Under the pieces are notes generated by a model. That model did no database searches, was not told where the DNA came from, and saw only the letters and a program-made list of their open reading frames with translations. A DNA stretch of 51,241 nt, from IMG/VR virus record IMGVR_UViG_3300037474_000080, positions 1-51,241 of that record; one strand, given 5' to 3'. Source of the DNA: a virus (taxonomy: Duplodnaviria; Caudoviricetes). The translations under genes were made by a program, and so were the position numbers. Below are positions 1-51,241 of this stretch, piece by piece (position 1 is the stretch's first letter; each line of letters starts with the position of its first letter).

Positions 1-181
1 TCTTTTTGCTCGTAATCAACTTCGGCGCGAAAGCCAGCAATAAAGTTGGCAGTAGCGGGAAAATAATATCCCATGCTACTTTAGTGAACCCTGTAGGTGT
101 CTTTGGTGCAGCAATTGCAATCTTATCTGCCGCTTTCTGCAAATCGTCTTTGTTCTCTTTTACTACTGAATTGTCAAACAT
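1..181 (-). CDS. small membrane protein downstream of the lysin (holin/spanin-like?), cut by the window edge
   Basis: ATG at 181 with upstream AGAGAGG RBS; MFDNSVVKENKDDLQK...WDIIFPLLPTLLLAFAPKLITSKK has a hydrophobic stretch; continues in frame at 51241..51198 if the sequence is circular. Confidence 0.6.
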   Translation of the reverse strand, partial: MFDNSVVKENKDDLQKAADKIAIAAPKTPTGFTKVAWDIIFPLLPTLLLAFAPKLITSKK

Positions 182-229
182 AATATTACCTCTCTCTATT
201 TGTTAATCTCTGCAAAGCCGCTCAGTGCT

Positions 230-1069
230 TCACTTGACCGAATATTTAGTAGGATCCGCAGCGATTTTTAACCGCTCCAAATCCAAAATCAATTGGCGTA
301 TAAAGTACAGAATCCCGGCGATTACAAGAATCACAGCAGCAATTATCAGCAGTGTTCTATTGTCCTTCAAAAGTGCAATCAGGCCAGCCCCTGCACCCGT
401 TGCCCAGCCAACCGCACTTGTGACCATACTCTTGAAACCGCCAACGGTAGCCTGCTGTTGAGGATCGCCTGGAGCGCTCACAATCGGCTTGCTTGCATCA
501 GTCAGCGCATTCGGCTGAATGACAACCTGCTGGCCGCTGCCTTCGTTACTCTGTTGCGCTGGGGCATCAGTAGATTGCGGAGGCTGAGAACTGGCAACTG
601 GCTGTTGTATAGTCGGTAATTCTTCAGCCTCCGCCCGGACAACGGCAATATCAAAATCAAGTCCCCACTCTTCAGTAGAATCATAGAGCGACTTGTCAGC
701 CGAAACGCTGATATGAATATGATGCTGATGCGCGTTTGCTCCTGTATAGGGGTTCCAGGTCCAGGCAGGCGAACCCTGATGCGGATATGCGCGGCACATA
801 CGCTTGTTCCATATTAAATATTTTATGCGCGGGTCCCTGCTTTTAATCAACGCCGCTGCCAATCGGTCACCAGTGCAACCGGATGCGGGGTCGTGGGTCA
901 CGTCTATAGCACAGACCACCCCTGCGTCATTTGGGTTATGGTCAGAGGTTCGGGCGCTATGGCTGGTATCACCTACCGAACCGTCAGAGGCTTTGTTTCG
1001 CCCAGGAAAGGCAGCGTTTATTTCAGTCCGCAGTTGCTCTAATGATTTTGCTAATCTCCAGTTTTTCAT
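230..1069 (-). CDS. endolysin (Zn-peptidase type) with Gln/Pro linker and C-terminal hydrophobic segments
   Basis: N-terminal WRLAKSLEQLR...SDGSVGD..H....SDHNP...AIDV...KYLIWN...YTGANAH.HHIHISV pattern typical of phage lysin peptidase domains; lies at the end of the late operon. Confidence 0.75.
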   Translation of the reverse strand: MKNWRLAKSLEQLRTEINAAFPGRNKASDGSVGDTSHSARTSDHNPNDAGVVCAIDVTHDPASGCTGDRLAAALIKSRDPRIKYLIWNKRMCRAYPHQGSPAWTWNPYTGANAHQHHIHISVSADKSLYDSTEEWGLDFDIAVVRAEAEELPTIQQPVASSQPPQSTDAPAQQSNEGSGQQVVIQPNALTDASKPIVSAPGDPQQQATVGGFKSMVTSAVGWATGAGAGLIALLKDNRTLLIIAAVILVIAGILYFIRQLILDLERLKIAADPTKYSVK

Positions 1070-1167
1070 TTTGGTTTTCTCTCAATATGATTCAGCGCCA
1101 AAGGATTTCCTCTGATACACCAAGCTTATATGCCGCCAGTGACGCTGAATTTTAATCCTCTAAGGGG

Positions 1168-1629
1168 CTATTCTTCGCGGTCAATTCTTGTGATTTCAGT
1201 TGAAACCCTGCCAACCAATTCCTTGATTTGTTCTATCGGTGCTTTATCTTCCATCGCCCTGAATATCAGCAGCGCATCAGACAGCAGCATTCTCATTTTG
1301 GGCTTTTCGTTTATGTACCTTACATTTTCTGCGAGTTCTATCTTCAAAGCCTCTTCACGCCTCAGAGCTTCTTCTAATCGGAATTCCAGCGTAGATGCTT
1401 TGACCTGTAATTGATTGTTTTCTTTCTCGACTTCCCGAAGTTCAGCGAAAAGATTGTTTGCCTGTTCTTCTACGCGCATCAAACGGCGCGCATCTTCGGA
1501 AACTTCGGCAAGTTTTAATGTGGTGTCGTCGTGCTTGGAGTTTTTGCGGCTTTCTGTCCATTTGTCTATGCCCTTTGTGATTAGTCCACCAACGCCAAGA
1601 GCAACGAGTAATTGAATAAGTGTTTCCAT
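1168..1629 (-). CDS. N-terminal TM + coiled-coil protein (holin/spanin-like)
   Basis: LIQLLVALGVGGLI then a long heptad-like charged region; directly upstream of the lysin. Confidence 0.5.
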   Translation of the reverse strand: METLIQLLVALGVGGLITKGIDKWTESRKNSKHDDTTLKLAEVSEDARRLMRVEEQANNLFAELREVEKENNQLQVKASTLEFRLEEALRREEALKIELAENVRYINEKPKMRMLLSDALLIFRAMEDKAPIEQIKELVGRVSTEITRIDREE

Positions 1630-1641
1630 TCATGTTGACCT

Positions 1642-2259
1642 TTAGTGACTCGCTGCCATCTGTCGCACTTCATCAATTAAAGCGATGGTTGACTTTTTCA
1701 ATGCCTGTAAAGCAGGGCTTTCAATCGCATCCTCGACGTTTCTTTGTATCAGGCGGTTGTATTTATCAAGCACGGCATCTGATTTTTTAAGGGCTTGTGC
1801 GGTTGCTTCTTTCCAATGGTCGCGCTCACTTTTCAGGCGGTTTCTTGCTCTTGCCTGACCTAAACCATAATGCAGAAGAGTAAACAACTGCTTAACATCC
1901 CATTCACCTTTGAAGATAACCCGCTCAACATTGAACTTCTGCGCATAATCCATAAAATCATCATCAACGCCACCAGTGAAAACAAATGTCGCAGCATCAG
2001 GAGCAAGCCTGCAGAGCCGCGCAAGAGTCGCTTTTTCGTCCCTGCTATCTGGTAAGTGCGGGTCTATCAACATTCCGTCAAACTTGATGCAATCGGGCGC
2101 AGTGAGGATACTGACAGCCGTTTCTAAATCAGGCGCAATGATGTAATCCAATCCATCGTCAAGGAATCGCTTTCGCTGTAGGGGGTTATCGAGCAGGGCA
2201 ACCAGTGAAGGGTCGTCTTCGGCGATGAGTAGAAAACACGGATTTGTGGGAAGGCAGAT
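1642..2259 (-). CDS. response-regulator receiver (CheY-like) domain + coiled-coil; probable ATC start
   Basis: Frame is open 36 codons upstream of the track start (2151) and gives FLLIAEDDPSLVALL...MLID...FTG...IFKG (acidic pocket, phospho-Asp, Thr, Lys); SD AAGGAGGTGAT precedes ATC at 2259. Confidence 0.75.
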   Translation of the reverse strand: MCLPTNPCFLLIAEDDPSLVALLDNPLQRKRFLDDGLDYIIAPDLETAVSILTAPDCIKFDGMLIDPHLPDSRDEKATLARLCRLAPDAATFVFTGGVDDDFMDYAQKFNVERVIFKGEWDVKQLFTLLHYGLGQARARNRLKSERDHWKEATAQALKKSDAVLDKYNRLIQRNVEDAIESPALQALKKSTIALIDEVRQMAASH

Positions 2260-2274
2260 GGTATCACCTCCTTT

Positions 2275-2360
2275 TTGGTAGTTTCAAGTTCATCTTGAAA
2301 CTACCAAGATTCTCGCTATTTTTAGGTAGCTTCAAGATAATCTTGCTTTTACCTAAAAAT
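2275..2360. repeat. two tandem related palindromes
   Basis: TTGGTAGTTTCAAG-ttcat-CTTGAAACTACCAA (2275-2307, perfect 14-bp arms) and ATTTTTAGGTAgcttCAAGAtaaTCTTGctttTACCTAAAAAT (2318-2360). Confidence 0.8.
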
Positions 2361-2666
2361 CTTGCCATGTACTATGCAGTCTTGTCCTTTACTGCCGAAA
2401 CAGGTTTCAGGCACCACGCGACGACCGCCGACAATGCCAGTCATTTCGATTGAATCAAGAATTGCTTCCCTGTCACGGCTTTTCAATACGAGTGCGACTT
2501 TGCCTGTGGTGTTGGTGCCCTCAGTGAATAATACCAAGTCGGATGGTTTTAACTCATCGCCAGCATAGATTTGCAAGCCGCGCGATTTGTCTATTAGATA
2601 AACAGAGGGCTTTTCTTGCGCCAGAATCGGCACACATAGCATGATCAATATCAAAACAACCTTCAT
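2349..2666 (-). CDS. secreted hypothetical protein
   Basis: MKVVLILIMLCVPILA-QEK signal peptide; GGAGG RBS; ATGA overlap with the upstream gene. Confidence 0.65.
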   Translation of the reverse strand: MKVVLILIMLCVPILAQEKPSVYLIDKSRGLQIYAGDELKPSDLVLFTEGTNTTGKVALVLKSRDREAILDSIEMTGIVGGRRVVPETCFGSKGQDCIVHGKIFR

Positions 2667-3166
2667 AATGTCACCTCCAGTGTCTGAAGCAATACCTGCC
2701 CATCTTTGACGAATCGCCGCCATATTTGCAGTTTTGTCCCCGCGGGCAACTTCAAAACCAACTTGGCAAATTCCAAGTCACTTCCCGCATAAACACCGTT
2801 GACGCGCATAATTACATCGCCGTATTGAATCCCGGCCTTCTCCATTGCCAGGTTATTTTTTGCTACCGTTTGCATGAAGAACTCTGCATAGTCGCCGTTT
2901 TGAGCCTTCGTGTCGGGTGTGTATTCTTGCTGTGCGCCGGCAAGAACCCGAGTCTCACAACCATTCCCTACCGGAAAGCACTCAAGATTCGGCGGCGACG
3001 AGAAGCATTGATTCCCAAGACATTGACCGCGACCGCCCGGATCGGTTTGCTGACTGCTGACAAACGGCTTCACTGTTTCCGGTTGCGGTTTTGGCAGCAA
3101 GAGAAGTATGGCGACGATCAGAAGTACAAACGCCGCCAGCCATAGGGTTATTTTCTTGTTAGTCAT
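2663..3166 (-). CDS. membrane-anchored PDZ-domain protein
   Basis: N-terminal TM; four-Cys linker; AMEKAGIQYGDVIMRVNG...FAKLV...GTKLQIWR matches the PDZ pattern A.KAGL..GD.I..VNG. Confidence 0.75.
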   Translation of the reverse strand: MTNKKITLWLAAFVLLIVAILLLLPKPQPETVKPFVSSQQTDPGGRGQCLGNQCFSSPPNLECFPVGNGCETRVLAGAQQEYTPDTKAQNGDYAEFFMQTVAKNNLAMEKAGIQYGDVIMRVNGVYAGSDLEFAKLVLKLPAGTKLQIWRRFVKDGQVLLQTLEVTL

Positions 3167-3647
3167 TTTTCATACCTCGAAAAGTTGGATAGTTTTCCGA
3201 TTCTGGCAGCCCAGGATTTGCGACCACTTCATCAGCTTTCGATATTGGCTTTTGTTTGCCGCCACGCTTCACCTGCACAGGCTTTTGCGGTTTCTTTTCA
3301 ACCGGCGCATCCGTCTTCTGCTCTAAAGCTTTCTTAACTTCATCGGCAATTTGGGAGGCACTGGGGGCAGAGTCAATAACTTGCTGCTGCTCTATAATCC
3401 TTTGCTTCAATCTCTCATTCTCAAGCCTCGCTCCTTGCCTTTGTTGCTCAAAGTAGACGAAGACGGCGCAGATCAATATCAACGTGCAGGCTATGCGCAT
3501 CATAAAGTCATCCGGTTTTGCTTCATGCTGATTGTTAATCTTCCTCTCGGCATCATTACTGCCGGGATATAGTCGGAAGGGAGGTTCGTCATTTGGCATC
3601 AGTATTGCCCACCTTCTAAGTAGAATGTTTTGGCTAGCTATAACCAC
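3159..3647 (-). CDS. single-pass membrane protein with coiled coil (start may be 3599)
   Basis: IACTLILICAVFVYF TM followed by Gln/Glu coiled coil; AAGGGA RBS before GTG. Confidence 0.6.
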   Translation of the reverse strand: MVIASQNILLRRWAILMPNDEPPFRLYPGSNDAERKINNQHEAKPDDFMMRIACTLILICAVFVYFEQQRQGARLENERLKQRIIEQQQVIDSAPSASQIADEVKKALEQKTDAPVEKKPQKPVQVKRGGKQKPISKADEVVANPGLPESENYPTFRGMKND

Positions 3648-3719
3648 AATTTTCCCTTGTTCGTAGAAGTGGGCTAAGTGATTTTAAATTTGACGCGGAA
3701 TGCGTCTAGGTGATTTCAT

Positions 3720-3803
3720 GCGCCTTATCTGGTTGGGAAGCCCATCTTTCCAACTGGTGCGCTACTTCGGTAGTGCGGGGCGGTGACTGGTAATCACCGC
3801 CTC
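3720..3803 (+). ncRNA. candidate structured small RNA (three hairpins)
   Basis: Stems GGTTGGGAAG/CTTTCCAACT, GCTAC-TTCG-GTAGT (cUUCGg) and GGGGCGGTGA/TCACCGCCTC; non-WC pairs are G-U on the + strand. Confidence 0.55.
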
Positions 3804-3820
3804 AACCCTGTTTTGTTGTG

Positions 3821-3849
3821 ATTCTATTTTAGTTGCGCGAACATTTCAA
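3821..3849 (-). promoter_or_regulatory. sigma70-type promoter for the membrane-protein/lysis cassette
   Basis: TTGAAA-17 nt-TAGAAT on the minus strand. Confidence 0.6.
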
Positions 3850-4193
3850 CTACTCCAATTTGCTGCTGCTGATTTGGTTACTGCAATGTGGAGCGCAAGG
3901 CGGCGAATGTCCACAAGCGAACCGCTCGCAACTGCCCTCACATCGAAATGGACAGGCGTTTCAGGCGTGTAGCCACTTAAATCTATAGGCGATGTGGCAA
4001 TGTCTGTAAACGGATCGCCAGACCCATTCTCCCTTGCTTGAATCTGAACATCGACATCGCTTGGACTCGCTTTCAAACTAAAGCCATCTGCAGGAGTGAT
4101 ACGCAATTGAAACGTTGCGCTTGTTTCGCCATCTGACAAATCAATGCCGGGAATGATTACCCGCTTGCCTGATATTGTTGTTATCCTTCCCAT
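3846..4193 (-). CDS. hypothetical virion (tail-tip region) protein
   Basis: beta-rich 115-aa ORF, last of the tail block. Confidence 0.5.
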   Translation of the reverse strand: MGRITTISGKRVIIPGIDLSDGETSATFQLRITPADGFSLKASPSDVDVQIQARENGSGDPFTDIATSPIDLSGYTPETPVHFDVRAVASGSLVDIRRLALHIAVTKSAAANWSS

Positions 4194-4196
4194 AGT

Positions 4197-5867
4197 TTAC
4201 CAGTCTTCCGGTGGAATTCGAGATGTTGAATCAACGAACGCCCAGCCTGTAAAATTAAAATATTGCTCAAGAGATGGGATGTCCGTAGGCTGTCCGGGCA
4301 CTGTGTCGGCCGCATCGTAAATCCAGATGCCGCTTGATGTGCTTCCGTCAAATGATAGCGTATCAATCGGCGTGGTTTTGCCAGAGTAAAGATTGAGTAT
4401 CGTTCTTTCTGTATCAGTTTTTCGCCAGATATAAAACTTGCTATCTTCACTTACCTGGACAGCGCCAACCAGACGACCGGCAACCGTCTGTGTGTTCTTT
4501 ACCGTCAGATTCCCCCTTGCAATGGAGCGCTCACCATAAGGTGTTTCATAATGAACAATGCTTCGCGCATCGGTCATGCTCTTGCTGCGCTGATTCGAGG
4601 CAATCAAAGCGATTTGGTCTGCATTATTGGTGATGTAGGGATAATCACTGACGGCAATTGGCAAGGTCAAGTAGTCCAGTTCTTCTTGGTAAAAATGCCA
4701 GGAACTTGGAAATGACGTACCGAACGCTGCATTGTATGATGCTAAATTGTCACGATGAGCATGGCGGTCGCCTTGTGGCGGTGACGCTACGTTCTGCTTG
4801 TAGCGATACCATTTTGCAACCGGCAAGGTTCGAGCGAAATCATACAGGGTACAGGGTTCAAAGGTTTGCGCGGCACCCCCATCAATCACGGGACCGGGAT
4901 TATTATATTCAAAGCCCCATATCTGAGGCACTACAAACACCTTGACGCGCTTTGTGCCAATTAAGAATCTGCCAGGCACCTCGTCTGCTGAATAGTTCGG
5001 TTCGCTCGTTACCTTGTAATTCGTGGTGTCTGCTGAGTCAAATGATTCGTAAAAGTGTCCAGTTGATTCAATTTTAATAGGGTATTTCGCGGTGTCCAAT
5101 GGCGAACGGAACGCTCCCGGCAAAGAATAGGCTTCTCTTTTACCCCTTGCCCAGGCGTTTGTGCCGGTTGGAATCGGCATGTCTAAACTCACGGTTTCAG
5201 CGGCTTTGTTCTCCGCCTTCTGTGGTTTCGCCTGCCAACCGGAACCGCCAATATCAACCTGTCTTACGCCGACGCGAAGTTTAAGCCCAAGCTTTGACGC
5301 GGCTTTTTCAATCGGCCAACACTTATCATTCTTGCGGTAATTGGTTTGCGTTTCAGCCGCATCAATATTGAAAACGTCAACCTCATCAAATATGTAGATC
5401 GGTCGATTTGGTACATGATCAGGGTCTGGCCGGGTATCGCCGCCGCCATCATTGAAGTTTTGCCCACGTAGTAGGGATTGCGAAATTACCTCAGTCCATT
5501 CTATTTCATCGCGTGGATCCGTGCCGCCACGTTTGATAAAGCCAATTTGCGCACGGTTGTAAAGCATCTCAGTCCAGCGAAAAATATCACCCGCGCCCTC
5601 ATCAAATGAGACAATATAGGCGTTAAACCAGTCACCGCCTTCAAGGGCAATATTGCTCACGCGCTCCCGGTACTTCACTTCAGCGAAAATCTGCGTCACA
5701 TCATGGACGGTAACCTGTGGCAATGGCGACAAGTTCGGGTTCTCAGGCGAAAACGGTGGCGGCCCATAGCGACGGTCAGATTTGGGCGCTGCCTTCCTTA
5801 CTTTGCCTTTTTTCTTTACCTTGACGGTTACGACGCCGCCGAAAGGTGCTTTTTTTTCACTTGGCAT
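4197..5867 (-). CDS. putative tail-tip / receptor-binding protein
   Basis: 556 aa, aromatic/beta-rich, downstream of the hub-like gene; positional call. Confidence 0.5.
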   Translation of the reverse strand: MPSEKKAPFGGVVTVKVKKKGKVRKAAPKSDRRYGPPPFSPENPNLSPLPQVTVHDVTQIFAEVKYRERVSNIALEGGDWFNAYIVSFDEGAGDIFRWTEMLYNRAQIGFIKRGGTDPRDEIEWTEVISQSLLRGQNFNDGGGDTRPDPDHVPNRPIYIFDEVDVFNIDAAETQTNYRKNDKCWPIEKAASKLGLKLRVGVRQVDIGGSGWQAKPQKAENKAAETVSLDMPIPTGTNAWARGKREAYSLPGAFRSPLDTAKYPIKIESTGHFYESFDSADTTNYKVTSEPNYSADEVPGRFLIGTKRVKVFVVPQIWGFEYNNPGPVIDGGAAQTFEPCTLYDFARTLPVAKWYRYKQNVASPPQGDRHAHRDNLASYNAAFGTSFPSSWHFYQEELDYLTLPIAVSDYPYITNNADQIALIASNQRSKSMTDARSIVHYETPYGERSIARGNLTVKNTQTVAGRLVGAVQVSEDSKFYIWRKTDTERTILNLYSGKTTPIDTLSFDGSTSSGIWIYDAADTVPGQPTDIPSLEQYFNFTGWAFVDSTSRIPPEDW

Positions 5868-6053
5868 TTAATATTTCGCGGTCGTATCTTGTTCTATTTT
5901 GGCGAGTGCGGATTCAATATCGGCATTAAGTTCATCATCAATCTGTCTCTGCAATTCTTTCTGCCGAGACTTTAGCCGAAGTCTTTCCAGTGTTATATCC
6001 AAAAGCTCTTTACTGAGAACGTTTATTTTTTCTGAATATGGATTCGTTTGCAT
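5868..6053 (-). CDS. small coiled-coil hypothetical protein
   Basis: 61 aa helical ORF abutting the next gene. Confidence 0.55.
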   Translation of the reverse strand: MQTNPYSEKINVLSKELLDITLERLRLKSRQKELQRQIDDELNADIESALAKIEQDTTAKY

Positions 6054-6063
6054 CTGTGCTATA

Positions 6064-6233
6064 TTTCCAACGTGCGCGGTGCCGAATCATCTCGAATTGC
6101 GGCAAGCCCGAAAGGGTCAAGGGGTCATAGTGGTTCAAATCCGCAACCGCGCAGGGTATAACGTGGGCTTGGCGGGTCCGGCATAGAGTTAGACTTGTGA
6201 AGCAACACAGTAAAAGACGCGAGCCCACGGAAA
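6064..6233 (+). ncRNA. candidate ~170-nt multi-stem ncRNA
   Basis: TGCGCGGT/ACCGCGCA, TGCGG/CCGCA, GCCC-GAAA-GGGT, CGTGGGCTTG/CGAGCCCACG, TGTG/CACA, closing TTTCC/GGAAA; sits in an intergenic gap. Confidence 0.5.
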
Positions 6234-6243
6234 CTTTTCATTT

Positions 6244-8088
6244 TTAAGCAATGACCACACCTTCAATACTTTGCCCTATGACAATCTGGCCCCGCTCTGC
6301 CTGCGTACCACTCACGGAGTAGCCTGTCACTATGGCCGTAACTGAGTTTCCATCACGGTCAACGATGTTGCGAATAGAACCGCGACGAATGCCAGCGTCA
6401 AAACTCGCCAATTGGCAAGAAATCGTAGCCTTGGGATTCTTTGCCTGCTCCAATGCTCGTAGCGCCAATTCTTTCGCCACAGCATAGGGAATAAAGCCAG
6501 CGTCGAATGATATTGGTTCTCTTGCTCCGTCTGTTTCGTCAGATGCTTCATCAACCAACAACACTTGCCTGTTATTGATTGAGTCGCCGTTTCGGACTCG
6601 AACTGAATTGGTGCCTACATGCTCAGTGGTGCCGCTTGATTCTGGTCTGTTTTTTAACTGGTCTAATTTCTCAACGATGACTTGAATCTGGTCTGCGCCA
6701 GTATATCGCCACCATTGGGATGTAGTTGAAATGGGCAGGCGTTTTATAGTTGCGGAATCATCATCAGGCACACGCCCATTAAGAGAAGCTTCGAGCAGCG
6801 GAGTTTTAACAACGTTGTCCGGGTCTTCCTCTTCGTCGCCTTCAATAACAACCAAACCCTCTACTTGAATAAGGGCAAAGGTTTTCTCCATTTCGCCTGG
6901 GAATCCCGGTTTTGCTATCCAGTCAATCCTGCCTCTTTCCGTTTGAACATCTTGCATCGCCTTTGAACCGCTGCCCGTATCAACATAAGCGGTTGTGCGC
7001 TTTTCATAGCCAATTTTCAAACGCCATGAATTGGTGTACTTTTCGTCCTGTACTTCAACTAAGGTGTCTCTGACAATGCCGTTTTCGTCCCTTTGCTGTG
7101 AGCGCGTTTCGATTTTATAAACAGGGTCTGCGGTTATTTTAGTCGGGTCGTCTTCGTCGTCGTGAATCTCTGCGATATAGCGAATCGTGGTTATCTTTTG
7201 CCAGCCGGGTTCGCCGTAAGTTCCAACCTCACGCGGCGGATCTGTCTCTGTGCGAAAGGTCACGTTTTCAGGAAAGTCGTCTTCGGTTAAAGATTGAACG
7301 GAGATTTCCTTATGTGACAGCAGAACAGCATTGACAATGTTTAAGTCAGGGGTGGATTTTGAATAAGAGATATAACCTGAGGCGGTTACTGTCCTTGCTC
7401 CTGTCAATATGCCCTCTGGCAACTCACCGAAGATGTCAATTATGAACAGGCGATTGTCGTCTTCAAATACTACAGGCTTGAAATAGGAATAAAACGAAGC
7501 AGCAATGGAATGATATGAGGTCGTCAGAGAGAAGTCAGCGCGGGGAATCGCATAGTTCGGTAGGTTGTGAATCACTTCACTGAAGCCGCATTTCGTCACA
7601 TAAGCAAAATTCAGCACCTGAATTAAATCCAGGCTTGCAATGGAGATTGTTTCTGCAACGATTGGATTACCAGCAGAATCATTTACGTTCGTCTTGGTTT
7701 CATTATCTTGTAAGATAGTAACTACAGGGTCGTAGATTATGACTGGCATGCGCGGCGCAAGCTTCCATTTCTCCGCAATCGCATCAACGCCTTTTACTGA
7801 ATAAGCATCAGCAGGCGCAAGACCGCCGCCCACTTTGGTTATGCCAATGCTGCGGTTATCGCCGACAACCTTACCAGCTTTAATGAGATTGGTTTTTGGA
7901 TTACTGGTTATGTTGTGGCGTATGAGCAGGTCAAACTGGTCACCACGTTCAAATACCAGCGTCTTATCGGCAATGGTAACGTCGGCCAGTACGCCGAGGG
8001 ATGCTGAAGGGGCAGAGAAATTGAAGCTTGCAAGCGGTTGCTCTGTAGAATTGACCTTTAGAACTGAGGAATACTTTAAGGAAGGCAT
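6244..8088 (-). CDS. putative tail hub / minor tail protein
   Basis: 614 aa; C-terminal 'ISCQLASFDAGIRRGSIRNIVD...AIVTGYSVS' resembles baseplate-hub C-termini; located after tape measure. Confidence 0.55.
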   Translation of the reverse strand: MPSLKYSSVLKVNSTEQPLASFNFSAPSASLGVLADVTIADKTLVFERGDQFDLLIRHNITSNPKTNLIKAGKVVGDNRSIGITKVGGGLAPADAYSVKGVDAIAEKWKLAPRMPVIIYDPVVTILQDNETKTNVNDSAGNPIVAETISIASLDLIQVLNFAYVTKCGFSEVIHNLPNYAIPRADFSLTTSYHSIAASFYSYFKPVVFEDDNRLFIIDIFGELPEGILTGARTVTASGYISYSKSTPDLNIVNAVLLSHKEISVQSLTEDDFPENVTFRTETDPPREVGTYGEPGWQKITTIRYIAEIHDDEDDPTKITADPVYKIETRSQQRDENGIVRDTLVEVQDEKYTNSWRLKIGYEKRTTAYVDTGSGSKAMQDVQTERGRIDWIAKPGFPGEMEKTFALIQVEGLVVIEGDEEEDPDNVVKTPLLEASLNGRVPDDDSATIKRLPISTTSQWWRYTGADQIQVIVEKLDQLKNRPESSGTTEHVGTNSVRVRNGDSINNRQVLLVDEASDETDGAREPISFDAGFIPYAVAKELALRALEQAKNPKATISCQLASFDAGIRRGSIRNIVDRDGNSVTAIVTGYSVSGTQAERGQIVIGQSIEGVVIA

Positions 8089-8106
8089 AAATGGGTAATA
8101 GAAAAG
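8084..8106. repeat. 23-bp direct repeat copy 1 (GGCATAAATGGGTAATAGAAAAG)
   Basis: identical to 8791-8813; lies between divergent genes. Confidence 0.9.
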
Positions 8107-8134
8107 TCAATGGATTCGGCGTATAATGGGGACT

Positions 8135-8443
8135 ATGGACACATGTGATACTTTTGAAATGATAGAAGAAATTGCCGCAGTAAACAGAGAAAAGCTTATT
8201 AACTCAATCCGGCAAATGCTTGAGCAGGGCGAATACCGCTACCTTTCACCACACTGCGACATCGAGACAGGGCAGCTTGACGGAACTTTCACGCCTGAAC
8301 AATTGCGCGCTATTGCTGATGCTATGGACGAATTGAAACCGGTTAAGACCTCTACCCTCGCGGATTTTGACGTTGAATTAATTGAATCTAAAACGATAAA
8401 CGGGATTGAAACCGGATTTCTCAAGCTTACGCCTAAGAATTAA
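8135..8443 (+). CDS. moron-like hypothetical protein, probably leaderless
   Basis: opposite strand within the tail operon; TATAAT at 8122-8127, ATG 7 nt later, no SD. Confidence 0.65.
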   Translation: MDTCDTFEMIEEIAAVNREKLINSIRQMLEQGEYRYLSPHCDIETGQLDGTFTPEQLRAIADAMDELKPVKTSTLADFDVELIESKTINGIETGFLKLTPKN

Positions 8444-8562
8444 CCAACTTTTTGACCTTTAATTCCGAGCATCTTTTCGAACACGAAAGGCGCAAATCTG
8501 CCAAGCCCAACGCCTGACCATTCGCTGAGATTCCATAGCTGGGTGAAGAAGAATTTTGTCAT
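8440..8562 (-). CDS. 40-aa hypothetical peptide
   Basis: ATGA-coupled to the upstream gene; MTKFFFTQLWNLSEWSGVGLGRFAPFVFEKMLGIKGQKVG. Confidence 0.4.
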   Translation of the reverse strand: MTKFFFTQLWNLSEWSGVGLGRFAPFVFEKMLGIKGQKVG

Positions 8563-8795
8563 CGTAGGTTTATGTTTACCAAATCAATAATCACCGGCAC
8601 CCCATCACCGCCCTCTACGTCAACAGCAGCATTAAATACAGCCTCTTCGCCTTCACTGGTAATCGTTGCCGATGCTTCAAGCGTGTCCGTCAATTTGCCT
8701 GTTATGGTGACAGTAAAGAACGCAGGGAAGTAGAAGCGCGTAAGGTCATCCAGTGGCGCTAAAGATGGCCTTGTGATTGGGATAAGCAGCGGCAT
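8559..8795 (-). CDS. small tail-region protein
   Basis: 78-aa beta-rich ORF in the late-operon orientation. Confidence 0.55.
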   Translation of the reverse strand: MPLLIPITRPSLAPLDDLTRFYFPAFFTVTITGKLTDTLEASATITSEGEEAVFNAAVDVEGGDGVPVIIDLVNINLR

Positions 8796-8813
8796 AAATG
8801 GGTAATAGAAAAG
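8791..8813. repeat. 23-bp direct repeat copy 2
   Basis: identical to 8084-8106. Confidence 0.9.
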
Positions 8814-8840
8814 CTATGAAATTGAGAGTATACTGTGATT

Positions 8841-9101
8841 ATGAGCGCACGTTATGGAATAAAATGCACTTTTTGCAATCAGCAAACCGCAATGAATTTT
8901 AAGACCTTATTTCTTGCCGACATCATCAGACTTTGGACTCACTTTCAAATTCTATACGAGGCGGATAGCTGCTTTGCAGGCTTTGAAATTAAAATTAGCG
9001 ACGATTACGACGAGCCCTATTTAATGCAGTTTATGACTGACCATGACGGTCATAATTTAATCATAATCAATGAATACGGCGATGAGTTTAAGTCGCAATA
9101 A
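8841..9101 (+). CDS. moron-like protein with CxxC...H..H, probably leaderless
   Basis: TATACT at 8829-8834, ATG 6 nt later; KCTFC...FMTDHDGH. Confidence 0.65.
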   Translation: MSARYGIKCTFCNQQTAMNFKTLFLADIIRLWTHFQILYEADSCFAGFEIKISDDYDEPYLMQFMTDHDGHNLIIINEYGDEFKSQ

Positions 9102-9115
9102 CAACGCCTTAGGTC

Positions 9116-9484
9116 CTACGTCTCGCTCATCTCGATAATAATATCCAAGCTGCCCGTACTGGTTTCAGAGCCTGGAAATTCATCAAAATCCACAGTGATA
9201 ATGTCGTATTTCGTTATGGACGTAATATCCATAGCAACCGCCACTCTTTCAGCATTGTCAAAATCTTCCGGTATCGTTAGGCGGTTTGATTGAGTAGTAA
9301 AAACTGTCACGCCGTTGATATTCAGGTCAAAGGTTGCTCCACCGCTTGCCATTACGTCACTGGTGTAGATTTTTATCTTTACTAAAGCGCCGGTTGCAGG
9401 TGCGCGAAACTTGAATATTGAAGGCGTTGGCGCTGTCAGTGCCGGTAAATCAATTGCCTCTGCTACGTGATTTGTTAGTGCCAT
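9116..9484 (-). CDS. putative minor structural protein
   Basis: FRAPATGAL..I.......SGGATFDLNINGVTVF....LTI...DIITVD pattern seen in phage virion proteins. Confidence 0.6.
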   Translation of the reverse strand: MALTNHVAEAIDLPALTAPTPSIFKFRAPATGALVKIKIYTSDVMASGGATFDLNINGVTVFTTQSNRLTIPEDFDNAERVAVAMDITSITKYDIITVDFDEFPGSETSTGSLDIIIEMSET

Positions 9485-9715
9485 TTATTCTTCGATCCTG
9501 TAGCCCAAAAGGTCAGCCACTCCAAAAAGTATCCGAGAGCATTCATGCGTCAAAAACATAGGAACCTTGTATCTGTCGAGGTCTATCGGTAATCCATGCT
9601 GCTGAATGGCATTATCAACGCCTGCTTTTGCTAACTCCAAGCTACTCGGCGAAAGCGGTCTAAAAGTCTCGCCGCATCGCCTGCATTTATATTCGACTGA
9701 AGCCCTTTGTCCCAT
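9485..9715 (-). CDS. small Zn-binding hypothetical protein
   Basis: YKCRRCG...HEC. Confidence 0.6.
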   Translation of the reverse strand: MGQRASVEYKCRRCGETFRPLSPSSLELAKAGVDNAIQQHGLPIDLDRYKVPMFLTHECSRILFGVADLLGYRIEE

Positions 9716-9788
9716 TAGTCAGGCCACCCCGCCGCTGTTTTCATTGGAATTTCAGGTGTTTTCGTCATTTTCTTAATAGAGGAACTAC

Positions 9789-10898
9789 ATGCCAATAACC
9801 AAAAATTGCGAACATTGCCAAGCGCCTTATACTCGCGTTCCGGCTCTCGCGAAAGAGTCAAGATTCTGTAGCCGTAAGTGCTGCTTTGACTGGAAAGCGA
9901 TTTCTAGCAAGGCCGATAAGAGACTGCAAAAGATATGCGATAACTGCTCTGAGCCTTACTACGCTCTGCCAAATATATTCAAAAGGGCTAGATTTTGTAG
10001 TCGTGAATGCTACTACGCAAGCAAGCGTACTGAGAATAAACCGTTAAAAACTTGCGAGCAATGCAACAAAGAATACTATCCCAAAAGCAATGACCGCGCT
10101 CATAATGAAAAGCAAAAATACTGTTCTAATCAATGCAGCACTATTGCAAGCAGCACGGAAAAAGAGTGTCAAAAATGTGGCGCTTTATTCATTGTTACCA
10201 GGCTTAATTCGGGATTAAAATATTGCTCCGTTAAGTGCACGCCTCGCGGATCGTGCTCGTATTGCGGCAAATTGGTAACTGGAAAAGGAAACAAGCGTTA
10301 CTGTGATCGCTCCTGTGGTGCCTATGCCAAAAAGCGCATCGCTAAATTTTCCGAGTGCCACCACTGTAAAAGGTCATTCCCTCAGAAAAACGTTGACTCT
10401 GCCAAGCATAGAAAATATTGTTCTGCTCATTGTAGCAATCTTGCTACCGGAGAAACTAAGAACTGCCCGACTTGCGGTAAGGATTATTTTGCTCACAGGC
10501 TCATTAAGAATCGTTCCTACTGTTCTTCGAAATGCGTGCCCCGTAAGCCCTGTCCCCTGTGTGGAGTCGGTATCACTAAAAACCAAAGGCAGTTCTGTTC
10601 TTTAGAGTGCAGAAACATAGTCAAGGCGATTAAGCAAAATCACATCGCTCTGTGTTTTGCTAATACTATCCGTCTTAAAGGCTCCCTGGTTTGTGAGCGA
10701 TGCGGATACAACGTGATTGCCGGCTTGATTATTCACCATAAAGATAGAAACCGCCAAAACAACTCGCTCGGAAACCTCGAAACCCTATGTTCAAACTGCC
10801 ATTGTATAGAACATTATTCATACGCTCTTGAGCGAGATAGACTACTGGAAACGGCGAAAAAGATAGTGAAATACATAGATAAAATCAGCTTTCTTTAA
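9789..10898 (+). CDS. HNH endonuclease with an N-terminal array of treble-clef Zn fingers
   Basis: repeated CxxC...(Y/F)CSxxC units; C-terminal CERCG...IHHKDRNRQNNSLGNLETLCSNCHCIEH; GAGG RBS. Confidence 0.85.
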   Translation: MPITKNCEHCQAPYTRVPALAKESRFCSRKCCFDWKAISSKADKRLQKICDNCSEPYYALPNIFKRARFCSRECYYASKRTENKPLKTCEQCNKEYYPKSNDRAHNEKQKYCSNQCSTIASSTEKECQKCGALFIVTRLNSGLKYCSVKCTPRGSCSYCGKLVTGKGNKRYCDRSCGAYAKKRIAKFSECHHCKRSFPQKNVDSAKHRKYCSAHCSNLATGETKNCPTCGKDYFAHRLIKNRSYCSSKCVPRKPCPLCGVGITKNQRQFCSLECRNIVKAIKQNHIALCFANTIRLKGSLVCERCGYNVIAGLIIHHKDRNRQNNSLGNLETLCSNCHCIEHYSYALERDRLLETAKKIVKYIDKISFL

Positions 10899-11941
10899 TC
10901 GTCTGACCAGCCAGCCCCGGAAGACACAAGGCCAGAAACCCTGACATCAAGAGGGTAAGGATTCGATAAACTGTTACCGCCCTCAGTAACCAAAATCCGA
11001 ACGTGAAAATCAGCAAATCCGCCTGCCGTGATTGTTCCGGTCGCTTGCCCTGACTCAGTCAAATCAATGTCAGCGGTGCCAAACGTACCAGGGCTTCCCG
11101 ATTCATCAGGCGCTATCTGCATAAAGCGAGTGCTGAATATGAGAATGTTTGCGGTGCTGGAATCTTCGGCATCCTCGGATAATAAAAACTCAACGTCTTG
11201 CAGGCTACCAGATGTGATTCGATAACGATCAACGACATTCAAGCCCTCGCTTGTGCCTTCTGATGAGTCCGTCAGATTGATGACATCGAATAAAGAACCA
11301 TCAAACAGCACATCCATTATTTTTGATTCATCTGAACCCGTTACATTCTCAACCGTGATTGCATACGGACTCACCTGCCCATCCGTGAGCTTCTCTGTGG
11401 CAGATTCGGCAAAAGGAAACACACGCGCAAAGATAGTGCCAACCTTCGCCCAATGCTTGACGATGTTGACCAACTCAGCGATGCAGTTTGACGCACTCTC
11501 AGAACCTGTATTTTCTACCCTTACCTTTCTACTTGTGCCAGGTATGCCAGCAGACGCGCCAAATGATTCAGCAGCGCCAAAGGATAGACCGACTTTGATT
11601 TGTGCGGTCCAGGTGTCCAAGAATCCCGCGTCATCATCGAAAACAAGATCAACTCCGCGAAGTACATTCTTGTAAATCGTGGTGCCATCGAGTAATACGG
11701 TTTTACCCACACTGTCAATATTTGGATTATTGGGAGAATCAGCATTGACTTTGACCGTAGCATCTACGGCAGGGTCGCTATCATCAAACGTGAGGCTATA
11801 CACGCCTGCGATTGCTCCGCCATCGCCATTTGATACAGCAGACACGACCGGCGTTCCTGACGTGTTACTGAGGCGGCATGAGGCATCTACGAATGTGCCT
11901 GAAAGTGCAGCTTCTTCAATTTTACAAACTAATCCACTCAT
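10895..11941 (-). CDS. minor tail protein
   Basis: 348 aa acidic, beta-rich; second gene after tape measure. Confidence 0.55.
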   Translation of the reverse strand: MSGLVCKIEEAALSGTFVDASCRLSNTSGTPVVSAVSNGDGGAIAGVYSLTFDDSDPAVDATVKVNADSPNNPNIDSVGKTVLLDGTTIYKNVLRGVDLVFDDDAGFLDTWTAQIKVGLSFGAAESFGASAGIPGTSRKVRVENTGSESASNCIAELVNIVKHWAKVGTIFARVFPFAESATEKLTDGQVSPYAITVENVTGSDESKIMDVLFDGSLFDVINLTDSSEGTSEGLNVVDRYRITSGSLQDVEFLLSEDAEDSSTANILIFSTRFMQIAPDESGSPGTFGTADIDLTESGQATGTITAGGFADFHVRILVTEGGNSLSNPYPLDVRVSGLVSSGAGWSDD

Positions 11942-12348
11942 ATTTTCATGAACCTGAAATCTACGCCTTTTATAACGCTTTCATTTGTGCGCTGTGGCTC
12001 GATTTTCAGCCAACCGTTACCATCAACAATGCAGTTGCTGTTGATAGAATTAACATCGTCGGCAAGCGTCACGTTGAAGCTGCCAGAGCCAAGCATGGCG
12101 GCATTCACCGCTTCAACAATATCATTCAGCACATCAGGCGGAATGTATTCTACCCTGACGCCAAAGCCCTGGCCGGTGGCGATTTCTAATACCTGAGTGA
12201 ATGGCGTACCATCTGCGGCAAAGGTTGTTGATGATACGAATGTCGCCTTGAAGTTGGCAGCATCGACCAATAGGACCTTACACGGTGTGCCGGAACTATC
12301 CTCTAAGTCAACGCCTGCGATTGAACCTTGTCCGTATCCTAAAGCCAT
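11938..12348 (-). CDS. putative distal tail protein
   Basis: immediately after tape measure, TAATG-coupled. Confidence 0.55.
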   Translation of the reverse strand: MALGYGQGSIAGVDLEDSSGTPCKVLLVDAANFKATFVSSTTFAADGTPFTQVLEIATGQGFGVRVEYIPPDVLNDIVEAVNAAMLGSGSFNVTLADDVNSINSNCIVDGNGWLKIEPQRTNESVIKGVDFRFMKI

Positions 12349-14294
12349 TATTGATTATTCGAGAGATTGCTGCCCGACTGCAACGGAGTCGTACCGTTGA
12401 CGCTGCCTAAATCTACAGAGGCAACTGAATCGTTTTCAATCTTGATTGTGAGCGCACCTTGAGCAAAGTTTGTAAGAGCGCCTTCTACTGAAGATAGCCG
12501 ATTGCCAACTTCGACAAGAGCAGAAGTGTTATCTTTCTGCGCATTGGTCTGGTCGCGTAACCTCTCAAAGTTTTCTCTAAATAATTGCTCTTGAACCGTG
12601 ATCTGTTCGTTCAGCGCCTTAAATCTCGCGTCCCTTTGCTCAGGATTCAAATCTTGGGTGTTGCTTGTAGCTTCCAGAATCCGGCCAAGCGCAAGTTGCC
12701 TCTGTGCCGGATTCTGCGCGATATCAAGAAACTTCTTCGCGGAATCAATCTGCTCCTGGATTGCGTCACGTTGCGCCTGTGCCAGTTTTACAGGGTCCTT
12801 GTTCGCTTCAAGTTGCGCGCGCTGTAATCTCAGATTGGAAAGCCCCTGCGATTGCCCCAATACTCCTTTGAACAAATCCAATATCTGCACTTCGCGGCTT
12901 GCCTGCGTGAAGGCATCCCGGAATTCTTTTGGCACATCGCGGAGCTTCTCAATGAAGGCTATTCGGCTTTTGTCAGCGGCAAGGAAGGCTTCAGCAACTG
13001 GATTGATTGAAAGTTTTGATTGCAGGTCATCGGTTGCCTTGCCGATTTCTCTTATGCCATCAGCAAACTTCTTATTAGCTTCATCCGTTTTCTTGAAATA
13101 AGCCTCGTTTGATTTGTTTATTTCGTCTGTGTACTTTTGCCCTTGCTTTAGTGAATCAAGATCAATTATGGATTTTGACCTTAAAGAACCGAATCGTTTT
13201 TCAATTTCAGCAGCGGCTTTACTGGCTTCATCTGATAGCTTCTTGGTATCGCCGACATTTAACGTATCGGGCGTTCCTGTATTAAAGCCGATGGCACCAG
13301 CAACGCCAAGCAATGTTAATTGTTTGAACTTTTGATAAGCAGAGGCGAGGATTCCTATTTCACGCGCCAGTTTTGCGGTGATTGCTATCACGGTGCCGAA
13401 GTCGCTGACCGTTGTATTAACAAATTTGCTTAAACCTGACTGAGAATCCTTTAATTGATTTGTCAGGTATTCGAGCGTGTCACTGATTGATTGAAATGAT
13501 TTAGCGAGTCCTGGATTCTTTGAGATGAGTTCTCCCGCCGTTTCCAATAATATCTGCTGCTGAGCCGCTAAAGCAGTAAGTTTCCCCTTTAGTCCCTCCG
13601 CACCTTTTGCCGCGTCCCCTAAGAATGGGTCGGTTTCTTTCAAGAATTCATTGTAATATCTAGTTGCTGATGCTGTTCTTTTTGTAGCATCAGCTAAATC
13701 ATCGAATTTTATTTTCGCTCTTTCTTGAATGATTGACAGATTAGTGCTGATGCCACCGGCATCGCTATTCGCGGAAGTATTTTGGCGAATACCTTCAGTT
13801 GTTGTAACAACCGCTTGACCTAAAGAAAGGTGAGCCTGCTTGTTAAATGTCGCAGTATCGGCAAACCGCTTTAGTAGGTCTATCGATTGTTCAAGCGAAA
13901 AGCCAGTCCTAAGAAGGTTTTTTAACCCTGCGCTTGCTTCCGTAGTGGTCAAGATTCCTTTCCTGACCAATTCAAGATTTTTAACAGCTTCCGTTGCAGA
14001 CTGCGGGTCAATGCCTACAGATTTTGAAACCGTTTCAAGACCTTTTCGCGCTGCTTCGGCTTCGTTAAAAGCCTGTACAGCCGCTTGCCCGAAACTTATA
14101 GCTGCCGACGTACCTTGCTTGAAAAATTCAAGCACGAGCACAGCTTTAAATCCGTTGATAAATTTATCAACATCGGAACTGCTCTGCTTCGCAGTCTTGC
14201 CAATATCATCAACGCCTTTGTCGATCTGGCGTAAAGTGGCGCGTCCTTTCGCATCCTGATCTATTTCAAATGTGATTGATACTTTGTTTGCCAT
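12348..14294 (-). CDS. tail tape measure protein
   Basis: 648 aa, Ala/Lys/Gln-rich helical; N-terminus MANKVSITFEID...; position after tail chaperones. Confidence 0.85.
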   Translation of the reverse strand: MANKVSITFEIDQDAKGRATLRQIDKGVDDIGKTAKQSSSDVDKFINGFKAVLVLEFFKQGTSAAISFGQAAVQAFNEAEAARKGLETVSKSVGIDPQSATEAVKNLELVRKGILTTTEASAGLKNLLRTGFSLEQSIDLLKRFADTATFNKQAHLSLGQAVVTTTEGIRQNTSANSDAGGISTNLSIIQERAKIKFDDLADATKRTASATRYYNEFLKETDPFLGDAAKGAEGLKGKLTALAAQQQILLETAGELISKNPGLAKSFQSISDTLEYLTNQLKDSQSGLSKFVNTTVSDFGTVIAITAKLAREIGILASAYQKFKQLTLLGVAGAIGFNTGTPDTLNVGDTKKLSDEASKAAAEIEKRFGSLRSKSIIDLDSLKQGQKYTDEINKSNEAYFKKTDEANKKFADGIREIGKATDDLQSKLSINPVAEAFLAADKSRIAFIEKLRDVPKEFRDAFTQASREVQILDLFKGVLGQSQGLSNLRLQRAQLEANKDPVKLAQAQRDAIQEQIDSAKKFLDIAQNPAQRQLALGRILEATSNTQDLNPEQRDARFKALNEQITVQEQLFRENFERLRDQTNAQKDNTSALVEVGNRLSSVEGALTNFAQGALTIKIENDSVASVDLGSVNGTTPLQSGSNLSNNQ

Positions 14295-14352
14295 AATAAA
14301 ACTCTTGACGCTCTTAAAAGCTTGTTACATGAATTATGCGAGGTTAAAGAAA

Positions 14353-14955
14353 ATGAACAATTGCAAATATTGCGGAGAAAACAATCCTTCTACCGTGTTC
14401 AACTGCTTAAAATGTCATGCCGTGATGCCTGCCCCTCCACCCGTTCAAGCCGTAACCGTTGTTCAGGAAAGAAAGCCAATAGCAAGAAAACTAAACGCCA
14501 ATCTGCCGAAGCCGCTACCAACCGAAATGGAAACGTTCAAAAGCTTTGCTATATATATGGGTATTGCTATTGCGATTGTCGGGTTATTTGTTACGATGTT
14601 CTTTGTGTTAAATAAAATACAACCGCTTCCATCTACAAGTTCAGCATCTACCGCAAGCCCTGAACCCGTATCCTCAGAAACGGGATATTATTTAGATTAT
14701 AAATTCACCTTAATGAAAAAGGGTTCTGATGATAAGGTCGTTGCATTGTTTCAGCCAAGAATGTTGCCGCATAACGATATTGCTTTAATTGGCGCAACCC
14801 GCAAAGTTATCAGCCAGGCATACGGCAAAGAGATTTCCAGCGATCCGGTATTAGTGGGCAAAGAAATTAAATTCACATCTGGAAAAGATAGTTTCTATGT
14901 TATGCCAGTCAAAGAAGATACTGGTGAGATTCATACGCTTGTAATTCGCAGGTAG
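14353..14955 (+). CDS. zinc-ribbon single-pass membrane protein (moron; exclusion-like?)
   Basis: CKYCG...FNCLKCH, TM FAIYMGIAIAIVGLFVTMFFVL; GAGG RBS; TTGACG upstream. Confidence 0.7.
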   Translation: MNNCKYCGENNPSTVFNCLKCHAVMPAPPPVQAVTVVQERKPIARKLNANLPKPLPTEMETFKSFAIYMGIAIAIVGLFVTMFFVLNKIQPLPSTSSASTASPEPVSSETGYYLDYKFTLMKKGSDDKVVALFQPRMLPHNDIALIGATRKVISQAYGKEISSDPVLVGKEIKFTSGKDSFYVMPVKEDTGEIHTLVIRR

Positions 14956-14964
14956 TCAAAGCGA

Positions 14965-15000
14965 TAAAAAAACAGGGATGTACAGTCCCGGCTTTTCTGC
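14965..15000. terminator. probable bidirectional terminator
   Basis: A-run, GGGA-tgtacag-TCCC hairpin, T-run between convergent genes. Confidence 0.45.
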
Positions 15001-15002
15001 TA

Positions 15003-15449
15003 CTATGCTGCGTCTTCCTTCTGGTCATCCGGTAGAACGAAGGCAAGATCGTATTGCACATCATAGCGAACCTTCAAATCTTTGGCGTATTCGTTGGATT
15101 CTCTAATGTGGTGACGCGCTCTTTCTTCGTGATATTGAATCGTATACTCATAATGAGGTACATCGAAAAGAGCCTGCTGCATATAGCCCTGAGTCGTTTC
15201 GCCTTGCTCATCTGTGATTTGAACATTGGCGAAGACCGGGCGACCGCGACCGTCTTTTATCTTTCGCATCATGCGACGAACGAAAGTCTCTTTGTACTCT
15301 CTTACCGCATCTTCAATATCGTTTTCAGACCAGAAGCTTTTATCGTCAAGCAGGTCAACGGCTTGCTTGGTTGAAATAAAATCTTTAGAGCGTAGGGTTT
15401 CCGTGAAGACCTTACGCGCCATTTTGTCATGCATCTTGGCTGAGTTCAT
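15003..15449 (-). CDS. hypothetical protein coupled to the ParB-like gene
   Basis: 148 aa; AGGAGG RBS; overlaps the end of the upstream gene. Confidence 0.7.
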   Translation of the reverse strand: MNSAKMHDKMARKVFTETLRSKDFISTKQAVDLLDDKSFWSENDIEDAVREYKETFVRRMMRKIKDGRGRPVFANVQITDEQGETTQGYMQQALFDVPHYEYTIQYHEERARHHIRESNEYAKDLKVRYDVQYDLAFVLPDDQKEDAA

Positions 15450-16380
15450 TTTCTAAATCCTCCTTCAGGTTGGTGAGCGTTTCCAGAGTGTCACACAATT
15501 TCTTGTGATAGATTTTCTTTTCTCGCTCAGTCCAACTGCTGACTAATTTTTTAATACCTCCGTGTGTTGTGAGGCTCATAAAAATCTGACTGACCTTTAC
15601 AAGTCCCTTTGACCATCGTTCGCCCGGACTTTCACCAACAGAAAATTCCCGTTCTCGCATGGGTGGTTTTTCTGCCAATTCAGCCAAGACATTTTGATCG
15701 TGATTCGCTAACTTTTGCCTGACCTCTGTTCGCCGTTCTTCTGGTATGGCGTCAAGGTTTTTAGCAACTGTTACCGCATCTTTGCGCGTGGGAATCACTA
15801 CCAACTCAGGATATTTTTCGACTGCGGCAATGTGCTGCCGAACGTCTGGAATAGTCGCCTTACCTGCTTTGATTTCCACCAAAGCTTGCGGGGCTTTCTT
15901 CTCTATGACTTTTGCATCGCTCACGTACTGGCGATTTGTGCCAATGAGCTTTGCGGCTTGTTCGGTAGCCTTGCCCGGATTTGCTTGTTCAATTTTTTGA
16001 CTAAGCAAAACGCCGCCTTGACCGCCGCGCTGTCTTTCTTTTGCTTCTACGGAAAGAAACTTTTCAACTTCTAAAGCGATGACAGCCTTTTGCGAACTAC
16101 TTAAATGTCGCCTGTGTAGATTCAGGCTGATTACAAAGTTAATAATTGAGCCTTCGCCATTCCATTGCTGATAATCTGGCTCGACTCCTAATTCCCGGCA
16201 AGCTTTGTAGCGGTTCCGTCCGTCAATGATTTTGCCCTCATAAAGCCAAATCGCTTCACGTAATCCGTTTTCCCTGATGTCTTTGACGAGCGCCCTATAC
16301 TCGTCATCAGACATCATAGGAAACAGATTTGCCACATCATGCACGGGCAGACCTGCATTCTCTTTTACAAGTGCGCTCAT
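15427..16380 (-). CDS. ParB/Spo0J N-terminal-domain protein with HTH
   Basis: HDVANLFPMMSDDEYRALVKDIRENGLREAI...IIDGRNRYKAC; SLNLHRRHLS..QKA; AAKLIGTNRQYVSDAK. Confidence 0.85.
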   Translation of the reverse strand: MSALVKENAGLPVHDVANLFPMMSDDEYRALVKDIRENGLREAIWLYEGKIIDGRNRYKACRELGVEPDYQQWNGEGSIINFVISLNLHRRHLSSSQKAVIALEVEKFLSVEAKERQRGGQGGVLLSQKIEQANPGKATEQAAKLIGTNRQYVSDAKVIEKKAPQALVEIKAGKATIPDVRQHIAAVEKYPELVVIPTRKDAVTVAKNLDAIPEERRTEVRQKLANHDQNVLAELAEKPPMREREFSVGESPGERWSKGLVKVSQIFMSLTTHGGIKKLVSSWTEREKKIYHKKLCDTLETLTNLKEDLENELSQDA

Positions 16381-16408
16381 AGGTTTCTTTTTTCTCTTTG
16401 ATTAAAGG

Positions 16409-16438
16409 TTGACGGTCGGAATATCTATTTTGTAGGAT
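16409..16438 (+). promoter_or_regulatory. promoter for a short transcript antisense to the xre-parB intergenic RNA
   Basis: TTGACG-18 nt-TAGGAT; no + strand ORF follows; hairpin at 16479-16512. Confidence 0.4.
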
Positions 16439-16478
16439 TCGGGCGCGTCAATCTTTGTAACTATCGGTTGTGCGTAAA

Positions 16479-16512
16479 GGCTCGAACAAACTTTCGACGG
16501 GGAGTTCGAGCC
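16479..16512. terminator. hairpin after the XRE gene
   Basis: GGCTCGAAC/GTTCGAGCC 9-bp stem. Confidence 0.5.
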
Positions 16513-16524
16513 GCTTCTATTTGC

Positions 16525-16713
16525 TTACTGCTTTTTGCGCTTCTTCAATCGGCTTTCGATTGCCTCTAACGCAAGTTCTAAAAACGCAGGTATAGAACGA
16601 GTGCCACGTTCCCAGCGCGAAACGGTCATTACGTCCACGCCAAGCTCTGTGGCTAACTGTTCCTGTGTCAGTTCTAATTGTAGTCTTCGTTCTTTTAGCA
16701 TTTCCTTTTCCAT
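16525..16713 (-). CDS. XRE-family HTH transcriptional regulator
   Basis: LKERRLQLELTQEQLATELGVDVMTVSRWERG. Confidence 0.9.
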   Translation of the reverse strand: MEKEMLKERRLQLELTQEQLATELGVDVMTVSRWERGTRSIPAFLELALEAIESRLKKRKKQ

Positions 16714-16755
16714 GACGCGGAATTGTATTTTACCGCTTGCCTCGCGTCAATTTGA

Positions 16756-16845
16756 ATCCTAAACCATTGGTCTATAAAGGTCAAGAAAATAATTAGACCA
16801 ATGGTCTATTTTATTGTTGACTTTGCTAGACCAATGGTCTACAAT
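16756..16845. promoter_or_regulatory. divergent promoters with three palindromic operators TAGACCA(A/T)TGGTCTA
   Basis: operators at 16760-16774 (1 mismatch), 16794-16808, 16827-16841; + promoter TTGACT-17-TACAAT; - promoter TTGACC-17-TAGGAT. Confidence 0.9.
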
Positions 16846-16876
16846 TCAGACATCGCAATTAAGGAGATAGGAAAGA

Positions 16877-17011
16877 ATGAAAAACGAAAACGACAATCAA
16901 GCAAAATTGAAGCCTGAATATGTAACCCGCACAACTTGGAGTCACGGAAAACAGGTTGTTGTTGTTGAGCAAAAGAGCGCACCGAAATTTTACGGTGCAA
17001 TTGAAATCTAA
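16877..17011 (+). CDS. 44-aa peptide, first gene of the operator-controlled transcript
   Basis: TAAGGAG RBS; MKNENDNQAKLKPEYVTRTTWSHGKQVVVVEQKSAPKFYGAIEI; absent from the ORF track. Confidence 0.6.
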   Translation: MKNENDNQAKLKPEYVTRTTWSHGKQVVVVEQKSAPKFYGAIEI

Positions 17012-17025
17012 CATTGAAGTGTTTA

Positions 17026-17061
17026 GGGCGGTCAGCATCCCGCTAAGAAGTTTGACCGCCC
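17026..17061. terminator. hairpin (terminator/attenuator)
   Basis: GGGCGGTCA/TGACCGCCC 9-bp stem. Confidence 0.5.
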
Positions 17062-17095
17062 GACATTTCCCAACCCGAAAGAAAGGAACATTATT

Positions 17096-17371
17096 ATGAA
17101 ACCTGATAGCCGACGAAAAGGTCAAGCAAAATCTGACAGGAAGGGAATCACCCTTCAGAGCTTTCTTAAAAAACATGGTCAATGGGATGACGATCTGGTT
17201 TTTGAATCCCTCAAAGGCTTGCGACCTCTCAAACTTAGAGCGTTGCTCACGCTGGCACTTCACGCTGATGAAAAGCTGACGGACAAGCTTCTTGAAGTAG
17301 CTGGCATAAGAACAGACGTAAGCCAGCGCATACTGGTAAAACTCTATAACAGTCAGGAAGGTGACGAATAA
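17096..17371 (+). CDS. helical hypothetical protein
   Basis: AAAGGA RBS; TAATG-coupled to the S24-like gene. Confidence 0.7.
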   Translation: MKPDSRRKGQAKSDRKGITLQSFLKKHGQWDDDLVFESLKGLRPLKLRALLTLALHADEKLTDKLLEVAGIRTDVSQRILVKLYNSQEGDE

Positions 17372-17784
17372 TGAGCGCAAATGTAATTCCATTTCCATCT
17401 GCTAAACCTTGTTTGCCTGAATCTAACCCGGTCTCTTTCTTTGATACTCCCGTCGAGAAGTATATTGATATAAGACCTATCGAAAACGCGGCTCCCGGCG
17501 ATGAGTTTTTTGGTTGCAGATTAGACGGAGGCTCACTTTCGGGCGACGGTATTTTTGATGGTGACTTTGCAACCTTTCGTAAGATTTCAGACCTTTGCGT
17601 AATCAAGCCCGGTACTCTTATTGCGGTTCTTACGCCTGACGGACTGCTCATTCAGCATGCCTATTTAGGCATCGGAACTATAAGACTGGTCGCTTCAAAC
17701 CCTCAGTATAAAGACCGTACCTATCTGCTTTCTGATGTTGAAATCGTTGGCACAATCGTTAGGGTCGAAAGGGATTTCCAGTAA
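17371..17784 (+). CDS. LexA/S24 peptidase-fold protein, probably inactive
   Basis: FGCRLDGGSLSGDGIFDGD...IAV...LLIQH...IRLVASNPQY...VEIVGTIV; general-base Lys replaced by Gln; no HTH. Confidence 0.8.
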   Translation: MSANVIPFPSAKPCLPESNPVSFFDTPVEKYIDIRPIENAAPGDEFFGCRLDGGSLSGDGIFDGDFATFRKISDLCVIKPGTLIAVLTPDGLLIQHAYLGIGTIRLVASNPQYKDRTYLLSDVEIVGTIVRVERDFQ

Positions 17785-17818
17785 CTTACCCTTGCAGGGG
17801 CGCGACTGCACAACGCGC

Positions 17819-18239
17819 TTACTTTTTACTTGCTGCCTTCATCTTCTTGTAATAATCAAAATCCTGCTCAAACTTCGCTTGCGCTCTTTCCTGCTGGATT
17901 ATGCGACAAAGTTCAGCGAAGGTGATTGACCAATTATCTTCGATGCGGTCTTGATTTTCGTGCAGTATGCCGCCAACAACTGAATGTAAATCGTTCAGCG
18001 AGTCAACGTTCCAGCCCTCAGGAAAGCCAGGGTGTAATTCTATTTCTTCGACTGCCTGTTCAATCCTTATATCATTAAACAGATCCATCAACGGGCATTT
18101 TGGGCACCCTTTTTTGCGATCTCTGTACTTGTCATTCTGTGGATTGTGGTCGCAAAGATTACAATAATATCTGGGGCCAAGTAAGAAACGCTTCTCAGCA
18201 AAGAAGTTTGCTTTCCAGGCTACAACCCTAAACGCGGCG
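17819..18239 (-). CDS. tail assembly chaperone frameshift extension (gpGT-like T part)
   Basis: frame is open about 50 codons upstream of the track start (18091) with no start codon and overlaps the end of the chaperone gene; contains CNLC...CPKC. Confidence 0.7.
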
Positions 18240-18605
18240 AAAAAACTCCAGCGGCTTTTGGGCGCGTTCCACCTCCATAACTACATACTGAATCACGCTT
18301 TCGTAGCCTGAATCCGTGAAATAATCTAAAGCGCGTTGCTCAAGGGTGCCGCCTTCTTTCGGGAAATCATCAATACCTTGCGGTTCTTCGGCTAACTGTT
18401 TACAGAATCGCGCCAGATTGTTTGCATCATCAAATAGAGTAGCGGCAACTTCCAAGCCTTTCCTTGTGCCTGCGGTTTCTCTGTTCATCGTGAACAGTAT
18501 GACCGTTTCCTCTGTCTCTACTTCGCCCGCTTCATTTGTGCTTCTGTTCACCAGCGTGACAGATACCGGAATCGGCTTGGTGAAGAAATCTTTCGTTATT
18601 CCCAT
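18228..18605 (-). CDS. tail assembly chaperone (gpG-like)
   Basis: 125 aa acidic, after the tail tube; ends GAG TTT TTT CGC CGC GTT TAG. Confidence 0.7.
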   Translation of the reverse strand: MGITKDFFTKPIPVSVTLVNRSTNEAGEVETEETVILFTMNRETAGTRKGLEVAATLFDDANNLARFCKQLAEEPQGIDDFPKEGGTLEQRALDYFTDSGYESVIQYVVMEVERAQKPLEFFRRV

Positions 18606-18614
18606 TTATTCCTC

Positions 18615-19001
18615 TTATGGCGTCGGATCAATTAACGCATAGATATTCAAATTAACCGGGTCGCTACCTGCATTGGTCACATACATTGTGGTCACGTTAG
18701 TAGTGATGGGATTCGCGAGCTGACTCTGATTATCCCAATCTACCCCGCTGTCGGAATCGAGCGTAAATGTATTGGCAGGCGAACCGCTTGAATTAGTTTT
18801 CAATGTCAGCGCGGCATCAGCCGAAATGAACAGCGACTTCAAAGCAGCGATTGTGAAGGCAATCAGGATTTGCTGATTTGTCGTTGTGCCTGGTACGGCA
18901 ATTTCAATCGCCAATTCTTCTTCTGCTTCTATGGTGCTGGTCAAGGCTGGGCGCACTGTCCCGCCACGATTCAACGATCTATTCCATTTATGTGTTGGCA
19001 T
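18615..19001 (-). CDS. tail-associated structural protein
   Basis: Thr/Asn-rich beta-sandwich-like ORF after the tail tube. Confidence 0.55.
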   Translation of the reverse strand: MPTHKWNRSLNRGGTVRPALTSTIEAEEELAIEIAVPGTTTNQQILIAFTIAALKSLFISADAALTLKTNSSGSPANTFTLDSDSGVDWDNQSQLANPITTNVTTMYVTNAGSDPVNLNIYALIDPTP

Positions 19002-19011
19002 GATATTTCCT

Positions 19012-19953
19012 TTATGTTTCTCTGGTTACGGTAACTGTATCGGCTGCCTGTCTTGGCGTTAAATTGTAGGACAGCACAGAGCGCTTGAAGCCCCCCTCGT
19101 AACTCTCGCCATCATTATGTTCAAATAAAGCAGAAGTGCAGGCAAAAGTGACGCCATCAGATGTCGTGCCTATCCTGAAACTGAAGGGATAACGTGTCGT
19201 TGGGTCTGCAATGCCAGCTAAATACAGCGCATCATTCACCTCGCCCTGCAAATTGCACTTTAATAACAGGTCGCGCAGGTCGGCGCGTTCATTGCGGGTA
19301 ATGTCAACTGATGCGCGAGTGAATGGATCATTCGGATCCGGCTTATTATCAAAATTAAACTCATATCCGGACAGGATGCTCAACCGACTAACAGAATCAA
19401 TTGAAAAAGCACCATCCTTGAATCTGGCTACAGGGTCATCATTGCAATCTGACCAGTCATAGGCTGATGCCAGGGAAGGAGCGCCATGCCCCAACCATTC
19501 AAAAGTTGTCGTGTAACCACTCACGGCCAGCGCTATGTTTATTTTCATCAGCACCATCGACTTGAGAATGATGGGTTGAATAGCTGAGCCGTCATGACCG
19601 TAGATTAGAGAGGTGGCAGGAGGTTGATATTCGCCTTTCGGAAGTAGCGTAACGTCATCACCTGCGATCACCCCGAAAGCCCACCCGAAATGGCCGAAGA
19701 TTTCAGCTGGTACCGCTTTTATTCCATAGGTCAATTTATACATGCGACTATTCAATATCCGGTCATCGATGCCTTCGCCGGAACATGTCAAAATCTCTTC
19801 TTTGTCGCTAATAAAAGTTAATTTCGGGTCTTCGTCAGACAAGGGGATTCTTGTATCAATATCACCCTGCGATAGTGCCGTATCGAAATCACTCTGCACG
19901 TCAAAACCGGCAGCGCGGCATATTGCAACCGTTGACCTTCTTTGTTGAGCCAT
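19012..19953 (-). CDS. major tail tube protein
   Basis: 313 aa; strong GAGGAG RBS; canonical position between terminator and chaperones. Confidence 0.7.
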   Translation of the reverse strand: MAQQRRSTVAICRAAGFDVQSDFDTALSQGDIDTRIPLSDEDPKLTFISDKEEILTCSGEGIDDRILNSRMYKLTYGIKAVPAEIFGHFGWAFGVIAGDDVTLLPKGEYQPPATSLIYGHDGSAIQPIILKSMVLMKINIALAVSGYTTTFEWLGHGAPSLASAYDWSDCNDDPVARFKDGAFSIDSVSRLSILSGYEFNFDNKPDPNDPFTRASVDITRNERADLRDLLLKCNLQGEVNDALYLAGIADPTTRYPFSFRIGTTSDGVTFACTSALFEHNDGESYEGGFKRSVLSYNLTPRQAADTVTVTRET

Positions 19954-19970
19954 AGCGTTTTATTCTCCTC

Positions 19971-20372
19971 TTACCCTTTGGGCTTAAATTCTTTCAATCC
20001 ACCAACAACACGGCGCAATAGCTTTGCTTCCGGGTGATAAAATCCTTTTTTTTGCGTGGCAGCATCAGGCAATTTAATTTGCCGTAAACCAACCTGAATA
20101 AAATCAACGGGTTCGCCAAATTTGGGTTTGCCTTCTTTGTCCTCTTCGGTTGGCTTATCAAGCCAATTAACCACAGTAAAAGGTCCGTCCTTTTCAGTTT
20201 GCTTATAAACGCGCTCGTTTGACCAGATAAGGTTTGGCTGTGGCGTTGCTGTTTTCGGTCCCTCAGATGAGGCGGCATTTTCGGCAACCGGTTCTTGCGG
20301 TGTGTCATCACTGGCAAGGCTTATGCCGTCCATAGTTGGCTCTTTTGCTGTTGTAGTTTTACGTCCTGCCAT
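19971..20372 (-). CDS. hypothetical protein
   Basis: 133 aa; AGGAG RBS. Confidence 0.65.
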   Translation of the reverse strand: MAGRKTTTAKEPTMDGISLASDDTPQEPVAENAASSEGPKTATPQPNLIWSNERVYKQTEKDGPFTVVNWLDKPTEEDKEGKPKFGEPVDFIQVGLRQIKLPDAATQKKGFYHPEAKLLRRVVGGLKEFKPKG

Positions 20373-20383
20373 TTGATGAACTC

Positions 20384-20893
20384 CTAATATGTATTCAAAA
20401 CCAATACGCGAAGGGTAAAATTTGCCACATGGGCAATTTGCTTCACGCTTCCGCCATCAATTTCTTCCAGGTGAAAATCTTCGCTCGACTCCAACCCCTG
20501 ATGGTCGATGGTTCCGTTTTTGATTCCCAGGTGTACGTCTTTGTTAAAAGCTTCGTTTGCGTAATATATTGCCCGCTGAAAGCTAATCTCGCTTGTGATA
20601 CCGCCCGACATTTCGCTTTGATACAGGTGGGAAAACTTTAATGTAAAGATATAAATAGTAGTGATGTCGCAACCGCCAACGCCTTCTGCGACCTGAGAAC
20701 CGATAGAAGTCCAGCTAACTTCCCAGCCGCGCCACATATCAATGCTATCAGCATCAACCTGACTTTTCAGCAGCCGCAATGAATCAGAATTCGACTCAGC
20801 CAGCCGCTTGTCAGTGATAATGATTCCCTGACCATCAGCGCCTTCTAAAATCTCGACTATTCCATCGGCTATTTCTTCGGGTGTGATGTTCAT
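20384..20893 (-). CDS. putative tail terminator
   Basis: size, position and acidic beta C-terminus (HVANFTLRVLV). Confidence 0.55.
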   Translation of the reverse strand: MNITPEEIADGIVEILEGADGQGIIITDKRLAESNSDSLRLLKSQVDADSIDMWRGWEVSWTSIGSQVAEGVGGCDITTIYIFTLKFSHLYQSEMSGGITSEISFQRAIYYANEAFNKDVHLGIKNGTIDHQGLESSEDFHLEEIDGGSVKQIAHVANFTLRVLVLNTY

Positions 20894-21486
20894 TTATTGA
20901 GAATTGCGGCTATCCTGATTTCAATATCAGTCAATGCTTTGCTGATACGGGAGGCGTAATTTGATTTGAGATTCTTGAATAGAAATAATCTATGCGATGG
21001 TTTAAAGCCGGTCTTTCGCGGTAATCCCTCTTTGCCAATCTTGCGACCAATCAAAAAGGCGATGGATTTCTGCTTTGCCAGCAGGCTTTGTACCCTCGTG
21101 CGGAGCTTCCCAGTTGCTCTGCTGCGCGTTCTGGTAATGCCTACAGCTAAAGACCGTCTTGTTTTGACTGATTGAGCGTTCGCGCCAAGTCCTTTGCGCT
21201 GTACCCATTTCAATAGAACCTTCGGCGGTGGCTGCTTGCCTGGTGCGCGCCCTTCTTCAATCGCTTCAATCCCCGGCGCATTCGAGAAGATCACCATCTG
21301 CGTATTGATACCGCGCCTGGTGAATTTGCGCTTTACTGTCTTTTTGTAGTGACCGGGTAAGTCTCTTTCCAGTGCAGCAACGAGGTCATTGCCTAGCGGG
21401 TCAAAAACTTCTTTTACAGCTTGACCAATTAGCACAGCAGGACCGGGTTTGAAGAATGCGCCCGTTTTTTTTACTACCGCTGCCAT
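20890..21486 (-). CDS. neck / tail-completion protein (HK97 gp10-like)
   Basis: basic; IEEGRAPGKQPP..LLKWVQRKG...AFLIGRKIGKEG motif. Confidence 0.75.
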   Translation of the reverse strand: MAAVVKKTGAFFKPGPAVLIGQAVKEVFDPLGNDLVAALERDLPGHYKKTVKRKFTRRGINTQMVIFSNAPGIEAIEEGRAPGKQPPPKVLLKWVQRKGLGANAQSVKTRRSLAVGITRTRSRATGKLRTRVQSLLAKQKSIAFLIGRKIGKEGLPRKTGFKPSHRLFLFKNLKSNYASRISKALTDIEIRIAAILNK

Positions 21487-21857
21487 TACTTAAACTCGCC
21501 GCTGGGCTTCACGTTAAACGTCCAAATCCGCTTGCTTGGATATGTGGGCGCTTTCCTGCCTTCATCTATCCAAATCTTTGCAGGCGCTGATATGGTTGGG
21601 ATATAGATGCCGAAAGCGTTTGATTTGTCCAGCATTTCTCTTGTGATTGGGTCAAGTTCGGCAATCTGCAGAACCATCACGCCTTCTATTTCTTTATCAG
21701 CGTGAAGAAACCAGCCGGTTAGAACCTGCCTGATAACGTCATATCCCTTGCGCCCATTTGTGGCATAATCCAGCAATGACAGCGTGGCGGTCTTGCCAAG
21801 AAACACATTGCGCTTTGCATCTAGGCCAGCGGCTAAAGCTTTAGTGAAGTCAGGCAT
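21486..21857 (-). CDS. putative head-closure protein
   Basis: 123 aa upstream of the neck gene, TAATG-coupled. Confidence 0.5.
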   Translation of the reverse strand: MPDFTKALAAGLDAKRNVFLGKTATLSLLDYATNGRKGYDVIRQVLTGWFLHADKEIEGVMVLQIAELDPITREMLDKSNAFGIYIPTISAPAKIWIDEGRKAPTYPSKRIWTFNVKPSGEFK

Positions 21858-21908
21858 ATACTTAAATGGGGAGTATTAAAACCTATGCGCTTTGGGTATA
21901 ATCTGGCT

Positions 21909-22202
21909 ATGATTTGCAATGCCATCAGAGAAAAGAATTCATCTTATACGACAACCCGACAAGCCGAAGTTGAATTTTGCTGCGAAGAGATGAAAGAAGC
22001 ATGGAACGATAGGTTCATCGGCTTCGGCGAATTTGACTCATACCCTATTAATCGCATTGTAGATGTCTGTGTTTATCGTTGTTTTGCCTATCCAGAAGGC
22101 GCGTTCTATAATGAAATGCCGCTTAAATATTGTCCGTTTTGCGCCGAAGAAATCAAAATCGTAATTACCGATGCGCCACTAGAATTGAAAGCTAACCGAT
22201 AA
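21909..22202 (+). CDS. moron-like Cys-rich protein, probably leaderless
   Basis: TATAAT at 21897-21902, ATG 6 nt later; FCCEEM...YCPFCA. Confidence 0.65.
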   Translation: MICNAIREKNSSYTTTRQAEVEFCCEEMKEAWNDRFIGFGEFDSYPINRIVDVCVYRCFAYPEGAFYNEMPLKYCPFCAEEIKIVITDAPLELKANR

Positions 22203-22220
22203 CCAGCAAATTAAAATCCT

Positions 22221-22892
22221 TTATGGATTATCTTTCACAATAGCTTTACCTTGAGCCAACACTTCAACTTCATCAGGCGAGCCAGTGAGAATATGACGAA
22301 CCGTGTAGCGTGACCGTGCAACTGCCAACGCTGCCGTTACAGTGCTTGTCAGTTCAACCTTGACCTCTTTGACTATATCGGTGGCTGTGACTACGGTTGC
22401 CGTTACCTCTTCATCCTGCACAAAGAATTTAACTGTACCTTCGTCCAGATCAGGCCATAGCCCGTTCACGTCGAGAAAATGAATCGCCCTGCCGTTGTCG
22501 GTAGAATAGGAATCGCCAATCGTAATAAAAATATCTTCGCTATCTTCCTGCTGGTCAGATACACGAATTGCCGCGGTTCTTTGCAGTGAATCACCGCCAC
22601 CCCCGCCGCTGATGCTTGATGTTTTCACATCGGTAAACTCAGCCTCTTGCGGATTAATTGCGGCAAAGGCTTTCAGTCCGGTTGGCAACGTGCCTGTGTA
22701 GAATTTAATGCCGCCGCGGTGCGCATCCGGTATGGTTGTGCAATGAAACAGGTATTGTCCGAAACCAATCTCACTAAAGCCACTTGTCATTTCTGAGCCA
22801 ACATCAACATTGCTCGAATTGACCAGAATTGCTTTCAATGTCAATCCTGTCTGGCTTGCGCCTAAGTTAATCGAAAAATCTAAAGTGTACAT
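22221..22892 (-). CDS. putative virion protein (Ig/BppU-like C-terminal domain)
   Basis: GDSY....I.F....WPDL..GTVKF...VKVELTSTVTAAL...YTV...VLAQGKAIV. Confidence 0.55.
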   Translation of the reverse strand: MYTLDFSINLGASQTGLTLKAILVNSSNVDVGSEMTSGFSEIGFGQYLFHCTTIPDAHRGGIKFYTGTLPTGLKAFAAINPQEAEFTDVKTSSISGGGGGDSLQRTAAIRVSDQQEDSEDIFITIGDSYSTDNGRAIHFLDVNGLWPDLDEGTVKFFVQDEEVTATVVTATDIVKEVKVELTSTVTAALAVARSRYTVRHILTGSPDEVEVLAQGKAIVKDNP

Positions 22893-22895
22893 AGG

Positions 22896-23458
22896 TTAAA
22901 AGCCCATTGCGGTCTTCAATGCTGCAGCCCATGCTGCATTGCCTGCGGTCGAATAATGCACGCCGTCTGTGGTGTTTGCCGCGCCGTTATCGGCTGCTTT
23001 GATCACGATTCTTTCATCAGGCCCCGCGCTGGCAAACAATGAGCGGGTTGATAGGACGTTCACAATCCAGGTGTCGTCCATAAGATCACATAGCGCATCA
23101 AATCCCCGCTTCCAGACCTTTGCAACAAGAATGTGCGTTGTAGGCCAAGCCGTGTGAATCTTATCCAGCAGGCTACCCAAAGACGCCTCGAAACTTGCCT
23201 GCGATGTTACGTTGATGTCATTGACGCCGATGTTGATCAGCGCGAACTTGTTTAAGAAGGCTGGAACTTCTTGTGTTGTTCCGCTTATCCAGGCGTTTGC
23301 TTGATTGTCGAGGTCTGCCGCACGCCATCCCGATAAAGCCAACTGAGCGGGGTAATTATTGAATGCCTGTCCTGCTGTCCGAAGACTGCTAAATAGCGTT
23401 GCCTGAAAACCATTAAGTTCGGTCTTACTGTCACCAAGAAAGGTGACAAGCCCAGTTA
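22896..23458 (-). CDS. SGNH/GDSL hydrolase domain, probably expressed by -1 frameshift from the fibre gene
   Basis: blocks FLGDS, LSG, INIGVND, DGVHY; block I begins 6 codons after the fibre stop with no suitable start codon. Confidence 0.85.
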
Positions 23459-23465
23459 TAAATTT
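23429..23465 (-). other. -1 programmed ribosomal frameshift signal
   Basis: A AAT TTA heptamer (23465-23459) directly before TAA; hairpin TGTCACC-tttctt-GGTGACA (23448-23429). Confidence 0.75.
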
Positions 23466-25552
23466 ACTACATGGAATCCTATGCTTACTTCGGCGGTTGC
23501 CGCTGCTCCTAAAGTAATCACAAAACTCCCTGCCCCCGGCACGGCGCTTTTTACCCAAGCTGTCGTGTCATTTGTTCGTAATGATGTATAGATAGTTGAA
23601 TTGACGGTACACTTATCACAAGTCACTGTAACGGTCGTTCCCGCCGCGGCGATGTTGACCGTTCCGTGCGCCTTGTTAATCGTCTGATTGCCGGTTGTTC
23701 CTGCCGGCGTGATTGTCTGGTCAACGTAGAGTTGGCGAAGTTTCAAATCACCAAATGAACCAACCGTACCATTATTGATTTCAATCATCCTGGCAGCGCT
23801 TCTTGCCATCGCCGTATCAAGCGAGGTCGAAGTCACTGCGCCAGAAGTCCAGCCAACAATCAACGATGACAGGTAGCGATGCTCTACATTTACGTCGCCC
23901 ATTGTAGCAACGCCGTTACAGATTGTCGTAATCTGGTTGGCATTGTTTCCGTTCCAACCCGTTGTCAGATTGCCCTTGAAGGTGATGGAAGGTGTCAGCG
24001 AAACAGAGCTTCCCTTTGCGGCTGCAACGAACTGGCGGTCATCAGTCATAATGACAGCGCCGTTGTTACCTGAGCCAATCAGAGCGCCGGGAACCAAGTT
24101 TATATCGCCACCATTGCCGTTACCGCTTGCGTTTCTTGCTGCTGCGCCTGCCGTGATGGTCACAGAGCCACCATTTGCTGCGCCTGCCACGCTTGACCCT
24201 GCCACTGCTGCCGATGCCGTCAAGGAGGCTGCAATACCCGCCTGCGAGGTTGTAATTGCTGCTGGAGCGGTTGCTGTGAATGCTGCGGCTACGCCTGCAC
24301 CGGTTACGAGTGCTGTGTTGATTGCAACGGAAGCAAGATTGTCGAGTGCTGTCGTTGCTCCGCTGCTTGTAATGGTTGCCCATTCTGGAGCTGTAGCGCC
24401 TGCGTTCATTCGCAGTTGCTGAAGGGCGGTGCCTTTGGCAAGACGAGTCAGAACATTCGATGCTCTATAGTAAATATCGCCGTTCGCGTCAGAACCAAGC
24501 GACATTGTGACAGCGCCCAAAGATGCACCAGAACCCAAACCGCCACTTGTGACAGTGCCAATTGCTGTCAGGGATGAAGTGACAACCGTTGAATTCAGGG
24601 TTGTGCCTGTGAGCGTTCCTGCTGCTGCTGTGACTGTTATTGCTGCCGTGCCATCAAATGACACGCCGTTGATTGCTCTGGCGGTCTGTAAAGCCGTAGC
24701 CGTGCCAGCATTGCCTGTGACGCTTGTCTGGTCGCCCGTGTTGGTTCCGGAAAGCGAAAGATCAGTTTTCAGTTGCGCGATGCTGCGATTTGTCCAGGCA
24801 CCGGCTTTGCGCTGCAATATATCGTCATTGGTTGGCGTGAGTCCTGCGATTGCTGAAAGGTCAGTGCTTAGACCTTGAGCATCAGTAATCCCATAGCCTG
24901 ACAGTGTGGTAGGCTTGCTGCCAATCTGCGCGAAAGTGTAATCATTGCTCTGCGCTGTGACCGTTCCGGAGCGCCCGAACACTGATGTAACGCTATCGGT
25001 AGGGGTTAATAACTCCTGCCAATTGGCAAGAACCGTCGCGTCTGCAGTCTTGAGGATGAAAGATTTGTTCAGGTCTGTGCGTACGGCAATATCGCCCACT
25101 TCTGCTGTAAGAGCGAGCATTGCAACCTGAGACGCGACAACAAAAGTATCGGTAATAGCGAGGGCAGGTAATTGATTCGGATTTATCTTTCCGGATGAAT
25201 CTAAGCCAGCATAACCGCTGTTCTGGTCTTTGTTGGCTGGGTCCTCTGGCGTAAACCCTAAAGCCGCTTGCTTGGCGTTCCAGGTGGCAGCACTGGCAAT
25301 GTACGAATCACCGATGGGCGTACCGTTCCAAATACCGGCACTGACCGTACCAAGAGTTGTCAGGTTTGTGCTGCCTGCCCATGTAGAAAGTGCGGTATTC
25401 TCTACGCTGCCCAGTCCTACCTGTGATTTTGTCACAGAGTGCGGATTGCTCGTATTGGCAACGTGCGTAGACAGGTCGGAATCATCAGCAGGCGTAAAGC
25501 CTAACTCTGCAATGATTGCGGCGTATGATAAAGGTGCGGTTGCGTTTGGCAT
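23456..25552 (-). CDS. head/neck fibre-like protein
   Basis: 698 aa Thr/Ala/Gly-rich; phage fibre modules SNPHSVTKSQVGLGSV, NKDQNSGYAGLDSSGKI, VTSVFGRSGTV, KPTTLSGYGITDA, TARAINGVSFDGT. Confidence 0.8.
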   Translation of the reverse strand: MPNATAPLSYAAIIAELGFTPADDSDLSTHVANTSNPHSVTKSQVGLGSVENTALSTWAGSTNLTTLGTVSAGIWNGTPIGDSYIASAATWNAKQAALGFTPEDPANKDQNSGYAGLDSSGKINPNQLPALAITDTFVVASQVAMLALTAEVGDIAVRTDLNKSFILKTADATVLANWQELLTPTDSVTSVFGRSGTVTAQSNDYTFAQIGSKPTTLSGYGITDAQGLSTDLSAIAGLTPTNDDILQRKAGAWTNRSIAQLKTDLSLSGTNTGDQTSVTGNAGTATALQTARAINGVSFDGTAAITVTAAAGTLTGTTLNSTVVTSSLTAIGTVTSGGLGSGASLGAVTMSLGSDANGDIYYRASNVLTRLAKGTALQQLRMNAGATAPEWATITSSGATTALDNLASVAINTALVTGAGVAAAFTATAPAAITTSQAGIAASLTASAAVAGSSVAGAANGGSVTITAGAAARNASGNGNGGDINLVPGALIGSGNNGAVIMTDDRQFVAAAKGSSVSLTPSITFKGNLTTGWNGNNANQITTICNGVATMGDVNVEHRYLSSLIVGWTSGAVTSTSLDTAMARSAARMIEINNGTVGSFGDLKLRQLYVDQTITPAGTTGNQTINKAHGTVNIAAAGTTVTVTCDKCTVNSTIYTSLRTNDTTAWVKSAVPGAGSFVITLGAAATAEVSIGFHVVNL

Positions 25553-25815
25553 TACTGTTTAATAAGAGCGTCTAGGGTAAAGGTGTATGGGGTCTGGCTT
25601 TCTTTTGAAACTCCTGCGCGGTCAAGTATTTCCGCGCCAAGCTGATTGATTTGCTGCTGATTTCCAGCAAGGTCTTTTTCCAGCCTCTCTTTTATGTCTA
25701 ATAGAGTGGCGGCAGCAATCTTTTCGCTCAACTTCAAGTCGATTCTGTCAGGTTCGGGGGTGGCTTCTGTGGCTGCTTCTTTTTGGTTCACAATGCTAAG
25801 TTTTTTTCTGCTCAT
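25552..25815 (-). CDS. small coiled-coil protein
   Basis: 87 aa, TAATG-coupled to the fibre gene. Confidence 0.65.
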   Translation of the reverse strand: MSRKKLSIVNQKEAATEATPEPDRIDLKLSEKIAAATLLDIKERLEKDLAGNQQQINQLGAEILDRAGVSKESQTPYTFTLDALIKQ

Positions 25816-25830
25816 AAATTTCTACTTTAC

Positions 25831-26238
25831 CTATCTACAAAGGCAGCGCCACGATGGGCACCCGCAACGCGAACAGCAGCGCCCTAAGCGATTCATTGGA
25901 ATAGTGCCAATGCCAGCACGAGCAGAAGGCGATTCATAGAGCGCGTCAATCATATAATCAATCAACTGTTCTCTATCTCTTACCTGTGAATAATCAACGG
26001 CATCTTCACCGCCAGTCAGCGCAACAGTGCCGTCGCCAATTCCATCAATGAGAGTCAGCGCAGCATTGATCTGCTGTATCTGCACCGTTGTCGCTGCGTT
26101 CAATTTCGCTTCAAGTCCGGGATACAAACCGACTTGCGATTTATATCTTTCAGAACCGCGAATCAGAGACAGAGCCTGAGATTTTGCGATGCTCGAAAGC
26201 GTTGTCGAGGCGAGTGTAATTTCTGCGATTGTTGGCAT
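25831..26238 (-). CDS. putative head-tail adaptor
   Basis: helical, 135 aa, second gene after capsid; Cys-rich C-terminus. Confidence 0.55.
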   Translation of the reverse strand: MPTIAEITLASTTLSSIAKSQALSLIRGSERYKSQVGLYPGLEAKLNAATTVQIQQINAALTLIDGIGDGTVALTGGEDAVDYSQVRDREQLIDYMIDALYESPSARAGIGTIPMNRLGRCCSRCGCPSWRCLCR

Positions 26239-26296
26239 CGTGACAGCCTAAAGGGAAGAGGCAAGAGGGAATGTTGATTTTCCCTCTTGATGATAA

Positions 26297-26563
26297 TTAT
26301 CTGTTTTTCTTTGCGCCGGCATCTTTCGAGGCTGCGGCTTTCTTTGCGGCAACTTTCTCTTTCTTTGCGGCAAGGGCTTTCTCTTCTTCTTCGATCTTTG
26401 CTTCTGCGGCTGCTGTATCTTCTTCTGATTCCGCCAAATCAATTTCATCTGGCAGGGTAGCTGTAGAGGTGTGAATCTGACCGCCATGCATCACGGATTC
26501 ACCTCTTGCAATGATGGCCTCCATGTCGGCGCGTGATAGTTCGGTTTTTACTTCTTTTGCCAT
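26297..26563 (-). CDS. small charged protein after capsid
   Basis: GGAG RBS; Glu/Lys/Ala-rich. Confidence 0.7.
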   Translation of the reverse strand: MAKEVKTELSRADMEAIIARGESVMHGGQIHTSTATLPDEIDLAESEEDTAAAEAKIEEEEKALAAKKEKVAAKKAAASKDAGAKKNR

Positions 26564-26627
26564 TTCTATTTCTCCAAAAGGACGTGTTGAAGCGGCCCCG
26601 AAAGACCGCCCCTGTTAATAAATGGAA

Positions 26628-27728
26628 TTATCGAACGGTAAGCACTGCGGTTGATGACAGGCGTTTCTTGCGAGGCCAGCCACGCGCCACAGCCCATTGT
26701 GTCAGGTTCGGCGGGTTGAAGTCCGGGTTTGCGGTCGCATAGCCTACAGGCCCGTATTCTGGGCCACTGAAACCACCGAGCATACTGCCATCGGTCAGGC
26801 TTGAAACAACTGTCTCTGTGACAATCGCATTGCCAAAATCAATGGCCATGCCCGTGTTGTCGTCGCTCGAATCAGACAAGACGACCTTGCCGGATGGAAG
26901 ATAAGGCGCTGATGCTTTTGTCCCATCGTTGGCTTGCGTCCAGGCTTTCGCGTCGTACAATTCGATTTCCATGCCGATGATGCGCGCTGCAAGTGCAGTC
27001 ATTTCAGGCAGTGCGTTTGACGGGAAGCTGGCGGCCGGGAAGGTTATCTGCGAATACAGCTGCGCCTTTGCCTGAAACTCTGTTGTTGCTATCATCAGCC
27101 TGAAATCTGCACTGCCCATCGTCACACGGTTATACATCTCACCGTATTTCTCAGCGCCCAGCTGTTTCAACGACAGGATATTGTCAACAGGCGTTCCGGT
27201 GCTGGCCGATGTCCAGAGCGGCGAAACTGTAACCTTGAGGTCGGAAGGCATACCCCACGTTGCACCACTGATCTGGATTCCCAAGCGGTTGTAGCTATAC
27301 GAATCAATCGCACAGGCAACAATCAGGGCTTCCATTCTCTGACGAACACCAAGAAGCAACTTATCCTGTTCACGATTTACATAGTCGCTGAGAATGCCTT
27401 CATCGGAAGGAATCCCGCCGCCTGCGTTGATGCGCGCCAGAAGATTCAACATCTCCTGAGTGATAAGCGAACCGTGCTTGAGGTTCGGAATCTTGTTGGT
27501 TTCCAGCGTGAACTTGCCATCTGAACGGACAACGGCTTTCTGATCGTCTGCAATGATGTCAGCCATCAACACATTGCCATCAAACCGCGCCATAATCTCG
27601 CCATCAGTGGCATTGACTAAAGGCGTGCGGTTCAAGAATTTGAGTTGCTGCGGTATTTCTCTAATGTCTCGCAGCGTGGACATCACAGTATTGATTCTTC
27701 GTGTGCCCAGTATATCTAAACCACGCAT
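26628..27728 (-). CDS. major capsid protein (lambda gpE-like family)
   Basis: 366 aa; LLGVRQRMEAL, WGMPSDLK...W...TP..NIL; AGGAGG RBS; follows protease and decoration genes. Confidence 0.85.
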   Translation of the reverse strand: MRGLDILGTRRINTVMSTLRDIREIPQQLKFLNRTPLVNATDGEIMARFDGNVLMADIIADDQKAVVRSDGKFTLETNKIPNLKHGSLITQEMLNLLARINAGGGIPSDEGILSDYVNREQDKLLLGVRQRMEALIVACAIDSYSYNRLGIQISGATWGMPSDLKVTVSPLWTSASTGTPVDNILSLKQLGAEKYGEMYNRVTMGSADFRLMIATTEFQAKAQLYSQITFPAASFPSNALPEMTALAARIIGMEIELYDAKAWTQANDGTKASAPYLPSGKVVLSDSSDDNTGMAIDFGNAIVTETVVSSLTDGSMLGGFSGPEYGPVGYATANPDFNPPNLTQWAVARGWPRKKRLSSTAVLTVR

Positions 27729-27790
27729 AATATTTTCCTCCTATGGATATTTTTACGCTGCGAGCTAATCGCACCGTGTAATTGTTGCGA

Positions 27791-28576
27791 TTAGTCTTTA
27801 AGCAGTTGGATTGCCGGGAAAGCGGTCAGGAAATTGGCGATTGTGGGGCCATTGAGAACGCCGACAAGCAATCTATCCTGCCATACCAGACCACCTTCAA
27901 TAACTGCCGGGTTGGAACTGTTGAGCTCACTGTAAAGAACCGTCTCATTCAGGATATACGCTTCGCCGCGTGTCATCGTCTGACGCCCATCGGTTGCAGT
28001 GGTGTCGATTGGGCCATATTTGCCGTTGCCGGTTCCTGCGGTTGTCGTGCCGTGCGTAACGCTTGGTGTCGTGCCGCCCGCGAAAGTGTTGGTCGATGTG
28101 AACTGCGGAATGTTGCCCAGATCACGGTTTACGGTGATGGTATAGATATAGGGTGAACCCGCAGAGCCAGAGCCAGAGCGCGCAACGGAAACACCGTCAG
28201 TGCCAAGACGAAGCAGAGCGTTAAGCGTGTCCTGAAACGTTTGCGCAGAAGCGTTGAAGGCGATTGCCGCCGCGACTTCTGCGGAGTAGTCACCATCTGC
28301 CGGCAATGTCAAGATTGCGCTTCCCGATGTCGGGCCACCAGTGAATTCAACGGTCTGCACTTCTGCTGTACCAATCAAGCCCAGTACCTGACCGTAGCGC
28401 AGATATTTATCGCCGTTTTTAACAACGGTGCCATCATCAAGCGTCGTGTCAGATGAAACAGCGGTGACCAGCGACCAGTCAACAGTGATGCCGCCTGCTT
28501 TCCAAAGCGGCTTACCATCAGCAGACACCATAACCTGACTGCCGGTTGTTTCCAAAATCTGTCTTCCAAATGCCAT
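27791..28576 (-). CDS. head decoration protein with an inserted domain
   Basis: KYLRYGQVL...GKYGPIDTTATDGRQT...YILNET split by an AEVQTV...IAFNASA domain. Confidence 0.75.
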   Translation of the reverse strand: MAFGRQILETTGSQVMVSADGKPLWKAGGITVDWSLVTAVSSDTTLDDGTVVKNGDKYLRYGQVLGLIGTAEVQTVEFTGGPTSGSAILTLPADGDYSAEVAAAIAFNASAQTFQDTLNALLRLGTDGVSVARSGSGSAGSPYIYTITVNRDLGNIPQFTSTNTFAGGTTPSVTHGTTTAGTGNGKYGPIDTTATDGRQTMTRGEAYILNETVLYSELNSSNPAVIEGGLVWQDRLLVGVLNGPTIANFLTAFPAIQLLKD

Positions 28577-28635
28577 CGTATTTCCTCCTAAAATAGAATC
28601 GTGATTGCTCTTTTCAGAGCGTTATCGCCTCCAGA

Positions 28636-30105
28636 TTAGGAAGCTTTCTTACTGTTCATCTTTTCGGCAAAGTCTTTGGTTGATGCGCGTACCTTCTCAA
28701 GTTCTGCGGCTTCCGGATCCGCATTGTTATCCAGAGCATAAGCACCGTTTGGTATCTGCGATTTCACAAGCTCCATGCTCAAGTTGTGCTTCGGACGCTT
28801 CTCAAGGCTGGCTTCCAGAATCTTGACGCGCGAACCATCGGCAAGCGGATTCGCTTCGTCATCAATCGCGGCTTGAACGTACTGCGCTTTGAAGCTTTCC
28901 GCTTCAGCCGGGACGATTGAGCGCGAAGTGATTGCCGTCTTCACGAAAGCATCGGCGGCCTGCGTGATCTTTTCCTGTTTGAGCTTGGCGTTTTCAGCCT
29001 TCAGCTTTTTAACCTCTTCGGATTCAGCCGGGGGCTGTTGCGCTATAGGTGCCTGCGTCGGCTGCTGAACTGGCGCTACGGGTTGCCCTGTCGCCGTTGC
29101 TACTTCCTGTCCCGAAAGGGCATTTTTTAGATGGTCCCATAAATTCATGGTCGTATCTCCTTTGTTGCCCGATTCGGGCGGATTGTTAGTATTTTCAGCC
29201 GTGGCATTCATTGCGTTTTTCTTGCGCTTTGCTTTGCCAGTAGCCATTTCCTTCAGAATTGATTCAAAACTTCCTGTGCGGTCAGCGAGTCCAGCCGTAA
29301 CAGCGGCTTTGCCAATCATCATGCCGCCCTGACCAAAATCAGCCAGTACTTTTTCAACAGTGACGCCACGAAAGCGCGCCACATCTTCAACAAAGACTTG
29401 CGCCATATCGTCAACAAGCTGCTGCAGAACGGCATCGCCTGATTCGGTTCCCATCTTCGGGCGCTTCTTTGGGGATTGCTCAGAAACATAGGTGCGCTTT
29501 TGAATGCCGCGCTGCTCGTAAGCTTTGGTGTAATCGGTTGCTTCCATCACTGTGCCGATTGAACCAACCATTGCAGAGGAATCAATCACAACCTCATCAG
29601 CAGCAGCAGCAATGTAGTAGGCAGCGGATGCGCCATAACCGCCAATGTAGGCAGTCACAGGCTTGTCACTCTGACGTTCAGCAATCATCGTGGCAAACTC
29701 ACCAATGCCGAACGCTTCACCGCCCGGGGAGTCTATGAAGAATAAAATTGAACTGACACCTGGAGCGTTTAAGGCTTGCCCGAAATTACGAGCGAGAGAT
29801 TCAGTTGATACGCCGCCACTCCATTCAGAGAAGAAATCGGCATGGCGTACTATCGGACCTATAACTTCGATAACCGCAACGCCATCACGAACACGCACGC
29901 GCTTATTGTCACCAAGCGGCTCGCCCTGTTTGATTGCCAGTGATGCGGGACTGTTTTCCCGCGCTTCTCTTTTGTCTTTAGCTTCGGCAATACCTTTGGC
30001 GATTGCTTCAAGGTCGCGCTCGCGAGAGACAACAGAAACAATCAGTTCGAGGTATTCCGGGACAATCATCCACGGTTGAGAATTGACATAGCCAAGTGCG
30101 TTCAT
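28636..30105 (-). CDS. S49 (SppA/ClpP-like) head maturation protease with C-terminal scaffold
   Basis: IDSPGG, GASAAYYIA, VGSIG, AVTAGLAD motifs; internal GGAG RBS before MNLWD suggests a nested scaffold start. Confidence 0.9.
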   Translation of the reverse strand: MNALGYVNSQPWMIVPEYLELIVSVVSRERDLEAIAKGIAEAKDKREARENSPASLAIKQGEPLGDNKRVRVRDGVAVIEVIGPIVRHADFFSEWSGGVSTESLARNFGQALNAPGVSSILFFIDSPGGEAFGIGEFATMIAERQSDKPVTAYIGGYGASAAYYIAAAADEVVIDSSAMVGSIGTVMEATDYTKAYEQRGIQKRTYVSEQSPKKRPKMGTESGDAVLQQLVDDMAQVFVEDVARFRGVTVEKVLADFGQGGMMIGKAAVTAGLADRTGSFESILKEMATGKAKRKKNAMNATAENTNNPPESGNKGDTTMNLWDHLKNALSGQEVATATGQPVAPVQQPTQAPIAQQPPAESEEVKKLKAENAKLKQEKITQAADAFVKTAITSRSIVPAEAESFKAQYVQAAIDDEANPLADGSRVKILEASLEKRPKHNLSMELVKSQIPNGAYALDNNADPEAAELEKVRASTKDFAEKMNSKKAS

Positions 30106-30384
30106 TTAGACGAACCTCATCTGCAAAACTTTGATTTGCTTCGTTTTGTGCTGGCGAGTAATGAATTTAGGCATTGCTTTAACGAGAACCTCAGGTGCAC
30201 GGAAAATTCGTACAGTTGACCGCTTCACCTTTACGCATAAAGCCACGAAACGGCGACGACTATCTTCTGCGGCAATTGCCTGCTCCCGCCTTCTTATTTC
30301 TTCCATCTGCGCGGCGATAGGGTTAAAGCGGGGTTCTATCCTGTAGTCATCGCATCTTGTAGTGGTAAAAGTTCCAGAGTTCAT
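30106..30384 (-). CDS. basic hypothetical protein
   Basis: ATGA-coupled start MNSGTF; abuts the protease start. Confidence 0.5.
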   Translation of the reverse strand: MNSGTFTTTRCDDYRIEPRFNPIAAQMEEIRRREQAIAAEDSRRRFVALCVKVKRSTVRIFRAPEVLVKAMPKFITRQHKTKQIKVLQMRFV

Positions 30385-30554
30385 TGATTGCTTAGAAGAT
30401 ATGGGCTTACAAAAGAAGTGATGAAATAAATAAAAATCAGTAAAAGGATTATGCAGACAACTGACCAACCAAAGGTAAAGCCCGAATTATCTACGGTGCC
30501 AAAATCCTTTGATGGGTCAGGCTTTGGCGGTCTGCTTGGCGGTCTATCGCTCAT
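30381..30554 (-). CDS. 57-aa single-TM protein
   Basis: ATGA overlaps at both ends; MSDRPPSRPPKPDP...WSVVCIILLLIFIYFITSFV; absent from the ORF track. Confidence 0.65.
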   Translation of the reverse strand: MSDRPPSRPPKPDPSKDFGTVDNSGFTFGWSVVCIILLLIFIYFITSFVSPYLLSNQ

Positions 30555-31936
30555 TGATTAGCTTGTTGCTGATTATTTTGCTGCTGCGGTGGCTGACTTG
30601 CCTTTGCTCGCATAGCTATTACCTCGTCTTCCGAGGGCGGGGCGATTCCAATTTGCCCCAATAATCCTTGAATCTGTGAATATGTCAACAAAGGTCTAGT
30701 ATTTCCGTTTTCGTCAATGACGGTAGCCGTACACAACCCGACAACAGCATCAGAATCTTTATCCCACGACTTGCGGTCATAATCACCGAGCATTGCCTTT
30801 GGCGTAAGCTCTGCGGCTATCTCTGCGCCATAGTTATATTCAACCTGCGGCTTATAGATTTGCGAACGAACGATTTCAGCAACCCACGTTTTTCCAGCCC
30901 AGACGAGCAGTTCAACAATGTCCATCTGGCTTGCCGTGCTGCCTTTGGTCTGGTGCGCGGCGTCTGAGGTGGCAAGCTCCTGCAATAATATGCCTTTGGT
31001 GATTTCTTTATTGACGATTTGAAAGAAGCGTTCCCAAAACTCACCTTCGCCTCTAACTTCAAGCGCTTTTATTTCAGAGCCGCTTTCAAGAACCATCGCG
31101 GTTGAGTTTTTGAACTCAGCAAGTGCCTGCAATGCCTCATCTACTGCGGTAAGAGTGGATTGATTGCCCTGCGAGTCCGTGGTGATTTTGTCCTTCGCTT
31201 TATCCGAAAGAATGACCGCCAGTCCAGGCACCGCACATCTGAGCGCATAGGTCAAAAACTCAGGCCAGCCAAGCTGTTTCAGATTCCAGGCTTTTACCGC
31301 TGGACGTAGAAGGGAATTACCTCGCGGGTCTTCATCCTTCATTCGATAGGTGGCGATGACAAACTTCTCAGGCGGTATGACTTTGGAGTTTTCGCTAATT
31401 ACAGGCGTGTAGCCGCTGCGAGCAGGCACTAGTCCCACAAGATTCATAAATTCATCAACAACAAAGGCTGTTGCGGCTTTCGGCTTCACTTTGATTTGTG
31501 AAAGCACAAGCTTGTAGGCATCAAGCCCGGTCGTCGGAATCGCGTAAACCTTTTCAGCAACCTTATTGCCGTGCGTCATTGATTCTTTGACAATCATTTC
31601 CAGCGTTTCTTTCAACGGTCGCTGGAGATTGCACATGGTTCGCTCGATGTGCTGATTGATTTCTACGGCAAGTTCGTAACGATCATCTTTCTCACCAACA
31701 GCAGGCGCACACTGAACGCCATCGGCAAGAATGAAATAGACCAATAGTAGAAGCGCTGCGGCAACCTCTGAATCACAACTCATCTGCTCGTAAACAGTAG
31801 GTCCAGGCGTGCCGGTAACATCTTCATTGACCTGCGGCAACCTGCGAGGGCCACGCAATGAGCTATAACCGGATGACACCGCCACGTAAGAGCGTTGCAA
31901 TTCAGTCTTTGTGATTTCCTTCGGTGCAGTTGCCAT
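30551..31936 (-). CDS. portal protein (Mu gp29/DUF935-like)
   Basis: YEQM..DSEV, EDPRGNSLLRP..KAW, NKEITKGILLQELAT; follows terL. Confidence 0.85.
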   Translation of the reverse strand: MATAPKEITKTELQRSYVAVSSGYSSLRGPRRLPQVNEDVTGTPGPTVYEQMSCDSEVAAALLLLVYFILADGVQCAPAVGEKDDRYELAVEINQHIERTMCNLQRPLKETLEMIVKESMTHGNKVAEKVYAIPTTGLDAYKLVLSQIKVKPKAATAFVVDEFMNLVGLVPARSGYTPVISENSKVIPPEKFVIATYRMKDEDPRGNSLLRPAVKAWNLKQLGWPEFLTYALRCAVPGLAVILSDKAKDKITTDSQGNQSTLTAVDEALQALAEFKNSTAMVLESGSEIKALEVRGEGEFWERFFQIVNKEITKGILLQELATSDAAHQTKGSTASQMDIVELLVWAGKTWVAEIVRSQIYKPQVEYNYGAEIAAELTPKAMLGDYDRKSWDKDSDAVVGLCTATVIDENGNTRPLLTYSQIQGLLGQIGIAPPSEDEVIAMRAKASQPPQQQNNQQQANQ

Positions 31937-31937
31937 T

Positions 31938-32105
31938 TTATCTACTTGCTCGCGGGGCTCCGCATTTGGGGCAGTTATCCTTTATAAAGCCATAGCCGCA
32001 ATAAGAGCAGGGCGCTTTTTTCTCTATCCGAGTTTCTGGTTTTGCAGTTCTACTTGGCACTTCAGTGACACGATGCGGCGGCGGTTCCGGTGGTACGTAT
32101 CCCAT
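31938..32105 (-). CDS. 55-aa zinc-ribbon protein between terL and portal
   Basis: TAATG-coupled; PCSYCG...NCPKCGAP; absent from the ORF track. Confidence 0.65.
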   Translation of the reverse strand: MGYVPPEPPPHRVTEVPSRTAKPETRIEKKAPCSYCGYGFIKDNCPKCGAPRASR

Positions 32106-33550
32106 TAATACATTTTCCTAATGTGGTCGATTGACTGGCGACGACCAGCGGTAGCGGGTGCGCGTGCGGGTGCTTCTCTTTTAACCATTACGCCATAGCG
32201 AGTCATATCGTAAGCATCATCCCCGCCTTCACCATTGACGTCAGCATTAACTTTCTTTACATCTTCGGGGTCGTTCGGGTCGCATACCATTCGCGTCATT
32301 GTCGATATGGTTCTGCGGCAAGTATTGAAGATTTTCAGCGTTGGCTTGATTTCAACTTGAGCATTGCCGAACCTTTTAAGAAGTTCCTGCGCACCGGTTA
32401 TGCGGTCAATCGTGGCTTTCTGCAGGTCAAAGCCTATGAACTTCCCGGTTTCAGGGTCCATGGCTTCGGCGTATTGATCAGCAATAGTTTTGCCGTCTTT
32501 CGAACCGCGTTGTTGAAATACATCATGGCCAGCAACTATCTGATTGACGCGATGCCAGTTGATTTTTAACCGTTCAGCGATGCGCCTGATTGCTTTGCAG
32601 TGCAGGGGTACAAGCCATTTATTCTGTACATGTTCACCAATCAGATAAATGCAGCCGTCATTGTCTTCAGTGAATAGCCCAAATGCAGTAGGATGTGAAA
32701 AGCCGTAATCCAGCGCGCCCCATACAGGCCAGTCAGCAGGAATATTAAAAGGGTCACAGGTATGTAAATCTTCGTCCCATTCTTCAAAGTAAAGCCCTTC
32801 AGCGCCAACCCATTTGCCGTAGCGTAATCGAGCTTTGCGGATTCCTGTCAGCGAATCGAGCGCCTTCATTGTGCGCGCTCCCTGGATTGTCAGATTGCCT
32901 GATTCATCAAAGAGCGACGGATTGTCTTCATGCTTTGAGTAGAAGACTTTCAGCGCATCGCGTTTGAGAATCCAGTGATCTTCTGGCCCCGGATTACAGT
33001 CGCCGAAAAGCATAGGCGTTTTCGTTACCGCACCGCGCCCAGTGGTTCGAGTCGTGAGCGTTTCCCAATCTTCAAGCGTCAACTCTTCGGCCTGATTCAC
33101 ATAGATGAAATCACGTTCACCGGAAAGGACCTTGCCGGGCCTATCCATTCCGCCGATGTAAAGACGTGCGCCGCCTGGATAATCAAACCATTCGGGCTTT
33201 TCACCGCCATACGCGAGGGCACCGCTTTTGCTTTTCTCTACGACGCGGCGATAGGTTACGAGAACTGTCGGATTGATGTCAGCGGCAACTTTGCGGACAA
33301 GTCCAGCTTGTGCATTTGGCGTTTCTTTTAACAGCGCGTCGAGCTTCCAGAGAGTTGCCCAAGTTTTCCCGGTTTCTGATGGCCCTGCAAGCATGAACTC
33401 TGTGCCGTAATAGTTTTGAACCTCAAGACCTGCACCGCGAAAAGTGGGCGCTTCGAATATTCCGTAATCCTGCGGTCGTCGTTCAGCTTGCCTTCGCCTT
33501 TTCTCTTGTAAGGCGCTTGCTCGCAGCCGCAAAAACGGATCGCGGGTCAT
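32105..33550 (-). CDS. terL: terminase large subunit
   Basis: Walker A GPSETGKT, Walker B-like FIYVNQAEE, DCNP, nuclease ALDYGFSHP and DDAYDMTRY. Confidence 0.92.
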   Translation of the reverse strand: MTRDPFLRLRASALQEKRRRQAERRPQDYGIFEAPTFRGAGLEVQNYYGTEFMLAGPSETGKTWATLWKLDALLKETPNAQAGLVRKVAADINPTVLVTYRRVVEKSKSGALAYGGEKPEWFDYPGGARLYIGGMDRPGKVLSGERDFIYVNQAEELTLEDWETLTTRTTGRGAVTKTPMLFGDCNPGPEDHWILKRDALKVFYSKHEDNPSLFDESGNLTIQGARTMKALDSLTGIRKARLRYGKWVGAEGLYFEEWDEDLHTCDPFNIPADWPVWGALDYGFSHPTAFGLFTEDNDGCIYLIGEHVQNKWLVPLHCKAIRRIAERLKINWHRVNQIVAGHDVFQQRGSKDGKTIADQYAEAMDPETGKFIGFDLQKATIDRITGAQELLKRFGNAQVEIKPTLKIFNTCRRTISTMTRMVCDPNDPEDVKKVNADVNGEGGDDAYDMTRYGVMVKREAPARAPATAGRRQSIDHIRKMY

Positions 33551-33974
33551 CGCCTGCAATGATTCGCTCAATCTCATAATCGTTAAGCAGAGAAAGATCA
33601 GCGTTATTAAAATCGAAATTCGTTTGATTGGTTTCAAATCTCTCTCTGTATTTTCCAGGCTTTGCGCCTTTGAGAAGGAAGATTAAAAGGGTATCGCTGT
33701 ACTCTTGAACGTAACCAATTCTTTTGCCGCCTTGATAAACCGGTTTCTTTACACCTTGAAAAGCGCGCCTTCTGGCTTCGCCTTCAAGAGCGTCAGCGGC
33801 TTGATCAAGAGCATCCTCGAATAATGATTTGAATTCATCGTCGTCCTTCCGGTGCCGATAAATCGTCTTTCTGTCAACGCTTGCTGCCTTGCAAGATTTT
33901 GTTATATTTCCGGTCTTTGCAAGCTCGTCAAGGAATTTCTTTTTTTTAGCGGGGGCAATTGGGGCATTTGCCAT
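33483..33974 (-). CDS. terS: terminase small subunit
   Basis: N-terminal HTH GNITKSCKAASVDRKTIY; EARRRAFQG...YSDTLLIFLLKG. Confidence 0.88.
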   Translation of the reverse strand: MANAPIAPAKKKKFLDELAKTGNITKSCKAASVDRKTIYRHRKDDDEFKSLFEDALDQAADALEGEARRRAFQGVKKPVYQGGKRIGYVQEYSDTLLIFLLKGAKPGKYRERFETNQTNFDFNNADLSLLNDYEIERIIAGDDPRSVFAAASKRLTREKAKAS

Positions 33975-33976
33975 AT

Positions 33977-34237
33977 CTACAACCTGGCGTTTTCAGCCCC
34001 GTAACGCTCCAGCGCCTGCATTACAATCGCTGTCTGTGAATGCTTGCCAAATCCCTGCACGAAGGGTTCAGCGGGTGCCATATAGACCTGAGTCGGGAAG
34101 GTAGCATCGTCTTCAAGATGACTGCTCAAAGTGAATTCATAAACTGGATATTTGCCATCAAGCTTCTTTTGATGCTCAGGTATCCGGCGCAGTTTTGATT
34201 CAGTTCTTTGTGCGCGTGTGCGTTTTCGTGTTGGCAT
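33977..34237 (-). CDS. hypothetical protein
   Basis: ORF abutting terS. Confidence 0.5.
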   Translation of the reverse strand: MPTRKRTRAQRTESKLRRIPEHQKKLDGKYPVYEFTLSSHLEDDATFPTQVYMAPAEPFVQGFGKHSQTAIVMQALERYGAENARL

Positions 34238-34421
34238 AAACAGAAATTGGCTCAGAAAGAATTTTGCGCTATCTTTCTGAGCCTCAAGCAAAATGCGAGT
34301 CTCAAGTATTGTTTTCTAAGGAGAAGAACCTTTACAGGCGAGATATTGATTCAGGCGTGAAGGAATAGCAATAGCCAAATTGCTGTAAATGGAAGGTAAT
34401 GCAACTCATCACTACAGAACA

Positions 34422-34592
34422 CTACTCATCGCTACAGGAATGCTCAAATTTTTTTACCTCTTCAACGGGTATGCGATGATAGCGCCCAATCGGAATAGAG
34501 CCAATAACACCATCACGTATTCGTCGGCGGATAGTTTCACGACAAACAGACAGTTCCAAAGCAAGTTCTTCAACGGTATAGAATTTCTTCAT
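34422..34592 (-). CDS. excisionase-like HTH protein
   Basis: FYTVEELALELSVCRETIRRRIRDG.IGS..IGR.HRIP. Confidence 0.8.
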   Translation of the reverse strand: MKKFYTVEELALELSVCRETIRRRIRDGVIGSIPIGRYHRIPVEEVKKFEHSCSDE

Positions 34593-34680
34593 CGTTTGCC
34601 CCTTTTCCCCTGATTTGTTTGTTGATGACATAACATCATTTTACCTGCGATATGTTGCTGCTTTACCCTTCGTTTCCGGT

Positions 34681-35094
34681 TTACGTGCTGGCATTTTGCG
34701 TTACCTCTTTACTTTGGTTGCCATAATTGATTTGACCCTTGCGGTTATATGGTCTCTTAGTACTCCTGTCGGCGCGTGATACCGGCCTGATAGTTACGCC
34801 TCTACGGATTAGCTCACTTCGCACGAGACAGCGACTGCACTCAAACTCTAAAGCCAAGGTGCCCAATGAATTTGTTTCGTACAATTGAGCAATATTATCT
34901 GGCAGTTTATACCTTTTCCTACTGACCACTTTTCTATGACCTGTAATATCCGAATGCTGCCTCCCTTCACCTATGCAGCGTACAGTGCAAACGCTAATTT
35001 TATAATCGGCGGCTATTTCACTCGCGTCATCTTGTTTTTGGTATCGGCAATAAATCTCTTTTACCTGATTAAATTTCAAAAATCCCCTTGCCAC
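34681..35094 (-). CDS. double-HTH DNA-binding protein (late regulator candidate)
   Basis: EIAADYKISVCTVRCI and LGTLALEFECSRCLVRSEL. Confidence 0.65.
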   Translation of the reverse strand: MARGFLKFNQVKEIYCRYQKQDDASEIAADYKISVCTVRCIGEGRQHSDITGHRKVVSRKRYKLPDNIAQLYETNSLGTLALEFECSRCLVRSELIRRGVTIRPVSRADRSTKRPYNRKGQINYGNQSKEVTQNAST

Positions 35095-35210
35095 TACCCA
35101 CCTCTCTATATCTTCTATGCCTGCAAATCGTGCATAGCCTTCGCGTATACCGCAGAATCACGCCATAATGTCCGACGCGATACCAACGGCCTTGACGCTT
35201 CCAGTTGTGC

Positions 35211-35432
35211 TTATGTGGTCGCATTGCTCACCTCTCCCCAACTGATATAATCACAGGTTTCAACGCCTGCCTTTTGCAAGCACCTCAAGCAGAACACGCC
35301 ATCTTTACCCGTCATCAATCCAAGCTTTTTGGATAGACTTCCGCACCCCGCACATTCCATATTGGATAATAGCGCGTGACGCTTCGTACAATGCTCTGCG
35401 TGATTCAATAACTCCCGTATCTTACTCATCAA
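35211..35432 (-). CDS. small Zn-finger protein
   Basis: CAGCG...FCLRC; GAGG RBS. Confidence 0.6.
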   Translation of the reverse strand: MMSKIRELLNHAEHCTKRHALLSNMECAGCGSLSKKLGLMTGKDGVFCLRCLQKAGVETCDYISWGEVSNATT

Positions 35433-35454
35433 TTCACCTCACACTGCAAATAAC

Positions 35455-36399
35455 TCAAGATTGCGTTTCTTCGCTCGCCTGGTCGCCGCTGCTGGGCATT
35501 TCATCCCACGTTCTGCCGTCAAGTAGGCGGCCTGCTGCGTGTTTGCCGTTTTTATAAATGCAAACTTCGCCTTCGTTTTGGGTTCGCAAAAGATAATCAG
35601 CTTCTTTGTGGGAAAAGAACTTTCCAGATAAATCAAGCCTGCCATAATCTGCATTCAACTGCGGATTAATCGACCACTCGCCCCATTGTTTGAAATGGTA
35701 GGCAACCCCTGCATTTACGCACTGGTCACGCAATGACCTTGCCCAATCTGGGTGCATCGGCCTTGCGCCGTGTCCAGATTCGCCGCCGCAGATTACCCAA
35801 TCAATTTTGTCGTGATAGGCATAGCAACCCAAATCCCAAAACTTTGTGTTGAGATAAGAATTCAGATTCAAAGCGCCGAGTAAAGGTTCGCAACTTAAAA
35901 ATCTCACTTTCGCGGGCACGCTCAACAGATGCGGTATACGCTTGTCGGCGTACTCCTGATTTTCAACCGTTGTGCCAAGCCAGATATTAGGCCAAGTAAA
36001 TCGGTCGTCGTACCAACCGAAAGGCCACAGGCGCTTGATGTTCTCTGGTCGTTTTGTGAGCAACAGCCAGTCAAGATTCGGCGTTTGGTCTATCAGGGCA
36101 AAAAGCTTCACCCGTTCCTGATTCACGGTCGGATGGTCTTCAAACACGTCCGCCATTGACGAACAGAAGACGCGGCGACGAACGCCTGCTTTTGCTGCCT
36201 GCCTGTCCCATTTCAAGGGCTGCTTCCAATAGCTCTCGGACATTACCTGGCGTTCTTTATTCGGCCCCCATAGGTCTTTGCCCAGCCGGTGCGAAAAAGC
36301 TTCGGCATAGCAATTCTGACAGGCAGGGGAAACGCGCTGGCATCCCCAAACCAAATTAAACGTGTGATCCGTCCACTCTATTTTTGAATTTTCGCCCAT
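35455..36399 (-). CDS. phage Gp37/Gp68 (DUF5131) protein
   Basis: SKIEWTDHTFN, GC.RVSPAC.NCYA, LLTKRPE, RFLSCEPLL, WVICGGESG, FKQWGE. Confidence 0.92.
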   Translation of the reverse strand: MGENSKIEWTDHTFNLVWGCQRVSPACQNCYAEAFSHRLGKDLWGPNKERQVMSESYWKQPLKWDRQAAKAGVRRRVFCSSMADVFEDHPTVNQERVKLFALIDQTPNLDWLLLTKRPENIKRLWPFGWYDDRFTWPNIWLGTTVENQEYADKRIPHLLSVPAKVRFLSCEPLLGALNLNSYLNTKFWDLGCYAYHDKIDWVICGGESGHGARPMHPDWARSLRDQCVNAGVAYHFKQWGEWSINPQLNADYGRLDLSGKFFSHKEADYLLRTQNEGEVCIYKNGKHAAGRLLDGRTWDEMPSSGDQASEETQS

Positions 36400-36531
36400 A
36401 TCAAAACACCATATCCTTAATCCGCTGCTCTTTCTCGTACTCTTGAAGCTCCAGCTCTTTCCATTCCAGCGACATCCGCGAAGGGTCAGCGCCAAACAGA
36501 AAGAGCCGGTTTAGTTTTGCAAAGAATCTTT

Positions 36532-36711
36532 TCATTGTTCACCACCTGTTTGAATTTTCGTAGCCCGTTTATAAATCGAAAGCTCTTTGATTTCGTCGCG
36601 TAGAAGCGCTGCTATATGCTCACGCTCCAATGTTCGCGGCTGCTTTTGGAGCCATTGCAAATCTTCTTTAAGCAGTCTTTTGTATGCTGGTCTATTAAGT
36701 GTCATGCTCAT
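36532..36711 (-). CDS. 59-aa hypothetical protein
   Basis: ATGA overlaps on both sides; MSMTLNRPAYKRLLKEDLQWL... Confidence 0.55.
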   Translation of the reverse strand: MSMTLNRPAYKRLLKEDLQWLQKQPRTLEREHIAALLRDEIKELSIYKRATKIQTGGEQ

Positions 36712-37073
36712 AATCTTCTCTCAATCCGAAACTCAACCTCTGGCGTCATCGCCTTGCCAGTCTGTTGTTTTATTGGCAGATACCGTACCCACTCCGCAGA
36801 ATCATCAGGAACGATGCGTTTTTTGAATAAAACATCCAAAATCGCTTTAAGCGAAGATAAAGCGTTGTCCGGATCCATCACACGCCTTCGCCTTATCGTG
36901 ATATGCACATCCACCGGACAGTTCATTACAGGTCTGCCTACTTCAAGCCAGGCTTTCCAGGCAACGTCTGCGGCTGCCTTTTTCAGTCGTCGCTGCACCG
37001 TCCAGTGCTTGCTGTTCATCCGATTTGGCGAAAGCGGATTCGTGTCAATTTTGACCGTGATGGTTACGCCCAT
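36708..37073 (-). CDS. RusA-like Holliday junction resolvase
   Basis: SPN, RRRVMDPDN..SSLKAILDVL....IVPDDS. Confidence 0.8.
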   Translation of the reverse strand: MGVTITVKIDTNPLSPNRMNSKHWTVQRRLKKAAADVAWKAWLEVGRPVMNCPVDVHITIRRRRVMDPDNALSSLKAILDVLFKKRIVPDDSAEWVRYLPIKQQTGKAMTPEVEFRIERRL

Positions 37074-37447
37074 TAGTCCCCACTGCCTTTTGCTGAAAAG
37101 CTGAACTTCTGTTGCAACTCTTCAGCGGTCAGTGCACGTTGATTTATCTTTTCGCCTGTATCTTTGCGATAGATTTCCATAAGGTTGCGCTCATAATCCA
37201 GTCGCTCTTCAACCTCAACATAGCGATGCTCAGCCTTGTTATTTATTTGAGTGGTTAAATCTTTGATGGTTCTAGCAAGTTCGCTATCCACAGACTTAAA
37301 AGCATCCACCGCTGCCTTTTTATCAGCTTCGTTTTTCTCGCGTTCCTGCTCTGCGCGGGCAAGGGATTGCCCCTTTTCACGCAATTCATCTTTGCTCAAA
37401 TCACATTTAAGCCATTCGGTTTGCACTTCTTTTGGTTTATTTGACAT
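37073..37447 (-). CDS. coiled-coil phage protein
   Basis: AAGGAG RBS; R.DTGE.I..R.LT..E.Q C-terminal motif. Confidence 0.7.
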   Translation of the reverse strand: MSNKPKEVQTEWLKCDLSKDELREKGQSLARAEQEREKNEADKKAAVDAFKSVDSELARTIKDLTTQINNKAEHRYVEVEERLDYERNLMEIYRKDTGEKINQRALTAEELQQKFSFSAKGSGD

Positions 37448-37487
37448 TTTGGTTTCACTCTCCTTTTGGTTTGCTCTTACGAGCGGT

Positions 37488-37736
37488 TTAATCGAAATAT
37501 TGATCAATTAATTCTTTTGCTGCTGCTGCTATTTCTCTGATTGCAAGTTCAACGGCAACTCTTCTGGCGTCTTCAATCGTCGGTAAGCCTTCTGGCAATT
37601 CAAATTCACACCCGTTTATGATTGCCCTGTAGCCATCACCCACGCGGTCAACATCAATAACGATCAACTCGCGTGAGTCTTCAGCGGTAACGCGCTGCTC
37701 TTTTTCAATGTCGAAACGAATTTCTACGGCAACCAT
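37488..37736 (-). CDS. hypothetical protein
   Basis: GAGGTG RBS. Confidence 0.6.
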   Translation of the reverse strand: MVAVEIRFDIEKEQRVTAEDSRELIVIDVDRVGDGYRAIINGCEFELPEGLPTIEDARRVAVELAIREIAAAAKELIDQYFD

Positions 37737-37743
37737 AATCACC

Positions 37744-39414
37744 TCACTGAATCCGATTTGAAGACAAGGCATCTGCTCTTTCACCTTTTCTAAATCTGCC
37801 AGGGTCTTGGCTGAAACGTCCGGTTACTCTGTCGTGAAAAAGCTCTGCCATTCCCAGCTGACCACACCAGTTGTTTTTAACCTTCAGCACGTTGACACAT
37901 AACGGCGCGTCCCTATCGTCTTTGTCGCGCCATACTGAAATACCAAAATCAGGCATGTTGAACCAATGTGCACTGCCGCTGATGTCGTAGAGTGTTGGCA
38001 CCGGATATGCCCCGTTTTCTTTGCGTAACTTTGTCGGATGCGCCACAAAATAGTTGTGCATTTTGTTCTGCTTGCAGAAAGCATCAAACTCGCCAAGCAG
38101 CTGACAGTTGTATTGATCTTGCGTTTGATTCGGTGCCTGAAAATGTTCAAGCCTGTTATACGGGTCAACTACCAGCGAGGTCGTACCGTGGCGAAGTATG
38201 CTGCTTTTCGTAAGCTTCAAAAGGTCAGGAAGTGAGCGCCGTGATATTTCGGGATTCATCACCACAAACCTGTCATGCACCCATTCAGCCGCTTGAATCA
38301 TTTCGATTTCGCTCATTCGCTGCGTGGGGCCCGGCTCAAAAGGCAGCCCCGTATAAAGCTCTGTCAGGTATGAGTAATATAATTCCGGGGGACAATCTTC
38401 GGGCGGAAACACAAGAAATTTCCAGCCAGCATTAACCGCAAGATTCATCATCATTGCGCGAAGAAAAGGCGACTTTCCGGCATTAGGCGAACCGGTTACC
38501 ACTGTCCAGGTACCAAGTCGGGGCTTATAGAGATCCGCCAGATTATCCCATCCGCAATATTCGCCGCGTGGCCTGCCGTTGCGGTACAGGTCAATCAAAT
38601 CGTCCAGCACATCGACAACCTGAAATACGCCTTCTATCGGCATCGGGCGCGCAAAATTGATTGCCTCCTGCACCGCTTCAACACCGTAATGTACAAGCAC
38701 ATCGTTCAAATCTTTGCAGCCTTCCGGGTATATGGCCCGGTAGCATTTTTCAGCACCCAGGCGACGAATCAACTCAGCCTGTAGCTTTTGCCCTGGTTCG
38801 TCGTTATCGCTTGCGATTATGAACTTCTGAATTTTTCCAAGCATCGGCTCAATGCCTGCCAGAATATCAAGCTTTGACTTTGCGCCATTCGGAACCGATA
38901 CGCAGTTGCGAAAGCCAGCGGTCTCAGCGGAAAGCTTGTCAATTTCGCCCTCTACGAAAATCAGTGGCTTTTCCGAGTCAATGTCATCAATGCCGTAGAA
39001 AATCAATTCAGCACCCGATTCAAGCTTGAAATCCTTGTCAGCCGTTCGATACTTCACGTTGACAATTTCCTGATTGCGATAGTACGGGAAGCAGATCACC
39101 CGTTCTTCTCGCTCGTTTCGAGGCATCCAGACCTTGCGCGCCTCGATTTGATTGCGCCTTAAAACCTCAACAGGGATGCCGCGTTTTGCAAAAAATTCAT
39201 TCAACTTTTCGTTTTCGGTTGGCTCGGGCTTGTACTCTGGCTTGCGATAAGAAACCGCCCGAGATGAAAATTCAACAACAGCATCAGAGCCTTTCCAGCC
39301 GCAATGATGGCAGTTGAAAAGCATCGTTTCGGTGTTGTACGAAAGCGGCTTGTCGTTTTGATTTTTGCCGCTTCTTTGGTGCTGGCACTGTGGGCATTTG
39401 CGTTTCTGATTCAT
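37744..39414 (-). CDS. T7 gp4/Twinkle-like primase-helicase
   Basis: Zn finger CPQC...CHHC; Toprim VEGEID, DND..G, KDLND; Walker A GSPNAGKS; VVDPY, VAHP, YDISGS. Confidence 0.92.
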   Translation of the reverse strand: MNQKRKCPQCQHQRSGKNQNDKPLSYNTETMLFNCHHCGWKGSDAVVEFSSRAVSYRKPEYKPEPTENEKLNEFFAKRGIPVEVLRRNQIEARKVWMPRNEREERVICFPYYRNQEIVNVKYRTADKDFKLESGAELIFYGIDDIDSEKPLIFVEGEIDKLSAETAGFRNCVSVPNGAKSKLDILAGIEPMLGKIQKFIIASDNDEPGQKLQAELIRRLGAEKCYRAIYPEGCKDLNDVLVHYGVEAVQEAINFARPMPIEGVFQVVDVLDDLIDLYRNGRPRGEYCGWDNLADLYKPRLGTWTVVTGSPNAGKSPFLRAMMMNLAVNAGWKFLVFPPEDCPPELYYSYLTELYTGLPFEPGPTQRMSEIEMIQAAEWVHDRFVVMNPEISRRSLPDLLKLTKSSILRHGTTSLVVDPYNRLEHFQAPNQTQDQYNCQLLGEFDAFCKQNKMHNYFVAHPTKLRKENGAYPVPTLYDISGSAHWFNMPDFGISVWRDKDDRDAPLCVNVLKVKNNWCGQLGMAELFHDRVTGRFSQDPGRFRKGERADALSSNRIQ

Positions 39415-40103
39415 ATTCTTGCCGCCTCGCCTTTCCGTTTTTGGTTTGGTTGTTTTTTACCTGAATCAATCCAGGCTTGAATCTCTGCATCGCTTTCGCC
39501 CGATTCAGACATTTTTCGAGCAAGACCGCCCGGATTTGTGATATTGCGCCCGATAGTCACCAGGTAATCGGCATACTCCCTGCATTGCTCACGCGAAAAC
39601 TTCGACCTCTGAACCGCCAAAGGCAAAGCATCAGCATCACCGTTCGCGCGCGCATTGCTGCTGTTGTTTTCTGGAGTAGAAGATGAAGAAGAAGATGAAG
39701 GGGTTGATTTTTGGTTAACCTCTTTTTTTGTTTTGGTTGAATTTTGGTTAACCAAATTAGGATTACCGCCCAATTTACCCGATTCCTGGCGAATTTTCCG
39801 CAGTTCTTCATCCCGAACCATTCGCCGATTCATCAGCGCGCCCTGTTCGTCGCGTGATGCCACACCGTATTCAAGCAATGTGGTTAGAGTTTTGGTTAGA
39901 TTTTGCTTATCCAAACCGAGCAACCGCGCAAGTGCATCATCCGGCATTGGTTTGCCGTTCAAAAGCAGTTTGCCCCGTTGCTCCGATTCATGCATAAGGC
40001 AGAGAATCTCGAACCAAATACCTCTATCGTGAAAAGAAAGTGATTGAACACCCGGGTCTTTTCGCCAGTCCGCAGGGTAAAATTGAAAAGCAGGGAGTTT
40101 CAT
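39411..40103 (-). CDS. replication initiator-like protein (YdaU/DUF1376-like N-terminus)
   Basis: PAFQFYPADW.KD....LS...RG.W..ILC.M; low-complexity repeat linker (NQKSTPSSSSSS). Confidence 0.75.
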   Translation of the reverse strand: MKLPAFQFYPADWRKDPGVQSLSFHDRGIWFEILCLMHESEQRGKLLLNGKPMPDDALARLLGLDKQNLTKTLTTLLEYGVASRDEQGALMNRRMVRDEELRKIRQESGKLGGNPNLVNQNSTKTKKEVNQKSTPSSSSSSSTPENNSSNARANGDADALPLAVQRSKFSREQCREYADYLVTIGRNITNPGGLARKMSESGESDAEIQAWIDSGKKQPNQKRKGEAARI

Positions 40104-40504
40104 TTTATTTTCGCTCCCTTCTTCATGTTGCAAGGCGCACAAAGGCATTGAAGATTATTTAATTCGTGTTTTCTCGTGATTGAATAGGGAATAATATGAT
40201 CAACTGTGAGGTTTTCAGTTGCGCCGCAATAAGCACACTTCCCGGCGCTTAAAACCTGTTTTCTTATACTTGGTGCAATTGATTCGCGCTTTGAGGTTCC
40301 CTTGAAAATTTTACCTATAAAATCAAACTGGCGTAAAAATGCAAAGTTGCCGCTTACTGCCGCATAATCCAGGCTTCTCATAAAGCGCCCTTCCTGCTCA
40401 AGCGTCATCTCAGCAATAAGTACAGAGGAAAGATACTCTTTAGGTAATATTTCATAGCTAGCGTTTGGGTATAATTCTAAAGCCGGTGATTTATCGACGC
40501 TCAT
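40100..40504 (-). CDS. HNH endonuclease
   Basis: CAYCG...LTVDHIIP......NNLQCLCAPCNMKKG. Confidence 0.85.
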   Translation of the reverse strand: MSVDKSPALELYPNASYEILPKEYLSSVLIAEMTLEQEGRFMRSLDYAAVSGNFAFLRQFDFIGKIFKGTSKRESIAPSIRKQVLSAGKCAYCGATENLTVDHIIPYSITRKHELNNLQCLCAPCNMKKGAKIK

Positions 40505-40658
40505 TTGCTTTCCTTTAACATCGCTAAATATTTGCAGTCTGCTTTGTGCTGGATAATCATCTTGCTGTAATCCCTGCTATTGCCGTACTGACGACACGCT
40601 GCGCAATGCCAGGTGTCTTTAAGGCGACTCCATTGTATGAAGTAGCGCAGTCGCAAAT

Positions 40659-40997
40659 TCATCTGCTTGCCTCGACCGCTGCGTCATAGGCGGATCTGAA
40701 TTTTTCCATCAATGAAACAGCCGCATCATCTGAGATTGAAAAATCAGCAAGCAGCAAATCATCAACGATGTCCGGCAAGGACCTGGCAGGGAAGTAACAG
40801 ATTGCACCTTCCGGAACATCGGCAAGCCAGCGCAATAAATTTGACAGCGTGCGCTGCTGTAGATACTGACGATTGCCATTTTCGATGTGCGACAATACGC
40901 TATCCGATATGCCGGTCATTAACTCGACTTGCTGAAGACTAAGGCCATCATGCGTACGCTTTGCTTTTATTCGCCTGCCAAGTTCCGTGTGATCCAT
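40659..40997 (-). CDS. XRE-family HTH protein
   Basis: LGRRIKAKR...GLSLQQVE..TGISDSVLSHIENG. Confidence 0.85.
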   Translation of the reverse strand: MDHTELGRRIKAKRTHDGLSLQQVELMTGISDSVLSHIENGNRQYLQQRTLSNLLRWLADVPEGAICYFPARSLPDIVDDLLLADFSISDDAAVSLMEKFRSAYDAAVEASR

Positions 40998-41007
40998 AAA
41001 TCTTTAC

Positions 41008-41898
41008 CTACCTTGCTGATTCTGCTGCTGCCTTTGCGTCAAGCTCTGCCTGCTGTTTGCGAAAGTGATAGACAGCAACGATATGCTCACAAACAAACTG
41101 GTCATCCGTGCTGTCAACGAAGCTTTCGCAGGTGCATTCAATCTTGCCTTCACTGTTCTTGAAAACTTCACTCATACCGCCCAGGAATGTGACGTTGTAG
41201 CTATTGGCGACACGCTGAATCGCGTTGGCCTGGAATAAATCCCAGCCAGCTTGTTGAATCTGCTTTTGTTCCGTTGTCTGTTCAGGTGTTGCCGTTTCAG
41301 TTGTTGGCTGCGATTCGGGGGGGGGTAGTGCGTGAATTGTTGCCCGTTGCTGCGGCTGTGGTTCGCCTATGACTTCGCCGGTTTCGCCGTCCACGTCAGC
41401 GCCCATTTCTTCAGGGGTATAGATAGCGCCATTGAATAATTCAGCGGTAAACCATCGTGCACCATTACTAACCGCACGAGCGAATAGCATATTCTTTGGG
41501 TGCTTTTTCCAATTGTCTTTTTGCGAAAGTCCGGCGTTTGTAGCCTCCTGGATTGTGAACTCTGAAAAGCCAACCGATTCATTACCTTTGAAAAACTCAA
41601 GTGTGCATTTCTTTTCTGTATGCTCTCTGAATTTGAAGTCGTACTTTCCGCTGGATTGAATCTTTGCCGCTATCAGGTTTGCGCCAAGTGATACTTTGCC
41701 CTGGATAATGTTTATCCCCATCATTGATGCTATAGGCGAAAATCCTAATTCCTGGCCCGCGAGAATCTTCACGACGCACTGAGCGGCCTGCTTTGTATCG
41801 GAAAAAAGACCGCTCCTGAAAAAGACATCGCCAAGCTTCATTACATCGTCAAGGGTTTCCAGTTGCGTGTTGCTTATTTTTGCTAGTGCTTGATTCAT
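41008..41898 (-). CDS. RecT/Redbeta-like single-strand annealing protein with C-terminal SWIM finger
   Basis: KILAGQELGFSP, I.IIQGK, W.K.P..ML.ARA, YTPEE; ECTC...CEHI. Confidence 0.8.
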   Translation of the reverse strand: MNQALAKISNTQLETLDDVMKLGDVFFRSGLFSDTKQAAQCVVKILAGQELGFSPIASMMGINIIQGKVSLGANLIAAKIQSSGKYDFKFREHTEKKCTLEFFKGNESVGFSEFTIQEATNAGLSQKDNWKKHPKNMLFARAVSNGARWFTAELFNGAIYTPEEMGADVDGETGEVIGEPQPQQRATIHALPPPESQPTTETATPEQTTEQKQIQQAGWDLFQANAIQRVANSYNVTFLGGMSEVFKNSEGKIECTCESFVDSTDDQFVCEHIVAVYHFRKQQAELDAKAAAESAR

Positions 41899-42476
41899 AT
41901 TTTCCTCAGTTCTATAGGGGTGAGTGATTTAGGATTTAAGATGCTGTCGCACTGGCTTAAATCGAATAATTGCTTGGTGAGCGAAACATCCTGCAGGCAG
42001 TAATCGATTAAAGAACCGATCTTGCCTTGCTGGAATAGTATTGGCGCTTTACCGCCGTCGCCGGTTTTACCTCTGTCGAAGTTGGCTTGGCAAACATCGC
42101 CCAATCCATAACCAATATGAGATGGATACCGGAATTCCGGGCCAAGGCCGACCGCAAGCCAAATCTCACGCAATAGGTCGTAGCACTTTGCGTCCGGAAT
42201 ATTGAAACCGTTGGCTTTTAATAAATTATTGTCGAATGATATGCCGTTGTAGCTGACTAAAACATCAGCATCGTTAATCAGGGACTGAAAGGCGAAAAGA
42301 TTATCCTGCATATAAATGCGAGGCGAATCCGTCGCGCTATCCCAGGCACCTATACAGGAAATTCCCATATTGGCGTAATCGTTCCATCCCTGACAGTAAG
42401 CGATACCACCCATAAGCATTTCGCCGCGCGATGGAATTCCTTTAATGATTTCAAGATCATATGTAACTATTCGCAT
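41895..42476 (-). CDS. RNase H-like 3'-5' exonuclease
   Basis: YDLE, SYNGISFD, YDLL, YCLQDV motifs. Confidence 0.85.
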   Translation of the reverse strand: MRIVTYDLEIIKGIPSRGEMLMGGIAYCQGWNDYANMGISCIGAWDSATDSPRIYMQDNLFAFQSLINDADVLVSYNGISFDNNLLKANGFNIPDAKCYDLLREIWLAVGLGPEFRYPSHIGYGLGDVCQANFDRGKTGDGGKAPILFQQGKIGSLIDYCLQDVSLTKQLFDLSQCDSILNPKSLTPIELRKI

Positions 42477-42880
42477 TAGTTCTCCTCGTTTAATGCGGTT
42501 TCAACCTGCAATCTAACCTGCCCGAAAATTTCCTTATAGGCTGAAGAATTGCAGAGTTTACGAACCTTCTTTATCTGGGAAACTGCCTGTGAGATGTAAG
42601 CGGAAAGCCCTGCCTTCAACTCATCGGCATCTTTAGGTAGATAGTAACCATAGGGCTTTTCTCTTGATGCACAGACGATGTAACCGCTGTCTCTCAACTC
42701 CTCGACTATCTGTTTAATCCTGCGGTCTGAAATGTCCGCGCCTGTCTGTGCTGCTTTCCGCTGTAGCCAGTGAATCGACGCTGGCTCTGCGCTACTCGCA
42801 TCCAAAATTGAACGTGCAACCAAAAGCTCTGCGCCTTTGTAGGGTAGTGGTTGCTCAAAATTGAATGCCTGTTGTTCCAT
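42476..42880 (-). CDS. winged-HTH phage protein
   Basis: SDRRIKQIVEELRDSGY.VCAS....GYY. Confidence 0.7.
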   Translation of the reverse strand: MEQQAFNFEQPLPYKGAELLVARSILDASSAEPASIHWLQRKAAQTGADISDRRIKQIVEELRDSGYIVCASREKPYGYYLPKDADELKAGLSAYISQAVSQIKKVRKLCNSSAYKEIFGQVRLQVETALNEEN

Positions 42881-43384
42881 TTTCTCTATCTGGGTGGAAT
42901 AACTTGACCGCCAATGCGTTTCCATTCGCGTGGTATGCGCTTGCGTCCGACTGATTCATTGCCGCATCTGATTACCGGTAGCTTCTCGACAAAGGCAACG
43001 CAGGCAGCGTTATATCGCCGCACACGTTTACCAAGGCCCATTGTTTGTAAAAGTTTTAGACTGTCGCGTTTTTTCTTCATATTTTCCTTTTATAAAAGTG
43101 CTTGCCGCTATTGCTAAAAGCTTCGCGTAAATTTGCCGCCCTCGCTGACTACCCTCGCAGGAAAAGGTGCAATAACGGCAAGCTGTTGATACATCGCAGG
43201 GCGCATCGATTGAAGATAGAGGCGGATATAGAAAACCCATCTAAAACTCGTCTGTATTTTTCACAATGCGCATCTGCGAATATGAATTGAGCGATGTGGG
43301 CGAGCCGAAGAGATGACATTGCATCACCTTTCCGCTTCCTGTTAATTCAGGCACCGCTCAAACTGTTCAAATATCGAATATCAA

Positions 43385-43439
43385 TGCCGCCTCTGACCTT
43401 TCATTTCTTGTAGCTCAACTTTGCAAATCAGAGGCGGCA
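43385..43439. terminator. 12-bp hairpin within the early-left operon
   Basis: TGCCGCCTCTGA/TCAGAGGCGGCA. Confidence 0.5.
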
Positions 43440-43445
43440 AACTTG

Positions 43446-43913
43446 TTAGCTTTGCGAATCTACGGCTATGGCTCTGTAGTTGATCTCGCCTTCAGGTGTA
43501 TGCCAACCCGTTTCGGTTGAATAGACATTCTCACCGTCGTATTCGGGATAAAGGCGGTCTGACAATCTACCGAGCAATGCACCGTCAACGCCTGTACAGG
43601 GAAAGTCTTTCCAGAAATCGGTATTTATCAGGTACCAAAGCAATTTCTTGTCATCCATGCTTTCAGTGGCGGCAATGGCTTCCATTTCGCCAACCATAAA
43701 TTCCATAGTGCGCTTTTTGTATTCTTCTCTTATGCCAATCCGTTCCAGACGGAAAACGACTTGCGCCGATAAGGTTTCCTGAAAGGTCTTTGAGCATTCA
43801 CTGCAATCCTGATAACCAAAAACGTTTAAGTGCTGACAGTTTTGGCACTGCCAAAACACCTTGCCGTCCTGATGGATTAATTCAACGTGGATTTTCTTTG
43901 GTAATAGGCTCAT
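43446..43913 (-). CDS. Zn-finger hypothetical protein
   Basis: WQCQNCQHLN....DCSEC; GAGG RBS. Confidence 0.7.
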   Translation of the reverse strand: MSLLPKKIHVELIHQDGKVFWQCQNCQHLNVFGYQDCSECSKTFQETLSAQVVFRLERIGIREEYKKRTMEFMVGEMEAIAATESMDDKKLLWYLINTDFWKDFPCTGVDGALLGRLSDRLYPEYDGENVYSTETGWHTPEGEINYRAIAVDSQS

Positions 43914-44380
43914 TGATTCACCTCTCTTTGCGGTAACATCGCTTCCAATGCCGCAATCGCTTCGTTTATCTCTTTTTCAAGCTCATCATCTTTTGCACCA
44001 GTACCAGCCGCTTGAATCGCTTCTGATACTTCACGAATCATATTTCTGAACAACTCTTTCCTGTCGGCTTTCGGGCAAATGCCAAGATGTTTTTGCAGCA
44101 TCTGGCGATAGCGATTGATAACCATTTCTGCCGCCGCCGGATTGTTGAGCAGGAAGTGTTCAAAGCAAATATCCAGGCGGTCTATAGGGTTCAAGGTGCC
44201 GGTGCCGTGTCCATCAGATGAAAGCGGCTCTCTGCACCACCGGCGTATCAGGTCTTCACTCTTGTTAAGCTTCGTGGCAAGTCGCCGCGCCGTGCTACGG
44301 GGTACGCCTTCCTGAAATATTCGATAGCTATCCATCTCTACCAATTCATCCTTTTGATTTTCTTCCTTCGTTTTTGCCAC
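43910..44380 (-). CDS. CII/CP76-like phage regulatory protein (start uncertain)
   Basis: HTH RLATKLNKSEDLIRRW; GT.NPIDRL; EVSEAI...EINEAI. Confidence 0.65.
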   Translation of the reverse strand: MAKTKEENQKDELVEMDSYRIFQEGVPRSTARRLATKLNKSEDLIRRWCREPLSSDGHGTGTLNPIDRLDICFEHFLLNNPAAAEMVINRYRQMLQKHLGICPKADRKELFRNMIREVSEAIQAAGTGAKDDELEKEINEAIAALEAMLPQREVNQ

Positions 44381-44438
44381 TATTTTAAGAATTGCCCGTT
44401 GTTCGCTAATCGAATACCTTGATGTCGTGACACCTGAA

Positions 44439-44645
44439 CTAAATCCTTGCGCATATCCCGGCAGCAGCAACGCCAACCGCCAGGGCAAAATAATCTGTAA
44501 TCGCCACAGGGTCACAGCCAAGCCAGCCCATCAAGAGCAGGGCTACGATAACGATCACCACAGCCGACAGCATCACGCAAAGCGCCAGGTAAAGCAGTCT
44601 GTCTTCGCGGCTGTATTTCAAATGTCTCAGGTAGTCTTGAATCAT
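44439..44645 (-). CDS. small two-TM protein
   Basis: AGGAG RBS; two hydrophobic stretches. Confidence 0.6.
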   Translation of the reverse strand: MIQDYLRHLKYSREDRLLYLALCVMLSAVVIVIVALLLMGWLGCDPVAITDYFALAVGVAAAGICARI

Positions 44646-44648
44646 CGC

Positions 44649-44798
44649 TTATCTCCTGTCGCTCACAGCTTCCGGTGTGTGTTCGCTATCCGGCTGGGCA
44701 TCCTGTCGCATCGCATCGCCTTCGCGGTTCACTACGCGCCCTATCATTTCAGACGTGCGATTCAGGTAATGCGCTTCCGTTATATAAAGTTCGTACAT
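44649..44798 (-). CDS. 49-aa peptide
   Basis: AAGGA RBS; MYELYITEAHYLNRTSEMIGR...; absent from the ORF track. Confidence 0.5.
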   Translation of the reverse strand: MYELYITEAHYLNRTSEMIGRVVNREGDAMRQDAQPDSEHTPEAVSDRR

Positions 44799-44813
44799 AA
44801 TTTCCTTGCATAT

Positions 44814-44879
44814 TTTCACCGCCTGCGCCCATCCGGAAGTTTGCGAAGACTTACCGCGAGCCTGGACGCAGGTAGTGAA
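44814..44879 (-). ncRNA. structured RNA element carrying a 24-nt antisense to the 48840 leader
   Basis: outer stem TTCAC.ACCTGCG.CCA / TGG.CGCAGG.GGTGAA; inner segment repeats at 48840-48863. Confidence 0.6.
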
Positions 44880-44882
44880 TCT

Positions 44883-45185
44883 TTAGCCAGCCATTTTCAG
44901 GTGGCGGGGCATCTTGGTTCTGCTTTCAACCTTTTCTCTGAAAGCGATCACGTCACCGGCTTTGAATCGCAGCGTTTGCCGCTTGCCCGGATCACCAAAT
45001 CTGTAGCAAGGAATTTCGCGTGTGCCTGCTTTGCGGTGGTTCACTGTCTCTTCGGATATACCCAGAAATGCCGCGACCTCTTTCACGCTCCAATAAGAAG
45101 CAAAGAAGTTCACCTTTTCCCCTTGCTCGTTAAGCAGCTCTTGCAGGTCGCGCAACTCTTCGCCGTATTGCTTGAAAAATCCCAT
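44883..45185 (-). CDS. excisionase-like HTH protein
   Basis: WSVKEVAAFLGISEETV......IPCYRFG....LRF. Confidence 0.75.
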   Translation of the reverse strand: MGFFKQYGEELRDLQELLNEQGEKVNFFASYWSVKEVAAFLGISEETVNHRKAGTREIPCYRFGDPGKRQTLRFKAGDVIAFREKVESRTKMPRHLKMAG

Positions 45186-45195
45186 AGCATCACCT

Positions 45196-45600
45196 CTATG
45201 CAGCAATGGCGTTCATCGCCTGATGGTCTGAAGCTGTGCCGCCAAATATGCAGCCAGCAGGATTCGGGTCAACCAGACGGCAACCACAGCACTTGCAAGG
45301 CTCAGCAATCGTCAACTCAATCGGCGCAAGAAACTCTTCTACAGCGCGCATATGAACGCATTGCTTACGAGCAGGACACGAGCAAGACAGGTGACCGTCT
45401 GAGTGCTTTACAACCTCACGAACCGAACTTGGGCGCGATGATGAAGCAACGTGATACCTTGTGCCCTTTACCGCTTCAACAACTGAATTGCAGTAATCAT
45501 CGAAGCTCAGGCGCGACGGTTTCGCTTCACGCATCAATTGCGCGTTTATCTGCTGGCGAAACATTGCTTTTGCTGGATTGGTTGCAGGCTGTGCGCTCAT
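45196..45600 (-). CDS. SWIM zinc-finger protein
   Basis: YHVASSS...SCSCPARKQCVHM (CxC...CxH). Confidence 0.75.
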   Translation of the reverse strand: MSAQPATNPAKAMFRQQINAQLMREAKPSRLSFDDYCNSVVEAVKGTRYHVASSSRPSSVREVVKHSDGHLSCSCPARKQCVHMRAVEEFLAPIELTIAEPCKCCGCRLVDPNPAGCIFGGTASDHQAMNAIAA

Positions 45601-45773
45601 TAGGCGTTCGCTCCTTGTCCGTTGGCTGCGGTTTTTTGAGCGACATACTGACTAAGAACCTGCTCAATATGCTTAAGTCTGGTTCTGCCATTTTCTTTCC
45701 CTTCTTCAGCGAGAGCTTTCTCAACCGCTATAGGAAGTTCGATAAGAAACTTTTTCTTTTGTTCATCTTTCAT
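45600..45773 (-). CDS. ribbon-helix-helix (Arc-like) regulator, Cro position
   Basis: KKFLIELPIAVEKALAEEGKENGRT; AAAGGA RBS; first gene after a strong promoter. Confidence 0.75.
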   Translation of the reverse strand: MKDEQKKKFLIELPIAVEKALAEEGKENGRTRLKHIEQVLSQYVAQKTAANGQGANA

Positions 45774-45784
45774 CGTTTTATCCT

Positions 45785-45907
45785 TTCGATATACATACAA
45801 TATCGAATGAATATATGAATGTCAACAACTTTCTTTATTCATTGGATATATATTTTATATCTATTGAATAAAAAGAATTTAGAGCATTAGAATATTCTTT
45901 TAATATT
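45785..45907. promoter_or_regulatory. immunity region: leftward promoter and (G/A)ATAT-N7-ATAT(C/T) operators
   Basis: TTGACA(45825-45820)-17-TATTGT; palindromes at 45788-45804, 45845-45861, 45891-45907. Confidence 0.75.
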
Positions 45908-45935
45908 GGAGCGATATATGTTAAATTTGGCGGCG

Positions 45936-46250
45936 ATGAAGAAAACCGAGGGGAAACACAAACGTCTAATTGAACTTCCAATGGAGCTTTGGAACGCTTT
46001 AGATGCTGAGGCCGAACGGTGCAGGCGGACACCGTTAAAGCATTTGGATGCGCTTCTCACGGTATACTTTCGGATTGGAAACGTAGAACTTGGCGATGTC
46101 GACAGTGTTCGTGATTTCGTCAATCCAGATTCAAATCAAATTCCCGCCAACACAACTCAGGGCGAAACAAAACCCGGAACAACAAGAATTGCCTCTCTGG
46201 ACATTACCGCTAACAAAGAGCCAGTGGATAAAGGCAAAAAAAGAGCGTAA
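45936..46250 (+). CDS. ribbon-helix-helix regulator, CI position
   Basis: HKRLIELPMELWNALDAEAERCRRT; clear paralogue of the divergent gene. Confidence 0.75.
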   Translation: MKKTEGKHKRLIELPMELWNALDAEAERCRRTPLKHLDALLTVYFRIGNVELGDVDSVRDFVNPDSNQIPANTTQGETKPGTTRIASLDITANKEPVDKGKKRA

Positions 46251-46295
46251 GTGCGACCCATCTCGTCATAGACCAACAAGGGATTGGGGTAGTCT

Positions 46296-46736
46296 ATGAT
46301 TAAAAATAATAAGCTTGAGCCAATCAAGTGGATACGTGTGCCAATCATCTGCACGATTGGAGCCGCAAAGAAACACGAAACCTTTGACGATGTACCTATC
46401 TTGGAGTGGCGAACCATTCGAGAGATAAAAGGTGCGCGACCTTTCGATCAATATTGCGGTGCGCCAGTCGAAGGCAATTCAATGATCGGCGACAATATAC
46501 AGCACAACGATTTCGCAATCTTTCGCACCACGTTTGATATATGGGAAGTCACCCCAGGCCAGTTATGCGCGGTGTGGACACCACAAGGACTGCTGATAAA
46601 GAGAGTTTACATAACTCTGAATGATGAGATCAGGCTGGCATCATCAAATCCTGAGTTCTGCGATTTGGTTTTCAGCGTTGAAGATGTGTCAATACAGGGA
46701 ATCATCGTAAGAATCGAAAGAGATTACCACCAGTAA
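46296..46736 (+). CDS. stand-alone LexA/S24 peptidase-domain protein
   Basis: RVPII, VEGNSM (Ser), LLIKRV (Lys), LASSNP, IQGII. Confidence 0.85.
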   Translation: MIKNNKLEPIKWIRVPIICTIGAAKKHETFDDVPILEWRTIREIKGARPFDQYCGAPVEGNSMIGDNIQHNDFAIFRTTFDIWEVTPGQLCAVWTPQGLLIKRVYITLNDEIRLASSNPEFCDLVFSVEDVSIQGIIVRIERDYHQ

Positions 46737-46777
46737 TATCAACGATAGAATTCAAATTAAAGGAAGGCTGAAACATT

Positions 46778-46897
46778 ATGGCAGATAAGCCGAAACCGCC
46801 ACCAAAGCCCACATCTCCGCCGCCATCAGACGGGGTTAGGGGACACCCATCATTACCCAAACCGATAGCAGAGCGACCTGGAGAAAAAATAAGGTAG
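46778..46897 (+). CDS. 39-aa proline-rich peptide
   Basis: AAAGGAAGG RBS; MADKPKPPPKPTSPPPSDGVRGHPSLPKPIAERPGEKIR. Confidence 0.4.
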   Translation: MADKPKPPPKPTSPPPSDGVRGHPSLPKPIAERPGEKIR

Positions 46898-47327
46898 CGA
46901 CGATGTTCGCCAGATGTGCTTTTAGGTTTACCAGGCGAAGGTTTTTGTTAAACATATTGCCTTGCCAGTAAATCATATCTTTTTTGAATTCCCATTCATC
47001 TTCGTGAAGATAGTCATTGAAAAGCTTTGCTGGATTAAGGATTTCAAACTTGCCGAAGCCTCTGGCAATAGAGCCAATCGCTATGGCTAGGATGAAGCAA
47101 GCCGCCGCGCAATAGAATAGCTTTGAATGAAGATTTACCTGTTGGCCTTTAAGGGCTACTGAATAACCGGCAGTAATCGTAACACCTGCCGTAAGTATCC
47201 ATTGAAGCCGGCCTTCAACCGCTTCGAGTCTTTTTAATAAAGACTCTGAGGATTTAAGAGAGAGATCGTAGGCGATGCTTACTGAAGGATACTCTTCAAT
47301 TAATTTTTTAATAACTGTTTCTTTCAT
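46836..47327 (-). CDS. three-TM membrane protein (moron-like)
   Basis: three hydrophobic segments; GAGG RBS before MKETV. Confidence 0.7.
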   Translation of the reverse strand: MKETVIKKLIEEYPSVSIAYDLSLKSSESLLKRLEAVEGRLQWILTAGVTITAGYSVALKGQQVNLHSKLFYCAAACFILAIAIGSIARGFGKFEILNPAKLFNDYLHEDEWEFKKDMIYWQGNMFNKNLRLVNLKAHLANIVATLFFLQVALLSVWVMMGVP

Positions 47328-47378
47328 CGTCGTCTCACCTCTGAGGGGATTTAAACACCGAATCATTAATAAATCAAT

Positions 47379-48617
47379 ATGGCTATCAAGAAATATAAAA
47401 CCAAAGACGGCAGATGGAATTGGAAATATGACATCGGCGTTGGTAAGCATGACGTTGATTATAGAAGACTGCGAGAAAGCGGCTTTCAGAGTGCCGAAGA
47501 ATGCCGGGATGCTGTCGCCGCTATCAAAAGCGATTTCAAGCGAGGCAAGTATAAATTCAAATCCGACCAGGTGGACATCACAATTCTTGACCTGAAAAAA
47601 GCTCTATTGAAAAAGCTCGAAGGATTACAGCGCAGCAAATCAACGATCAATCAATACACTCGCGTTCTTGATGGCTTTGCGGAGCTATACCCGAACCTGC
47701 GAATTGAAGGCATAACCAGCGAGCATGTAGATAACTATTACGCCCATCGCCTGAACCAACCTACCGTAAGCGCCAACACTGCTGTTGATGATCTGCTGTT
47801 TCTTATGTCCTCGTTAAGGCGAGTAAGAGAACTATTCCCCCTGCTCAAAGACTGGAATCCACCCAGGCACGAGCCGGTTAAAAAAGTAAACGCCTATCGT
47901 GAGCGCGTCATTACCAAAGAGGAGGAGCAGAAAATTATCGCTGCCCTGCACGACCCGGACTGGTACGCCAACGATGACACACAGAGAAAGGAACGCGAGG
48001 TCGTTGCATTCGTCTTCTGGATGGCACTCAGGACGGGTATGAGAATAGGTGAAATCTTAGGGCTTAAGAAATCCGCTATCAGCTTCAACAAGGCACCAGG
48101 CGCGCCGAATGGCTGGATAACCGTCAAAGCGTCTCACACCAACGAGAAGACAAAAAACAGAAAGCATCGCATCGTCAAGATGACACAGAATGTTGCGACG
48201 GCCTTAAAAGCCAGAGTCGATGTTGCCAGCGATTATGTTTTTGAGAGCTACCGGAAACAGGGCTTTCCCTCGCACTGGATACTGAGAAGTTTTGCAAAAG
48301 CGTGTAATAGAGCGAAGATTCCGTACGGGCAGGAGACGGACGGCGGCATAGTCTTTCACGACACGCGACACACGGCAGCAACCCGTATGGCAATGTCAGG
48401 AACCGACATTAAGACTATCGGCAAAACTTTAGGGCATGGCGATGCCTATATCACACTTAGGTACCTGCACAGTACAAACGAATCTGAACTCGCCGGAATG
48501 CAGTCGCTTGACGATGGCGCTTTTAGTGTCCAAAATGTGTCCAATTCTGGTACGTATAAGACAGAATTGGACAACACTGTACGTAAAGAGGAATTGCTGA
48601 AAACCGTCAAAAAATGA
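47379..48617 (+). CDS. int: tyrosine integrase
   Basis: arm-binding N-terminus; TGMRIGE (R), KTKN (K), FHDTRH (HxxR), LGH, LRY (Y). Confidence 0.95.
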   Translation: MAIKKYKTKDGRWNWKYDIGVGKHDVDYRRLRESGFQSAEECRDAVAAIKSDFKRGKYKFKSDQVDITILDLKKALLKKLEGLQRSKSTINQYTRVLDGFAELYPNLRIEGITSEHVDNYYAHRLNQPTVSANTAVDDLLFLMSSLRRVRELFPLLKDWNPPRHEPVKKVNAYRERVITKEEEQKIIAALHDPDWYANDDTQRKEREVVAFVFWMALRTGMRIGEILGLKKSAISFNKAPGAPNGWITVKASHTNEKTKNRKHRIVKMTQNVATALKARVDVASDYVFESYRKQGFPSHWILRSFAKACNRAKIPYGQETDGGIVFHDTRHTAATRMAMSGTDIKTIGKTLGHGDAYITLRYLHSTNESELAGMQSLDDGAFSVQNVSNSGTYKTELDNTVRKEELLKTVKK

Positions 48618-48760
48618 ATAAAAACAAAGAATTACCCCGCCAATTCAGCCTTTTACAAGCTACCGCCTTAAATATGAGCAACATATCAAGCGTGGTTATT
48701 AAATACTGAAAACAATGTAGTTAATATGCGAAACTGATTTGGTGTCCAAAAAACGTCCAA
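48526..48760. other. attP-like region with arm-type repeats
   Basis: GTGTCCAA at 48526, 48537, 48742; ACGTCCAA at 48753; inverted TTGGACA at 48567; AT-rich centre. Confidence 0.7.
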
Positions 48761-48805
48761 CACTTCATGTTCTAAGCCTAAAATCAGCCCTCGAAAAAAT
48801 AGTTC

Positions 48806-48835
48806 TTGACTTTGAAATAGCGTTTGAATTACTGT
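48806..48835 (+). promoter_or_regulatory. promoter of the rightward early operon
   Basis: TTGACT-18 nt-TACTGT followed by a structured ~105-nt leader. Confidence 0.55.
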
Positions 48836-48945
48836 GACCTTGCGAAGACTTACCGTGAGCTTGCAGATTGAGCAAGCTCCTCGAATTGCAATCCACGCCT
48901 ATAACTTTTCTGCGTCAGAGCTAACGCGTTCCAAAGGGAACCGCG

Positions 48946-49350
48946 ATGAAAGCTTTATCTATTCGTCAACCTTGGGCATGGGCAATACTCCACGCTGGCA
49001 AGGATATTGAAAACCGCGACTGGCCTACCCGCTTCACTGGCACGATTGCCATACACGCCGCCAAAGGCTTAACCAAAGACGAACACTTGTTGGCTTCTAT
49101 GCAGATAGAAGAAATCACCGGATTAAGACCGTCTGCTTTTCCAATGCTGAAAGAGCGCGGCTTTATCGTCGGCGTTGCTGACATCGTTGGATGCGTCAAG
49201 GATAGCAATTCAGATTGGTTCTACGGTGAATATGGATTTCTACTCGAAAGGGTTGCTGTCCTTCCTTCGCCTATCTATTGCAAGGGCGCACTTGGATTCT
49301 GGGAAGTTCCCGCCGATATTGAACGCCAAATCAAGGAGCAGTTGCAATGA
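48946..49350 (+). CDS. ASCH-domain protein
   Basis: MKALSIRQPWAWAI..GKDIENR.W......IAIHA...KGALGFW. Confidence 0.92.
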   Translation: MKALSIRQPWAWAILHAGKDIENRDWPTRFTGTIAIHAAKGLTKDEHLLASMQIEEITGLRPSAFPMLKERGFIVGVADIVGCVKDSNSDWFYGEYGFLLERVAVLPSPIYCKGALGFWEVPADIERQIKEQLQ

Positions 49351-49598
49351 ACGCGCCCTGCCCAAAATGCAAATCAGTCTTTGTGCGATACGAGAACCGG
49401 CGACCGCTTTCCCTGGTGCCTCGGCTCGACGTGCAGGAAGCCTTCTGCCTGATGTGCTATAGGGCAAGACCCGAATTGAACAATGTGATTGTAGTGGTGC
49501 GCGAACATCGCCTGGATACCAACCACGCGCAAAGTTTATGCGCAGAAGAAACGCCGGTTGAATTATTAATGAAATCATTTGAGGCAAATCGAAAATGA
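49347..49598 (+). CDS. small Zn-ribbon protein
   Basis: CPKC...CLMC; ATGA overlap. Confidence 0.65.
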   Translation: MNAPCPKCKSVFVRYENRRPLSLVPRLDVQEAFCLMCYRARPELNNVIVVVREHRLDTNHAQSLCAEETPVELLMKSFEANRK

Positions 49599-49747
49599 GT
49601 GATAGACAGCAGCAGGAAGACCGCATCAACGCCCAGCTTCAGCAACGCCTGCAAGAGAAGTTGGCAAGCGTGAAGATGATAGAAGGCAAGCTTGTTTTGC
49701 CAGATGAGCCGAAGAAACCAGAGAGCAGCGAAAAGGAGTGTTAATTG

Positions 49748-50032
49748 ATGAAACACGAAGACTTGAAACCTTGCGCCTTTTGCAAGAAAGGAATGATGCA
49801 CAACGGAACGCCACTTTTCTACAGATTAAATATTCAAAGATATTGCGTTGATATGCGCGCTGTTCAGAGGCAGGCAGGACTTGAACAAATGATGGGTAAT
49901 CACATTCTTGCTCACGTTATGGGTCCCAACGAAGACTTGGCAAAACCACTTGGCGAAAAGTTTGATTTGCTTATCTGCCAAGACTGCGCCATAGAACCGC
50001 AAATGATTGCAATGCTTACAGAAAAGGAATAA
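49748..50032 (+). CDS. Zn-finger hypothetical protein
   Basis: CAFC...ICQDC; AAGGAG RBS. Confidence 0.7.
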   Translation: MKHEDLKPCAFCKKGMMHNGTPLFYRLNIQRYCVDMRAVQRQAGLEQMMGNHILAHVMGPNEDLAKPLGEKFDLLICQDCAIEPQMIAMLTEKE

Positions 50033-50037
50033 TCAAA

Positions 50038-50589
50038 ATGAAAAACGAAACAGATTGGAAAGACTTTATGAACTCACTTGACCAAGTTTGTCCCGATTGG
50101 TCGCATCAAATTGTCAGCATCAAGCAGATAGGTGACTTAGTGGCTGTCACGGCATCCGTGGTGGTCGCTGGCGTCACCCGTCAAGGCATCGGCACAGGTT
50201 CGGCCTATGACGAATCCGGCATCAAGAATGCTGAGTATAACGCATTGCAACGCGCCGCTGTGAAATTCAGTGTAGCGCGTGAACTGCTCGAAAGTTCAGG
50301 TGAAGTTATCGAAATGCCTGAACCGCAGAAAGCGTTTTCCGGTAACCCAATGGCCAGGACAATGGCCGAACTTGTCACCCCGCGCCAGTTAGTAGCGATT
50401 CGCGCCATTAGCAATGGGCAAAGGCTCGACCCTGAAGATGAATGCCATGCTCTATTCGGCGAGAGGGCACCCGGTCAGAGAATCAAGCCAGAGGAATTGA
50501 GCCGCAAAGCCGCAAGCGCATTTATTGACTATCTCAAGATAGGCGGTTCAGCTGCGCAATCTACCACAGGGGAAGCTGCGACGGCATAA
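50038..50589 (+). CDS. Rad52/Rad22 (Sak)-like protein
   Basis: LD...PDWS..I......V.V.A.V...GVTRQG.G.......IK.AE..AL.RAAVKF.VAR.L. Confidence 0.75.
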   Translation: MKNETDWKDFMNSLDQVCPDWSHQIVSIKQIGDLVAVTASVVVAGVTRQGIGTGSAYDESGIKNAEYNALQRAAVKFSVARELLESSGEVIEMPEPQKAFSGNPMARTMAELVTPRQLVAIRAISNGQRLDPEDECHALFGERAPGQRIKPEELSRKAASAFIDYLKIGGSAAQSTTGEAATA

Positions 50590-50600
50590 GGAAGGTGAGC

Positions 50601-50751
50601 GATGAGCAAAGAGACAAACGAACTTATTAACGCAATGGATGTGCTATCTGAGTCGATTTTATCAATGACGGACGATGAAGTAATACAGGAAGTGATCGAG
50701 AACGGCGAAGATCCCGAACAGACAGCGGAACAGGTTAAGGGCGTTCTTTGA
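50601..50751 (+). CDS. 49-aa acidic peptide (coordinates +/-1)
   Basis: AAGGTG RBS; MSKETNELINAMDVLSESILSMTDDEVIQEVIENGEDPE... Confidence 0.5.
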
Positions 50752-50824
50752 GGCTAATCAATAGCCACCCGCGAAGATTCGGCGCGATGCCGTGATGTGC
50801 ATTTAGATGTGATGTGAAGGGGGA

Positions 50825-51136
50825 ATGATGAAACGAATAACCACACGAACCAAGCACTTCTGCGACTACTGCCACAAAGCCATTGCGCCTAAAAGTGAAG
50901 CATGTAAAGAGCGAAAGGTCTACGCCTTTGACGCTGATGGCGATAAACTTGTCTGCGCTCAGACTTCCTACTATCACCCGAAATGCGTCTATAAGATGAA
51001 TCAGCGTCAATCACGATTCGCACGCTTCAAAATCAACTGCCAGCATCCAAAGAAGTTTCAAGATACTGAATATGATTATAGCTTGCCAGGTTCAATTAAT
51101 GGCGATAGGTGCGGATTGTGTTTTGTACTGCATTAA
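50825..51136 (+). CDS. Zn-finger hypothetical protein
   Basis: HFCDYC...YHPKC, C.H...CGLC. Confidence 0.65.
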   Translation: MMKRITTRTKHFCDYCHKAIAPKSEACKERKVYAFDADGDKLVCAQTSYYHPKCVYKMNQRQSRFARFKINCQHPKKFQDTEYDYSLPGSINGDRCGLCFVLH

Positions 51137-51142
51137 ATAAAA

Positions 51143-51170
51143 TTAGCCGCAAGAATCACCCCTGCGGCTA
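51143..51170. terminator. hairpin between convergent early and late operons
   Basis: TAGCCGCA/TGCGGCTA stem with an adjacent A-run. Confidence 0.5.
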
Positions 51171-51241
51171 CCTCAAATCAGATTGCGAAAAGTTGCATTA
51201 CTCTTCTTCTGGCACCTGCTCAAGAATCGAATCAATTACAC

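Follow-up and report, generated by a model that had tools for sequence, protein, structure and literature searches.

Does a tailed phage arm part of its fibre copies with an enzyme through ribosomal recoding? A locus in the window, by which we mean the whole 51,241-base stretch of DNA that was analyzed, raises this question. The window is a complete virus record, the genome of a tailed phage that also encodes a tyrosine integrase. At the locus, the gene for a fibre-like protein ends in a slippery heptamer, and an SGNH hydrolase domain lies open in the –1 frame. Both genes are on the minus strand, a detail absent from the initial annotation. The relevant features are listed here.

23456..25552, minus strand: fibre/tailspike-like protein, 698 aa, with a G/A/T/S-rich shaft and a C-terminal beta-sandwich tip (∼residues 607–698), assigned from PHROG and structure matches
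23477..23480, minus strand: weak SD-like AGGA (4-nt match only), 11 nt upstream of the heptamer, a possible 5' stimulator
23459..23465, minus strand: slip site A AAT TTA, a heptamer of the X XXY YYZ form within the final fibre codons, read from the sequence
23456..23458, minus strand: fibre stop TAA directly 3' of the heptamer, read from the sequence
23421..23452 (core 23448–23429), minus strand: downstream stem-loop whose 3' arm includes the G-D-S codons, a candidate stimulator, from folds compared with shuffles
22896..23459, minus strand: SGNH/GDSL hydrolase domain, 187 aa, –1 frame, from a PF13472 match and predicted fold
23556..23558, minus strand: TTG ahead of the site and in frame with SGNH, dismissed as a start (3-nt anti-SD match; extension not conserved)
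26628..33637, minus strand: head module upstream of the fibre (major capsid, decoration protein, S49 protease, portal, terminase large subunit), from family matches

The fibre ORF (25552–23456) terminates with GTA AAT TTA TAA. The heptamer at 23465–23459 is followed immediately by the TAA, in agreement with the initial annotation of a perfect heptamer directly before the stop. In-frame heptamers are rare, occupying 8 of 5796 codon positions in 12 large genes. On both strands together there are 11 heptamer-plus-stop sites, and long open frames on both sides are seen only at the end of the fibre gene. No homopolymer longer than 3 is present at the site. The sequence AAAUUUA plus a stop is the gag–pol signal of Rous sarcoma virus. 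The locus had been described as a retrovirus-style –1 frameshift; the –1 reading is supported, but the label adds little, since phages use X XXY YYZ sites too (PMC5009743). In E. coli, A AAA AAG is described as far more shift-prone than U-rich sites (PMC5009743), so the level of frameshifting at A AAT TTA may be low. A DNA pattern specific for the heptamer retrieved nine viral stretches, eight of them chance matches with upstream frames of 11–32 codons.

The consensus for –1 sites, as given in PMC3542737, pairs X XXY YYZ with a stimulatory structure 5–9 nt downstream. At this locus the spacer is 10 nt to the core hairpin TGTCACC/GGTGACA (23448–23429) and 6 nt to the extended hairpin (23452–23421) seen in an 81-nt fold. 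Both the core and its extension towards the site had been anticipated. Stability is modest, with z scores of –1.7 for 59 nt (9 of 200 shuffles as good) and –2.1 for 81 nt (5 of 200), fading to –1.4 and –0.8 in two longer downstream windows. All 30 control windows taken from the SGNH gene fold less stably.

The –1 frame matches Pfam PF13472 (Lipase_GDSL_2) at E = 5e-9, above the cut-off. Blocks I, II, III and V are complete, comprising GDS (Ser11), G44, G78-x-N80-D81 and D165-x-x-H168. The structure model (pLDDT 95.7) has the three-layer alpha/beta, flavodoxin-like fold, and its closest solved relatives in fold are carbohydrate esterases, led by the CE3 enzyme 2vpt (TM 0.75, E = 2e-8, 17% identity); identity between the window's domain and solved members is 17–19%. 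The appended domain is a predicted acetyl-esterase. Because strand 1 spans residues 3–9, the domain would begin at the slip site without a linker. A shift would join 187 residues to the 698 of the fibre, and the resulting 885 aa equal the ∼885 aa originally estimated.

How else could the domain be translated? Between the slip site and the catalytic Ser11 there is no ATG, GTG or TTG, and the first in-frame start past the site is a TTG at codon 39, beyond Ser11. With all four blocks in place and the first start lying after the catalytic serine, the description of a complete SGNH hydrolase lacking a credible start holds. One explanation is that a stand-alone small SGNH protein arises by reinitiation, or from a non-canonical start close to the end of the fibre gene (ATA, or the TTG at 23558), and that the heptamer is there by chance. 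Weak SD matches do occur on many real genes of this genome, 4 of the 30 family loci described below have an own coupled ATG, and a possible start lies near the GDS in about half of the recoded-looking loci. A promoter-like site at 23929–23901 matches at 9 of 12 positions, but six such sites were found versus 4.5 expected. Arguing the other way are the missing start codons, the rarity of in-frame heptamers and the habits of ordinary genes after such fibres, nearly all of which are ATG-started, 0–8 codons away (best 80 of 159 loci). The TTG at 23558 has only a 3-nt anti-SD match, and the extension it would open is not conserved in the relative described next. Overall, we consider separate initiation unlikely.

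Relatives bear on whether the break is genuine. L001 is 100% identical to the window over 9,723 bases; it may come from the same sample and so is not independent. X1 may likewise be from the same sample as the window. X2 derives from an independent soil run of another study, and its contig covers 23286–23596 (311 nt) with 91% identity, 28 differences and no gaps across the junction. Among the 23 of 28 differences listed, none alters the heptamer or the stop. Upstream of the junction, all three changed codons leave the fibre protein unaltered but would replace residues in the –1 frame (R>W and P>S, both non-conservative, and N>D), which shows that the extension from TTG 23558 is not conserved. 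Downstream, 16 of 18 changed codons are synonymous in the SGNH frame. In this one relative, then, the –1 frame is open and conserved, and selection appears to switch frame at the site. The hairpin differs by one loop base and by one A:U to G:U change. With 3 changes in the ∼100 nt upstream and 91% identity, X2 alone is too little to tell conservation of the heptamer from chance. A candidate pair with a compatible overlap, P0018/P0125, would carry the non-canonical 7-mer A AGA AAY and an internal Met.

Such a break could also stem from misassembly or from a fusion gene that was broken recently (a pseudogene or a phase-variable indel). Six of the 30 family junctions are plain fusions, another locus (L036) has a stop inside the domain, and L001 and X1 may be the window's own sample. 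Yet the break recurs in the independent run, purifying selection acts on the SGNH frame and homopolymers at the site reach at most 3. Moreover, the best 120 of 449 fibre homologues all stop within 2 residues of the end of the tip, and this tip is missing from the other 92 long proteins of the SGNH search (the 93rd is the window's own fibre). Indel error and pseudogene were rejected on the gapless X2 break and the synonymous frame switch (3/3 and 16/18), and we regard a broken fusion of any kind as very improbable. The –1 frameshift reading thus outlived both tests that could be run, one for indel error and one for initiation at TTG 23558. The break is real and a programmed –1 frameshift is probable, judging from sequence comparison; it would be one case of a wider pattern in which three kinds of leaky junction link an enzyme module to fibre-like proteins of phages.

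We also analyzed the carrier. Its PHROG matches are to tail and virion structural proteins and are partial (E = 1e-6 to 1e-17). A structure model of the C-terminal 214 aa (pLDDT 87) best matches the C-terminal domains of tailspikes: 9k4a (Z 8.6, rmsd 2.2, 72 aligned), 7w1c (Z 7.4) and 7eea (Z 6.5). A Foldseek search gave nothing at E ≤ 0.001, and in an Atlas search PF24146 (K1-lyase_C) was the third hit, with a score of 0.90. In its fibre-type shaft and modelled C-terminal beta-sandwich tip, the carrier resembles a fibre or tailspike. In the best 120 of 449 fibre homologues, the last residues are N (93), NQ (14), NK (6), NL (2) or other (5), the N-L ending being restricted to the window's two closest relatives.

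The initial annotation had suggested looking in related fibres for the same signal with swapped downstream domains; no such case was found. Of 159 viral loci that share the tip domain, the best 80 were compared and yielded 65 distinct fibre ends. The only slippery one is that of the window (0 of the 64 others), and the TGA-CT and TTT-TGA motifs discussed below occur at none of the 65. No SGNH of the window's family lies near the fibre in the other 79 of these 80 loci. Because none of the 64 other ends is slippery, recoding appears to track the enzyme, not the fibre.

With respect to genome setting, the initial placement among head–neck genes is partly upheld: a major capsid gene (PF03864) sits 2.2 kb upstream of the fibre gene, whereas the neck assignment was inferred, the small genes flanking the fibre having no family match. 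A host search gave no match to the window in genome contigs or GenBank phages, and none of the public RNA runs listed matches it. Among public runs, a soil metagenome matches the window best and may be where it comes from. This setting bears on whether the long product joins the virion. The frameshift could be real and its product a minor enzyme, whether soluble, at the membrane or acting during assembly, for example a modifier of the host surface. Several readthrough and +1 carriers of the family have, by eye, signal-peptide-like N-termini, and carrier function rests on partial PHROG matches and a tip fold at Z 8.6. The window's own carrier has no such N-terminus, has tail and virion matches and lies in a structural operon, and relatives in nine loci adjoin capsid, protease, scaffold or head–tail adaptor genes. 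A non-virion role is therefore quite unlikely in our judgement.

Taken together, the heptamer, stop and hairpin are likely to yield minority –1 slippage, giving a 698-aa fibre and an 885-aa SGNH form. Most ribosomes would end at UAA and release the 698-aa fibre. In a minority, tRNA-Asn and tRNA-Leu would shift from AAU/UUA to AAA/UUU, adding 187 residues. The hairpin would favour slippage while release at UAA is slowed, and the weak AGGA 11 nt upstream perhaps helps. Short and long subunits would then co-assemble into head- or neck-associated fibres, and the few esterase domains per virion would remove O-acetyl groups from host surface polysaccharide during adsorption. Selection may favour a low enzyme copy number, which lineages would reach by whichever leaky junction arises. 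If so, a share of the fibres in such phages bears an enzyme, recoding fixes the ratio of enzyme to binder on the appendage, and the principle of passive decoration, known for Ig-like and carbohydrate-binding modules, reaches catalytic domains.

To place the domain in its family, a profile built from 31 SGNH sequences was used, and it gave 532 representatives at E ≤ 1e-30. In the best 150 of these, the number of residues before GDS is at least 100 in 77, 20–99 in 19 and fewer than 20 in 38, with GDS absent in 16. We fetched 46 loci; after removal of 10 duplicates, 5 truncated short of the junction and the fusion L036, whose domain contains a TAA, 30 distinct junctions remained, including the window's twin L012. 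Six are plain in-frame fusions; these, along with the 77 proteins with at least 100 residues before GDS, indicate that SGNH works as a C-terminal appendage. Four have their own coupled ATG. The other 20 look recoded (19 of 29 besides the window). In 14 of the 30, an in-frame UGA lies 4–10 codons before GDS, followed by CUN in 12 and by A plus a strong hairpin in 2 (z –2.1 and –3.8). At four, a shifty UUU-UGA-U stop precedes a domain in the +1 frame, and two have a –1 heptamer with a hairpin: the window and L044 (U UUU UUA). L044 also shows a GTGA start–stop overlap, and coupling could explain it. A possible ATG, GTG or TTG start lies near GDS, after the stop or just before it, in 10 of the 19 recoded-looking loci other than the window (seven of the 14 readthrough type, two of the four +1 type, and L044); no start follows the stop in seven readthrough loci, L014, L041 and the window. 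Of the 12 CUN codons, 8 are CUG, itself a rare start.

SGNH identity between loci is mostly 40–60%, and the carriers are largely unrelated across junction classes. The reverse of the suggested swapping holds, at the level of sequence comparison: one SGNH family is joined to differing carriers by differing recoding signals. In a scan of 96 of 136 called ORFs, structural neighbours (capsid, protease, scaffold or head–tail adaptor) were seen at L013, L016, L017, L019, L025, L033, L040, L055 and L060, and terminase or portal neighbours at L015 and L022. The window's SGNH family has no tblastn match among 50,697 GenBank phage records.

Are the UGA and +1 motifs specific to these junctions? In the fetched loci, none of 60 ordinary TGA ends (136 ends in total) has CT after it or TTT before it. 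In-frame adjacency alone means little, because 31 of the 136 ordinary ends precede a long in-frame ORF. A second control covered six genomes (the window plus 13 stretches, which stop short of the last 3–4 kb of G001 and G003 and hence of the L055 junction). Of 261 ends, 124 are TGA, and all 3 TGA-CT cases and the single TTT-TGA case are SGNH junctions. U precedes UGA in 11 of 14 readthrough junctions versus 2.5 expected. Leu occupies GDS-4 in just 21% of 87 fused proteins, so the motif lies in the nucleotides. Fisher and Poisson-binomial p-values for the TGA ends in the fetched loci and for this U preference serve as description only, as they were computed after the fact and on related loci.

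Other readings of the UGA were considered. A UGA-reassigned code (tables 4/25) was rejected in favour of table 11: Trp is TGG, and TGA ends ordinary genes. Each carrier-plus-SGNH pair contains 8–20 TGG codons but a single in-frame TGA, located where the two join; TGA also terminates the SGNH frame in 8 of 14 readthrough loci, and TGA is the commonest gene end in the six genomes. As a check for selenocysteine insertion, which uses a SECIS hairpin immediately 3' of UGA, 10 UGA-CUN sites were folded along with shuffles and showed no stable hairpin (z –1.4 to +1.3), whereas the two UGA-A sites gave –2.1 and –3.8. A –35 box at TTGACT was dismissed, since matches to a –10 box do not exceed 3 of 6 and transcription would begin past GDS. 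A phage-encoded UGA suppressor was likewise dismissed: the window has no tRNA gene, and the one found in 5 related records has the anticodon CUA, which reads UAG.

Support in the SGNH tree is weak: of its 27 branches, 5 are starred. All +1 loci group together in a clade (95/92). The UGA-CUN label requires 6 changes on the tree and is still compatible with one origin. Independent origin of the two –1 sites (window and L044) is not supported, a single origin being compatible with the data (p-AU 0.32). We judge it an evenly balanced matter whether environmental dsDNA phages share this family as a mobile enzyme cassette gated by recoding, with esterase number tuned by interchangeable signals (–1, +1, UGA readthrough). 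In the same proposal, NNU-UGA-CUN would be a programmed readthrough signal on bacterial ribosomes, missed by gene callers, so that annotations routinely show the enzyme as a truncated orphan.

Several known systems invite comparison. Ig-like domains are joined to phage capsid or tail proteins by –1, +1 or in-frame junctions, as in the T3 coat, Lactobacillus A2 and Listeria A118/A500/PSA (PMC5009743), which bears out the earlier remark that phage frameshifts append Ig domains to such proteins. As described there, a C-terminal domain is placed on a fraction of a virion protein, and one domain type is joined in all three ways, similar to the SGNH case. In contrast to those extensions, the window's cargo is a catalytic SGNH domain and its carrier is fibre/tailspike-like, not a major capsid or tail tube protein. 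Further, the commonest SGNH junction, in-frame UGA, is a mode absent from the PMC5009743 account of Ig-like domains. The locus works like an Ig-like optional extension without belonging to that group, since the appended fold is SGNH. In the lactococcal 936-group MTP-TpeX, a +1 shifty stop, CCC.UAG, yields a mix of short and extended subunits, for which a role directed at carbohydrate is predicted (PMC4759559). TpeX, as presented in that source, is a binding module carried by the major tail protein, whereas the window has a –1 heptamer and the SGNH family uses UUU-UGA-U at its putative +1 sites. The lambda tail assembly chaperone G/G-T also uses a –1 frameshift near a gene end in a dsDNA phage structural operon; its products are described as chaperones that leave assembly (PMC5009743), unlike the 698-aa fibre-like protein with its enzyme extension.

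SGNH domains on tail fibres and tailspikes have esterase or deacetylase activity in G7C gp63.1 and Klebsiella prophage RBPs (PMC13123978). These resemble the window's long form in carrying an SGNH esterase domain on a phage fibre, the activity being predicted in the case of the window. Those domains are in-frame, and the main text of PMC13123978 contains no mention of frameshift or readthrough. For UGA readthrough, PMC7026636 describes Q-beta A1 and the UGA-C and UGA-CUA contexts, with which the 12 of 14 family junctions reading UGA then CU agree. In that account UGA-CUA comes from viral and eukaryotic genes and the bacterial example from an RNA phage, whereas the SGNH family is found in dsDNA phages and adds U before the stop (11 of 14). 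A literature search by title and start of abstract, mostly outside subscription papers and supplements, found no description of recoding-appended SGNH domains. The principle of optional Ig-like or carbohydrate-binding extensions is known; the SGNH family would differ in its enzyme cargo and in the added readthrough mode.

If the proposal is true, the five junction types within one domain family amount to a natural experiment on the preference of phages for sub-stoichiometric extension. The candidate signals NNU-UGA-CUN, UGA-A plus hairpin, UUU-UGA-U and A AAU UUA-UAA are testable on bacterial ribosomes. A class of mis-annotation would be explained as well, in that the closest homologues are database fragments minus the catalytic serine. 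These are filed as fragments of 115–148 aa, and the three closest (74–93% identity) were called without GDS, with no residue called before it. The database entries of the window's SGNH and its three closest homologues, 146–148 aa long, begin at the codon-39 TTG or one residue later.

Among the proteins homologous to the window fibre are candidates for further pairings of its C-terminal beta-sandwich (the tip domain) with SGNH domains. In P0018 and P0125, found on contigs of equal size (5627), a fibre sharing the tip domain may be paired with a 52%-identical SGNH protein. The ends of these proteins, judged from the protein sequences, would be compatible with a -1 overlap at a non-canonical 7-mer, A AGA AAY. 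P0052 is another fibre that shares the tip domain; precomputed assignments place a PF13472 domain inside its own reading frame, and it gave no match to the profile of the window's SGNH family.

Beside the heptamer of the window fibre, 4 nt downstream of AGGA, lies a start-stop in the third frame:
window 23465-23472, minus strand, ATG-TAG, just upstream of the heptamer

Comparison of the N-termini of the carriers by eye showed signal-peptide-like starts on many fibre-like members of the readthrough and +1 classes (L015, L017, L021, L024, L025, L029, L033, L035, L037 and L043), and none on the window carrier. Such N-termini are odd for virion proteins.

The phage with the readthrough locus L017 (genome G001) carries a tRNA with anticodon CUA:
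L061:1498-1585 (G001:C1:31709-31793), minus strand, labelled tRNA-Pyl by ARAGORN
This tRNA is possibly an amber suppressor, and it would decode UAG, not the UGA of the junction. The same genome has another candidate for recoding, probably a frameshift of the tail-assembly-chaperone type:
L062:19385-19748, minus strand, 121-aa gene with G GGA AAC close to its stop; -1 frame open for 138 codons

In one family locus, an in-frame SGNH fusion is interrupted, which could reflect an error, a broken gene or further readthrough:
L036:3327-3893, fusion with a TAA inside SGNH, ∼20 codons past GDS

Within the window, a tail-chaperone pair might sit at two small ORFs that follow a 313-aa gene:
window 18228-19001, minus strand, ORFs of 128 and 125 aa
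No heptamer was found near the stops of these ORFs, and the second (125 aa) has its own ATG. The minus-strand structural region is also interrupted by two ORFs on the opposite strand:
window 21885-22202, plus strand, 105-aa ORF containing Cys
window 9789-10898, plus strand, HNH-type protein matching phrog_1271 in 5 stretches

What the first reader, a model, noticed from the sequence alone, without database searches (positions are those of the whole stretch)
44814..48945. Trans-antisense link between the two early operons (P4 CI / P1 C4-like logic, unrecognised sequence)
Seen: TTGCGAAGACTTACCGCGAGCCTG (44841-44864) recurs as TTGCGAAGACTTACCGTGAGCTTG (48840-48863). The first copy is intergenic in a minus-strand operon, inside a ~65-nt stem-loop; the second is at the predicted +1 of a plus-strand operon, so the two RNAs are complementary. 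Both differences are C-to-T, giving G-U pairs in exactly this pairing direction. The loops GUAAGUCUU and AAGACUUAC are complementary. The target overlaps a GAGCTTGC/GCAAGCTC hairpin, and the ASCH RBS is buried in CGCGTTCC-aaag-GGAACCGCG. Inference: an RNA from the leftward operon switches termination or translation of the rightward operon (or the reverse), adding an RNA layer to the lysis-lysogeny decision.
Basis: partly seen in the sequence, partly recalled or inferred. Interest (0 to 1): 0.8.

Follow-up and report, generated by a model that had tools for sequence, protein, structure and literature searches.

The report
Co-evolving RNA pair links phage operons
In two distantly related soil-type temperate phages, a hairpin in the lytic gene region and the start of a gene cluster 4-5 kb away carry matching letters that changed together, which likely means one phage RNA pairs with the other and would switch that distant cluster on.

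Summary
The 24-nt repeat is real. One relative sharing little beyond integrase, excisionase and att site has the homologous repeat at the same two places: inside a ~65-nt hairpin just below xis, and at the predicted +1 of a promoter beyond attP. Of 20 duplex positions, 8 changed on both sides between the phages and all 20 still pair. All 3 within-phage mismatches give G-U in this direction only. In both phages the hairpin's apical loop is predicted to meet +1 to +6 of the partner (IS10 RNA-OUT/RNA-IN geometry), cognate pairs bind and crossed pairs do not. RNA-RNA pairing is likely (~0.8), but rests on two phages and no RNA data. Direction and sign are open. I favour the lytic hairpin opening the leader hairpin and switching the post-attP operon on (0.4) over a CI-like quench of the lytic mRNA (0.27). 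It is not a C4/CI family member (no Rfam match; partner in another operon). The scan noted similar logic before on other DNA (e1-5933470, e1-4728288; unchecked).

The parts
44815..44879 (-). 65-nt hairpin element just below xis in the leftward (lytic-type) operon: GC-rich base stem, weak upper stem, apical loop
   Evidence: Fold -33.4 kcal/mol, z -4.7; mean pair probability 0.97 within 290 nt of context. Base stem: 11 of the first 12 pairs form here and 12 of 12 in L122, with 4 changed on both sides.
44841..44864 (-). Antisense segment: apical loop (44841-44848) plus 5' arm of the hairpin
   Evidence: homologous segment at L122 6471-6490.
48840..48863 (+). Partner segment at the predicted 5' end of the post-attP transcript (+1 predicted at G48842)
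   Evidence: lies at the same distance from the -10 hexamer in the window and in L122. The start site is inferred.
48806..48835 (+). Predicted sigma70-type promoter of the post-attP operon (TTGACT-18-TACTGT)
   Evidence: 8 of 12 consensus matches; L122 has TTGCAA-17-TATTCT in the same register. Not listed by the stricter scan.
48857..48879 (+). Leader hairpin H1, whose 5' arm overlaps the partner segment; no U-tract after it
   Evidence: z -2.4 here and -3.6 in L122; lost when the 5' end is blocked.
48925..48945 (+). Hairpin over the ASCH ribosome-binding site; not predicted to change on pairing
   Evidence: -9.0 kcal/mol; persists in cofold and in the blocked fold.
48946..49350 (+). First gene of the post-attP operon, ASCH-like; an Erf-like annealing gene follows at 50038-50589
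   Evidence: Pfam ASCH E 7.8e-4, just under its cut-off; phrog_3193 E 4e-46 and phrog_1097 E 9e-4.
44883..45185 (-). Excisionase-like HTH gene directly upstream of the element
   Evidence: Pfam HTH_17 E 7.8e-7; 75-78% identical to the L122 protein.
45797..45825 (-). Predicted lytic promoter that would transcribe cro-like gene, xis and the element
   Evidence: TTGACA-17-TATTGT, 10 of 12, best of 7 sites; no terminator-like site between it and the element.
45600..46250 (.). Divergent pair of paralogous Arc/RHH-like genes (45600-45773 minus; 45918-46250 plus), a likely cro/cI switch
   Evidence: 45% identical over 42 aa; phrog_582 Arc-like E 0.0014; RHH-like Atlas neighbours, a lead only; three ATATCnAwTGAAT repeats between them.
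47379..48617 (+). Tyrosine integrase
   Evidence: Pfam PF00589 E 2.6e-25.
48526..48760 (.). Likely intact attP: GTCCAA arm-type repeats on both sides of a conserved core-like block (about 48630-48685)
   Evidence: 5 of the contig's 11 GTCCAA/TTGGAC words lie here; arms and block are conserved in L122. The arm-site label is recalled from tyrosine-integrase biology.
43910..44338 (-). CII-like gene downstream of the element in the same operon; replication genes follow
   Evidence: phrog_163 E 1.8e-7; Toprim primase gene at 37744-39414.

Best explanation
The hairpin below xis and the start of the post-attP operon carry co-evolving complementary sequences, and the hairpin RNA likely captures the nascent 5' end of that operon's transcript and would switch the operon on during lytic growth. 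Steps: (1) shown: the two sites match and changed together in two phages. (2) Predicted: the apical loop meets +1 to +6, the weak upper stem is invaded, and a 20-26 bp duplex removes the 5' arm of leader hairpin H1. (3) Inferred: the element lies in the repressor-controlled transcript, so it is made only when repression lifts. The post-attP promoter ends up at the far end of the prophage, away from the repressor switch, and needs another off-state. H1 would supply it as a pause or termination signal, and the RNA would lift it. (4) Unknown: whether H1 acts through Rho, NusG or decay, and whether the element is cut out of its mRNA.
For: Covariation: 8 of 20 duplex positions changed on both sides (6 Watson-Crick to Watson-Crick, 2 through G-U), 0 broken, while xis third codon positions differ at 41 of 78. 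All 3 within-phage mismatches in the 20-nt core are G-U in this direction and C-A in the opposite one. In each phage the +1 region is the element's best partner in the whole record: 18 versus next 12, and 17 versus next 13; crossed genomes reach 11-12. Same register to the -10 hexamer in both. Loops CUUCGCAA and CUGGACA are predicted unpaired and meet +1 to +6, the IS10 geometry described in PMC4737173 (passages). Binding is cognate-only and about twice as favourable before H1 is complete: -12.4 at 35 nt versus -5.0 at 45 nt in the window, -24.3 versus -12.5 in L122; crossed pairs -0.7 to +1.5. The L122 post-attP promoter has no operator-like site (rank 411 of 126,008). The operon's genes look like lytic accessory genes (Erf-like here, clamp-like in L122).
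Against: Only two phages carry both sites, so the changes are one comparison, not many events. H1 has no U-tract in either phage, and the leader is only weakly C-rich (C/G 18/13 and 16/15), so no terminator is identified. The first-gene RBS hairpins are not opened by pairing. In the window an operator-like site lies in the promoter spacer (48817, rank 8 of 102,458, score 11.7 versus 18.7-20 for the training sites), so protein repression could suffice there. With only 8-12 nt of target, predicted net binding is about zero in the window. Loop / 5'-end geometry does not fix which RNA is the regulator. The G-U bias has a chance of 1 in 8 if only transitions are considered.
Confidence: 0.4

Rival explanations
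1. Reverse direction, like P4 CI in effect: the post-attP promoter makes a short RNA (free 5' tail plus H1) in the lysogen. It would invade the hairpin in the lytic mRNA and cause cleavage or termination below xis, silencing leaky CII-like and replication genes as a second immunity layer. This can coexist with the best explanation as a mutual titration switch.
For: Same covariation and specificity. The right RNA folds as a 13-14 nt tail plus a stable hairpin. A CII-like gene and replication genes lie downstream of the element. The RNA-IN/OUT duplex is cut by RNase III (PMC4737173 passages). P4 CI silences replication genes by premature termination (PMC4825925 passage).
Against: No terminator defines a short RNA. 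Once H1 is complete, binding falls to -5 to -6 kcal/mol in the window, which suits capture of a nascent leader better than action of a finished small RNA. The conserved AAGGA site below the element is outside the hairpin.
Confidence: 0.27
2. RNA-OUT-like shut-off: the lytic hairpin RNA pairs with the 5' end of the post-attP mRNA and would trigger RNase III cleavage or decay, turning these genes off after lytic onset.
For: The geometry matches IS10, where pairing represses (PMC4737173 passages). The duplex of 20-26 bp is long enough for RNase III (recalled). H1 could be a 5' stabiliser and not a terminator, which fits the missing U-tract.
Against: The duplex lies about 85-90 nt upstream of the first start codon, unlike IS10 where it covers the RBS. 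It leaves the operon on in the lysogen, with no operator-like site in L122.
Confidence: 0.15
3. The repeat is a DNA site for a phage protein (Xis, Int or a repressor), bound at the post-attP promoter and below xis.
For: A site at +1 to +24 could repress the promoter, and a protein with altered specificity would also change both copies together.
Against: The Xis helix region differs at 1 of 24 residues between the phages and the GTCCAA arms are conserved, yet the repeat changed at 8-9 of 20 positions. The repeat is absent from both cI-cro gaps (best score 4-5), which have other motifs. It is not palindromic, has only 2 copies, shows only C/T mismatches, and sits in a hairpin with compensatory pairs.
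Confidence: 0.08
4. A relic with no present function: a duplication, gene conversion, or the boundary left by insertion of the xis-cI-int cassette.
For: The repeats flank exactly the xis-cI-int-attP cassette, and little else is shared between the two phages. The bare repeat score is near the genome-wide tail.
Against: attP is intact inside the cassette, so the repeats are not its attL/attR. The 11 columns shared by all four copies show one ancestral pair that was kept matched while diverging. Both hairpins straddle the repeat ends. The register to the -10 hexamer is identical in both phages.
Confidence: 0.07

Closest known systems
IS10 RNA-OUT / RNA-IN
   Same: A ~67-nt antisense hairpin whose loop starts pairing with the unstructured 5' end of the partner, and specificity can be changed at the initiating bases (PMC4737173 passages). 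The same geometry is predicted here in both phages.
   Different: RNA-OUT is encoded opposite its target (recalled) and blocks the RBS. Here the partner is encoded 4-5 kb away, the element is inside a polycistronic mRNA, the duplex is far from the first RBS, and there is no Rfam match.
Satellite phage P4 CI RNA (seqA / seqC)
   Same: A short structured phage RNA within a longer transcript, encoded as a direct repeat of its target, acting on a promoter-proximal leader (PMC4825925 passage).
   Different: CI pairs with two sites flanking it in its own transcript and causes termination. Here there is one partner, in a different operon across attP; no second site exists.
P1/P7 C4 antisense RNA
   Same: Loop-presented complementarity and phage-specific letters that could give heteroimmunity-like specificity (PMC12197685 passage); crossed pairs do not bind here.
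   Different: C4 blocks the RBS region of ant mRNA. No C4 model match in 3 of 3 records; no antirepressor was identified among the 15 window proteins scanned; the duplex does not cover an RBS.
Gifsy-1 IsrK
   Same: A prophage RNA that activates a structured leader in trans by strand invasion (PMC4825925 abstract and passages).
   Different: IsrK acts on the long form of its own transcript and on translation. Here the partners come from two promoters.
Engineered STARs (small transcription activating RNAs)
   Same: An input RNA displaces one arm of a leader hairpin to allow read-through (PMC11539451 passages); this is the logic of the best explanation.
   Different: STARs are synthetic and act on Rho-independent terminators. 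H1 has no U-tract and is not shown to terminate.

Membership tests
P1/P7 C4 (Rfam RF01695) | Match to the C4 covariance model | tested here: not met
   0 of 3 records match at E <= 10; no Rfam hit at gathering level in the window.
P1/P7 C4 (Rfam RF01695) | Target at the RBS region of an antirepressor mRNA | tested here: not met
   The partner is at +1, about 85 nt upstream of the ASCH start; no antirepressor family among 15 window proteins scanned.
P1/P7 C4 (Rfam RF01695) | Complementary bases presented in a loop, with phage-specific letters | tested here: met
   Predicted only.
P4 CI RNA | Two target sites, upstream and downstream in the same transcript | tested here: not met
   One partner only, in another operon.
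P4 CI RNA | Processed out of a precursor by RNase P | not testable with these tools
   CI and C4 are named as RNase P substrates in PMC5499578 (passage); there are no RNA reads for this phage.
P4 CI RNA | Pairing causes premature transcription termination | not testable with these tools
   No terminator identified at either site.
IS10 RNA-OUT | Hairpin loop pairs with the 5' end of the partner RNA | tested here: met
   Predicted in 2 of 2 phages; the start sites are inferred.
IS10 RNA-OUT | Sequence family match, and a duplex that covers the RBS | tested here: not met
   No RNA-OUT hit at E <= 10; the RBS is far from the duplex.
Antisense-controlled attenuator or STAR-type switch | Intrinsic terminator (hairpin plus U-tract) gated by the RNA | tested here: not met
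   No U-tract after H1 in either phage.
Antisense-controlled attenuator or STAR-type switch | Pairing removes one arm of a leader hairpin | tested here: met
   Predicted in 2 of 2 phages.
Phage repressor operator or Xis/Int site | Same motif as the cI-cro operators, or conserved along with Xis/Int | tested here: not met

The most novel reading that the evidence does not exclude
A natural trans-acting RNA antiterminator in a phage: an RNA hairpin carried in the cro-xis transcript turns on an operon that integration strands at the other end of the prophage. It does with a swappable 20-nt address what lambdoid phages do with N or Q proteins, and the address travels with the int-xis-att module across different repressor systems.
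Probability: 0.3. Interest if true: 0.85.

Novelty: new variant of a known kind. Interest (0 to 1): 0.64.

Why it matters
Phage antisense RNAs in the sources read here mostly act on an overlapping gene or within one immunity operon, and mostly repress. This pair joins two promoters across attP and survives a complete swap of the repressor module (RHH-like here, HTH in L122). If the link activates, it would be a natural counterpart of engineered STARs and a way to keep genes under lysogenic control without an operator. The two natural versions are predicted to be orthogonal, so the claim can be tested with short synthetic constructs without the host.

Tried and rejected
Rfam: no relevant match in the window or in L122 (best hit on the element DUF3268, E 5.9, 12 bits against a cut-off of 65). 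Exact 14-mer scan of viral contigs: 119 loci, and only records identical to the window aligned to it. More relatives: viral scans with int and xis gave only the identical record, L122/G002 and L124/G001. The metagenome and genome scans gave 3 and 1 distant HTH hits that I did not analyse. Contigs of 48.7 and 43.4 kb with 67-69% identical integrases exist but their DNA could not be fetched. A promoter-plus-motif scan gave 6 hits: 2 are the known phages, and 4 have no second copy or H1 and are taken as chance (the first check printed nothing because of a pattern error of mine). L124/G001 (34% int) has hairpins below xis but no partner in the record (best scores 12-13); the record is 63% complete and ends at int, so this is untestable. 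No RNA holder listed. DNA contigs of one run show no joint between the repeats; contigs drop rare forms and this run may be the window's source. RNAalifold on two sequences was misaligned by MAFFT and gave no usable consensus. No xis match among annotated phages, no integrase above 60%, no DNA match among plasmids. A plus-strand promoter in register with the left copy, a conserved internal promoter just above the element, and a minus-strand promoter into the right leader were looked for and not found.
Full report
Setting. The window is a single 51,241-base virus record, classed as linear and estimated 59% complete. It reads as a temperate phage. A leftward operon runs from a predicted promoter at 45825-45797 through an Arc/RHH-like gene, a small unknown gene and an excisionase-like HTH_17 gene (44883-45185) to a CII-like gene and replication genes. 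Rightward lie a paralogous RHH-like gene, an S24-like gene and an integrase (47379-48617). GTCCAA repeats flank a conserved block after int, which I read as an intact attP (label recalled from integrase biology). A second rightward operon, starting with an ASCH-like gene, follows. The host was not determined; the one run holding the DNA is a soil metagenome and may be the source.

Observation. The repeat is at the stated places, with two mismatches and no third copy. The left copy is in a 65-nt minus-strand hairpin (z -4.7) that persists in 290 nt of context. In the window the plus strand folds nearly as well (-32.4), but in the relative the minus strand is clearly preferred (-32.4 versus -21.2). 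The right copy starts just below TTGACT-18-TACTGT and overlaps hairpin H1. As a bare repeat it ranks second of the 12 top rows for this contig, with chance-like rows one or two points lower, so the window alone would be weak evidence.

The relative. Eight viral scans, one metagenome scan and one genome scan gave three phages with this xis family: a record identical to the window over the aligned stretch, G002 (L122) and G001 (L124). G002 is a 63-kb record with terminal repeats, 100% complete. It shares with the window only int (66-68%), xis (75-78%), the att region and two short late-region stretches, and its repressor pair is HTH-type. Its top-listed direct repeat in the 9 kb examined is a 20-mer at L122 6471 and 11455. 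The first copy is 20 nt below the xis stop in a minus-strand hairpin; the second begins 7 nt after the -10 hexamer of TTGCAA-17-TATTCT beyond the att arms. It occurs twice in that genome and nowhere in G001. The four copies are homologous. Over +1 to +20, 11 duplex positions are the same, 8 changed on both sides, 1 on one side, and none is broken. All three within-phage mismatches are left C / right T: G-U in the proposed duplex, C-A in the opposite one. In each phage the +1 region is the element's best partner in the whole record (18 versus 12; 17 versus 13), and crossed searches reach 11-12. Extrapolated genome-wide expectations are about 1e-4 and 4e-3. The element's base stem also has compensatory changes at 4 of its first 12 pairs. 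This is one pairwise comparison, not many independent events. G001 is 63% complete and ends at int; it has hairpins below xis but no partner in the record, so 1 of 1 testable relatives agrees.

Geometry. In both phages the predicted apical loop (CUUCGCAA; CUGGACA) is complementary to +1 to +6 of the right RNA, and the 5' arm continues the match through a bulged, G-U-rich upper stem. Three of the changed positions (+2 to +4) lie in this loop. Predicted binding is cognate-only, and it is strongest at 30-35 nt of nascent leader (-12.4 and -24.3 kcal/mol), falling to -5.0 and -12.5 at 45 nt once H1 forms; crossed pairs stay between -0.7 and +1.5. With 12 nt or less of target, net binding is about zero in the window and -2.5 in L122. 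This loop / 5'-end arrangement is what PMC4737173 describes for IS10 RNA-OUT and RNA-IN (passages).

DNA-level alternatives. The Xis recognition region differs at 1 of 24 residues and the arm repeats are conserved, while the repeat changed at 8-9 of 20 positions. The cI-cro gaps carry other motifs and no copy of the repeat. attP is intact inside the cassette, so the repeats are not its attachment ends. No plus-strand promoter stands in register with the left copy. I leave 0.15 for a protein site or a relic.

Mechanism. Shown: the match and its concerted change. Predicted: the duplex and the loss of H1. Inferred: after integration the post-attP promoter would sit at the far prophage end. In L122 it has no operator-like site (rank 411 of 126,008), although the window has a weak one in the spacer (rank 8 of 102,458). 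Its genes look like lytic accessory genes, and the element is only in the repressor-controlled transcript (no conserved internal promoter). The simplest logic is that the lytic RNA switches the stranded operon on by capturing its nascent 5' end (0.4). The output step is missing: H1 has no U-tract, the leaders are only weakly C-rich, and the first-gene RBS hairpins are not opened. The reverse direction, a short leader RNA that quenches the lytic mRNA above the CII-like and replication genes, gets 0.27, and an RNA-OUT-like shut-off gets 0.15. The first two can both be true. I did not search the whole contig for a protein antiterminator.

Comparison with known systems. It works like RNA-OUT/RNA-IN in geometry and like P4 CI and P1 C4 in being a phage RNA encoded as a direct repeat of its target. 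It is not a member of these families: no Rfam match, one partner instead of two, a different operon, and no RBS under the duplex. What I saw of each paper: passages of PMC4825925 with its abstract, PMC8201110, PMC4737173, PMC12360218 (it lists host sRNAs that block Rho termination in leaders), PMC5499578, PMC5415839 and PMC11539451; part 2 of 6 and passages of PMC12197685. Nine searches of the open library listed nothing, by title or abstract start, on an RNA link between a xis 3' hairpin and a post-attP promoter. Most subscription papers, including the original P4, P1 and N15 work, are outside that library, so this does not show absence from print.

Earlier notes of the scan. Nothing was noted on this genome or on look-alike DNA. 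Notes on other genomes describe similar logic: e1-5933470 (matched boxes between rightward leaders and the leftward early RNA, read as an RNA antiterminator) and e1-4728288 (an int-adjacent small RNA addressed to the xis leader, the reverse direction). I did not check them and do not count them as support. The second kept me from lowering the reverse rival. They suggest the general kind recurs in uncultured temperate phages.

Verdict. A real, co-evolving, probably RNA-level link (about 0.8), best filed as a new variant of phage antisense control. Its direction and sign are untested. Interest 0.64.

Noticed in passing
window 8084-8106 and 8791-8813 (weaker copies near 21859 and 25548): A perfect 23-nt direct repeat, the top-scoring repeat of the contig, in intergenic gaps of the tail region. 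Both copies are followed by a TATAAT- or TATACT-like hexamer; possibly a shared promoter element of inserted genes.
   Followed up: no
window 45600-46250: The cro/cI position is held by two divergent paralogous Arc/RHH-like genes (45% identical) with three ATATCnAwTGAAT repeats between them. The S24-like domain is a separate gene (46296-46736), and a second one lies at 17371-17784.
   Followed up: partly
window 48817-48829: An operator-like 13-mer in the spacer of the post-attP promoter (rank 8 of 102,458); L122 has no counterpart.
   Followed up: partly
window 44799-44809; L122 about 6418-6428: GCAAGGAAATT (minus strand) is conserved just below the element in both phages, although the next genes differ; probably the next RBS.
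   Followed up: partly
window 48630-48685; L122 about 11255-11310: A conserved att-core-like block between the arm repeats; no tRNA or tmRNA was called in the window and the host target is unknown.
   Followed up: partly
L124 6294-6364, about 6455-6512, and 9858-9939: Three strong hairpins in the distant relative: two below xis (one covers an AGGAG site and an AUG) and one just above int. No partner was found in the 63%-complete record for the two below xis.
   Followed up: partly
G001:C1 717-739 and 33994-34016: A perfect 23-nt direct repeat with one copy inside the integrase gene and one near the other end of the record; unexplained.
   Followed up: no
window 44640-44760 and 50760-50820: Similar GCGAAG / GCGATG-rich intergenic stretches in the two early operons, seen by eye; not tested.
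   Followed up: no
window 9789-10898: A 369-aa plus-strand gene with many CxxC repeats, inserted against the direction of the tail operon.
   Followed up: no
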